Positions 1-64,000 of a stretch of 64,000 bases of DNA are shown in pieces. Within the stretch, counting starts at the first letter, position 1; the number at the start of each line of letters is the position of its first letter. The notes beneath the pieces are model-generated. The model searched no databases, was not told where the DNA came from, and worked only from the letters and a program-made list of their open reading frames with translations. The position numbers were made by a program, and so were the translations under genes. Source of the stretch: Eledone cirrhosa (taxonomy: Eukaryota); assembly GCA_964016885.1 (NCBI GenBank), contig OZ024758.1, forward strand, positions 17,174,001-17,238,000, in the 5' to 3' direction.

Positions 1-60
1 TATATATACACATGTTATATACATACATGTATATATACAGTATATTATATATATTTATAG

Positions 61-91
<31 letters not shown>

Positions 92-173
92 CTTATATAT
101 ATATTTATACATATAAATGTATATAATATATATCTATCTATATCTATACATATATAGTATATAATATATATCT

Positions 174-1991
174 ATCATCATCATCATTCATCATCAACGT
201 TTAACATCCGTGTTCCACGCTTGCTTGGGTTTGGACGGGGGTAGTCCCACTTGAGGCAAGAGTGATTGTCTTGCTCGCATAGGACTGTCTGGCAGGTTTT
301 CTACAGTTGGATGCCCTTCCTAACACCAACCACATTTACAGTGTGGGTCTGGGAGGTTTTTACCGTGTTGCCTACACGGCCACATTACAGCGTGGACTGT
401 GTGTTTTTTTGTCGTGACACCTACACGATCTCATTTGTTTCGGCCTGGATGGCGCGGCACCAACATAACTTTACATTGAACGGGGTGGTGTGGATGGGGT
501 GGGGGTGGTGGTGGTGGGACGGGGTGTATTTTGTTAGAGATGCCTACTGGCTGGAGTGGGTTTTACTATATATTTAGGTAAGGCGGGTCTTTTCTGTTAC
601 TGAGTACCGCCAAAGGTCTCGGTCCAGTGACATTGTCTTGGAGAGATGTAAGTGTGTGAGGTCGGAGTTTATCAGCTCGTCCCAGGTTTTTCTAGGTCTG
701 CCTATTCCGTGGCTACCGTCTATCTTTATTGCCCTGCACTTTGTTATACAGCTATCGACTTTCATGCGCATCACGTGTCCTTACCAACGTAGCCTTCTCT
801 CGAGTAAACAACATCTGATCCCTCTTATCTCTAATTTTTTCCTTAGTTCGTTTATGCTTTGCCGTTCACGTATATTACTGTTACACATCAAGCGGAGCAT
901 GCAAGCTTCGTTCCTCTCTAGTCTGCGTATATCCTCTGCACACAATGCCCAGGTCTCCCTGCCATGCAACATTGCTGTTCGTATGCAGGCATCGTACAAC
1001 CTGCCTTTCATTTTTAGGGAGAACCCTTTAGCAGCTAATAGTGGTATAAGCTCTCTGAACTTTTTCCAACCAGTTCTGACTCTAGCTACTGTACTTTCAG
1101 AGCACCCTCCCCCACTGCTGATTTTATCGCCCAGGTAACGGAAGCTGTCCACTATTTCTATAGAACCCTCTGCGCAATTGAAAGAGCTAGTATTTTGTGG
1201 GCACTTGCTGCTACTTATTGCACCAGAACACTGGCCACATGTAAAATCTATGTTCTTAGTTAGCTTACCTGTGATCCCACTACATCTTTTATGCACCCAT
1301 ACTTTGCATTTAGGACATAAAATGGAGTTTCTACCTACGCCTTTCCTACACACCGAGCACGACCATTTTCCAGAAGGGACCGCCGCCTTGTTTTCTTTCC
1401 TACAAACTAGAACTTTGGTCTTAGCCAGGTTAATTTTAAGTCCTTTTGACTCTAGGCCGTGCTTCCATGTTTGGAATTTCTTCTCTAGCTCGGCCATTGA
1501 TTCCGCTATGAGTGTCAGGTCGTCTGCGTATAGGAGTTCCCATGGGCAGCCGGTCTTGAACTCCTCTGTTATAGCCTGAAGGGCAATAATAAATAGTAGG
1601 GGGCTGAGAACAGAGCCCTGATGGACGCCAACTTTTACGCTAAACTCTTCACTATATTCGTTGTTAATTCTAACCTTGCTGACTGTTTCTTTATACATGG
1701 TTTGTATAGCCCTCACAAGACATTCGTCAACGCCTAGTTTTCTAAGAGCCCACCAGATAATGGAGCGGGGGACTCTGTCGAAGGCTTTCTCCAAGTCGAC
1801 AAAAGCTAAGTAGAGGGGTTTACCTTTAGCTAGGTACTTCTCCTGTAGTTGTCGTACTATGAAAAGAGCGTCTGTGGTACTTTTGCCTGACACAAACCCG
1901 AACTGCATTTCATCTAGGTCAATTCTCTCTCTGATTAGTTGCGCTATTACTTTTTCCGTGACCTTCATGACCTGGTCGATTAATTTAATGC
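174..1991 (-). mobile_element. RTE-clade LINE, family A, 5'-truncated, with ~400-bp 3' UTR and (GAT)n tail
   Basis: RT ORF 781-1968 with AFVDLEKAFD, GVHQGSVLSP and LYADD motifs, continuing into the 574-774 C-terminal ORF (GRPRKTW). A (CAT)n tail lies at ~174-197 and (TA)-rich DNA flanks both sides. Confidence 0.95.
574..1991 (-). pseudogene. RTE reverse transcriptase ORF remnant (RT + Cys/His finger + C-terminus) with premature stop at 781-783
   Basis: RRLRW*GHVMRM here versus RRLRWYGHVMRM in the sister copy at ~5190-5220. Confidence 0.9.
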
Positions 1992-2602
1992 TATCTATAT
2001 ATATCTATAAATATATAGTATATAATATAAATATATATATCTATACATATAGTATATTATATATATATCTTAACATATATAGTATATTATATATATATCT
2101 TAACATATATAGTATATTACATATATATATCTATATCTATACATATATATAATATATTTGTCTGTTTGAGTAGGAGAGATTAAGAGACAGTGAGTGTGTG
2201 ATAGATAAATAGAGAGAGAGAGGGGGTGAAATATAGAGATAAAGGGAGGGAGTAAGGTGGTGAGAGAAGAAAATGGAAATGAGGAATGAAAGTGAGGCAA
2301 ACAAAGAATAAGTGATTCTGTAATCAATATAAAGAAATCAATTATTTAAAATAATAAATATAGATATATTTAGAAAATATTTGAAACCTGTTAACATAAA
2401 TAAGTATTTTATAAAGCTGTTTAAGTAATTTTAAATGTTAAACATATATACAGAGACACCATAACAATTCTGAGTTGTTTTATTTATTTATTTATATATT
2501 TATTTTTCTTATTTATTTATTTATTTATTCTTTCTATTTTGGTTTAGGTATTTTAATCATTTCCCAAATGGAATTTGACCTAAACGCTGAAAATAGAAAG
2601 GT

Positions 2603-2653
<51 letters not shown>

Positions 2654-2680
2654 AATGTATATATATATATATATATATAT

Positions 2681-3005
2681 CATCATCATCATTTTACATC
2701 CGCTTTTCCCTGCTTGCAAGGGTGGGACGGGAACTGATTCTGGCTTGATTTCTACAGCTGGATGCCCTTCCTAACACCAACCTCATTTACAGTGAGTGCT
2801 AGGTGCTTTTTTGTTGTGGCACCTCCATGACCACTTTGCAGTGGAATGATAGGGACCCCAGTCCCTATCATCTCATTTCTACACCTGCGTAAACTGGAGC
2901 AATGTGAAATAAAATGTCTTGCTCAAGGAAACAACACATCACCTGGTCTGAGAATTAAACTCACAACCTTTAGATTGCAAGGCCAATGCTCTAACCACTA
3001 AGCCA
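2681..3005 (-). mobile_element. tRNA-derived SINE (family S1) with RTE family C 3' tail
   Basis: Minus strand reads A box TGGCTTAGTGG, a B-box-like GTTTAATTC, CCTTGAGCAAGACA central motif and tail CCCGTCCCACCCTTGCAAGCAGGGAAAAGCGGATGTAAAATGATGAT, matching the LINE end at ~58590-58650. Confidence 0.9.
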
Positions 3006-3466
3006 TAATATCTTGTCTTTATTACTAAATGTAAACAAAATAAAATATGTTTGAATATTATTAAAAAATTTGAATAACTCGAGTACCGAAATCAACTGCT
3101 AAATAACAAAAGCAACAATATGTATATATTCTTTTCAAATCCATGGTATTTATATTTATGTTTAACGCAAACAAAAATTTTAAAGATGGAAAAATTATCA
3201 ACAGCAAAATAGAAAGGAAAATAGCTTATATAAATTATCAAAGATATACTTCAATCTATGCTGTAAGATAATAGAGAAAAAATTGGATGAAGAGAACGGT
3301 AAATATATTTAGTATTCTCTAGAAATATATTTTATGAGTAAATGTTTTGGCAAATCTCAAGTATTTTTTAAAATGTATTTTTGGAAAAAGTTTAAAAAAT
3401 TTACTATGTGCACACCTGTGGGCGTGTTTTGACAAGTAACAAGGGTTATATATATATATATACATA

Positions 3467-3504
<38 letters not shown>

Positions 3505-3508
<4 letters not shown>

Positions 3509-3694
3509 TATAGATGAGATTCTACAGGACTAGAACTGTTTCATTCTTTAGAAATCATCAGGAATCGCTGATGATTTCTAAAGAATGAAACAGTTCTAGT
3601 CCTGTAGAATCTCATCTATATTAAAACTTTTATACTCTGCAATGTATTGAGTACCTTACTTACTGTGGTTACCTCCGATTCAACCCGGAATAAC

Positions 3695-3695
<1 letters not shown>
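3505..3695. mobile_element. Hammerhead-bearing Penelope-like mini-element (family H1): 57-bp perfect inverted arms plus ~70-nt tail, in (TA)n
   Basis: Arms 3505-3561 and 3568-3624 around loop GAATCG. The right arm continues into a tail shared with 56860-56993. Confidence 0.75.
3518..3566 (-). ncRNA. Type I hammerhead ribozyme (H1)
   Basis: Minus strand: GATTC-CTGATGA-T-TTC taaa GAA-T-GAAA-CAG ttctagtc CTG-TA-GAATC. Stem I is GATTC/GAATC and the cleavage triplet is GUA. There is a U.U at the base of stem II. Confidence 0.7.
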
Positions 3696-3771
<76 letters not shown>

Positions 3772-4040
3772 GAAGTTAGTAAAATCGAAGTTGTGGCGCT
3801 CAGCCAGCATCCACGAAAGAAAACAATATTCGGAGCTTTTCACAAAGCACACAATAAGAAGATATTGATAAATTGCTAAGTTATATCTTAGAGTAATAAA
3901 CATACGTTAAAGGCATGACAAATTGAAAGCTGTGGTTAAGGGGACAGAGCCACAGAGGCCACCACAACAACGAAAATATAATCAGGTTAAATAACAAAGT
4001 AAATACGAAGTAATTTCAGATGTTAAAGTCATTTATTGAT

Positions 4041-4122
4041 AAAGCTGTGATACATATTTCATATGATGACAGTGGCCAAGCGATTCCGCCTAACCAGTGC
4101 CATGATCTCATCAGACAGCTTC
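4041..4122 (-). ncRNA. Minimal type I hammerhead ribozyme with long stem II (family H3)
   Basis: Minus strand: AAGCTGT-CTGATGA-[gatc ATGGCA c TGGTTAGGCG gaat CGCTTGGCCA c TGTCAT catat]-GAAA-TATGT-ATC-ACAGCTT. Stem I is 7 bp, the cleavage triplet is AUC, and stem III is very short and quasi-palindromic. An inverted repeat links ~4010-4043 and ~4215-4249. Confidence 0.7.
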
Positions 4123-4521
4123 TTACATGATAAGGTTACGTTCTCAAGGCAATCTAAATTGAAACAACAAAGGAACTGACACAGATGATGTTCTTCAAGC
4201 CTTCACTCATCCGTTTATCAATAAAAGACTTTAACATCTGAAACTACTCACATTTTCTTATTATAAAATACTCTGTCACTCCTATGTGGAAAAAGAGTGT
4301 TGTGTGCTTATTTTGAATTGCATCAATGTTTACCATAAGTATATATAAATATAGATGATGATGATGGTGGTGGTGGTGGTGGTGGTGGTGATGCTGATGC
4401 TGCTGGTGGTGGTGGTGGTGGTGGTGGTGGTGGTGATACTGCTGCTGGTGGTGGTGGTGGTGGTTATGGTGGTGATGATGATGATGATGATGATGATGAG
4501 ATATATATGTATATATATGTG

Positions 4522-4921
4522 AAGGTACATGGCTTAGTGGTTAGAGCATTGGGCTTGCAATCAAAAGGTTGTGAGTTCAATTCTCAGACCAGGTGATGTG
4601 TTGTTTCCTTGAGCAAGACACTTTATTTCACATTGCTCCAGTATACTCAGCTGTAGAAATGAGATGGAATGATAGGGACCCCAGTCCCTATCATTCCATT
4701 GCAATGTGGTTGTGGAGGTGCCACGGCAAAAAATCACCCAGCACTCACTGTAAATGAGGTTGGTGTTAGGAAGGACATCCAGCTGTAGAAATCAAGCCAG
4801 AATCAGTTCCCGTCCCACCCTTGCAAGACAAGGTCAGCTGACCAGACACTGCCCATAACAGGACAACCCGTCTAACCCATGCTAGCGTGGAAGAACAGAT
4901 GTAAAACGGTGATGATGATGA
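4522..4921 (+). mobile_element. tRNA-derived SINE S1 with chimeric double tail (family C tail start, then family B tail)
   Basis: A/B boxes at 4529-4584; CCCGTCCCACCCTTGCAAG (~4808-4827) is followed by GGTCAGCTGACCAGACACTGCCC...CCCATGCTAGCGTGGAAGAAC and (GAT)n. Confidence 0.85.
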
Positions 4922-5097
4922 TATATCTTCGATGACAGGTCTCTGCAACATCGCATAAGATGACCCAAGTGTAAGTTACATTCTCACAATCACATCACCA
5001 CAAACATATACCCTCATAGCTCTCCAGATATGAATCCATTAGATTAACCCTTTCACATTTACATATGATGATGATGATGATGATTACTCTATATTTA

Positions 5098-5880
5098 CTG
5101 TGTAATAGTAACATACGTGAACGGCAAAGCATAAGCGATCTAAGGAAAAAATTAGAAATAAGAGGGATCAGATGTTGTTTACTCGAGAGAAGGCTACGTT
5201 GGTATGGTCATGTGATGCGCATGAAAGACGACAGCTGTATAACAAAGTGCAGGGCAATAAAGATAGACGGTAGCTACGGAGTAGGCAGACCCAGAAAAAC
5301 CTGGGACGAGCTGATAAATTCTGACCTAACACACTTACACCTCTCCAAGACAATGTCACTGGACCGAGACCTTTGGCGGTACTCAGTAATAGAGAAGACC
5401 CGCCTTACCTAAATACAAAGTAAAACCTACTACAGCCAGTAGGCATCTCTAACAAAATACACCCCCGTCCCACCACCCCCACCCCCCATTCACACCGCCC
5501 CTTCAATGTAAAGTTATGTTGGTGCCACAACATCCAGGCCGAAACAAATGAGATCGTGTAGACACAGTCCACGCTGAAAATGTGGTCGTGTAGGCAACAC
5601 GGTAAAAACCTCCCAGCCCCACACTGTAAATGTGGTTGGTGTTAGGAAGGGCATCCAGCTGTAGAAAACCTGCCAGACAGTCCACGCTGTAATGTGGCCG
5701 TGTAGGCAACACGGTAAAAACCTCCCAGCCCCACACTGTAAATGTGGTTGGTGTTAGGAAGGGCATCCAGCTGTAGAAAACCCACCAGATAGTCCTATGC
5801 GAGCAAGACAAACACTCTTGCCTCAAGTGGGAAAACCCCCGTCCAAACCCATGCAAGCGTGGAACACGGACGTTAAACGT

Positions 5881-5908
<28 letters not shown>
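5098..5908 (+). mobile_element. RTE family A 3' fragment with internal ~115-bp duplication in the 3' UTR
   Basis: Near-identical to the reverse complement of ~190-885. The module GACAGTCCACGCTG...CAGCTGTAGAAAAC occurs twice; the element ends in (GAT)n. Confidence 0.9.
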
Positions 5909-5912
<4 letters not shown>

Positions 5913-6311
5913 GCTGTAAAGGCTTTACCTTACATAATTATCTCACAGAATATCGAATCTATGAGATTTTGATATTATTTATTTTGAGAATAATATTTTG
6001 AGAATAATACCTTAACATCAGTATGATGTTTCAAGAGAAAGAGGTGAGAGAGTTCTGGACAGTTGGTTTAAATGTTAAAGAGTTAAAAAGGTAATTGATC
6101 TCTGAGGTAATTGATCTCTGAGATCCAACATAACAAGCACAATGTCCAAAATAGAGAAGATTATCAGATTTGGGGATATCAATGTTTCAGACTTCGTATT
6201 CAAGTTTCAAGATTATTCAAACCAATTCTTTCTTAAAAGAAGCTCTTCTTTCGTCACTTATGTGTCTTTTATGAAATTCATGCAAATTACCTCAAAGAAC
6301 TGTGCAGCCCT

Positions 6312-9345
<3,034 letters not shown>

Positions 9346-10539
9346 TGTGGGGTAGATATGGAGTCTATAAGCCATTGCAAAGGCAACCAGTCTAGGAAAG
9401 CACTAACACCAAATAATCTTTTTGCACAGAATAGATGCCCATTATATACACGGTAATAAAGACAACCTGTTTAGGAGCATAGCCATCATCATCAAACGTC
9501 CCTTTTCCTTGCTAGTAAGGTGACTGAATTAAAAGTAATACTGTGAAAAGTGGACATTTATGTTATATCAGGCAACCTCTCTAGTGTTTGTGGAACAATA
9601 AAATATGCCCAGGAATAAATTTAGAAAAAAAAAACTATGCCAAATCTAAGGAAAGCAAAGCTAAAATGATGGTTTGTAATATTTGTATGCATGAATGATG
9701 AAACACAGTTTAGCTGAGAGAAAAAAATGGGTATAAGACAAATCAGATAGAATGTGCAGGAGAGATGGTCGTAGTGGTTCTGACGTGTAATGTGTATGGA
9801 TCAGGAATTCTGGGGGGAAGAAAGAATTGACAGGAATTCTAAGAGGAAGGAAGCTGTGGAAGAAGAAGACCAAGGATGATGTGGACAGAAGGGAGTAAAG
9901 TCAACCTCAAGATGCTGAAATTCACAAAAGAGATGATACATGATAGAGAAAAAGTTGAGGGAAGCTATACCAGAGAGATGTCTGAAACACCCAAGTATGG
10001 AAAAGCAAATGAAAAAAATGATGATGATGATAAATGTGATCAGTATTTCTACTTTAGGCACAAGGTCAACAATTTAAAGGGAAGGGAAGGGGAAAATCAA
10101 TTAAATCGATTAAATTGACCCAGTGGTACTTTATTTTATCGATCGCATAAGGATGAAAGGCAAAGCTAACCTCAGCGGGATTTGAACTTAGAATGTAAAG
10201 ACCCGTAACTCTCTGCTGCAAAGAATGGTGTCTGATGCTCTATCAATACTGCCAATCCCCCATCCGATGATGATGATGATGATGATGATGATGAAGAAGT
10301 TTTGGCAAAATCGTTGGAACTATTGCTTTGCAATATTTACTCTGGCAGAGTTCAGATCCTGCTAAGTTCCAATTTATCTTTTCATTCATACAGTGGGGTC
10401 AATGAAATAAAATACCAGTGATGTATTGTGGTTGATATAATCAACATTTCCCCCTCCCTCTAAACTACGAACCTTATGCTTAAATAAGAAACCGTTATAA
10501 CCTTTTTAACCTTTGGAATGATAGAGCTTTTACAAAGTC

Positions 10540-11450
10540 CACCAAAAAGACTGTAATCAAAACATTGGTGTGGCTGGTAGCTCTATATGGTTGTGAGACA
10601 TGGACAGTAACCCTTTAGCATTTAAACCGGCTGAATCCAGCCAGAATTCTCTCAATTCTTTCTGTTCAAACTGGCCACAACCAGCCACTGATACTGACCT
10701 TAAGGTATTGTTCTCAAAATAAATAACTTCAAAATCTCATAGATTCAATATTATGTGAAGTAATTGTGTGAGATAAAACCTTTACCACAAAAATACAAGA
10801 GTATTTATAAAGTAATGTAAATGGTAAAGGGTTAAGCCTTCAGCATTTATACCTGCTGAATCTGGCCAGAATTCTCTTAATTGTTTTTTGTTGAAACCAG
10901 CCACAGTCGTTCATACTGATTTTAAGGTATTTTTCTCAAAATGAATAAATAAATTCAAAATCTCGTAGATTTGATATTATGTGAGATAATTATGTGAGGT
11001 AAAGCCTTTACTATGAAAATACAATAGTATATATAGAGTAATATAAATGCTAAAGGGTTAAATGAAACTTGAAACCACTGAGTGTATTTGAAATGTCATT
11101 CTATAGGCGTGCACTTAGAATTAGCTGGACAGCTCACAGATCAAATGAATCTCTCCTGGAAGAGATTGGTGCCAATCGACAAGTTCGTTGAAACAGCAAG
11201 GAAGAGGAAAATTCAGTGTGTTGGTCATGTCATCAGGGCCCAAAATTTGACTACCCATATCCCTGAGGGACAAAATATAGGGGAAAAGGGCCAGAAGATG
11301 GCAGAAAAGGAGATGGACAGATGATATTAAGGAATGGACAGGAAGGGGTTTGGTGGAATGTACAGCAATGGCAAGCGACAGGAATAGATGTAGAGTGCTG
11401 GTCAATGAGTCCATGAACCCTGGCCCTCAGAAATTAGGATGGGCTGAGGG
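10540..11450 (+). mobile_element. Old RTE (BovB-like) LINE 3' fragment interrupted by two tandem piggyBac-type MITEs
   Basis: TLVWLVALYGCETW before 10608; RKIQCVGHVIRA and DDIKEWTG after 11061. Confidence 0.7.
10611..11057. mobile_element. Two head-to-tail piggyBac-type MITEs sharing a TTAA
   Basis: CCCTTTAGCATTTA...AAAGGG|TTAA|GCCTTCAGCATTTA...TAAATGCTAAAGGG|TTAA. Confidence 0.85.
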
Positions 11451-11795
11451 GAAAGGGATAACCATTATACTCCTCATGGCCATAGTAGCCAACAGCAGAA
11501 ACTGAAAGAGAGAAGCTGGGAAAAAAAGGATGAGAAAGTGGAAATCAGAAGGAAGACGAAAGAAAAAAATGATAGAGAGATGAGTTGAAATTAGGAGAGT
11601 ATTGTGAAGTGAGATATAAAGTTAAATGTGTAAATAGAGTTATGAAATGACATGGTTAAGTGAATGTGAGAAGTTTGAATGTAATGGGGGCTGGGGGCTG
11701 TGGAGGGGGGATATGGGGTGCACTGTGGATAGAAGGGAGATGAGGAAGTGTGGAAAAGAAAGAAAGAGCTAAGGGACGATTGCAAAGACATAATT

Positions 11796-11872
<77 letters not shown>

Positions 11873-11973
11873 TGTATTAAAGAGGAGGTAGAAAGAAAGA
11901 AAGCAAGAGAGATGGAGATACAGAGAGAGACACATGAAAAAGGAAAGCAAGAAAAGGGGATATATAGATATAT

Positions 11974-12010
11974 ATACAATATGTTGAAAAGGTAACACAC
12001 TATCGTGATA
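11974..12010. mobile_element. ~35-bp mini-derivative of the 43.25-44.82 kb hammerhead element (both termini only)
   Basis: TACAATATGTTGAAAAGGTAACACAC (left terminus of the 43-kb element) joined to TATCGTGA (its right terminus), within (TA)n. Confidence 0.7.
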
Positions 12011-12064
12011 TATATATATATATGTTTCTTTTATATATATATAGATAGATAGATACACACACAC

Positions 12065-12118
<54 letters not shown>

Positions 12119-12125
12119 ATCTATG

Positions 12126-12165
<40 letters not shown>

Positions 12166-12184
12166 TATAGATGGATACACACAC

Positions 12185-12329
<145 letters not shown>

Positions 12330-12972
12330 TATATATATATACACCGAGAGAGATTGAGAGAGAGGGATAAAGGAGAAAAGAATGAGAAGGAGGTTAAGAG
12401 ATGTTGGGAGAGAAAGAGATAGAGACATTGAGAGGGAGAGAAAGAGAAGGAGCGACAGTGAGAATGAAAGACTTGGATTAGTTGAAAACAAAAATGGCGC
12501 TGCAGCTAATGGAAGACAGAAAACGTGACGGAAAAGTTCGAAAGAAAAATCTAGAAGAGATTAGGAAATGAGTGTTAATGAAATAGTTAGAAAAGCTCAG
12601 TTAAATAATACAGAAACAAATCCTTCTTCTTCTTCTGCTTCTTCTACCTTCTTCCATTCTTTCTTTCGTTCTTCGAAGAAACACCAACAATTAACCAAGA
12701 TGAAGATCAAGAATGAAATAATTGCAATGGCAAAGACAGTGAAGAATCTAATGAGAAGATTAAAAGTGAGAAAACTAATGAACTGGTGAATAAAAATATC
12801 AAACCATTAGCTAGAGAACCATTGCTGATTAGGTTCTTATTGATAATATTATTGAACAGACTTATGAGACTGGGGGAACATTTCTTTGACTAATCAGTAA
12901 TAGATAGAGACTTCTTCCTGCTCCTCCTTCTTCTTATCATCATCATCATCATCATCATTATCATTATTATCC

Positions 12973-14105
12973 GGTGGATTGGCAGTATTGGTAGAGAGTC
13001 AGACATGCTTTCCAGCGTAGTTACGTACCTTTACGGTCTGAGTTCAAATCCCGTCGAGCTTAACTTTGCCTTTCATCCTTACGGGGGTCGATAAAATAAA
13101 GTACCAGTAATGCACTGAGATAATTGCTGGCCTTGTGCCAAAAGTAGAAACAATTATAATCCGGTGGATTGTCAGTATTGGTAGAGGGTCGGACGCCATG
13201 CTTTGATGCATAGAGTTACGGCCCTTGCCATTCTGAGTTCAAATCCCGCCAAGGTTAACTTTGCCTTTCATCCTTACGGGGGTTGATGAAATAAAGCACC
13301 AGTAACGTACTGGGGTCGATTTAAACAACATTCCCCATCCCCCAAATTACTAGCCCTGTGCCTATACTAGAAATCATTATTATTATTATTATCAGTTACG
13401 TCCCTTTACGATCTGAGTTCAAATCCCGTCGAGGTTAACTTTGCCTTTCATCCTTACGGGGTCGATAAAATAAAGTACCAGTAATACACTGGGATAATTG
13501 CTGGCCTTGTGCCAAAAGTAGAAACAATTATAATCCGGTGGATTGTCAGTATTGGTAGAGGGTCGGACGCCATGCTTTGATGCATAGAGTTACGGCCCTT
13601 GCCATTCTGAGTTCAAATCCCGCCAAGGTTAACTTTGCCTTTCATCCTTACGGGGGTTGATGAAATAAAGCACCAGTAACGTACTGGGGTCGATTTAAAC
13701 AACATTCCCCATCCCCCAAATTACTAGCCCTGTGCCTATACTAGAAATCATTATTATTATTATTATCAGTTACGTCCCTTTACGATCTGAGTTCAAATCC
13801 CGTCGAGGTTAACTTTGCCTTTCATCCTTACGGGGTCGATAAAATAAAGTACCAGTAATACACTGGGATAATTGCTGGCCTTGTGCCAAAAGTAGAAACA
13901 ATTATTATTATTATCATTAATGATTGGACGTATCGGTAGAGGGTTGGGCACCATGCTTTGCACCATAGAGTTACGGCCCTTTACAGTCTGAGTTCATATC
14001 CCGCCGAGGTTAACTTTACCTTTCATCCTTACGGGGTCGATAAAATAAAGTACCAGTAATGCTCTGGGGTATTTGCTGGCCTTGAGCCAAAAGTAGAAAT
14101 AATTA
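12973..14105 (+). mobile_element. Cluster of tRNA-derived SINE S2 copies including a ~374-bp near-perfect tandem duplication
   Basis: Repeated TGGCAGTATTGGTAG...GAGTTCAAATCCC...GCCTTTCATCCTTACGGGGTCGATAAAATAAAGTACCAG...(ATT)n. 13140-13513 is almost identical to 13514-13890. Confidence 0.9.
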
Positions 14106-15280
14106 TTATCATTACTGCAATTGTCATCATCATCATCATCATCAAACTCATCATCATTACTGTGATCGTCATCATCATCATCATCATCATTATTATTGTC
14201 CCTATCATCATCAAGATCACTACTGTCGCCACCACCACCACCAACACCACCACCCTGATGAACACCACCCTCATCGTCAACATCATCAGCATCTCCACCA
14301 TCATCATCATCATCATCACAATCATCATCAGGACTATCACTACTATCATCATCATCATCACCATCTTTATCACCCCCACCACCACCACCACCACCAGTTA
14401 ATCAAACAACTGAGGGTCTCCCATGTATGTGGTTATCTCAATGGCGTAGCGGCAGGTATTAGAGAGTGTGGATATCTTGGTCTGGAGTTCAATCCTGGTT
14501 AGATGATACATTTCGAGTGTCCTGTTAAACTTTAACCCATGCTAACGTGGTGGATAGACGTTAATTGATGATGATGGTGAGGATGGTGATGATGGTGATG
14601 GTGATGATGGTGATGATGGTGATGGTGATGATGGTGATGATGGTGATGTTTATTTTTGAGATTTTTGTTTGTGTATGTATTTTCCAAGGCAGAGAACTGG
14701 TAGAGCCGTTAGAACATCAGATAAAATGCCTTGTGGTATTTATTCCTGCTCTCTGCTCCCTCATTTAAAAATCCCACCGAGGTCAACTTTACCTTTCATC
14801 CTTTCAAGATTGATAAAAAAAGTACCAGTCTAATACTGGTGTCAATTCTTCACTTTCTTTCTCTCACCCTCTCTATCCTTCTCTGGAAGAAATCTGCTGT
14901 ATTCAGACCTAGAGAGGAGATAAGCTCTGCCATGTTTTAAAAAGCCATAAGAAACACTACACATTAATATGATGCCCCTACAATTCCCCCAGGAGTTACT
15001 GGTCTATACCATGCTATAGATTTTCTAACTTCTTTGAAAAAGATAGAAAATAAATAAGCAAAACAAAATAATATTCCAAGAAACCTGAAAAAAATCACAT
15101 CCGTATACTTTCATTAAATTATATTTCAATAAAAAGAATTATTGCTATTTTATATATAAGAGCAGGTATGGCTGTATAGTTATAAAGTTTTCTTCCTAAC
15201 CACATAGTTCTGAGTTCAGTAGTACTGTTATTATAGCCTCAAGCTGCTCAATAAACTCTGAAGCCATTTATTATCTAGAG

Positions 15281-15575
15281 CAGGGATGTGCAACAGGTGG
15301 CCTGTGGGCCAGTCAGAGTGGCACGCGATGACCATTTTTAATTTGTACCTTGTAGGCTTATTTAGAATTTTTTTCGTAACCGTAATACTTATGTTAGTTA
15401 ACCTATACTAAAGGGCTTCACTGATAGGGTTATGTGTGTTATAATTTGCCAGTTCCATGTTATGGAAAGAAGTTGTAGTGAATCTTTAGAATAGTGCTTA
15501 ATAAATATTAATGGCTCTAATAGTTGCTCCAATGTTCAAAAGTGGCCCGCCAATGGAATATGTTGCACGGCCCTG
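15281..15575. mobile_element. hAT (Charlie-type) MITE
   Basis: TIRs CAGGGATGTGCAAC / GTTGCACGGCCCTG with a perfect 8-bp TSD ATCTAGAG (15273-15280, 15576-15583), matching the NTCTAGAN target of Charlie elements. Confidence 0.9.
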
Positions 15576-15845
15576 ATCTAGAGGCTATAGTAAAAGACAT
15601 TTGCCCAATGTGTCACAGACACAAAACCATGTAGTTGTATAGTAAACTCTTTATCTTTAACAAAACAACTACTTCATTTTGTATTGGACACATCTTGCTC
15701 AAGCAGTGATTTTTGTTTATGTTCCATAACTCAGGGTTTCAACACATGATATAAGCATGGCTTCAAGTCAAGCACAGAATGTGATCTTCACTTTGTATTG
15801 TATACAGAATTGAAAATATTTTCTGTTGTTTCTTTTGGGCTTTAA

Positions 15846-16053
15846 CCCTTTAGCATTTACATTACTCTATATATACTATTGTATTTTCATGGTAAAGGCT
15901 TTATCTCACATAATATCGAATCTATGAGAGTTGGATAGTATTTATTTTGAAAACAATACCTCAACATCAGTATGAGTGACCAGTTACAGCTGGTTTGAAC
16001 AGAAAAAGGTGAGAGAATTCTGACCGGATATGGCCAGTTTAAATGCTAAAGGG
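15846..16053. mobile_element. piggyBac-type MITE (~210 bp)
   Basis: TTAA|CCCTTTAGCATTTA...TAAATGCTAAAGGG|TTAA. Confidence 0.92.
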
Positions 16054-16207
16054 TTAATATTAGCTTTAAAAATAACAGATAAAGGATTTCTTGTTTAATC
16101 CCAGTTCATACCTAACTGAACAAACCTCAAGGTGACATTAAATTAAACTGGCAGAGTTGTTAGTGTACAGCCATCTGGTATTCATACTGGTGTTTATACC
16201 CTTTAGT

Positions 16208-16560
16208 GAAGGCACATGGCTTAGTGGTTAGAGCATTGTACTTGCAATCGAAAGCTTGTGAGTTGAATTCTCAGACCGGGTGATGGCAAAACACTTTATT
16301 GCACGTTGCTTCAGTTTACTCTGCTGTAGAAATGAGTTGCGGTACTGCCAAATCAATGGGTGGCAGTAGTTCCAGCTGCACGCATCGAAAGACGGGTGTA
16401 GTGGTTCTGAGAACAATGTGGCTTTGCAGATGATCAATGCAAATTGACAATGGAAAGGCGCCCCCGCACTCGAGTTAGAAGAGAACTATTGACCTTCAGG
16501 AGAAGCAGCGACCCTTGATTGTATTCAGCAACCGAAACAAATATGAAGTACACCAAATCC
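16208..16560 (+). mobile_element. SINE with S1 tRNA head but a different body
   Basis: The S1 head and central motif run to ~16338, then unrelated GC-richer sequence with hairpin TACTGCC...GGCAGTA follows. The 3' end is uncertain. Confidence 0.55.
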
Positions 16561-16879
16561 AATGCTCCTAGGGGCGGCCCTGGTTCTTCTTATTTTCAGA
16601 TTAGAGATTAGATTAGATTATATGTTCTGAGTTGCTGAATCCATCTTGTGTTTTATATGTGATGTTGTCAGGAAGAGAGTAAGCATATTGGACATTCACA
16701 GTAGTTGATACAATGTTCTAAGGCTTAAATACTATACTTAGTATAGTGTTTGGTGTTTATTTATAAGTTATCATACTTGCTTTCACTGAGATTCCAGTTT
16801 TGAAGTTTTTTAAAAATACTACCAATATTTTAACCCCACCTTTTCAAATAAATTATTATCATTTCCTTGAGATAAATAG

Positions 16880-17357
16880 TCATCATCATCATCATCATCA
16901 TCTTCGTTTAACGTCCATATTCCACGCTCGCATGGGTTTTGACGGGAGTTTTCCCACTTGAGGCAAGAGTGGTTGTCTTGCTCGCATAGGACTGTCTGGC
17001 GGGTTTTCTACGGCTGGATGCCCTTCCTAACACCAACCACATTTACAGTGTGGGACTGGGAGGTTTTTACCGTGTTACCTACACGGCCACATTACAGCGT
17101 GGACTGTGTGTTTTTTTGTCGTGACACCTACACGACCTCATTTGTTTCGGGCTGGATGTTGTGGTACCAACATAACTTTACATTGAAAGGGGCGGTGTGG
17201 ATGGGGTGGGGGTGGTGGGACGGGGTGTATTTTGTTAGAGGTGCCTACTGACTGTAGTAGGTTTCACTTTGCACTTAGGTAAGGTGGGTCTTCTCTATTA
17301 CTGTGTAGCGCCAAAGATCTTGGTCCAGTGACATTGTCTTGGAGAGGTGTAAGTGTC
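16880..17357 (-). mobile_element. RTE family A 3' end (mostly 3' UTR)
   Basis: Highly similar to 190-655; (CAT)n at 16880-16902. Confidence 0.9.
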
Positions 17358-17449
17358 CTATATCTTTAACCATTTCGATACCAAGTAGCCTTTAACTGTG
17401 TCTGGTTCTACAACACAAAACCTTGATTTTTGAAGGTTTGATAAATAGC

Positions 17450-17547
17450 AGTGATGATGATGTTCAAGGTGATGATGATGATAAGGATGATGGTGAGGGT
17501 GATGATGATGTTGTTGATGGTGATGGTGGTGGGGATGATGGTGATGA

Positions 17548-17581
<34 letters not shown>

Positions 17582-17648
17582 GTGGTGATGATGATGATGG
17601 TGGTGATGATAATGATGGATCATGATCCTGAAGTTGAGGATGATGATG

Positions 17649-17703
<55 letters not shown>

Positions 17704-17787
17704 CAACGATGATGATGATGATGATGTTCAGGATCTGGATTATTATGATGATGATGTTCATGATGATGATAGAGGATCATGATGATG

Positions 17788-17819
<32 letters not shown>

Positions 17820-17875
17820 GATGATGATGATGGTTGTCATATAAGTAACAACAATATCAGCAGCAGCAGTAGTAG
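17450..17875. repeat. (GAT)n-derived trinucleotide low-complexity tract
   Basis: Visible directly; poly-D/H/M pseudo-ORFs. Confidence 0.9.
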
Positions 17876-18355
17876 TAATAGCCATTACGACCATTATCAA
17901 CACGGCCACGACAGTGGATACACTCTAGAAATATATAATAAAACACATTGGTCTTAAAATGTCATCATACGAGCAGGAAGTTGTAGGTTGATACTATATT
18001 TGTTGATCCATGTTGCTTCTGTCAGTTAGTATGGCTTCAAGGAACGTCTCAAAAGACCCTTATTTAGTAGAGTTCAGACAATTTTATCTTCAACCGAAAA
18101 ACTCTTCAGATTCTTTTTGTCTATTGTGTACCTTTTTTTTTTTATAGTACACTGGATACTGAGTGTTAAGAATGTATAAAATCAGTTGTGAAAGACAGCA
18201 GCGGGGGCTGGTGGTGGTGTTATTGGTGGTATTTGTTGTTGTGGTGGTGGTGGTGGTGGTAGATTGTGTCAGTGGTGGTAGGCTTACTAGCGATGATAGT
18301 TGGTGGTACTGGTGGTGGTAGTTTGTGCCAGTGGTGGTGGTACTACTGGTGATGA

Positions 18356-18399
<44 letters not shown>

Positions 18400-20269
18400 A
18401 TGGTGATGTCGAAGGTGGATTAAAAACATTTTATATATTCACACTAGACAATATATTTAGGACAAGAACTGTTTTGATTACAGACATTATATTATAAACT
18501 AACTATAAAAACCATCGAGATTTCAAGTGCAACATTACAGACAGGGTGAATATATCTAGGAGTGCAATATCCTTAAGTATTGTTCAACCCCTTGCAGAAA
18601 GCAGTTCACCAAATTAGATTATTTAAGCAAAGTCATAAAACAATTTAATTGTATAAAATTCTGCTTATCGGGACTATACTTGTCGTCTCTGATGCGGTGG
18701 ACATTAGCTAATGGCAATAGCTAGACAATAATAAACTATGTGTTTTATGGCCAATATATTGCTGTCATTTTTCCTTATGGTTATAGTTCTGCTGCTTACC
18801 GATTAAATAATGCTACAGTAAACATCAGGTGCATATGAAATGAAAAATACTGTTATATTAAAGCTTAATTCTTACACATTACTCTCTACTCTATGCTTCC
18901 ACTGGTTCAAAATAGGCAAGCTAGCTAATTTAACATTATATTGTAGCTGTGAATTATATATTGGCAGTATTGGTAGAGCATCAGACACCATGTTTTGTAG
19001 CATAGAGTTATGGCCCTTTGTGTTCTAAGTTCAAATCCCATCGAGGTTAGCTTTGCCTTTCATCCTTAAGCATGGCAGAATTTGAACACAAATAATAATA
19101 CTCGATTCGTTTGCAAGCAAACAGCCTTATTACACTAAATTTTTCAGATGACCATACTGCGAAGCATAAAGTTACAGCCCTTTGCATTCTGAGTTCAAAT
19201 CCCACCGAGATTAGCTCAGCCTTTCATCCTTATGAGGGTGATAAAAAAAGTAACAGTCTAGTACTGGGATCAATTCTTCCTTTATAACTCTTTCTCATTT
19301 CCTCTCTCTCACTTTCTATCTTTCTCTGGAAGAAATCTGCTGTATTGAGGCCAGGAGGGGGATGGGCTCTGCCAGGCTTAAAATGTGCAAGAGATGCCAT
19401 ATTTCAATATGGCACCCCTACGATTCTATGGGGGATTCCGGGACCATATAAAAAAAAAAGACATCAGGTATGGCTGTACAGTGAGCTGGCAGTTGTTAAA
19501 GCAATGGATTAAATATTTCAGTAAAATATAGCACCAGTAATGCACTGGGGTCAATTTAATCGACTTTTCCCTCCTCCAAAATTGCTGGCATTTCATCCTT
19601 ACAGTTTCGATAAAATAAAGTACCAGTAATGTACTGGGTTAGAATTAATTGACTTTCACTGCCCCACAAATTGCTGTCCGTTCATCCTTACAGGGTCGAT
19701 AAAATAAAGCACCACTGGGGTTGATTTAATCAACTTTCTCCTCCACTTCAAATTGCTTTCCTTGTGCCTAATGCAGAAACAATTATTATATTATAAATGT
19801 ATTTTAAATACAATTAAGCCAAGCAAATATTAAAGAGATTCTGTAGAAACATTATCCAAGATATGTATATTCCCTATAAGAAATGGCTAATTTTCCTCCA
19901 TATTACATCAGATAATTAATTAGAGTACCATTTGTCACAAAATTAGACCAGTCCTGAATTAATTTTCCAAATTGATAGAGAGAAAATTAATGTTCATTAT
20001 CCTTCATTTTCAAGTTGTCAGCCCAGTTATCAGTGAAGATAATTATTTCTTTTGACTAGGTAAAACATACTTTAATGTTTCAATGAACCTCCTCCTTTCT
20101 CAGGATATTCATAAAGATGACAACGTTAAAATTAAAGCTAAAGCAAAGAAGTAGAATTGATTTTCAAATGCAAATCATCAATTCAAATGAATGAAGGCAC
20201 TGTAAGTATAATTCTGCAGATACATTTAGTAGTAGTAGTGGTGGTGGTGGTAGTACTAATAGTAGTAGT

Positions 20270-20456
20270 AATAATTGTTTCTACGTTAGGCACAAGGCCA
20301 GCAATTACCCAGTGCATTACTGGTACTTTATTTTATCGACCCCGTAAGGATGAAAGGCAAAGTCAACCTCGGCGGGATTTGAACTCAGATCGTAAAGGGA
20401 CGTAACTATGCTGGAAAGCATGGCGTCCGACCCTCTACCGATACTGCCAATCCAAT
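20270..20456 (-). mobile_element. tRNA-derived SINE S2, full length
   Basis: Reverse complement of the S2 consensus. Other copies lie at ~24541-24850, 25147-25328, 27770-27945, 31089-31272, 40060-40255, 45096-45452, 46577-46960, 51243-51428 and 55918-56096. Confidence 0.9.
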
Positions 20457-20546
20457 GTTACTAGTATTAGTATTAGTAGTATTAGTGTTAGTAGAAGTAG
20501 TGTTAGTAATAGTAGTAGTGTTAGTAGAGTAGTAGTAGTGTTAGTA

Positions 20547-20578
<32 letters not shown>

Positions 20579-21469
20579 TTAGTAGTAATGTTAATAGTAG
20601 TAGTAGTAGTAGTAGTACTAGTAGTAGTATCACCAATCATCATCCTCATCATCTAATATTAAGCATTTTGATAGCAAACCACCTGAAAAACGCCTCTAAA
20701 ACTATGATACAAAACTCTGTGTTTTAAAATGTTTATATTTATTTTGATAGTTAAAGAGTTGGATTCACAATCATGAGGTTGTAAGTTCGAATCCCAGACT
20801 GTGAGATGGGTTACATCCTCGAGAAAGACACTTTATTTCACATTAATACAAATATAGTTTCTTGAAGTCCTTTTGCCACACATCTGTGACATCATCAGTG
20901 ATGTTTCTATGTTTCCTCCCATTGTGTTCCTCTAATGTTTTCTTATTCTATTATATTTATTTACCTAATGGTAACAAAGAGTTAATCAAATATAAGAGAA
21001 GGTTGTTTGCCTTATATGCTTAATTTACTGCAAGATATGATTCATGTGCCAGTTATTTTCTCTTTTCTAATTTATTTAGCTTTGACATTTAACACAAGGG
21101 ACTATTTTCCATATCTTTCTTATTTCTTATTCCATATTTTTCTCTTCTCCAATGCTAACAATTATATCTGACAGTTCTGTTATTCCCTATGAGTGATCTC
21201 TGCCTTCCTCCCCAATCTCTCTCATATCCACACATATGCACTTCACTATCACAGTTAAAACAATTTTAACTTTGGTATTTCTTGTCTGAGGCTATAGAAT
21301 GCAATGTTCGATATTTTTGAAAATCTAGTTATATTAGTGATACTATTTAGTAAACTGGTCAAGTAGTAACATTAGATTAGATTAAATTACCTGACAAGTT
21401 GCAGCAAATTAGATTACCTGATTCTGAAAAAAAAAAAATAATAATAAAAAAAAATAATAATAAAAAAAA

Positions 21470-21945
21470 AGGTGCAGAGCACTAGAAGTTGATGGAAACC
21501 GCGGAGTGGGGAGACCCAAGATGACTTGGGATGAGGTGATAAAAGCCGACCTTACCCAACTACACCTCTCAAAGTCAATGACACACGACCGTGACTTCTG
21601 GCGTCACGCAGTAATACAGGGTACCCGACCTCCCATGGGTACATGCTGAAGCATATAAACAATATGCCCCCCGCCCCCCCGCCCATCGCAAGGTGGTCGT
21701 GGAGGTGCCACGGCAAAAAAGCACCCAGCCCACACTGTAAAGTGGACGTGTAGGCGCCACGAAAAAGCACCCAGCACTCACTGTAAATGAGGTTGGTGTT
21801 AGGAAGGGCATCCAGCTGTAGAAATCAAGCCAGATCAGTTCCTGTATGAGCAAGGCATGGTCAGCCGACCAGACACTGCCCACAACAGGACAACCCGTCT
21901 AACCCATGCTAGCGTGGAAGAACGGACGTAAAACGGTGATGATGA
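21470..21945 (+). mobile_element. RTE family B 3' fragment
   Basis: Near-identical to the reverse complement of ~53100-53565. Confidence 0.92.
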
Positions 21946-23375
21946 ATCTATTGGAGCTTTCTTTTCTCAGAAACAAATCCCTCATAATCATAAACTGAAA
22001 GTGGGGTTCATAATATCCCAAGACTCAACCTGAATGAACCAAAACTCTGTAGTTACAAAGTGAACTTATGAATCACAAATAAAATAAAAGGAATGGAGAG
22101 GGACTGATCATCAAATTGGAGCAAAGGGATTTATGTTTCTATTGATATTTGCATTGCCAACACCTGGCATAATTATTACCATTTTTTCTGTGACAGGGGG
22201 CAGGATTTGAACTCAGAAGATACAGAGCTGGAATAAATACTTCAAAACATTTTTAATAATTCTAGCAATCTACAACTCCTGGACTGGTACTTTATTTATC
22301 GACCTTAAAAGGATGAAAAGCAAAGATAACCTCAGGAGGATTTGAACTCAGTGTGCAAAGTATCTTCTCTGATTCTTTAATAATTCTAGCAAATTACAAC
22401 TCCTGGACTGATACTTTATTTATCGACTTTAAAAGGATGAAAGACAAAGATAACCTTAGCAGGATTTGAACTGTGAACACAGAAAGCTGGAACAAATACT
22501 GAAATATTTAATCCATTGCTTTAACAACTGCCAGTTCACTGTAGAGCCATACCTGATATCTTTTTTTTTATTTCGTCCGGTAACTCCCAATATAGTCTGA
22601 GAGGCGCTGTATTGAAATACAGCGTTTCTTGGGCATTTTAAGCATGGCGGAGCCCATCCCTCTCCAGGTCTGAGTACAGCGGATCTCTTCCAGAGAAAGA
22701 TAGAAACTGAGAAAGAGGAAATGAGAAAGAGAGATAGAGGAAGAATCGACCCCAGTACTAGACTGGTACTTTTTTTATCGACTTCGAAAGGATGAAAGGT
22801 AAAGTTGACTTCAACAGGATTTGAACTCAGAGAGTGGAGAGCCGGAACAAATACAAGGAAGCATTTTATTCTGATAGCTAGCTAAGGAAAATAAACAAAA
22901 AAATGAAATGAAAATTATCATTTACCCGATTGCTGTTGAATCACATTACTATTCTTTACATGAACATTCCTTTTTACCAGAGTTACATTGTTTCCTTATA
23001 TTGTTTTGTACATACATTAATTCAACACTGAATTAAGCAACACAGATTTAATGGTTCATTCCATTCTAATACAAAAGAGCTATCTGAAGACGAGGGGAAA
23101 TAATAAAAGAAGAACAACTCCAGTAGAACAATAAGCATACATTGTTTATGTGAATAGAAGAAAGAAAATGCTATATGACTATAACAACACATAGAGGAAA
23201 ACACAATTGCATCTCATCTAGCAAATACATAACTAAATATACAGTAAGAAAACAGATGTAAAGTAAACATAATTTCTAAGGTAAAAAAAATAATATATAA
23301 ATATGGAAGATTCACAATAAAATATAGGTCAAAGGTGATGACTTATAGAAGTAAAACAAGGTTTGTATTAATTAA

Positions 23376-23596
23376 CCCATTAGCGTTTAAACTGGCCATA
23401 TCTGGCCAGAACTCTCTCACCTCCTTCTGTTCAAATCAGCTGTAACTGACCACTCATACCTAGGTTAAGGTATTGTTCTTAAAATAAATAACATTAAAAT
23501 CTCATAAATTTAATATTATGTGAGATAATTATCTAAGGTAAAGCCTTTACTGTGAAAATACAATAGTAAATATAGAATAATGTAAATGCTAAAGGG
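23376..23596. mobile_element. piggyBac-type MITE
   Basis: TTAA-flanked, CCC...GGG termini. Further copies lie at ~27153-27357, 38871-39082, 47156-47376, 47480-47670, 48616-48823 and 62471-62822. Confidence 0.9.
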
Positions 23597-24140
23597 TTAA
23601 TAGAATATATTGTAAACTAAAACAAGGTTTATATAAAATTTATATGAGGTTATGACTTTTAGTCTATACTGTAAATTAACACAAGGATTATATCAAACTT
23701 ATATGAGGTTATGACTCATAGAATATAATTTAAACACAAGGTTTATATTAAATCTGTATGAAGTTCATATCAACTTGGTGAGTTTAATGTGAAGTTATTT
23801 ATATCCCTGCAATGGACTGGCGTCCTGGGAGTCTTGTACTCTCAGTCACTTTACGTTGGGTTAAGTGCCGGTCTGATGAGCCTCCGAGCTTGAGACAGTC
23901 ATCATCATCATCATCGTTTAACGTCTATCTTCCACGCTAGCATGGGTTAGACAGTATTTAACTAACTTTTGTTTTTGTCATTGCATTGAGTTTTGCCCAT
24001 GATCTGCATTCAGATCATTTTAAGATCTGATCCGTCAATCAACCTTTGGTACATCCTTGGTTTTTCTTTCCAAATATCATACCCTTCTCCATACAGATTT
24101 TAGTCGGACCATAATTGGAGCATTTGATGTATCCAAACAG

Positions 24141-24184
<44 letters not shown>

Positions 24185-25064
24185 GGTTCTGATTTTAAAA
24201 CCTGGTTGTTTTGTAATTTTTCATAAATATAATATATTTTAACTGTGTCAATTGAGTGTTTTCAAATACTTTCATTTTTTAAAATACTTTTATTTTAAAA
24301 ATTGTTTTGTAGGCCAGGTGACACAAGGACGATGTAATTGTTATATATATTAACTTTGATCTTAATTGGCATTTCAATTGGATTTCAAAAGGTGAATCTT
24401 TTTTTAGAGAAAGATGATTGTGTTATGATTCGTTTGCTTTATTTACCCTCCAGGATTATGAATCTAAAAAAAAAATCAGGTGTGAGATTACCTCAGCAAT
24501 AACAACAACAATAGAAACAAAAACAATAACAATAATAATAATAATTGTTTCTACTTTTTGCACAAGGCCAGTAATTCTCCCAGTGCATTACTGGTACTTT
24601 ATTTTATCTATCCTGTAAGGATGAAAGGCAAAGTTAACCTTGGCGGGATTTGAACTCAGCACGTAAAGGGCCATTGAATGACTGACGCTCTTCCAATACT
24701 GCCAATCCACCGCCTTAGTCATATAAATAATTGTTTCTATTTTTGGCACAAGGCCAGCAAATTACTCCAGTGCATTACTGGTACTTTATTTTATCGACCC
24801 CATAAGGATGAGAGGTAAAGCTGACCTCGACAGAATTTGAACTCAGACCATAACATAATAATAATAAGGATGATGATGATAATGATGATGGTGGTGATGA
24901 TTATAGTGGTGGTGATGGTTAGGGGTAGTGGTGATAATGATGATGGTGATGATGATGATGGTAGTGGTGATGGTTAGTGGTAGTGGTGATAATGATGATA
25001 ATGATGATGATGATGATTATGGTGGTGATTGAGATGATGGTAGCAGTGATGGTTAGCGATGATA

Positions 25065-25097
<33 letters not shown>

Positions 25098-27583
25098 ATG
25101 GTGGTGATTGGGATGATGGTAGTGGTGCTGGTTAGTGGTAGTGGTAATAATTGTTTCTACTTTTTGGCACAAGGCCAGTAATTACCCATTGTATTACTGG
25201 TACTTTATTTTATCGACCCCGTAAAGATGAAAGGCAAAGTTAACCTCGGCGGGATTTGAACTCAGAATGGCAAGGGCCATAACTCTATGCGTCAAAGTAT
25301 GGCGTCTGACCCTCTACCGACACTGCCATGATAATAATGATGATGGTGATTATGGTGGTGATTGGGATGATGGTAGTGGTTAATGGTAGTGGTGATGGTG
25401 ATGATGATGATGATGATGATGATAGCAATAACAACAGCATACTAATAATAGATTTAAAAAAAAACAAAAACAAAAAACAAAATAACAAAACAAAATAAAA
25501 ACCCAAAAATACCCCACTAACGTATTTCTCTGTTCCGGAATTAATTCATTAAAATTTAGACATCTGATCTTTAAATTACTAATTTTTATGAAGGTCAAAA
25601 TGCAATGTTTTTGTCTTTGAAAGGTCATCACTCATATATTTTCTGAACAAATGTCTAAGATGGAAATATTTGAACTTTCAAGAGTAATTATAAATTTTCT
25701 TTCTCTCTTTTACTTCTTCAGCTCTCGATTAATGTATTTCCTTTTGGTTGGATTATAAAACAAGCAAATATGACTGATTTCTTTTCAGTTTTTAATAAAT
25801 TTTCTCTACTAGTATCTACTATCAAATGAATATTAACATATTAAAATACCTCTTACAAATTACTATATTTGTTTAGAAGATTCCTATTTGTAGAGAGATC
25901 ATTCAAACTATTCTTCTTCAGCTCAAAAGCAGTGGCTAGAAATATAGCATAATATATCAAAGGGCATTTTAGTTCTGCTTCACATATGAATAACAAGCAA
26001 ATGAACAAATTTAATCTCTATGTGGTTAATCAAAAGTAAAGAGCTTTTCCTTTCCACTTTATATTGAAGTGGAGTTGTTTTAGTCTATAATTGACACTTG
26101 CATTGGCAATCTTGCTCTCTTCTGAAAAGGCAAATGACACAATTATTACTAACATCAACAACTCTGTTTGGCATCAATCTAGAGTATCCTGATAATAATC
26201 AAGTAATATTACCATTTTGAAAAGAAAGAGTTGGTATTCGCTATTCACTATGTTAGTGAGTGAAAAGACAAAAAAAAATAAAAATAAAAATAATATAATC
26301 AGCCAAACAAACAAATTCTTGGAACAAGCAGAATGATTGCCTACAAATATTTTAAATTAACATAAACTAATGTATAGAAGAGAATTCACTTATGAAACAA
26401 AATACATCTGACATATGTTGGGAACTATTTACTACATAAGATTCTACAGAAAAAGCAACATTGTTCTTACTTTCTTAACATAATCTAATGCTACGTATAA
26501 GAGATATTAAAAACCATATGACTATTATCCGTACACATGAAAATTATTGATTTTCCTTAAAGGTAAAATATATTTTCTCTATAAGATATGGAGTGCAGCC
26601 AATTCTATTAACCTCAGTAGACAACTGGGATTTTACTGCTTTGACATACATATCCTTGCAAAATCCAAGAGCTACAGATATTGGCTGATTGCTAAGGCTC
26701 ACCTTTGTGAAGGTGTGCAGCTCAGTGGTTAGAGAGATGGATTCACAATCCTGCAGTTGCAAGTTCAATTCTTGGTGATGTGTTATGTCCTTGAGCAAGA
26801 CACTTTATTTCACATTGCTCCTTCTACCTGGAGTTGTGACCCATAGATAGTATCAGCAATGGAAAGACCAGTGGAAACATACTTTCCTTGGTCTGATTTG
26901 TTGAGGTCCATCCCACTTGGGAAGCGATTGAAGTCTGGGATCTTGTTGATCAATCAGAGAGAGAGGGCTCACCTACAAATACAACTACTAGAAGTAATGG
27001 TTTCTGATGTAGGCATAAGGTCAGCAATTTTTGGGAAAGAGGAAAGTCGATTAAATCAACCCAGTGCATTATGGTATTTTATTTTATTGACCCTGTAAAG
27101 AAGAAAGGCAAAGCTAAGCTCAGGGGATTTGAAATGTTTCTAAGTGCTTTTCAACCCTTTACCATTTCCATTGCTCTATATTTATTATTGTATTTTCACA
27201 GTAAAAGCTTTACCTCACATAATATCGAATCTACAAGATTTTGATGTAATTTATTTTGAAAACAATACCTTAACATAGGTATAAGCAGCTAGTCACAGCT
27301 GGTTTGAACAGAAAGAGGTGAAAGAGTTCTGGCCAGATACAGCCGGTTTAAATGCTGAGAAGAAGAAGAAGAAGAGATACATATATAGACAGTATATAAT
27401 TCTAGGACTAAAATATTTACTTTATTCAACTATACTAGTAATATAAATTGTATGTATGTGAGAGAGAGAGAGAGAGAGAAGAGAAAGGGGGAGGAGGAAG
27501 GGGTTTAAATTAACCAATGAAGAATGTTGTGGGATTTACTACTAATTTCAAAGCAAATAGACTGGAATGTTTTTCTTTGAGGG

Positions 27584-27635
27584 TTTCCTATATTCTGATG
27601 AAGGGAATTTTATGTCCCAAAATATTAGGATGGAA
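27584..27635 (+). ncRNA. Decayed minimal hammerhead (Penelope-type)
   Basis: CTGATGA-A-GGGA attttatg TCCC-AAAA-TATT. GAAA has become AAAA (consistent with CpG decay) and stem I is imperfect. Confidence 0.35.
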
Positions 27636-28324
27636 AAAAAACCAAACAAAGATTTCCATGTAACTAACTCTTTCGTCACCTTCATCTTACCATCCAGTTT
27701 GCATTGTTTTAGTCATCTTACATATATCACTTTACACGTTATATATAATCATTAATTATTTCATTATGAATTGGCAGTATCGGTAGAGGGTTGGACACCA
27801 TACTTTCCAGCATAGTTACGTCCCTTTACGGTCTGAGTTCAAATCCTGTCGAGGTTAACTTTGCCTTTCATCCTTACAGGGTCGATAAAGTACCAGTAAT
27901 GTACTGGGTAATTGCTGGCCTTGTGCCAAAATTAGAAACAATTAATTATTTCATTACTAAGATACTAAGATAGTAACTTAATGTAAAGTTCTTATATTAA
28001 ATTATGTTGGAAGAATTCAATTTAAATCATAAACATTTAAAATGGGTGCCCTTATTTCTTAAAAATAGAGTCAGTTTTGGCCGGGTTAGTAACAAAAGGG
28101 TTAAATGTGGATGTTGAAGTTGATGAACATTGATAAAATATTAACCTTAAATATAAGTACATCTTCCCCTCCAACCATTTTAATACATATTTTTGTTACA
28201 CTTTACTCAGCTTAAATATGGGTACATATGGTATAAGTGTAGAGATCAAAACTTAGAAATTTCCAGAAATCTTATTATGTGTTGCATAAAATAAAGTGGA
28301 GGATATTTATTGTATAAATTGTCT

Positions 28325-28655
28325 CTCTGGCCAAGCGATAGGTACTACAGACGGTGGAGATCCTGGCCTTGGGTTCAATCCCAGCCAAGACGTACATGTA
28401 GCCTTTTCCACTGCAAAGTGGTTGTGGAGGTGCCATGGCAAAAAAGCACCCAGCCCACAGTGTAAAGTGGATGTGTAGGCTCCACGGAAAAAAAAGCATC
28501 CAGCACTCACTGTAAATGAGGTTGGTGTTAGGAAGGGCATCCAGCTGTAGAAATCAAGCCAGGGTCAGCCGACCGGGCACTTCCCACAACAGGACAACCT
28601 GTCTAACCCATGCTAGCGTGGAAGAACGGACGTAAAATGGTGATAATGATGATGA
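28325..28655 (+). mobile_element. SINE-like element with divergent tRNA-like head and RTE family B tail
   Basis: TGGCCAAGCGATAGG...GGTTCAATCCC head, the shared hairpin modules, and tail CCCATGCTAGCGTGGAAGAACGGACGTAAAATGGTGAT. Confidence 0.7.
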
Positions 28656-28990
28656 AAGCAGTTATGATTACCCTGTAATAAACAGGAGAAACTCCAGAGT
28701 AATGAGACTCACTATAAAAAGAAAACAATTTCAACATATCAGGCCTTACTCCTTTGTCATGAGAGTAGGTGTAGATAGATTAGTAAACAGTATAAAAGAG
28801 AAAGATGGACGTGCGAGTCTGTGTGTTTTTATTAATTTTTTGTGTGTATCACGACATTGTTTGTGATTGAGTCTAAGTATGTGGCACTGTATTGATATTG
28901 TGTACGAGTGTGGTATGTTTTTGTGTGTGTATATATATGTGTGTGTATGCATATATATATATATATGTATGCATGTATCTATGTATATAT

Positions 28991-29360
28991 ATATTATTCA
29001 AAATATTAATAAATGAAAAATATTCTCATAATCAAAATATATATTTTATTATACATATTTCAAAGATACAATGGTGTTTAAGAATGTTTTCATCAGATAA
29101 AATATATAAGAGATTGGATATGCGACATTATTCAATTCCAATAGTGCCACTATTGGAATTGAATAATCAAAACGTACTTAAACACCATTATACCTTTGAA
29201 ATACGTATAATAAAATATATATTTTAATTATGAGAATATTTTTCATTTATTAATATTTTGAATAATATTAAAAACTCCAGAAAAATTCCATGTTGAGTGC
29301 TTCTAATCTATTGTAAGATTGTATTCATTGAGTAATCAACGAACCATATAAACTTTGGCT
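28991..29360. mobile_element. Penelope-like inverted-arm element (family H4) with hammerhead remnant and ~90-nt tail
   Basis: ~95-bp inverted arms (~28991-29088 and ~29168-29268), internal hairpin ATTATTCAATTCCAATAG...CTATTGGAATTGAATAAT followed by C-AAAACGTA, and a tail ending at (TA)n. Confidence 0.55.
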
Positions 29361-29517
29361 ATATATATATATTTTTTAATATATATATATTATTATTCTT
29401 TGCTTAAACTTTAATCTGTTATTTTAATAAATATTCGCTCTATGGTTCTTATATATTTGATACATATTTATTCTTATCGAGCCCTCTTTGGATTTTAGTC
29501 TTCAAATTTATTATTAT

Positions 29518-29552
<35 letters not shown>

Positions 29553-29557
29553 GCATG

Positions 29558-29590
<33 letters not shown>

Positions 29591-29700
29591 CTATATTATG
29601 CATGTATATGTCCCACCCTTGCAAGCAGGGAAAAGCAGAGGTAAAATGATGATGACGATGATATATATATATATATATTATGCATGTATATATATATATA

Positions 29701-29909
29701 GGAACAAGTATGACCCCGACGGCAGATCGCAAGCCATTTCAACGGCTAATTCTGGACTAGAATTAGCCGTCAAAAATTCAGTCCAGAATTAGCCGTCGAA
29801 ACGGCTTGAGCTCTGCCGTCCGGGTCATACTTGTTCCTATTACCCACTCTAGTACCCTAAGTATTGAGTACTTTGGTGGGTTATGGTCCTTACCACATTT
29901 CCTTCGTTA
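29701..29909. mobile_element. Penelope-like inverted-arm element (family H2) carrying the 3' half of a hammerhead
   Basis: Arms ~29701-29757 and ~29786-29837; GAAAC-GGC ttgagctct GCC-GTC (29798-29820) forms stem III with a palindromic GAGCTC loop and GUC site; ~70-nt tail; (TA)n on both sides. Confidence 0.7.
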
Positions 29910-30008
29910 TATATATATATATGTATGTAAAAGGTAAACAGATATAACAACACAATCGGTACATGGAAGGGATATATTAGTTTAACACTTGAAATAGCAG
30001 GAAGAGGG

Positions 30009-30044
30009 TCTTAATGATTCGGACGCTAGTCCAACATCAGAAGA
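30009..30044 (-). ncRNA. Mutated minimal hammerhead (Penelope-type)
   Basis: Minus strand: TCTT-CTGATGT-T-GGAC tagc GTCC-GAAT-CA-TT-AAGA. Stems I and II are intact, with two core substitutions relative to CTGATGA/GAAA. Confidence 0.5.
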
Positions 30045-30267
30045 AAGAATGAGAAATAAGATAGATTGAGGGGACGGGCAGGTTGGAATTAGAAAAAATG
30101 TCTTTAGATAAAAATAACAGGTCCATTCATGTTGACATCTCTTGCAAAACCTCTCAAAATTCGTTAGATGTTCTAATTGAATTTTCACACCGAAATTGGA
30201 TACTAACCTAGAGTACACCTGAACTTCCACCAGGAAATCTTTTCTATTGTTGACATTTTCTTTGCTT

Positions 30268-30323
<56 letters not shown>

Positions 30324-30508
30324 ACACACACATATATATATCTATAAACATATATATATGAAACATATATATATATCAACACACACACATATATATATAT
30401 AAAAACATATATATATATATATCAACACACACATATATATATAAAAACATATATATATATATATATATCAACACACACATATATATATAAAAATATATAT
30501 ATAAATCA

Positions 30509-30541
<33 letters not shown>

Positions 30542-30562
30542 AACATATATATATATATATAT

Positions 30563-30678
30563 ATACGATATTAAACGTTTAATATCGTAAACCTACTCCA
30601 GAAACTGTTGAGTGCTTTTATATCAGTTATAAAATATTTACTCGTTGTAACCCAACAATTTTAAATAAAACTTTTGCA
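30563..30678. mobile_element. Minimal inverted-arm + tail insertion related to H4
   Basis: 26-bp palindrome TACGATATTAAACGTTTAATATCGTA followed by an ACTCCAGAAACTGTTGAGTGCTT tail resembling 29274-29302; (TA)n flanks. Confidence 0.5.
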
Positions 30679-30727
30679 TATATATATATATATATATATA
30701 AACATATATATATATATATATATAAAC

Positions 30728-30787
<60 letters not shown>

Positions 30788-30845
30788 ATATATATATATA
30801 TATATATAAACATATATATATATAAAGATATATATATATATAAAC

Positions 30846-30876
<31 letters not shown>

Positions 30877-31367
30877 AATATAAACACATATATATATATA
30901 TAAACATATATATAAACATATATATATTTATGTATATATAAACATATATATATATACAGAGAGAGAGAGAGAGAGAGAGTGAATGAAAGAAAGAGAAAGA
31001 GAGGGTAAGAATAAGAGCTAGAGAAACTTTGATATTCATCACCTGAAGCTTAAAGTGTTTAAGTTTAAGAAGAAATCATTAATCTGTAGTGAATTGGCAG
31101 TATTGGTAGAGGGTCAGACGCCATGCTTTCTAGCATAGTTACCTCCCTTTACGATCTGAGTTCAATTCCCGCCGAGGTTGACTTTGCCTTTCATCCTTAC
31201 GGGGTCGATAAAATAAAGTACCAGTAATGCACTGGGTAATTGCTGGCCTTGTGCCTAAAGTAGAAACAATTAATCTGTATGTATATACACATTGGCCATA
31301 GCTAGAGTCTTGGAAGTGTTACATCTACTGCACAGGTATTAAGATATTCATGATACCAAATAGAAGG

Positions 31368-32222
31368 ATAATTGTTTCTACTTTTGGCACAAGGCCAGCA
31401 ATTATCCCAGTGTATTACTGGTACTTTATTTTATCGACCCCGTAAGGATGAAAGGCAAAGTAGAAAGAATTATTTTATTGACCTCGTGGGTTGGCAGTAT
31501 CGGTAGAGAGTCGGATGCCATGCGGGATTTGAACTCAGACAATAAAGGGCCGTAACTCTTTGCTGCAAAGCATGGCATCCGACTCTCTACTGATACTGCC
31601 AACCCACGAGGTCAATAAAATAATTCTTTCTACTTTTGGCACAAGGCCAGCAATTATTCCAGTGTATTACTGGTACTTTATTTTATCCACCCCGTAAGGA
31701 TGAAAGGCAAAGTTAACCTCGGCGGGATTTGAACTCAGACCATAAAGGGCCATAACTCTTTGCTGCAAAGCATGGCATCCGAATCTCTACCGATACTGCC
31801 AACCCACGAGCTCAATAAAATAATTCTTTCTACTTTTGGCACAAGGCCAGCAATTATTACAGCGTATTACTGGTACTTTATTTTATCGACCCCGTAAGGA
31901 TGAAAGGCAAAGTTAACCTCGGCGGGATTTGAACTCAGGCCATAAAGGGCCATAACTCTTTGCTGCAAAGCATGGCATCCGACTCTCTACCGATACTGCC
32001 AATCCACCAAATAGAAAGATAATTGTTTCTACTTTTGGCACAAGGCCAGCAATTATCCCAGTGTATTACTGGTACTTTATTTTATCGACCCCATAAGGAT
32101 GAAAGGCAAAGTTAACCTCAGCGGGATTTGAACTCAGACCATAAAGTGCCGTAACTCTTTGATGTAAAGCTTGGCATCCAATCTCTCTATCGATACTGCC
32201 AATCCACCAAATAGAAAGATAA
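31368..32222 (-). repeat. Tandem array of SINE S2 (~200-bp period) with an internal inversion at ~31460-31522
   Basis: TAATTCTTTCTACTTTTGGC at 31621 and 31821. 31459-31522 is the reverse complement of ~31571-31635. Confidence 0.85.
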
Positions 32223-32649
32223 TGTTTAAAAATTTAGAAAAACTAGAATTGTTTTCAACACACTGATGTGTGAATGAGTATGTTGCTATAAACTTGCAAA
32301 CACAGACACACTTACAAAAATACAAACTCACAGACATATATACACAAAAATACTCACAGACATTTGCACACAGATACACATACATTTACACAAACACACG
32401 CAAACATAGATGCATTTACACAAACACACACATACATATATTTACACAAACCAACACACGCAGACATCCACACAAACACATATATATTTAGACAAACAGA
32501 CACACATACACACATACATTTACGCAAACACATATACATTTACACAAATACACACACATACAAACATTCACACAAACACACACACACATACATTTACACA
32601 AACATGCACACAAACATACATTTAGACAAACACACACACATACACTCAC

Positions 32650-32990
32650 ACAGTGTAGCAAATGGGATGGGAGCCACTGTTTTGATATAGTTTTTTCACC
32701 ACCTCCTTCCTTCCTTTTACACAAATACACACACACATACATCTACAAAAACAGCGTAGCAAATGGAACGCAGGTTACTCTATGGTTTTTTCTATAGTTT
32801 TTAACCATCCCTCCTTCCTTTTACATACAAATACCCTCACACAGAGCGTAGCAAATGAAACGCCAGGCGCTGTTTTGTCATAGCTTTTTTCACCATCCCC
32901 TTCCTTACTTTTATACACACATACATTCACACAAAGGCGCACACACATTGATATGACGGACGGACGGAAGTCGCTCAAATTTATATATCA
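32650..32990 (+). repeat. Three degenerate ~90-100-bp repeats ending in GACGGACGGACGG...TTTATATAT (possible Helentron/HINE-like remnant)
   Basis: ACAG(T/C)GTAGCAAATG...TAGTTTTTT(C)ACCA..CC recurs at ~32650, 32750 and 32840. Confidence 0.4.
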
Positions 32991-33517
32991 AGGGCAGTGC
33001 CCTGGCATGGACTCAGTCAGATGGCTGGAACAGGTAAAAGAGTAAAAAAAGGTAATAGATAAAATAAGTTGTTAGTCAAATAGATACAAGGATCAGTTGA
33101 AAAAGAAATTCATAGGCTAAGAAGGAGTGATGCTAGAGCTGTGAAATCTTGCATGCATTAATTTCAACTATTTTTATTAATAACTGCATCGTTTTCTTTC
33201 CAGGGACTATTTTGAAAAATAAACCTTTTTCAGTGATTCGAAATAAGGTTTTTTTTGTGTAATGGATGGACAGAAGTTGTTCAAATTTATATAGAATATT
33301 CTTGCATTTAAAAGGCATCTTTGGTGTTAGTAGTAGTCACAGACTTCGAAAGGTGTTGAAATAATCAATTGGTTTCTGAATGATAAAGTGAGAATAGTTT
33401 TCTCATTTTTCCTATTTATTTTATTTTATTCTTGATTGTTTCTTTTTTGTTTTTCTTTTTGTTTTTGTTTGTTTTAGTTCATTGTTTTTAACTTTTTATT
33501 ATTATTATATATATATA

Positions 33518-33583
<66 letters not shown>

Positions 33584-34474
33584 TTTGTTTTTGGCTAAAA
33601 ATAATTTTTCCTTGATAGAAGGAGCCAACATTAATTATTTCAAAAATGTAAAAGACATAATGAACAACAACAACAACAACAACAAATAAAAACACAAAAA
33701 TAAGAATGACAACAACAATAAGTGATAGTAGAAGAAGAAAAAGAAGACAAGAAAAAGAGGAAGGTGAAGAAAAAGAAGAAGAAGAAGAAGATAATAATAC
33801 AAATATATTAATGATGATAATACCATAAATAGATAAATAAATAAATAAAATAAATAAAAAAGTAAAAAAAAAATACAAATAATTTCGAAAGAAAATAGCA
33901 AAAAATAATAGATTTTGTTGGGTTTTCATTATTTATTTTTGGGACGAGGGAGTAGGGAGAGTTTAAAAAAAAAAGATTTTTGTATTTAATTTTTTTTCTT
34001 TGAAAAATATATTATTTGGTAGTATTTATTTTTGTCAGTTGCTGTTTGAGTGAAGGAATATGCTTGGAATAATAATAGAATTACCCCCCAAAAAATAAAA
34101 TACATTTGTGTAAAACAAGAGAAGATGTTGATATACTGTAAAAGAAACAGTAAATGGAACAAAAGAAGAAAAATATAATGATGACAACAACAACAGCAAT
34201 ATATTTAGTATTTTCTTTTCCTATCAAAGTACAATTATTCAGAATCAATGAAAAACACAGCTTCATACATACACACACACATATATATATATATATTTAT
34301 ATATATATATATATACACATAACATACACATATATCCATACATATATATATACACATAACATACACATATATCCATACATATATATATATATACACACAC
34401 ACATAACATACACATATATCCATACACATATATATATCTATATAAACACACATAACATACACATATATCCATAT

Positions 34475-34517
<43 letters not shown>

Positions 34518-34588
34518 ACATACACATATATCCATACACACATATATATATATATGTATATATACACACACATAGCATACACATATAT

Positions 34589-34631
<43 letters not shown>

Positions 34632-34779
34632 TAACATACTCATATATCCATATATATATATATATATATACACACACATAACATACACATATATCCATAC
34701 GCACACACACATATATATATATATACACACACACATAACATACACACATATCCATACATATATTCACACATACACATAC

Positions 34780-36900
34780 GCATACATATACACACTTATA
34801 CATACACACATATTCATACATACACATATACTCATACATGTATACTCATACATATATATACACACTTCTCCATACCTATATACACTTATACATACACACA
34901 TATTCATACATACACACATACTCATACATATATACACATACTCATACATATATATGCACACTTCTCCATACATATATACACATATACTCACACATATTCA
35001 TACATACACACATACTCATACATATATACACATACTCATACATATATATGCACACTTCTCCATACATATATACACATATACTCACACATATTCATACATA
35101 CACACATACTCATACATATATACGCATACTCATACATATATATACACACTTCTCCATACCTATATACACTTATACATACACACATATTCATACATACACA
35201 CATACTCATACATATATACGCATACTCATACATATATATATACACACTTCTCCATACCTATATACACTTATACATACACACATATTCATACATACACACA
35301 TACTCATACATATATACACATACTCATACATATATATGCACACTTCTCCATACATATATACACATATACTCACACATATTCATACATACACACATACTCA
35401 TACATATATACACATACTCATACATATATATACACACTTCTCCATACCTATATACACTTATACATACACACATATTCATACATACACACATACTCATACA
35501 TATATACGCATACTCATACATATATATACACACTTCTCCATACCTATATACACTTATACATACACACATATTCATACATACACACATACTCATACATATA
35601 TACACATACTCATACATATATATGCACACTTCTCCATACATATATACACATATACTCACACATATTCATACATACACACATACTCATACATATATACACA
35701 TACTCATACATATATATGCACACTTCTCCATACATATATACACTTATACATACACACATATTCATACATACACACATACTCATACATATATACACATACT
35801 CATACATATATATGCACACTTCTCCATACATATATACACATATACTCACACATATTCATACATACACACATACTCATACATATATACGCATACTCATACA
35901 TATATATACACACTTCTCCATACCTATATACACTTATACATACACACATATTCATACATACACACATACTCATACATATATACACATACTCATACATATA
36001 TATGCACACTTCTCCATACATATATACACATATACTCACACATATTCATACATACACACATACTCATACATATATACGCATACTCATACATATATATACA
36101 CACTTCTCCATACCTATATACACTTATACATACACACATATTCATACATACACACATACTCATACATATATACACATACTCATACATATATATGCACACT
36201 TCTCCATACATATATACACATATACTCACACATATTCATACATACACACATACTCATACATATATACGCATACTCATACATATATATACACACTTCTCCA
36301 TACCTATATACACTTATACATACACACATATTCATACATACACACATACTCATACATATATACGCATACTCATACATATATATATACACACTTCTCCATA
36401 CCTATATACACTTATACATACACACATATTCATACATACACACATACTCATACATATATACACATACTCATACATATATATGCACACTTCTCCATACATA
36501 TATACACATATACTCACACATATTCATACATACACACATACTCATACATATATACACATACTCATACATATATATACACACTTCTCCATACCTATATACA
36601 CTTATACATACACACATATTCATACATACACACATACTCATACATATATACGCATACTCATACATATATATACACACTTCTCCATACCTATATACACTTA
36701 TACATACACACATATTCATACATACACACATACTCATACATATATACGCATACTCATACATATATATATACACACTTCTCCATACCTATATACACTTATA
36801 CATACACACATATTCATACATACACACATACTCATACATATATACACATACTCATACATATATATGCACACTTCTCCATACATATATACACATATACTCA
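34780..36900. repeat. ~94-98-bp satellite (about 22 units) built from TA/CA microsatellite, with two alternating unit types
   Basis: CACTTCTCCATAC recurs every ~95 bp. Variants are ...ATACCTATATACACTTATAC and ...ATACATATATACACATATACTC. Confidence 0.92.
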
Positions 36901-36972
36901 CACATACTCATACATACACACACACACTGATACACATACACATATCCATACATATACTCATACATTCTGATA

Positions 36973-37013
<41 letters not shown>

Positions 37014-37149
37014 ATACATATCCATACATATATACACACATAATTTATTATCACCTTCACTCTTTAGCCATGACAATCTTACAGCTGCAGCTACTACACA
37101 ACTTTATGTCTCTATCAAATCCCAACTTATTGTCGGCTCCAGCCTTTTG

Positions 37150-38600
37150 CCTTCTGATTCCTGCCCTGAGCTAAGATCTGTAGTGAACTGCCTTCCTATT
37201 AAGAGTGTTTATGTTGTTATGCATGTTTGTTTTTTTTTGTCATGTTATTGTTGATGGTTATGGCAGGTCAAATATGTTCCAACAATGAACTTCCTCCCTT
37301 CTGATTCCTGCCTTGAGCTAAGATCTGTAGTGAGCTGCTTTCATATTAAGAGTGTTTATGCTGTTATGCATGTTGTTTTTTTTTTGTCATGTTATTGTTG
37401 ATGGTTATGACAGGTCAAATATGTTCCAACAATGAACTTCCTCCCTTCATGAACACCCTCCCTTCTGATTCCTGCCCTGAGCTAAGATCTGTAATGAGCT
37501 GCCTTCCTATTAAGAGTGTTTATGCTGTTATGCATGTTTGTTTTTATCATGTTATTGTTGATGGTTATGGCAGGTCAAATATGTTCCAACAATGAACTTC
37601 CTCCCTTCTGATTCCTGCCTTGAGCTAAGATCTGTAGTGAGCTGCTTTCATATTAAGAGTGTTTATGCTGTTATACATGTTGTTTTTTTTTTGTCATGTT
37701 ATTGTTGATGGTTATGACAGGTCAAATATGTTCCAACAATGAACTTCCTCCCTTCATGAACACCCTCCCTTCTGATTCCTGCCCTGAGCTAAGATCTGTA
37801 ATGAGCTGCCTTCCTATTAAGAGTGTTTATGCTGTTATGCATGTTTGTTTTTATCATGTTATTGTTGATGGTTATGGCAGGTCAAATATGTTCCAACAAT
37901 GAACTTCCTCCCTTCTGATTCCTGCCTTGAGCTAAGATCTGTAGTGAGCTGCTTTCATATTAAGAGTGTTTATGCTGTTATCCATGTTTCTTTTTTATCA
38001 TGTTATTGTTTATGGTTATGACAGGTCAAATATGTTCCAACAATGAACTTCCTCCCTTCTGATTCCTGCCTTGAGCTAAGATCTGTAGTGAGCTGCTTTC
38101 ATATTAAGAGTGTTTATGCTGTTATCCATGTTTCTTTTTTATCATGTTATTGTTTATGGTTATGACAGGTCAAATATGTTCCAACAATGAACTTCCTCCC
38201 TTCTGATTCCTACCCTGAGCTAAGATCTGTAGTGAGCTGCTTTCATATTAAGAGTGTTTATGCTGTTATCCATGTTTCTTTTTTATCATGTTATTGTTTA
38301 TGGTTATGACAGGTCAAATATATTCCAACAATGAACATTCTCCCTTCATGAACATCCTCCCTTCTGATTCCTGCCCTGAGCTAAGATCTGTAGTGAGCTG
38401 TTTTCATATTAAGAGTGTTTATGCTGTTATCCATGTTTCTTTTTTATCATATTATTGTTGATGGTTATGACAGGTCAAATATGTTCCAACAATGAACATC
38501 CTCCCTTCTGACTCCTGCCCTGAGCTAAGATCTGTTGCGAGCCTCCTTCAAATTAAGAGGGCTTGTGCTGTTATACATGTCTTTTTTATTTTATCTTGTT
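37150..38600. repeat. ~145/162-bp tandem repeat, about 10 units
   Basis: CCTTCTGATTCCTGCC(C/T)TGAGCTAAGATCTGTA recurs. A 307-bp dimer (37389 vs 37696) is near-identical. A degenerate unit resumes after the LINE fragment at ~38760. Confidence 0.95.
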
Positions 38601-38611
38601 ATTCTTTTTCT

Positions 38612-38762
38612 TGGTGAGAGCAGACCTCGGATCGCTGAAGCTCACGGTGGAGATGACAAAGGACCGTGACAAGTGGAGAAATGCCGTGCTGAATAGGACC
38701 CGTCCCTCCCTTGCAAGCAGGGAAAAGCGGCTGTAAAATGATGAGGATGGTGAGGATGATGA
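38612..38762 (+). mobile_element. RTE family C 3' fragment
   Basis: Matches 58503-58640. Confidence 0.9.
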
Positions 38763-39106
38763 CATGTCAAATATATTCAAACAGTGAGCATCCAGTCTTC
38801 ATTTTAACCATTTGATACCAACCCACTTGAATTAAACCCCGGTTCTATGATACAAAACTGCTTATGTTAACCACTTAGTATTTACATTACTCTATATTTA
38901 CTATTATGTTCTGACAGTAAACACATTATTTCACATACTTATCTCACATGATATGAGGTTTTGATATTGCTTATTTTGAGAACAATACCTTAACATCAGT
39001 ACGAGTGGTTGCTTACAGCTGGTTTGAACAGAAAGCGGTCAGAGAATTCTAGCCGGATACAGCCAGTTTAAATGCTAAAGGGTTAATGTTCTTATATATA
39101 TATATA

Positions 39107-39280
39107 TACAAGGGTCAGCTGAAAGGTTCATAAGCTGACCAAGATACCCTCATGGAATGACCAAATGAGGTTTATTTTTCAACATAGTCCCTAGAGAGAA
39201 ACAATGCAGTTATTAATAAGAAGAGTTCATATGCTGACCAAGATACTCTCATGAAATGACCAAATGAGGTTTATTTTCTT
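39107..39280 (+). mobile_element. Possible Tc1/mariner terminal fragment with internal duplication
   Basis: TA|CAAGGGTCAGCTGAAAGGTTC start; GCTGACCAAGATAC..TCATG.AATGACCAAATGAGGTTTATTTT occurs twice. Confidence 0.4.
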
Positions 39281-39321
39281 TTTATATCAGCTCGTGCAAC
39301 AGAAAATAAAGATTTCATTTA

Positions 39322-39400
39322 TGATCATCAGGAATGTCTTGGACATTACTGATGATTTCAAACAATGAAACAGTACTAGTCATGTAGAATTCATTTCTAT
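39322..39400 (+). mobile_element. Degenerate H1 hammerhead element with short inverted arm
   Basis: ATCATCAGGAATGTC..GACATTACTGATGAT inverted pair, then CTGATGATTTCAAACAATGAAACAGTACTAGTCATGTAGAAT. Confidence 0.55.
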
Positions 39401-39408
39401 ATGAAACA

Positions 39409-39493
<85 letters not shown>

Positions 39494-39496
<3 letters not shown>

Positions 39497-39684
39497 AAAG
39501 AGTGTGTGGTAAGATACCAGGTGGACCATTATGCACCAGAGCACTCAATACAAAGGGTAGTAGAGTGGGTAATAGGAGAAGAGTCAGGACCCCGACGGCT
39601 GAGCTCTGGACTTTTCGACAGCTAGATCCGATCTAGCTGTTGAAACGGCTGGAGCTCAGCTGTCGGGATCCTGACTCTTTTCCT
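39494..39684. mobile_element. H2 inverted-arm element (tail on the left)
   Basis: Arms ~39574-39628 and ~39630-39684 with GAAACGGCTGGAGCTCAGCTGTC. The tail is homologous to 29838-29909. Single-arm copies lie at 8461-8511 and 48979-49035. Confidence 0.7.
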
Positions 39685-39740
39685 ATATATACATATATAT
39701 ATATATACATATATATATATACACATTTTATATATAGATG

Positions 39741-40057
39741 GAGGCACATGGCTTAGTGGTTAGAGCATTGGCCTTGCAATCGAAAGGTTGTGAGTTCAAT
39801 TCTCAGACCGGGTGATGTGTTATTTCCTTGAGCAAGACACTTTATTTCACATTGCTCCAGTTTACTCAGCTGTAGAAATGAGATGATAGGGACTGGGGTC
39901 CATATCATTCCACTGTAAAGTGGTCGTGGAGGTGCCACGGCAAAAAAAAGCACCCAGCCCTCACTGTAAATGAGGTTGGTGTTAGGAAGGGCATCCAGCT
40001 GTAGAAATCAAGCCAGAATCAGTTCCCGTCCCACCCTTGCAAGCAGGGAAAAGCGGG
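39741..40057 (+). mobile_element. tRNA-derived SINE S1, full length
   Basis: A box TGGCTTAGTGG, B box GAGTTCAATTC, family C tail. Further copies lie at 41407-41764 and 56117-56460. Confidence 0.92.
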
Positions 40058-40251
40058 CGGATGATGATGATGATGATGTCAGTATCAGTAGAGGGTCGGA
40101 CGCCATGCTTTGACGCAAAGAGTTACGTCCCTTTACGATCTGAGTTCAAATCCCACCGAGATAAACTTTGCCTTTCATCCTTACGGGGTCGATAAAATAA
40201 AGTACCAGTAATGTACTAGGTAATGGCTGGCCTTGTGCCAAAAGTAGAAAC

Positions 40252-40283
<32 letters not shown>

Positions 40284-40286
<3 letters not shown>

Positions 40287-40735
40287 GCGGAGTGGGGAGA
40301 CCCAAGATGACTTGGGATGAGGTGATAAAAGCCGACCTTACCCAACTACACCTCTCAAAGTCAATGACACACGACCGTGACTTCTGGCGTCACGCAGTAA
40401 TACAGGGTACCCGACCTCCCATGGGTACATGCTGAAGCATATAAACAATATGCCCCCCCCCCCACCGCAAGGTGGTCGTGGAGGTGCCACGGCAAAAAAG
40501 CCCCCAGCCCACACTGTAAAGTGGACGTGTAGGCGCCACGAAAAAGCACCCAGCACTCACTGTAAATGAGGTTGGTGTTAGGAAGGGCATCCAGCTGTAG
40601 AAATCAAGCCAGATCAGTTCCTGTATGAGCAAGGCATGGTCAGCCGACCAGACACTGCCCACAACAGGACAACCCGTCTAACCCATGCTAGCGTGGAAGA
40701 ACGGACGTAAAACGGTGATGATGATGATGATGATG

Positions 40736-40736
<1 letters not shown>
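40284..40736 (+). mobile_element. RTE family B 3' fragment in (TA)n
   Basis: Near-identical to 21498-21945; (TA)n on both sides. Confidence 0.92.
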
Positions 40737-40766
<30 letters not shown>

Positions 40767-41077
40767 TTATATATAGTTACTGGTTCTGATTGTTTCTCGG
40801 TATAATTTCCTTTCTAAATCAATATAAATGCTAATTCATATAGAATAAAACTTGGTTAAACAAACACATTTCTACACATTTGATATCTCATAAAACTTAA
40901 AATCATTTCCTACCACCAGTAGAACTACTTTGAGATAGAAGAAAAAAACTTCATAATAATACTTCAATTCCATTGTGCATTCTGAATTGAATTTTGAATA
41001 ACAATTAGTTGCAATTTCATCGCATAATAAGTATTGCAATGAGTTAGTTCATTCATTCTATAATTTCTTTGTCACTT

Positions 41078-41119
<42 letters not shown>

Positions 41120-42221
41120 TATTTTCATTTTCATCTAATATTTTATACAAAATATTTTTTTTTCACAAAGTGAATTCCATTTACTATTGCCAGTTCTTTA
41201 AAATATAATATATCAATTTAGTGGTATTGTTTATATAATATTGTAGCCTTATATATATTTATATATATATATACACATATATATATATATATTACACACA
41301 CATATATATATATACACACAAACTTATACATATGTATATATACCCTTTCATGCGTGCACACACACACATATATATGTATATACATATGTATATACACTCA
41401 TATATTGAGGCACATGGCTTAGTGGTTAGAGCATTGGCCTTGCAATCGAAAGGTTGTGAGTTCAATTCTCAGACCGGGTGATGTGTTATTTCCTTGAGCA
41501 AGACACTTTATTTCACATTGCTCCAGTTTACTTAGCTATAGAGTGGTCGTGGAGGTGCCACGGCAAAAAAGCACCCAGCCCACACTGTAAAGTGGACGTG
41601 TAGGTGCCACAGAGAAAAAAGCACCCAGCACTCACTGTAAATGAGGTTGGTGTTAGGAAGGGCATCCAGCTGTAGAAATCAAGCCAGAATCAGTTCTCGT
41701 CCCACCCTTGCAAGCAGGGAAAAGCGGACGTAAAATGAAATGAAGATGATGATGATGATGATGATATATATATATAACAATGTTGTCTCTGATCGAGATG
41801 AAGTGAGAGTACATTTGAATACATGTAAAAATGAGATTCCTGCAAACCATGGTGTCTGACACTCTTATTGGTAAAATAGCCTGGCTATCTAGTTTACCGT
41901 GACCAACAAAAGGCCTCTTTCTTTTAATTTAGTCATAAGTTTAGCAGATTAGATTTAGTGAACAGTTGATGAAATCAACCCCAGTTATTTGACTGATATT
42001 TCATTTAACTGACCCTGGAGAGATGAGGAGAAAATTTGACCTCAGCAGGATTTGAACTCTGGAGGTAAAAGGCCAAAATCTACCCCATTAGTTTCTTGCT
42101 GAGGTCAACTTTTCCATTCAACTTTCGAAGGTCAATAAAATAAATTCTGTGATGCAAAGCACAGTGTCTGACACTCTTACCGGCAATATAGCCTGGTAGT
42201 CTATTTTACTGGGACTGGCAA

Positions 42222-42740
42222 AGTAACCTCTTCTCTAGTCATATCCTCTTCTCTAGTCATAGCCTCTTCTCTAGTCATAGCCTCTTCTCTAGTCATAACC
42301 TCCTCTTTAGTCATAGCCTCTTCTAGAGCCTCTTCTTTAATCATAGCCTCTTCTCTAGTCATAACCTCTTCTTTAGTCATAGCCTCTTGTATAACCTCTT
42401 CTTTAGTCATAGCCTCTTCTCAAGTCATAACCTCTTCTCTAGTCATAGCCTCTTGTATAACCCCTTCTTTAGTCATAGCCACTTCTTTAGTCACCTCTTC
42501 TTTAATCATAGCCTCTTGTATAACCTCTTCTTTAGTCATAGCCACTTCTTTAGTCATAACTTCTTTTATAACCTCTTCTCTAGTCATAGCCACTTCTTTA
42601 GTCATAACTTCTTTTATAACCTCTTCTCTAGTCATAGCCACTTCTTTAGTCATAACTTCTTTTATAACCTCTTCTCTAGTCATAGCCTTTTCTTTAGTCA
42701 TACATTTAGCAGGAGTGGAAAAATAACCTCTTCTTTAGTA
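42222..42740. repeat. Minisatellite of 12/18-bp units (CTCTTCT(C/T)TAGTCATA(G/A)C)
   Basis: Visible directly; gives MTREEA/MTKEEV pseudo-ORFs. Confidence 0.9.
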
Positions 42741-43217
42741 ATAAATTTAATTAACAGATTGGAGTTAGGGAACAGTTGATAAAAATCAACCCTAGTACTT
42801 GACTGATTCTTTATTTTACTGACCCTGGAGAGTCGAGAAGAAAAATTGACCTCAGTAAGATTTGAACTCAGGAGGTAAAAGACCAAAAATCAAATACTGG
42901 AAACTATTTTATCTGAGATTTCAATGACTCTGCTAATCAACCAACTTAAACAATAAGAAGTGTAATTATATATTACAATGTTGTTAATATGATAATTCTA
43001 CTCTATAATGAGATTCTATTATATTATATTAGAAAAATAAAAGCAGAAATACAATGGAATCTGTGTAGGGTGTATGTATGTGTATGCATATGTGTGTGTG
43101 TATATGTGTACATGTGTATGTGTATAAGGGTGTGTATCTGAGTGTGTATATATGTGTGTATATATGTATGTGTATATATGTGTGTGTGTATGGATGTGTG
43201 TATATGAGTTGTATATA

Positions 43218-43253
<36 letters not shown>

Positions 43254-43410
43254 CAATATATTGAAAAGGTAACACACCAGAGAGAGATATACAGTGCGCT
43301 ATCAATAAAACAGGGAAAAAACCCCCAGTGTATGGTATTTATAACCTATGAAAGGCAGACTATAGACACGATAATTAAAAATATAAATTAAAGCATAAAT
43401 AAATACCTCT

Positions 43411-43513
43411 ATAACTATATAACACACGTACAAATCCAAAGAGATCTGTTTCACCAATAATTTGTTGACAGAAATGGAATAACCTCGGTTCATCAGCGTG
43501 TGTAAGGCTATAC
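43411..43513 (-). ncRNA. Type I hammerhead ribozyme, copy 1 (predicted cleavage 43429/43428)
   Basis: Minus strand: TATAGC ctt ACACACG-CTGATGA-ACCGA...TTGGT-GAAA-CAGATC tctttg GATTTG-TA-CGTGTGT tatata GTTATA. The core is complete, with a 7-bp stem I plus internal loop and distal helix, a 7-bp stem III and a GUA site. Confidence 0.88.
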
Positions 43514-43965
43514 ATTTCAGACAACACTAAGAGAATTTTAAAAGTGACTGTGCAGCTACACGTGGGAGAGAGAAGTCACAGCGTGTTTAAGGGCAGTGAA
43601 CCAGTGGCCTCTGAGGAGCGAGCTGCTAGAAAGGGCAGCCCAAAACCACTCAGAGAAGTGTGCCAACCAAACAGAGAGATAGGAAAGACTGTTATAAGGA
43701 GCGAAATATCACGATAAATTAATGGAGCCATAGGCCCTCGTCATTCCCTGTAAATAATGTGCTCAAAGGAGAAGAAATCCTGAGCTCTTTAAAATACAAT
43801 ATGTTGAAAAGGTAACACACCAGAGAGAGATATACAGTGCGCTATCAATAAAACAGGGAAAAAAACCACCAGTGTATGGAATCTATAACCTATGAAAGGC
43901 AGACTATAGACACGATAATTAAAAATATAAATTAAAGCGTAAATAATTACCTCTATAACTATATA

Positions 43966-44045
43966 ACACACGTACAAATCCAAAGAGATGTTTCGCCAGT
44001 AATTTGTTGACAGAAATAGAAGAACCTCAGTTCATCAGCGTGTGT
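43966..44045 (-). ncRNA. Type I hammerhead ribozyme, copy 2 (cleavage 43973/43972; 2-nt deletion in stem III)
   Basis: Same core. Plus strand reads GAGATGTTTC versus GAGATCTGTTTC in the other copies. Base of stem II is weaker (ACTG/TGGC). Confidence 0.75.
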
Positions 44046-44507
44046 AAGGCTATACATTTCAGACAACACTAAGAGAATTTTAAAAGTGACTGTGCAGCTA
44101 CACGTGGGAGAGAGAAGTCACAGCGTGTTTAAGGGCAGTGAACCAGTGGCCTCTGAGGAGCGAGCTGCTAGAAAGGGCAGCCCAAAACCACTCAGAGAAG
44201 TGTGCCAACCAAACAGAGAGATAGGAAAGACTGTTATAAGGAGCGAAATATCACGATAAATTAATGGAGCCATAGGCCCTCGTCATTCCCTGTAAATAAT
44301 GTGCTCAAAGGAGAAGAAATCCTGAGCTCTTTAAAATACAATATGTTGAAAAGGTAACACACCAGAGAGAGATATACAGTGCGCTATCAATAAAACAGGG
44401 AAAAAAACCACCAGTGTATGGAATCTATAACCTATGAAAGGCAGACTATAGACACGATAATTAAAAATATAAATTAAAGCGTAAATAATTACATCTATAA
44501 CTATATA

Positions 44508-44589
44508 ACACACGTACAAATCCAAAGAGATCTGTTTCGCCAGTAATTTGTTGACAGAAATAGAAGAACCTCAGTTCATCAGCGTGTGT
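44508..44589 (-). ncRNA. Type I hammerhead ribozyme, copy 3 (cleavage 44515/44514)
   Basis: ACACACG-CTGATGA-...-GAAACAGATCtctttgGATTTGTA-CGTGTGT. Confidence 0.82.
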
Positions 44590-45892
44590 AAGGCTATACA
44601 TTTCAGACTACACTAAGAGAATTTTAAAAGTGACTGTCCAGCTACACGTGGGAGAGAGAAGTCACAGTGTGTTTATTGATAGCGCACTGTATATCTCTCT
44701 CTGGTGTGTTACCTTTTCAACATATTATATTTTAAAGAGCTCAGGATTTCTTCTCCTTTGACCACATTATTTACAGGGAATGGCAAGCGCCTATGGCTCC
44801 GTTAATTTATCATGATATATATATATATGTCTGTATGTGTGTGAATATGTGTTCATTCTATGAAAAATAGACCTAATGATCAAGAATAATAATTTATTCA
44901 TATATAATGTCTGATATTTAAACTACAGTTATGTGTGATATTAAGTTTCTTAAACCTGATAGCAATATGGTCATAGAAAATAGTATCACATATGTAATAT
45001 TGTGAGTTTCTGAACACATTATAGCAGAGGCAGTATAGCTAGAGTGTCAGGCAATATGCTTTGCATTATGCATTATATACTTATGTCTGGATACTGGATT
45101 GGCAGTATCGGTAGCGGGTCAGACGCCATGCTTTGCAACATAGAGTTACAGCCCTTTACGGTCTGAGTTCAAATCCCGTCGAGGTTAACTTTGCCTTTCA
45201 GCCTTACGGGGTTGATAAAATAAAGTACCAGTAATGCACTGGGATAATTGCTGGCCTTGTGCCAAAAGCAGAAACAACTATATAGTTATGTCTCATTACA
45301 TTCTGAGTTCAAATCCCGCCGAGGTTAGCTTTGCCTTTTATCCTTACGGGGTCGATAAAATAAAGTACCAGTAATGCACTGAGGTCAATTTAATTGACTT
45401 TCCCCCTTTCCCTTCAAATTGCTGGCCTTGTGCCTGAAGTAGAAACAATTATTAATCTGTTATTTGGACCATAAATTATCAAAGACTCTTCCATAGAATT
45501 CTGAGGGAATATTTTCAAATAAATATAAATATTGTAAAATTAACATCTTTGGATTGAAGACCCAGGGGTAGTTGCAAGCGAGTTGGTATGGCAGGGGATA
45601 CCCAACCTCTTAAAAGTGTGAAATGCTGACCTAACTATACTGTTTAGATCATGTGTATTGAAAAGCATTTTATATTTTGGACATGGAATGCAAAACTGTA
45701 TGTAAGCTGTTTTACAAATTTACGAAGGTTTAACAAAATATCTTATATAGAGAGCAAAAGGAAAACTAAACTGGGTTTTACACCCACATATACAGATACA
45801 CACATGCACATGCATAAGTATTCATATAAAAACATACACATGCATATATAGCTATAAATATATTTATATACAGACATCAATGTCTATATATG

Positions 45893-45925
<33 letters not shown>

Positions 45926-46054
45926 GTGTGTGTGTGTTTGTGTGTGTGTGTGTAATTTGTACACTAAGTATCTGAAATATACATGTATACAAGCATACAT
46001 ACATATACATAATACATAATACATACATACAGAAAGAAACACACACACACACAC

Positions 46055-46087
<33 letters not shown>

Positions 46088-47688
46088 CATATGTATATAT
46101 ATATACATGTGTGTGTATGTCAGTGTATGTATATGAGTTGGTATGTGATAATTAGTTGTCTATATATGTTGGTAAATGTGTGACTATGTGTCACTATTTT
46201 CTGACTATATGTGAGTGCAATTGAGCATAAGCGTAAGCATAGACCTGCAAGCTATTTAAATATTGCTTCAAGCATTATTTTTCCTATTGTCAGTTTTAAT
46301 TACTTCTCTTTGGCAATATTTAATTAATAAACACTATTCTTTAATTATTATTAATAACTTTAACAAACATTTATTGTCAGTCAAAATTATTTCTTAATAT
46401 TTTATTTATAGTTTTGTGTAAATATCTTAAACATAAATATATAAATAAGCAATATGATAAAAGTTGACAAAATCTAGAATATTCTGTATTAAGTTCTTAG
46501 CTATTCCATACTGTAGAATATAGAAATGCTGCAAGCAATACTTTCTATCTGAATCACCCCAAAACTGCGGAATAGAAATAATTGTTGCTACTTTTAGCAC
46601 AAGGCCAGCAATTACCCAGTGCATTACTGGTACTTTATTTTATCGACCCCGGAAGGATGAAAGGCAAAGTTAACCTCGGCGGGATTTGAACTCAGATCAT
46701 ACAGGGAGGTAACTCTATGCTTCAAAGCATGGCATCCGACCCTCTACCAATACTGCTAATCCACTGCGGAATAGAAATAATTGTCTCTACTTTAGGCACA
46801 AGGCCAGCAATTACCCAGTGCATTACTGGTACTTTATTTTATCGACCCCGTAAGGATGAAAGGCAAAGTCAACCTTGGCGGGATTTGAACTCAGATTGTA
46901 AAGGGGCGTAACTATGCTGGAAAGCATGGCGTCCGACCCTCTACCGATACTGCCAATCTACTGCGGAATAGAAATAATGATTTCTAGTTTTGTCAAAAGG
47001 CCAGCAATTTTAGAAAGGTAGAGAAAGTTGATTATCAACCTCAGTACTTGACTGGTACTTTATTTTATCAACCAAGACATAATGAAATGTAAGGTTGATC
47101 CCAACTGAACATGAACAGAAATAAGAACATATTTAGCTGGAACAAAATACCTTAACCCTTTAGAATTTACATTACTCTATATTTACTGTTGTATTTTTGC
47201 AGTAAAGGCTTTATCTTACATAATGATCTCATGTAATATTAAATCTATGAGATTTTGATATTATTTATTTTGAGAACAATAACTTAACATCAGTATGAGA
47301 GGCCAGTTACAGCTGGTTTGAACAGAAAGAGGTGATAGAATTCTGGCTGGATATGGCTGGTTTAAATGCTAAAGGGTTAACATCAGTATGAGTGGCTGGT
47401 TATGGCCGGTTTAAACAGAAAGTGGTGAGAGAATTCTGGCCAGATATGGCCAGATTAAATGCTAAATGGTTAATGTTTAACTCTTTACCATTTACATTAT
47501 TCTATATATATTATTGCATTTTTGTAGTAAAGGCTTTATCTTACATAATTATCTCATGCAATATTGAATCTATGAGATTTTGATATTATTTATTTTGAGA
47601 ACAATACATTAACATCAGTATAAGTGGCTGATTACAGCTAGTTTGAACAGAAAGCGGTGAGGAAATTCTGGCTGGTATTTGATATTGA

Positions 47689-47918
47689 TCATCAACATCA
47701 TCATCATGGTTTAATGTCCATCTTCCACGCTTGCATGGGTTTGGACAGGAGTTTTCCCACTTGAGGCAAGATTGGTTGTCCTGCTCATATAGGACTGTCT
47801 GGCAGGTTTTCTACGGCTGGATGCCCTTCCCAACACCAACCACGTTTACAGTGTGGACTGGGAGGTTTTTACCGTGTAACCTACACGGCTACATTACAGC
47901 GTGGACTGTGTGTTTTTT
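47689..47918 (-). mobile_element. RTE family A 3' UTR fragment
   Basis: Similar to 190-410. Confidence 0.85.
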
Positions 47919-48099
47919 ATGTGAGATAATTATGTGAAGTAAAGCCTATACCTTGAAAATGTAATAGTAAATATAGAGTAATGTAAATACTAATGGGCTA
48001 ATAATATCTACAATCAAAAGACTGAACAATTTTACAGAGCTGTTACAGATTATAGTAGTGAATCCCAAAATATCTGTTTACAGCTCTGTCAGTTCACCA

Positions 48100-48445
48100 A
48101 TCTTACTATATGGAATTGAAACATGGATGCTTTCATTCAAACAACAAAAGTGCCTTGATGGCTCCTTCAAATCTGACTTTGAAAGAAATATATGCTGGCC
48201 TCCCATGCATATCTGTCACCATACGTAAAAGGAGCCTAGATTTGCTTGCCACTGCCATCATGCCACCTACAAGGCTGTGTCTTCATTTTTGCTTTGGAAA
48301 CCACAAGCAGTCACTAATAACAGGGGGCTCTCCTATCCTGATGTCATCTCCAGAGATTCTGGTATTGAAATCCAGGACTTGGCAACAGCAATGAATGACA
48401 GACCCATGTCGAGATCAATTGAGGCTGCCGAATGATGATGTGATG
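48100..48445 (+). mobile_element. Old non-LTR (RTE-group) 3' fragment
   Basis: LKEIYAGLPCISVTIRKR, then after a frameshift LSYPDVISRDSGIEIQDLATAMNDR, followed by (GAT)n. Confidence 0.55.
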
Positions 48446-48904
48446 TTTTTGCTAAGGAGATAATCCAATGGTAGAGATGAAAAAGACACCATTGCCATAA
48501 TGGACTAATGGATGTTTTTTAGATTCTCTCTGTTAAACTCTACAACAAGCACCATCGTAAAAATGAGAGAGTTAGTCATATTTTACTTAATCCCTCCAAA
48601 TTTTTGATTATTTAACCCTTTAGCTTTTACATTACTCTATGTTTAATACTGTATTTTCGCAGTAAAGGCTTTATCTCATATAATGTCAAATCTATGAGAT
48701 TTTGATATCAGTTATTTTGAGAACAATAACTTAACATCAATATGAGTAGCCAGTTATAGCCTGTTTGAACAGAAAGAAGTGAGAGAATTATGGCCGGATA
48801 TGGCCGATTTAAATGCTCAAGGGTTAAAACATTATTTGGAAGTCATAGGGACTATCTTTTGTTAGGAATATCGTAATGAAAGGGTTAATGTTTTTAGCCA
48901 AGTT

Positions 48905-48980
<76 letters not shown>

Positions 48981-50708
48981 AAAAGAGTCAAGACCCCAAT
49001 GGCTGAGCTCCGGCTGTTTCGACAGCTAGATCTGAACTAACCCAGTAGTGTTAGGACATAGTAATCTAGTTGAACTTATCAAGGGGTACAGTCCATATAT
49101 GGGCATGTAATGAAAACATAGCAGTAGTATCATATCCAACAAATCTAAAAATTGTTGCTTTTGATTTCTGTCACTAGGAGTGGTCAAAGCTTTTGTATAC
49201 ATAGTTAAATTCCTGGGGGTGGAAGTGGCTGAACTTACCTGTAGAACTAAGGGGTGGGAATAAGATGACAATCTGACTTGTGGATGCCAGGCCTGTCATG
49301 CATTAAGAGAGAATTCTTTACAACTATCTCTAAAGGGGGTAAGAACCTATGATAAACAAGGAATGTTGTAGAGTTAAAAAGAGTGTGCCAGGTCCATCTT
49401 TGGCTGAAGAGCAAAGCAAATATAATTCAATACAAAATTCCTAATTAATAAAATTTAGTTATTAGTTACTCTAATAGAAGTAAAATCAGTAGTTGGTAGA
49501 TTCGAACAAGGAATTTTTCAGGTAATACTTCAACATTCATAACTGGACTGTGAACTTACATCTCCTGTATTGTTCGAGAAATAATGTGCTGAATAGAATT
49601 TTCATATAAGCTGTATTGAATTGTTCATTGATCCTTCAAACATTTACCAATTGGTTTGTCAAAGCTGAAATTAATCTGTTTATAAACACCTTTGAATAAA
49701 TGTCTATATTAAAAGAACAAAGGATTATTTGTCTCTCTATTGATTAATATGATATATCGAAAATATTTCTATGTAACATTTATAATATAAGAATAATTCT
49801 CACTGAAGTATTATTCATCCAAAACCATTTAACAACACCCAAATCCTATTCTTTTCTTCTGTTATGAATGTACTCTAAAGTTATTAGACAACTGTTTATT
49901 TTATTACTCCTACCGTTGTGTCTACATTCACATCTTCATAAAAATATTGGAAGAAAATTAAGACAAACAAGATTTTTAAATCCTTATTAGATTTTCTAAA
50001 ACTACTTAATACTTTGGAAACTTACGAGGTTAGCTTCTAAAAAAGAAACAGACAAAAAAAAAAAATAACAAAAAAAACAACAACAAAAAACGAATTAATA
50101 ATAAGAATGATGATGATGATGTAGTAGTGACAATGGCGGCAGTGCTGAACCCCCCCCACCCCCCACCCCCCAAAAAAAACATGAAAGATGAAATAATAAT
50201 AATTATAGCTATGATGATGGTGATGATAATGTTGTTGATGTTGGTGGTGATGATGATGTAAAAGAATAATGAAAAGAAATAATAATAATAATAATAATAA
50301 TGATCTTTTGTGATGTTGACTGACACTAACAATAATAATACACCCCCCCCCGCCAACAACAACAATAACAACAACACTAGAATAAAACAATAACAAAAAC
50401 AATTGAAGCTAGACAAGACAATCTCTTCAGACTGGTAAGATTAGCACAAGAATTATATCATCTGTTGTATATTATACACTTTTTATCTTTTCTAATGATG
50501 CAATATATTATATTTTCTGGCCGGCATTATCCATTGAATTCGCTTATTCTCATCAAAATAATTAAATTATTTACTCTGCAAACAATAGCAATGCTTCATT
50601 CTCTTTCGTTTCCAATGACAATAAATTATAATTATGTATATTAAAAATCTTCTGTTAGCAACAATTGTTCTCGTTGACTAGAAAGTACAAACAAATAAAT
50701 TAATTTAA

Positions 50709-52163
50709 CCCTTTAGCTTTTAAACCGGCCATATCCAGCCAGAATTCTCTCACCTCTTTCTGTTCAAACCGGTCGTATCCTGCCAGAATTCTCTCACCTT
50801 TTTCTGTTCAAACTGGTCGTATCCAGCCAGAATTCTCTCACCTCTTTCTGTTCAAACCGGTCGTATCCAGCCAGAATTCTCTCACCTCCTTCTGTTCAAA
50901 CTGGCCATAACCAGCCACTCATGTTTATGTTAACCCTTTAGCATTTAAACCAGTCATATTCTGCCAGAATTCTCGCACCTCTTTCTCTTTAAACTGGCCA
51001 TAAATGGCCTCTCAGATTTATGTTAACTCTTTAGCATTTAAACCGGCCGTATCCAGCCAGAGTCTTTTCACCTCTTTTTGTTCAAACTGGCCATATCCAG
51101 CCAGAATTCTCTCAACTCTTTCTGTTCAAAACAGCCATAGCGAGCCACTCACATTTAAGTTAAAGAATTGTTCTCAATATAAATGATATCGAAATCTCAT
51201 AGATTCAGCATTATGTGAGGTAAAGACTTTACCATAAAGATATAATTATTTCTACTTTAGGCACAAGGCCAGCAATTACCCAGTGCATTACTGGTACTTT
51301 ATTTTATCTACCCCGTAAGGATGAAAGGCAAAGTCAACCTTGGCAGGAATTGAACTCAGATTGTAAAGGGACGTAACTATGCTGGAAAGCATGGCGTCCG
51401 ACCCTCTACCAATACTGCTAATCCACCACCCCATAAAGATATAATAGTAAATATAGAGTAATGTAAATACTAAAGAGTTAAACCAGCCGTATCTGGTCAG
51501 AATTCTCTCATCTCTTTCTGTTCAAACCAGTCAGAACCAGCCGCTCATATCTATGTTAAGCATTTAGCATTTGAACCAGCCATATCCAGCCAGAATTCTC
51601 TCATCTCTTTCTGTTCAAACCAGTCAGAACCAGCCGCTCATATCTATGTTAAGCCTTTAGCATTTGAACCAGCCATATCCAGCCAGAATTCTCTCATCTC
51701 TTTCTGTTCAAACCAGTCAGAACCAGCCGCTCATATCTATGTTAAGCCTTTAGCATTTGAACCAGCCATATCCAGCCAGAATTCTCTCATCTCTTTCTGT
51801 TCAAACCAGTCAGAACCAGCCGCTCATATCTATGTTAAGCCTTTAGCATTTGAACCAGCCATATCCAGCCAGAATTCTCTCATCTCTTTCTGTTCAAACC
51901 AGTCAGAACCAGCCGCTCATATCTATGTTAAGCCTTTAGCATTTGAACCAGCCATATCCAACCAGAATTCTCTCACCTTTTTCTGTTCAAACCAGTCATA
52001 ACCAGCCACTCACATTTAAGTTAAGGTATTGTTCTCAAAATAAATAATATCAAAATCTCATAGATTCAGTATTATAAGATAACTATGTGAGATAACTATG
52101 TGAGATAAAGCCTTTACCATAAAAATACAATAGTAAATATAGAGTAATGTAAATCCTAAAGGG
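50709..52163. repeat. Nest of piggyBac-MITE termini, including a ~78-bp tandem array (about 6 units, 51480-52010) and ~43-bp repeats (50720-50910)
   Basis: CCAGCCAGAATTCTCTCA(C/T)CTCTTTCTGTTCAAAC is reiterated; units are joined at TTAA. Confidence 0.88.
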
Positions 52164-52926
52164 TTAAAAACAAACTATGAAATAAAAAAATAATAACCAA
52201 ACAGCTAAAAAGTTAATAATCATTATTCTTGGATTGTTAACCCCCCACCCCACCCTCAACAAAAGAAGGAAATGTATTTTCTTGAAATTTTTTTGTAATA
52301 AGAAGAACTTTATTTCTGCTTACATGAAAATGGAAGCTCAAGAAATTCAAATGAACAATGATATATTTTCTTCCTTAAATATCATCGTTAGTAGAGATTT
52401 AACTTGCCTTTATTTGTTTTTGACTACTACTACTACTACTACTACATCATCATCATCATCGCCAGCATCATCATCAGCACCATCATCATCTCTGTCGTCG
52501 TCACCAGATCTTTGTCCCTTCTTTTTTTTTTTCAATATATTATTATTAATATTATTATTATTAATAATAATAATAATATTATTATTATTAGTAATAGTAG
52601 TAGTAGTAGCAGTAGCAGCAGCAGCAGTAGTAGTAGTAGTAGTAGTAGCAGCAGTAGTAGTAGCAGTAGTAGTAGTAGTAGCAGCAGTGGCAGTAGTAGT
52701 AGTGTTGTGTTATTTTTCTTATTTTTTCCTCTCAATAAAGGTGTTTGGTTTTGAATTTTGACTTCTCAATACCAGAGCTATGCCTTCAATTACCTCATTA
52801 GTGGATACTCTGTGTAAATCTAACCAGAAATCTGTTTTTAAACATGAACTTAGCAACTTGTGTAGCAATATCCTCCTTATTATCATCATTTACTACCCAT
52901 TCCTTCTGATTACGATACACACACAA

Positions 52927-53063
<137 letters not shown>

Positions 53064-53082
53064 AATATATATATATATATAT

Positions 53083-55798
53083 ATCATCATCATCATCATC
53101 ATCACCATTTTACGTCCGTTCTTCCACGCTAGCATGGGTTAGACGGGTTGTCCTGTTGTGGGCAGTGTCTGGTCGGCTGACCATGCCTTGCTCATACAGG
53201 AACTGATCTGGCTTGATTTCTACAGCTGGATGCCCTTCCTAACACCAACCTCATTTACAGTGAGTGCTGGGTGCTTTTTCGTGGCGCCTACACGTCCACT
53301 TTACAGTGTGGGCTGGGTGCTTTTTTGCCGTGGCACCTCCACGACCACCTTGCGGTGGGGGGGGGGGGCATATTGTTTATATGCTTCAGCATGTACCCAT
53401 GGGAGGTCGGGTACCCTGTATTACTGCGTGACGCCAGAAGTCACGGTCGTGTGTCATTGACTTTGAGAGGTGTAGTTGGGTAAGGTCGGCTTTTATCACC
53501 TCATCCCAAGTCATCTTGGGTCTCCCCACTCCGCGGTTTCCATCAACTTCTAGTGCTCTGCACCTTTTTATGCAGCTGTCATCCTTCATACGCATCACAT
53601 GTCCATACCAGCGTAACCGCCTCTCCTGCACGCAGCATTTGATTCCTCTTATGCTCAGTCTCTCTCTCAATTCATTTATGCTTTGTCGTTCACGTATATT
53701 ACTGTTACACATCCATCGGAGCATGCAGGCTTCGTTTCTCTCTAATCTACGTAAGTCTTCCACCTTCAGCGCCCAGGTCTCACTACCATGCAACATCGCT
53801 GTTCGGATACACGCATCATACAGTCTGCCTTTCATTCTGAGGGAGAAGCCTTTTGCAGCTAGCAGTGGTAGTAGTTCCCTAAACTTCTTCCATCCCGTTC
53901 TTACCCTAGTTATTGTACTTTCTGAGCACCCACCTCCGTTGCTAATTCGGTCACCTAGGTAGCAGAAGCTGTCTACTGTTTCTACAGGGCCCTCCCAGAG
54001 ATTGGTGGTACTTGTTTCCTGTGGCTGTTTGCTTGCTGTTTCAGCACAGCTGCTGCATGTGAATCCTACATTCTTAATTAAGCTTCCTGAGATCCCGCTA
54101 CATCTCTTGTGTACCCATTGTTTGCATTTGGGGCAAAGAATGGAGTTCCTACCTACACCTTTCCTACATACTGAGCAAGGCCATTTCCCTGAGGGGATCT
54201 GGGTTCTGTTTTCTCGTCTACTTATAAGGACCTTGGTCTTTGTCATGTTGACTTTGAGGCCCTTTCTCTCTAGTCCCTGCTTCCAGGTTTGGAATTTATT
54301 CTCTAGTTCTACCATAGATTCAGCTATGAGTGCGAGGTCATCAGCATACAGGAGTTCCCATGGGCATCCGGTCTTAAACTCCTCCGTTATTGCCTGCAGG
54401 ACTATGATGAACAGGAGAGGGCTAAGAACAGAGCCCTGGTGGACCCCAACCTGTACGCTAAATTCCTCGCTATACTCATTGCCAATCCTAACTTTGCTGA
54501 CTGCTCCCCTATACATGGCTTGTACCGCTTTCACAAGCCATTCATCTACTCCTAGTTTTCTAAGAGCCCACCAGATTACTGCACGTGGAACTCTGTCAAA
54601 GGCTTTCTCAAGGTCGACAAATGCCAAGTAGAGTGGCTTACTTTTAGCTAGGTACTTTTCCTGTAATTGCCTCACAAGGAAGAGCGCATCAGTGGTGCCT
54701 TTCCCTGGTACAAACCCAAATTGCATCTCGTCTATATTCACCCGGTCCCTAATCAGCTGTGCTATAACTCTTTCTGTTACTTTCATGACCTGGTCCATCA
54801 ACTTTATACCTCTATAGTTTCCTCTATCTAGTGCATCGCCTTTACCTTTGTAGCAGTTGACAATGATGCTACTGCACCAATCTTTTGGTATGGCCCCCTC
54901 TAGTATTACCTGGTTAACGATACGTGTGGTTATAGTGTGACCTACAGACCCAGATGCCTTCAGCATCTCGGCAGCTATACCCGATGGACCGGTTGCCTTC
55001 CCTATCTTCATATCTCTGATTGCCTTACTTACTACGCTGCCGCTGACTTGTACTGCTGGTCCCTCTATAGGGTCTACGTGGGGTAGGGTCTCTTCTTCCC
55101 ATGCATTCTCCTCATTTAGTAATCTATCATAATGACTCTTCCATGCATCTTTCTTCTCAGCACTTGTGAGGGCAAGCTCACCTTTATCATTCCGGATACA
55201 CTTCTCTCCAATGACATCACAACTATCTCTGACACACTGCCTCGCAATCTTGAATACCTCCTGTTTCTGGTCCTCACGTTGTAAAACATGCTTGAATTTT
55301 CTATCCTCTGCTTCCCTCCTAGCTAAGTATACTTGTCGCCTAGCTTCCCTCTTGGTCTCTATGTAATGTACCCTGCTCCCCCCGTTCTTCCATTCTTTCC
55401 ATGCCTGTCTCTTGGCCTTGACTGCTTCATCTACCTTATTGTTCCACCACCAAGTCACTCTCCTCCTGCTTGAGGTCTTACTCCAGCCACAAACCTCATC
55501 CGTCGCCTCTAGTAAGTTATTTTTTAGGAACTCCCAGTTCTCTTCTACGTTAAATGTCTCTATCTGTTCTTCTTTACTGTCGTAGGCGTTGAGTAAAATA
55601 TCTTTAAATCTGTTACTGGTTGAGGGGACTTTCAGCTTCCAGATCTTTCTTCTCCAGGTTGGCCTCTGTTTCAGGGCTCGTCTAGTTCTGACCGTGAGGT
55701 CGCTGACAACTAAGCTATGTTGGGATGTACATTCCTCACTAGGGAAGGCTTTTGTGTTTACGACCGTCCATCTGTCACGTCCTCTGATGAGGATAAAA

Positions 55799-55800
<2 letters not shown>
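53083..55800 (-). mobile_element. RTE-clade LINE, family B, 5'-truncated, young
   Basis: Uninterrupted ORF, ~290-bp 3' UTR, (GAT)n tail, (TA)n on both sides. Confidence 0.97.
53386..55800 (-). CDS. RTE ORF (C-terminal part of APE endonuclease + reverse transcriptase + Cys/His finger), no start codon
   Basis: The frame is open from 55800 (DFILIRGRD...EECTSQHSLVV, the APE C-terminal motifs) through NYRGIKL, DLEKAFD, QGSVLSP and YADD to the stop at 53386. Confidence 0.93.
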
Positions 55801-55846
<46 letters not shown>

Positions 55847-56466
55847 GAAAAGTATAGAAATTATTGTAGCAAGAAGCAAACAGTATTCCGTAATATATAA
55901 TATACTACTATAATAATAATAATTGTTTCTACTTTAGGCACAAGGCCAGCAATTACCCAGTGCATTACTGGTACATTATTTTATCGACCCCGTAAGGATG
56001 AAAGGCAAAGTCAACCTCGGCGGGATTTGAACGCAGATCGTAAAGGGACGTAACTATGCTGGAAAGCATGGCGTCCGACCCTCTACCGATACTGTCAAAT
56101 AATATATATATATATGTAGGCACATGGCTTAGTGGTTAGAGCATTGGCCTTGCAATCGAAAGGTTGTGAGTTCAATTCTCGGACAGGGTGATGTGTTGTT
56201 TCCTTGAGCAAGAGACTTTATTTCACATTGCTCCAGTTTACTCAGCTGTAGAAATGAGATGATAGGGACTGGGGTCCATATCATTCCACTGCAAAGTGGA
56301 ATGATATGGACCCCAGTCTCTATGACAAAAAGCACTCAGCACTCACTGTAAATGTGGTTGGTGTTAGGAAGGGCATCCAGCTGTAGAAATCAAGCCAGAA
56401 TCAGTTCCCGTCCCACCCTTGCAAGCAGGGAAAAGTGGACGTAAAATGATGATGATGATGATATAT

Positions 56467-56535
<69 letters not shown>

Positions 56536-56564
56536 ATATAATATACAGGTATATATATTCTTAT

Positions 56565-56609
<45 letters not shown>

Positions 56610-56859
56610 TATATATACATATACTCATGCACCTACATATATATATATATATACATACAGATGTGAATATATATCTATATATATATATATGTATGTGAGT
56701 ATAAGAATATATTCTTATACTCACATACATATATATATAGATATATATTCATATACACACACACATACATATATATATATACACAGATATATATATTCAT
56801 ATACACACACACATGCATACAAATATATATATAAATACCATATTTATTTTTTGATACCC

Positions 56860-56910
56860 AGATTCCTGATGATTTCTAATGAATGAAACAGTTCTAGTCC
56901 TGTAGAATCT
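56860..56910 (+). ncRNA. Type I hammerhead ribozyme (H1), predicted cleavage after 56904
   Basis: AGATTC-CTGATGA-T-TTC taat GAA-T-GAAA-CAG ttctagtc CTG-TA-GAATCT. The element continues to 56993. Confidence 0.72.
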
Positions 56911-57013
56911 CATCTATATTAAAACTGTTATACTCTGCTATGTATTGAGTACCTTACTTACTGTGGTTACCTCCGATTCAACCCGGAATAACGTATATAT
57001 ATATATATATATA

Positions 57014-58653
57014 TCGGGAATAGTTGCTGAGATGCTGAAGGCATCAGGGGACGTAGGCACTAAACTGGTTGCACGCATCATCAATCAGGCTATATATGGT
57101 GGTGTCATACCAAAAGACTGGTGCAGCAGTATTCTCATAAATTGCTACAAAGGTAAAGGGGATGCTTTGGAGAGGAGCAATTATAGGGGTATAAAACTGA
57201 TAGATCAGATTATGAAAGTGGCAGAAAGGATTTTAGCACAACTAATTAGAGAAAGGGTCAAACTAGATGAGATGCAGTTTGGTTTTGTGCCTGGGAAGAG
57301 TACAACAGATGCCCTCTTCTTGGTGAGACAATTGCAAGAGAGGTTCTTAGAGAAGAATAAGCCACTATACTTAGCCTTTGTTGACCTAGAGAAGGCCTTT
57401 GATAGGGTACCCCGATCTGTCATCTGGTGCTCCCTAAGGAAGCTGGGTGTTGAGGAATGGCTTGTGAGGACAGTGCAAACTTTGTACAGAGGTACTCTCA
57501 GTAAAGTCAGGGTAGGAATGGAGTTTAGTGAGGAATTCCAGATACAAGTAGGAGTACATCAGGGTTCGGTCCTCAGCCCGCTCTTGTTCATTATAGTCTT
57601 CCAAGCCATAACAGAGGAGTTTAAGACTGGCTGTCCATGGGAACTTCTCTATGCTGACAATCTGGTTCTTATAGTAGAATCAGTAGAGGAGCTAGAGAAT
57701 AAATTCTGGCTATGGAAACAGCAATTGGAAGCAAGAGGACTGAGAGTGAATCTAGCTAAGACAAAAGTGTTGATGATTAGAAAAGAGGACAAAACCCTGA
57801 TTCCATCAGGGAAATGGCCATGTTCGATATGCAGAAAAGGAACTGGCATAAATTCTATAAAATGCACACAATGCAGATCCTGGGTACACAAGAGATGTAG
57901 CGGGATAGCAGGCAAACTAACAGGTAGGGAGAAATATGTATGCAGAAGATGTACAGGGAAATTAGACAGTAGAAGTCGCATTGATAGACACATTTTTCAA
58001 ATGCAGGAGGGCGCTATAGAAGTGGTGGATAGCTTCCGGTACCTAGGAGATCAGATTAGCATGGGAGGAGGGTGTTCCGAGGCCATAGTATCTAGAATAA
58101 GGACGGGTTGGAAGAAGTTTAGGGAGCTGCTTCCTCTGTTGATGAAGAAGGGTTTCTCCCTGCGTATGAAAGGCCGGTTGTATGATGCCTGTGTGAGGAG
58201 CGCGATGCTGCATGTTAGTGAGACATGGGCAGCAACTGCAGAGGATATGCGACGGCTGGAGAGAAATGAGGCAAGCATGCTCCGTTGGATGTGCAGTGTA
58301 AATGTGCATGAACAACCAAGCATAAATGTGTTGAGAGAGAAACTGTGTCTGAGAGGGATAGAATGTAGTGTACGGGAGAGGAGACTGAGGTGGTATGGAC
58401 ATGTGATGCGCATGGAGGATGACCGATGGGTGAAGAAGTGCCAGGAATTGTCAGTTGAAGGAAGACGTGGTAGAGGTAGACCACGAAAAACATGGGCGGA
58501 GGTGGTGAGAACAGACCTCAGATCATTGAAGCTCACGGTGGAGATGACGAGGGACCGTGACGAGTGGAGAGATGCTGTGCTGAATAAGACCCGTCCCACC
58601 CTTGCAAGCAGGGAAAAGCGGATGTAAAATGATGATGATGATGATGATGATGA
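57014..58653 (+). mobile_element. RTE-clade LINE, family C, 5'-truncated, no 3' UTR
   Basis: RT ORF to 58627 runs directly into (GAT)n. The catalytic YADD is mutated to YADN. The N-terminus of the listed ORF 56945.. is non-LINE flank. Confidence 0.95.
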
Positions 58654-58739
58654 TATATATACAGATATATACACCAAGCCTGAACCTAATATAACTATAC
58701 AATTGCCTCTTGTGTTTTGTTCATTCATTTTCAACTATA

Positions 58740-59600
58740 TATGAGAGGGGGGAGGTGAGAGAATACAAGACAGAGAGAGAGGGGGGAGAGGAGGGAGAGA
58801 GACAGAGAGGGGGGAGAAAGGGAGAGAGACATAGAGGGGGGAGAAAGGGAGGGACAGAGAGAGAAGAGGGGAGAGTGGGATAGAGAGGGGGGGGAAGAGT
58901 GGGAGAGAACACAAGACAGAGAGAGAGAGAAGGAGGGAGAAGGTGAGAGAAAGGGAGGATATGAGAGAATACAAGACAAAGAGAGAGAGTGGGGCAAGAG
59001 GGGGTGGTGAGAGAATACAAGACAGGGAGAGAGGGGGTGAGATGAGGTGGGGGGTGAGGGAGGGGGTGAGATGAGGGAGAGGGGGAAAGGGAGGGAGAGT
59101 GGGAGAGGGTGGAGGTGAGAAAAAGAGAGAGAGAGGTAGAGTATGTACATGTGTTGGGTGTGTATATGTGTATAGCCTCTGTATGTATATATATATGTAT
59201 GGCCTCTATATGTATGTGTATAGCCTCCGTATGTATATGTATGTGTATGGCCTCTGTATATATGTGTGTGTATAGCCTCCGTATGTATATGTATGTGTAT
59301 ATGGTCTCTGTACTTATGCTTATATGTATGGCCTGTATATGTATATGTATGGCTTCTTTATGTGTATGTGTATGGCATCTTTATGTATATGTATGTGTAT
59401 GGCCTCTATATGTATATGTATGTGTATAGCCTTTGTATATATATGTATGTGTATGGCCTCTGTATGTATATGTATGTGTATGGCCTCTGTTTGTATATGT
59501 ATAGCCTCTGTTTGTATATGTATATGTATAGCCTCTGTATATATATGTATATATGTATGCCCTTTGTACTTATGGTTATGTATATGTTCTCTGTATGTAT
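58740..59600. repeat. GA-rich purine tract followed by (TGTATA)n/GGCCTCTG minisatellite
   Basis: Visible directly. Confidence 0.85.
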
Positions 59601-60739
59601 GCATGAGACATATAGGGAAAAGGAGGGAAAGGTTAAGAATGAAAGGAAGAGAGAGAAAGAAAAAATATCGAATTTGTGGTTATGCCAAAATGGAGGTCAT
59701 ATCAAAGTTGAAGTTAGACTCAGGTGATGGAGACAATAAAATACCATCTGACCAAGTGTGAGGGTTTTATCTTTTTTCCTTTTGCTGCTCATATATTTTC
59801 TACTTTAAATTAATTCCCAATGGGTAACCCTTTCAAAACCAAATCACACGAGACCAACCATGGTTCTGTGTTACTAAGTTTGTTTTAAAGTGTTTATATA
59901 TGTCTAAAAATCTTCTATCATAATTTTATGTAAAACCCATTGTTATGTCCCTAGATGGTCTTCTTATCACCAACCATTTTTCTGTGCGTACTGGGAGTAT
60001 TTATAGTATCGACCACCAACACTAGAAAAGTTGCCATGCCTTTCATACAACAACAGAGTCCCTTTTGACCCTTTATTTGCATGGTTTCTACAGTTGGATG
60101 CCCTTCCTGTCATTAACCACTTTACAAGGCATATGTGGTGCATGGTTCATCTATCCAGCACTAGAGGGAGTAACCAGCTTAATCATTTAATGACCACATT
60201 TCTAATGAAAAATACTGCCTATGATTTTGAAGTCATTTTGAAAATAACCCATACTCTATAGGGTTTTAGCAGGGTTAGATTTAGGGCTTGTGGAGCCTGT
60301 GGCACTTCAGGTTTGTGGGCCCCCCCCCCCCCCCCCCATATATAAAAAATTAGAATACACAGCAAACCCCACAATTTTACATATCAAAGTTAGCTTGGTA
60401 CAAGTAATTGGAATTAAAAAGTTATACATATAGGAATTACATTCAAAAATTTAATCATCCTAAAACTAAAAAGCCCAGCTGAGGCCACAAATAAGAATGG
60501 GAGAGACAGAGGCAGTGACAGTGGATGTTTAGTTCCTTTGTGTTCAGAGCTGATGTATATGTCAATAGTTCACAGAGACACACTCACACAGGGCAGCTAT
60601 AAAACAGCTAAAAATTTCTGTTGTATCTTTTTGTAGACTTTGAAGTGTATTATATTAGTTTTCATGATTTGAAATTCTTTTCTAACGAAAAGAAGTTATA
60701 TTCCTTTCAAGAATAAAAAAAAAATGCTCTTCTTCTTTG

Positions 60740-61245
60740 CCCATGTATCTCTGAGAAGTTTATGAGGACAGAGTCCTCAAACACTCCCTCTAGTGGGTCC
60801 TATCAGAAGCAACCATCTCCAACTGATCCAGCTGGATCCCAAAGTATGACCAGCCAAGCTCATGGATGTTATCCAACCATCTTGCTCAGGGTCTACCCCT
60901 GGGTCTCCTACCTGTTAGTTTCACCCGTAAAATATGTCCAGCGATTCTTTCCTGAGACATTCTAACCATATGCCCATAGTATCAGAGCTGTGATCTCTCA
61001 ATTTGGAGAAGTAGCAGCTCTAGCTGGAGTAACTCTTTGATCTCTGAGTTACAAATCTGTCCAGTGATTCTTTCCTGAGACATTCTAACCATATGCCCAT
61101 AGTATCAGAGCTGTGATCTCTCAATTTGGAGAAGTAGCTGCTCTACCTGGAGTAACTCTCTGATCTCTGAGTTACAAATCTGTCCAGTGATTCTTTCCTG
61201 AGATATTCTAACCACAGCTCTGATACTATGGGCATGTGGCTAGAA
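60740..61245 (-). mobile_element. Old RTE (Expander-like) 3' fragment with ~122-bp tandem duplication and terminal inversion
   Basis: Minus strand reads LLLQIERSQL*YYGHMVRMSQERIA...GRRPRGRP. GATTCTTTCCTGAGA recurs at ~60943, 61066 and 61189. 61213-61245 is inverted. Confidence 0.7.
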
Positions 61246-63164
61246 AAAGAGAAATGTTTAAACAGAACACAAATGCATCAATCTTGCTGGTATAAGAGGA
61301 CTTGTGAGGGTCATAGGAACTTTATCTTTCTCCAGACCAGACCTTGTGAAAAATGTTCTGTCAATTCACATCAAAATAGTTACAGCAAATAACATTTTTT
61401 TTATTACATTAACAAAATTAAATTTAATCATGCCATAAACATTTTTGTTTTAATATTTTTTTTACAATTTGCTAAAAACAAAAAAGAAATGGCAACAAGA
61501 AATTTTACTATTTATTTTCTTTGGCCCATTTTACCATTATTTTTTTTTTACGTAATGAATATTATTTAGTGAAATGATTTAAATTTGCTATTGGTATTAT
61601 AATCAGATTAGAAAGAAACAAAACAAAAGCAGAAGCTACAACTAAACAAGATTTGAATATTAACAAGATATATTTTTCTATGTGATTTATGCAATATATG
61701 CTGTATACTTAAACTTAGATTACCAGAAGAAAGAAAAATGGCCTCTCAAGAAAAACACAAATGCCTTCAAAATATAGTTAAAGTTATATATTCTAGTAGT
61801 GGTAATAATGTGCTCCTTGGGGTGTTTGAGGACTTAGCCCCTACGACCCTCTAAGGGAAGAAGAAGAAGAAGCAGAAAAAGAAGAAGGCGAAGAAGGTGA
61901 AGAAGAAGAAGGCGAAGAAGGCGAAGAAGGCGAAGAAGAAGAAGAAGAAGAAGAAGAAGAAGAAGAAGAAGAAGAAGAAGGAGGAGGAGGAGAAGGAGAA
62001 GAAAGAGGAGAGAAAGATGAAGAAGATGTCAAAGAAGAAAGAAAAGGAAGGAGGGTGGTATAATGATGATTATGTAAAGACACAGGCTCAAGATAATACA
62101 ACATACCATGGGATTGAACTCAGGCCCTTAGGATTGCAAAACAAACTCCTTAACTTTACAGCTATGCCATTATAAAATAATTAGAGTGTTTTGTTCATTT
62201 AGCGTCAATTCTTCCATGCTTGCATGGGTTAGACGACTCTGTCCTTACGACGCCCTCAGAAATCAGTGTAAAGAAAAGAATTGATAGTGGGAGTTGATAA
62301 AATATAAAAAAATCATAAAAGTACTTGTTAACCAATTCGAAGTATTTATTTTCCCCAAAATCAAGTGATTAAAGCAAGGATTTAATAATTTGAAAAAAAA
62401 TTTACTTAAACTCATAAGAACTTGGAACATTTTCATTGTTGTAGTGAAGATTTAGGGAAGGGTACTTAACCCTTTACCATTTCCATTACTCTATATTTAC
62501 TATTGTATTTTCACAGTAAAGGCTTTACCTTACATAATCATCTCACATAACATTTCCATTACTCTATATTTACTATTGTATTTTAACAGTAAAGGCTTTA
62601 CCTCACATAATTATCCCACCCAATACTGAATCTATGAGATTTTGATATTATTGATTTTGAGAACAATACCTTAACATAGATATGAGTGGCTGGCTATAGC
62701 CGGTTTAAAGAGAAAGAGGTGAGAGAATTCTGGCTGGATATGGCCGGTTTAAATGCTAAAGGGTTAAAGAGAAAGAGGCGAGCGAATTCTGGCTGGATAT
62801 GGCTGGTTTAAATGCTAAAGGGTTAAATTAAATTATTTGATTGTACTTTCTAGTGAACGAGAACAATTGTTTCCATGGTAAACACTTTGTTTCACATAAA
62901 TATCTCACATAATACTGAATCTATGAGATTTTGATATTCTTTATTTTTAGAACAATACTTTAGCATCAGTATGATAAGCCAGAAACGGCCAGTTTCTATA
63001 GAGTGTGTTGAGAGAATTCTAGCTGGATATGATCGGTTTAAATGCTAAAGGGTTAAGGTTCTTACATGAAATTATGATGGAAGATTTTATAGAACCAGAG
63101 GCAGTTTGGTATGAAGATATTTTAAGAGATGCTGTGATAACTGCCCCTAATACAGTCCCAGCAT

Positions 63165-64000
63165 GGCCACCACTACATCAACATCTCCACACTCCATCAT
63201 CTACCACAACACCTCCACTATCACCATCACCATCACCATCACCACTATCACCACCACCAGCACCACCACCACCACAACTACCACTACATACAACATGTCT
63301 TCACCCACTACCACATCTCTACACTCACCACCCCTACCACATCAACATCTCCCCCCCTCATCACAACAACCACCACCACCACTACCACCACGACATCAAC
63401 ATCACCACAACCATCACCACACAACCACAACTACACCACCACCATCATCACCACCACCACAACACCACCTCCACTACACCATCACCACCACCACACAACC
63501 ACAACCACCACCACCACTTCAACCACCACCACCACCACCAGTACCATCACCTCCACCACCACCTTCACCACCAACAGCACCACACCACCACCTCTGCAAC
63601 ACCACCTCGACAACACCACCACCACACAACCCACCACCATCTCCACCACCAGCACCACCACACCACCACAACCATCACAACCACCACTACACCACCTCCA
63701 CCACCACCACCACCACACCATCACCACCATCACCACCACCACCACAACACCACCTCTGCAACACCACCTCCGCAACAACCCCCCACCCCCCCACCCCCCA
63801 CACAACCCACCAACACACCACCACCACCAACACACCACTAACATCTCCACCACCAACACACGACCACAACTACACCACCACAACTACACCACACCACCAC
63901 CAACACACCACCACAACTACACCACCAACACACCACCACCACCACACCACTACCATCTCCACCACCAACACACCACCACAACTACACCACCAACACACCA
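63165..64000. repeat. (CAC)n-derived low-complexity tract with internal duplication
   Basis: Visible directly. Confidence 0.9.

Follow-up and report, generated by a model that had tools for sequence, protein, structure and literature searches.

Here we report a dispersed, non-coding family of 544-nt hammerhead repeats in the genome of Eledone cirrhosa, which we identify with good confidence as a non-LTR retrozyme; a Penelope-like RT/GIY-YIG protein likely copies it, in trans, into (TA)n tracts, and Penelope machinery is very probably its mover. Retrozymes are tandem non-coding hammerhead repeats that form circles, and Penelope elements have been proposed to move them (PMC7229834, 10.64898/2026.07.22.740005; statements on cited work refer to the available portions of each source). 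In those portions of the literature, two questions remain open, namely the enzyme that moves animal retrozymes and the way in which Penelope elements come to insert as tandem and inverted copies that carry a tail at a single end. Because the present family combines short, non-coding units with abundance and a division into subfamilies, its copies record insertion chemistry with good numbers. Its value lies in these family statistics: they connect a hammerhead repeat without coding capacity to insertion of Penelope type, and allow a model of priming at two sites on two strands to be tested. The family also provides a defined 544-nt RNA and two start sites, and the same genome supplies a protein-coding Penelope family that is young. 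A literature search covering few subscription journals returned no report of cephalopod retrozymes or of the strict one-site-per-arm rule described below.

A two-armed insertion in a (TA)n tract

The window analysed is a 64,000-nt stretch of this 3.0-Gb, microsatellite-rich genome (contig OZ024758.1, positions 17,174,001 to 17,238,000), and its copy of the family lies within a (TA)n tract (Table 1). Unit nucleotides are numbered from the first base past the predicted cut (nt 1 = 43972). The two arms of the insertion meet head to head and share a 4-nt overlap (44672–44675); the long arm runs from unit nt 384–544 through two full units to nt 1–179 and then into (TA)n. The inverted arm and the (TA)n at both sides are additions to the first-pass annotation of this DNA, which had described a tandem array. 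Target-site duplications are unreadable within (TA)n. The array units are ~98% identical, with a unit GC content of 39.2%, which is below 45%, and further copies of the 88-nt segment between the two fixed sites (the tail) lie in unit B (44248–44335) and in the inverted arm.

Unit B has six private changes in common with unit C (nt 26–421) and three with unit A (nt 486–497), a mosaic from which we infer a later local duplication. Judged by this pattern, the insertion would originally have carried two hammerheads, the third having arisen when one unit was duplicated in place, and the three-copy array would then not mirror the inserted RNA. No Penelope protein match was found in the window or inside element copies (tblastn of the window), six-frame translation revealed no long frame, and the window element lacks the single RT plus GIY-YIG frame of an autonomous Penelope-like element. 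The window locus is an ordinary, slightly or partly decayed family copy.

Table 1 Features of the window insertion and related loci
Feature	Position	Strand	Remark
Whole two-armed insertion of the 544-nt family, within (TA)n tract	43251–44818	.	Locus L001
Inverted short arm, unit nt 121–267	44672–44818	+	Starts at second fixed site, nt 267 (44818); adjoins (TA)n
Partial unit A, nt 384–544	44515–44675	-	5′-truncated start of long arm
Unit B, 542 nt	43973–44514	-	Mosaic
Unit C, 544 nt	43429–43972	-	Numbering reference
Terminal piece D, unit nt 1–179	43251–43428	-	First fixed site, nt 179 (43251), against (TA)n
88-nt tail between fixed sites, unit nt 180–267, in unit C	43706–43793	-	
(TA)n target tract, long-arm end	43232–43250	.	
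(TA)n target tract, inverted-arm end	44819–44827	.	
Type I hammerhead motif 1	44508–44589	-	Core 44582; A·C at 10.1–11.1
Type I hammerhead motif 2	43966–44045	-	Core 44038; A·C at 10.1–11.1; 2-nt stem III deletion
Type I hammerhead motif 3	43422–43503	-	Core 43496; GAAA 43452; A–U at 10.1–11.1
41-nt family fragment ending at unit nt 179, in (TA)n	11974–12014	-	Very short one-arm insertion
Loci with stem III 14-nt duplication	L016, L020–L022, L025–L027, L034–L036, L039, L041, L096, L098, L105, L113, L118, L119		

Hammerhead motifs and their putative activity

The three minus-strand hammerheads of the first-pass annotation were recovered, with cores spaced 544 and 542 nt apart. Each CUGAUGA core is accompanied by GAAA, a GUA triplet and a 7-bp stem I, which gives predicted cuts at 44515/44514, 43973/43972 and 43429/43428. 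Contrary to the first-pass annotation, the motif is not complete in every unit: the copies with cores at 44582 and 44038 carry the A·C mismatch at 10.1–11.1, and the latter, middle copy lacks 2 nt of stem III. In motif 1, the surroundings of stem II and loop II also carry three private changes. Motif 3, with a 5-bp stem II and an 8-bp stem III, is the best candidate for activity among the window motifs. What had been read as an unusually long stem II helix, 37 nt in length, resolves into 3–5 pairs closed by a loop of ~27 nt. The proposed extension of stem I can pair in 97% of cells across 39 distinct copies, with covariation no greater than in shuffles.

A descriptor for type I hammerheads, loosened after the motif had been seen so that three of four stem II pairs suffice, matched the array three times on the minus strand and never on the plus strand, and matched 4 of 20,000 shuffled units. 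No hammerhead reached the Rfam gathering score in a scan of the window, which returned only two tRNA-like matches. The hammerhead core is intact in all three window copies and conserved at ~98–99% per position across the family. Minor letters make up 1.3% at its 11 invariant positions, compared with 4.3% over the whole unit; as ordinary non-subfamily sites have 2.3%, the contrast is modest. The least variable part of the unit is nt 1–60, at 1.2%. The shared variants are located at N7, 11.1, loop II and distal stem III and avoid the 11 invariant positions, and the free position N7 is split among family copies (67 U, 42 G). One subfamily is marked by a 14-nt tandem duplication in stem III that keeps the basal pairs (Table 1).

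The 10.1–11.1 positions are unpaired in 27 of 39 distinct copies, as they are in two of the three in the window, and hammerhead covariation shows no excess over shuffles among these 39 copies, whose 95% identity makes the comparison uninformative. In a secondary-structure model, which excludes tertiary contacts, the weight of the active hammerhead fold is low, at ~1e-7, 2e-8 and 0.003 for the three window copies, and lowest in the two upstream ones. The folding energy of the sense circle is lower than in shuffles (z -3.25, 40 shuffles), which does not hold for the antisense circle (z -0.13).

The weak stem II, the frequent A·C mismatch and covariation no greater than in shuffles would also suit derivation of the copies, as end pieces or as an internal-deletion form, from an unseen autonomous Penelope-like element, with the hammerhead an inherited, weak or inactive passenger and an uncleaved tandem transcript, never a circle, serving as template. 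In the same direction, ribozyme mutants of the Anolis element left insertion unaffected, with unprocessed RNA as the main template (PMC11167929), and one of nine Xenopus retrozyme dimers was cleaved in vitro (10.64898/2026.07.22.740005). The subfamily changes, however, spare the 11 invariant core positions, and natural hammerheads with a weak stem II, even with a 10.1–11.1 mismatch, occur (PMC3088659). We consider the family hammerhead to be probably active.

Two further readings of this region were set aside. An 82-codon frame that starts in the hammerhead core is not conserved: in 42 of 112 copies its ATG is lost through the U-to-G change at N7. Pairing of loop II with the strand 5′ of stem I, either as a pseudoknot of a type known in hammerheads (PMC3088659) or as an inactive hairpin, is possible, but the subfamily changes both keep and break it.

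Family ends lie at two fixed sites

A full-unit search of the same genome gave 2,704 first-look candidates, of which 40 were scored (93–100% identity, on many contigs), and a search with nt 1–267 gave 1,954, of which 40 were likewise scored; both totals are first-look candidates, not copy numbers. The sample comprised 41 loci fetched from the full-unit search (40 distinct) and 29 from the nt 1–267 search, of which 68 were counted after exclusion of one duplicate and one multi-copy carrier locus. Since the loci fetched were all closest matches to the window copy, the sample favours a single age class.

Nearly all of these loci (63 of 68) terminate at one of two sites, nt 179 (27 loci) or nt 267 (36), located 179 and 267 nt beyond the predicted cut, and TA adjoins 59 of the 63 fixed-site ends. 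An inverted arm is present in 41 of the 68 loci and starts at 179 or 267 in 36 of them. Both ends lie at fixed sites in 34 two-armed loci, the remaining seven having at least one end elsewhere, and all 34 combine one end at 179 with one at 267. As the nt 1–267 search favours loci with a 267 end, the full-unit set can be taken alone, where the same pairing holds in 19 of 19. Both fixed sites end in AT-rich letters matching the target; they align poorly with each other, and local fold z-scores around them are unremarkable, so that a docking hairpin found no confirmation. At the arm junctions (40 cases), overlaps of 1–11 nt occur in 23 and about four fold back exactly, and several of the positive gaps stem from the alignment.

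Short overlaps of this kind would fit a LINE mover of RTE, CR1 or L1/Tx1 type that produced the inverted arms by L1-style twin priming, and LINE reverse transcriptase frames do lie within the window. In L1 twin priming, junction overlaps are short, the internal position of the second primer varies and the arms have no sequence in common. Here, by contrast, the arms begin at a pair of fixed sites, share sequence and carry no poly(A), and the end pattern matches that of a Penelope family of the same genome (see below). We consider a LINE mover very improbable.

The family shows neither the long local arrays nor the ragged ends of a satellite: 60 of the 68 loci have fewer than two direct units, the longest has 6.5 and the ends are sharp. 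A satellite or minisatellite spread by DNA recombination, with an incidental hammerhead, could draw on the local duplication that made units in the window array and in locus L033, and on the copies that ride in a DNA-transposon-like repeat. Most loci, however, have sharp, shared ends against TA, and recombination leaves the one-site-per-arm rule unexplained; this account receives hardly any weight from us. Insertion by Penelope machinery is the reading that we carry forward.

One variant per insertion, copied past the cut site

To compare the arms and units of single insertions, we used 15 subfamily-diagnostic sites, excluding five carrier loci. Between the inverted and direct arms of one insertion, 7 of 321 comparisons differ (2.2%; 37 loci, whose 94 arm pairs are not independent), against 48 of 709 between tandem units of one insertion (6.8%; 50 loci) and 44% between random pairs of loci. 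At non-diagnostic sites the difference is 3.4–3.8% in all three classes of comparison. The arms thus match at diagnostic sites and are equally divergent elsewhere, so they derive from one variant per insertion and underwent no later homogenisation. Matching arms fit a single RNA, and equally two RNAs from a single active or expressed source copy; whether one RNA serves both arms is, in our estimate, evenly balanced.

Among 73 arms that reach the cut site, one stops there and 72 read through, so new copies are not made from a linear cleaved monomer. Seven loci have at least two near-full units. In five of them the units are 2–6% apart and as old as the arms, so copying of more than one unit occurs at insertion; the other two, the window locus and L033, are later duplications, their duplicated units differing at 6 of 485 and 0–1 of 485 positions, respectively. 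Three loci (L007, L028 and L041) have at least three units as diverged as the arms, and L024 contains an assembly gap. In dozens of loci, the direct arms wrap from nt 268–544 back to nt 1, tracing a closed 544-nt circuit. That circuit, together with the three loci of at least three units, which require long multimers, jumps or a circle, counts against copies that are end pieces or deletion forms of an autonomous element.

Circles have been proposed as the template of more-than-unit copies (PMC4209133), and a circle is the simplest such template here, with uncut multimers or template jumps also fitting; we lean slightly towards a circular one. Family contigs also occur in four runs of unrecorded kind from one study. 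These contigs show neither strand nor circles, and none of the runs carrying the family is on record as RNA among those listed.

Penelope-like families and the search for a parent element

The Penelope-like families of the genome comprise five of Neptune type, families of Poseidon type and one of Hydra type, clade names that we assigned from domain order and motifs. A search with the GIY-YIG family gave 10,594 candidates, of which 150 were scored and 70 loci fetched, representing the five Neptune-type families and Poseidon-type ones; protein searches with the Poseidon and Hydra types led to 30 further fetched loci each. Copies of these elements end in (TA)n wherever the end is readable. In a Poseidon-type family with 900–905-aa frames, 13 of 20 fetched loci have two outward arms, whose ends, 40 nt apart and in (TA)n, are paired one each in 12 of the 13. 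A very young Poseidon-type family (L121–L150 and L221–L240), with many near-identical open frames of 900–905 aa, is a putative active element.

When 150 fetched Neptune-, Poseidon- and Hydra-type loci (a small share of more than 10,000 candidates) were searched with a profile of the unit, the only matches were two short TA-tract fragments and one known locus. Longer copies with RT and GIY-YIG, which the first-pass annotation had suggested seeking, did not emerge: none of these 150 loci shares the unit as a parent would. The flanks of 28 element loci gave no parent match against the Penelope families, and no coding sequence joins the direct arms upstream in the fetched loci. A weak resemblance to one Neptune-type end was seen for the 30 nt that precede site 179. 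It was reached in 1 of 500 shuffles, is the best of 16 comparisons and has a target that is partly TA repeat; we treat it as a lead at most. The resemblance would favour derivation of the copies from an unseen autonomous Penelope-like element; set against the closed circuit and the lack of upstream coding sequence in the fetched loci, that derivation appears unlikely. The preferred reading remains a non-coding retrozyme mobilised in trans.

Sequence upstream of the unit that is common to L009, L014, L019, L092 and L102 was tried as the 3′ UTR of a parent and dismissed on account of its sharp common 5′ end, varied flanks, 891 candidates and the absence of a Penelope frame in the shared part. 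It probably represents a DNA-transposon-like carrier. Unit copies ride in such a repeat at L102 (2376–4071), L009, L014, L019, L092 and L171–L220; several carrier-borne copies lack the 5′ strand of stem I, and some of these are followed by a 74-nt tandem repeat.

At L106 (reverse strand, 780–4029), two TA tracts enclose an inverted Hydra-type end, a Hydra-type RT/GIY-YIG copy without its own end, 39 nt of a third repeat and, last, unit nt 310–544 and 1–267. This single locus may be either a chimeric insertion by template jumping or the product of two insertions and a deletion.

A model for insertion

These observations can be combined in a model in which a tandem copy would be transcribed and the hammerhead would likely cut the transcript, with monomers that may be ligated into circles. 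A Penelope protein, probably a dimer, would bind the RNA downstream of the hammerhead and nick both strands of the TA tract. Each nicked strand would serve as a primer, with reverse transcription starting at nt 179 from one strand and at nt 267 from the other, probably on a single RNA. With a circle or an uncut multimer as template, both cDNAs would then extend beyond the cut site, end at differing positions and be joined head to head through short overlaps. At the window locus, one unit would have been duplicated in place afterwards.

A more specific version, which we offer tentatively, would place a Penelope-type RT dimer on one circular hammerhead RNA with two docking sites 88 nt apart, each subunit priming at its own site from its own strand of the nicked TA tract and both rolling round the circle. 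If this version is true, fixed-site double priming would explain why Penelope insertions have inverted arms, carry a tail on one side and can exceed one unit, and Penelope elements would be the movers of animal retrozymes.

Comparison with known systems

The present family shares with metazoan non-LTR retrozymes its non-coding tandem units with one type I hammerhead each, its GC content below 45% and its dispersal as monomers to short multimers (PMC7229834, 10.64898/2026.07.22.740005). With 544 nt, the unit exceeds the typical 300 nt of those elements, yet lies within their recorded ranges of 51–972 bp (10.64898/2026.07.22.740005) and 150 to >1000 nt (PMC7229834), contrary to the earlier impression that it seemed longer than known metazoan retrozymes. 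The family, initially thought unusual in kind, thus falls within known non-LTR retrozymes, and the first assignment to a non-LTR retrozyme or Penelope-type non-autonomous element is supported, in that copies are dispersed, can carry inverted arms, end at two fixed internal sites and lie in (TA)n. Inverted arms, ends at fixed internal sites and (TA)n targeting are not mentioned for retrozymes in the available portions of the metazoan accounts (PMC7229834, 10.64898/2026.07.22.740005). Relative to those retrozymes, the present hammerhead has a long loop II, a 3–5-bp stem II and an 8-bp stem III; homology of the unit to a Penelope pseudo-LTR was not found among the 150 fetched Penelope-type loci, and cleavage and circles are predicted features here. 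The minimal hammerheads of Penelope pseudo-LTRs have no stable stem III and a long stem II (PMC4209133), the reverse of the present arrangement.

Inverted arms, a one-sided tail and a (TA)n bias are hallmarks of Penelope elements (PMC8557442, PMC3846280). The family resembles the endonuclease-positive Poseidon, Neptune and Hydra elements in its partial tandems, inverted 5′-truncated arm, one-end tail and (TA)n targets, and the hammerhead of those elements sits in a terminal repeat (PMC8557442, PMC3846280). The family differs from them in having no RT/GIY-YIG frame and in its tail of 88 nt, compared with 30–40 nt (PMC8557442, PMC3846280).

The closest mechanistic parallel concerns the Poseidon element PAc of Anolis carolinensis, for which two internal start sites, extension on both strands and a predicted dimer have been described (PMC11167929). 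In both systems, two internal starts downstream of the hammerhead define a tail, the target is AT-rich and copying proceeds through the ribozyme. PAc is a coding element studied in vitro, whereas the present family is a non-coding passenger known from genomic copies. In vitro, PAc showed no strand difference in start site, in contrast to the strict one-site-per-arm rule seen here, and the PAc enzyme started at non-homologous sites in vitro, whereas the fixed sites of the present family match the AT-rich target (PMC11167929). In the available part of the main text of an octopus repeat annotation (PMC13282606), Penelope-like elements are listed and the terms 'hammerhead' and 'ribozyme' do not appear.

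Other elements in the window

A second, unrelated type I hammerhead-like motif is located at 29038–29108 on the minus strand (core 29096). It has a 12-bp AT-rich stem I and a minimal stem III, and belongs to a fold-back piece with an inverted partner at ~28991–29268. Related motifs lie ~1–1.5 kb downstream of Hydra-type GIY-YIG frames, so this copy is likely a Hydra-type end piece.

The window also contains LINE-type reverse transcriptase frames at 784–2004, 53389–55860 and 56906–58624 (407, 824 and 573 codons stop to stop), two of which face each other as a 72% inverted pair. The tRNA-like matches, at 4524–4591 (plus strand) and 2948–3005 (minus strand), score just above the Rfam threshold and are probably SINE heads. 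Finally, intron-like signals were recognised by eye on the minus strand at unit nt 23–82 (window 43950–43891) and ~nt 284 (43689), consisting of a GT donor-like site just past the cut and pyrimidine-rich AG acceptor-like sites; Penelope terminal repeats are known for intron retention.
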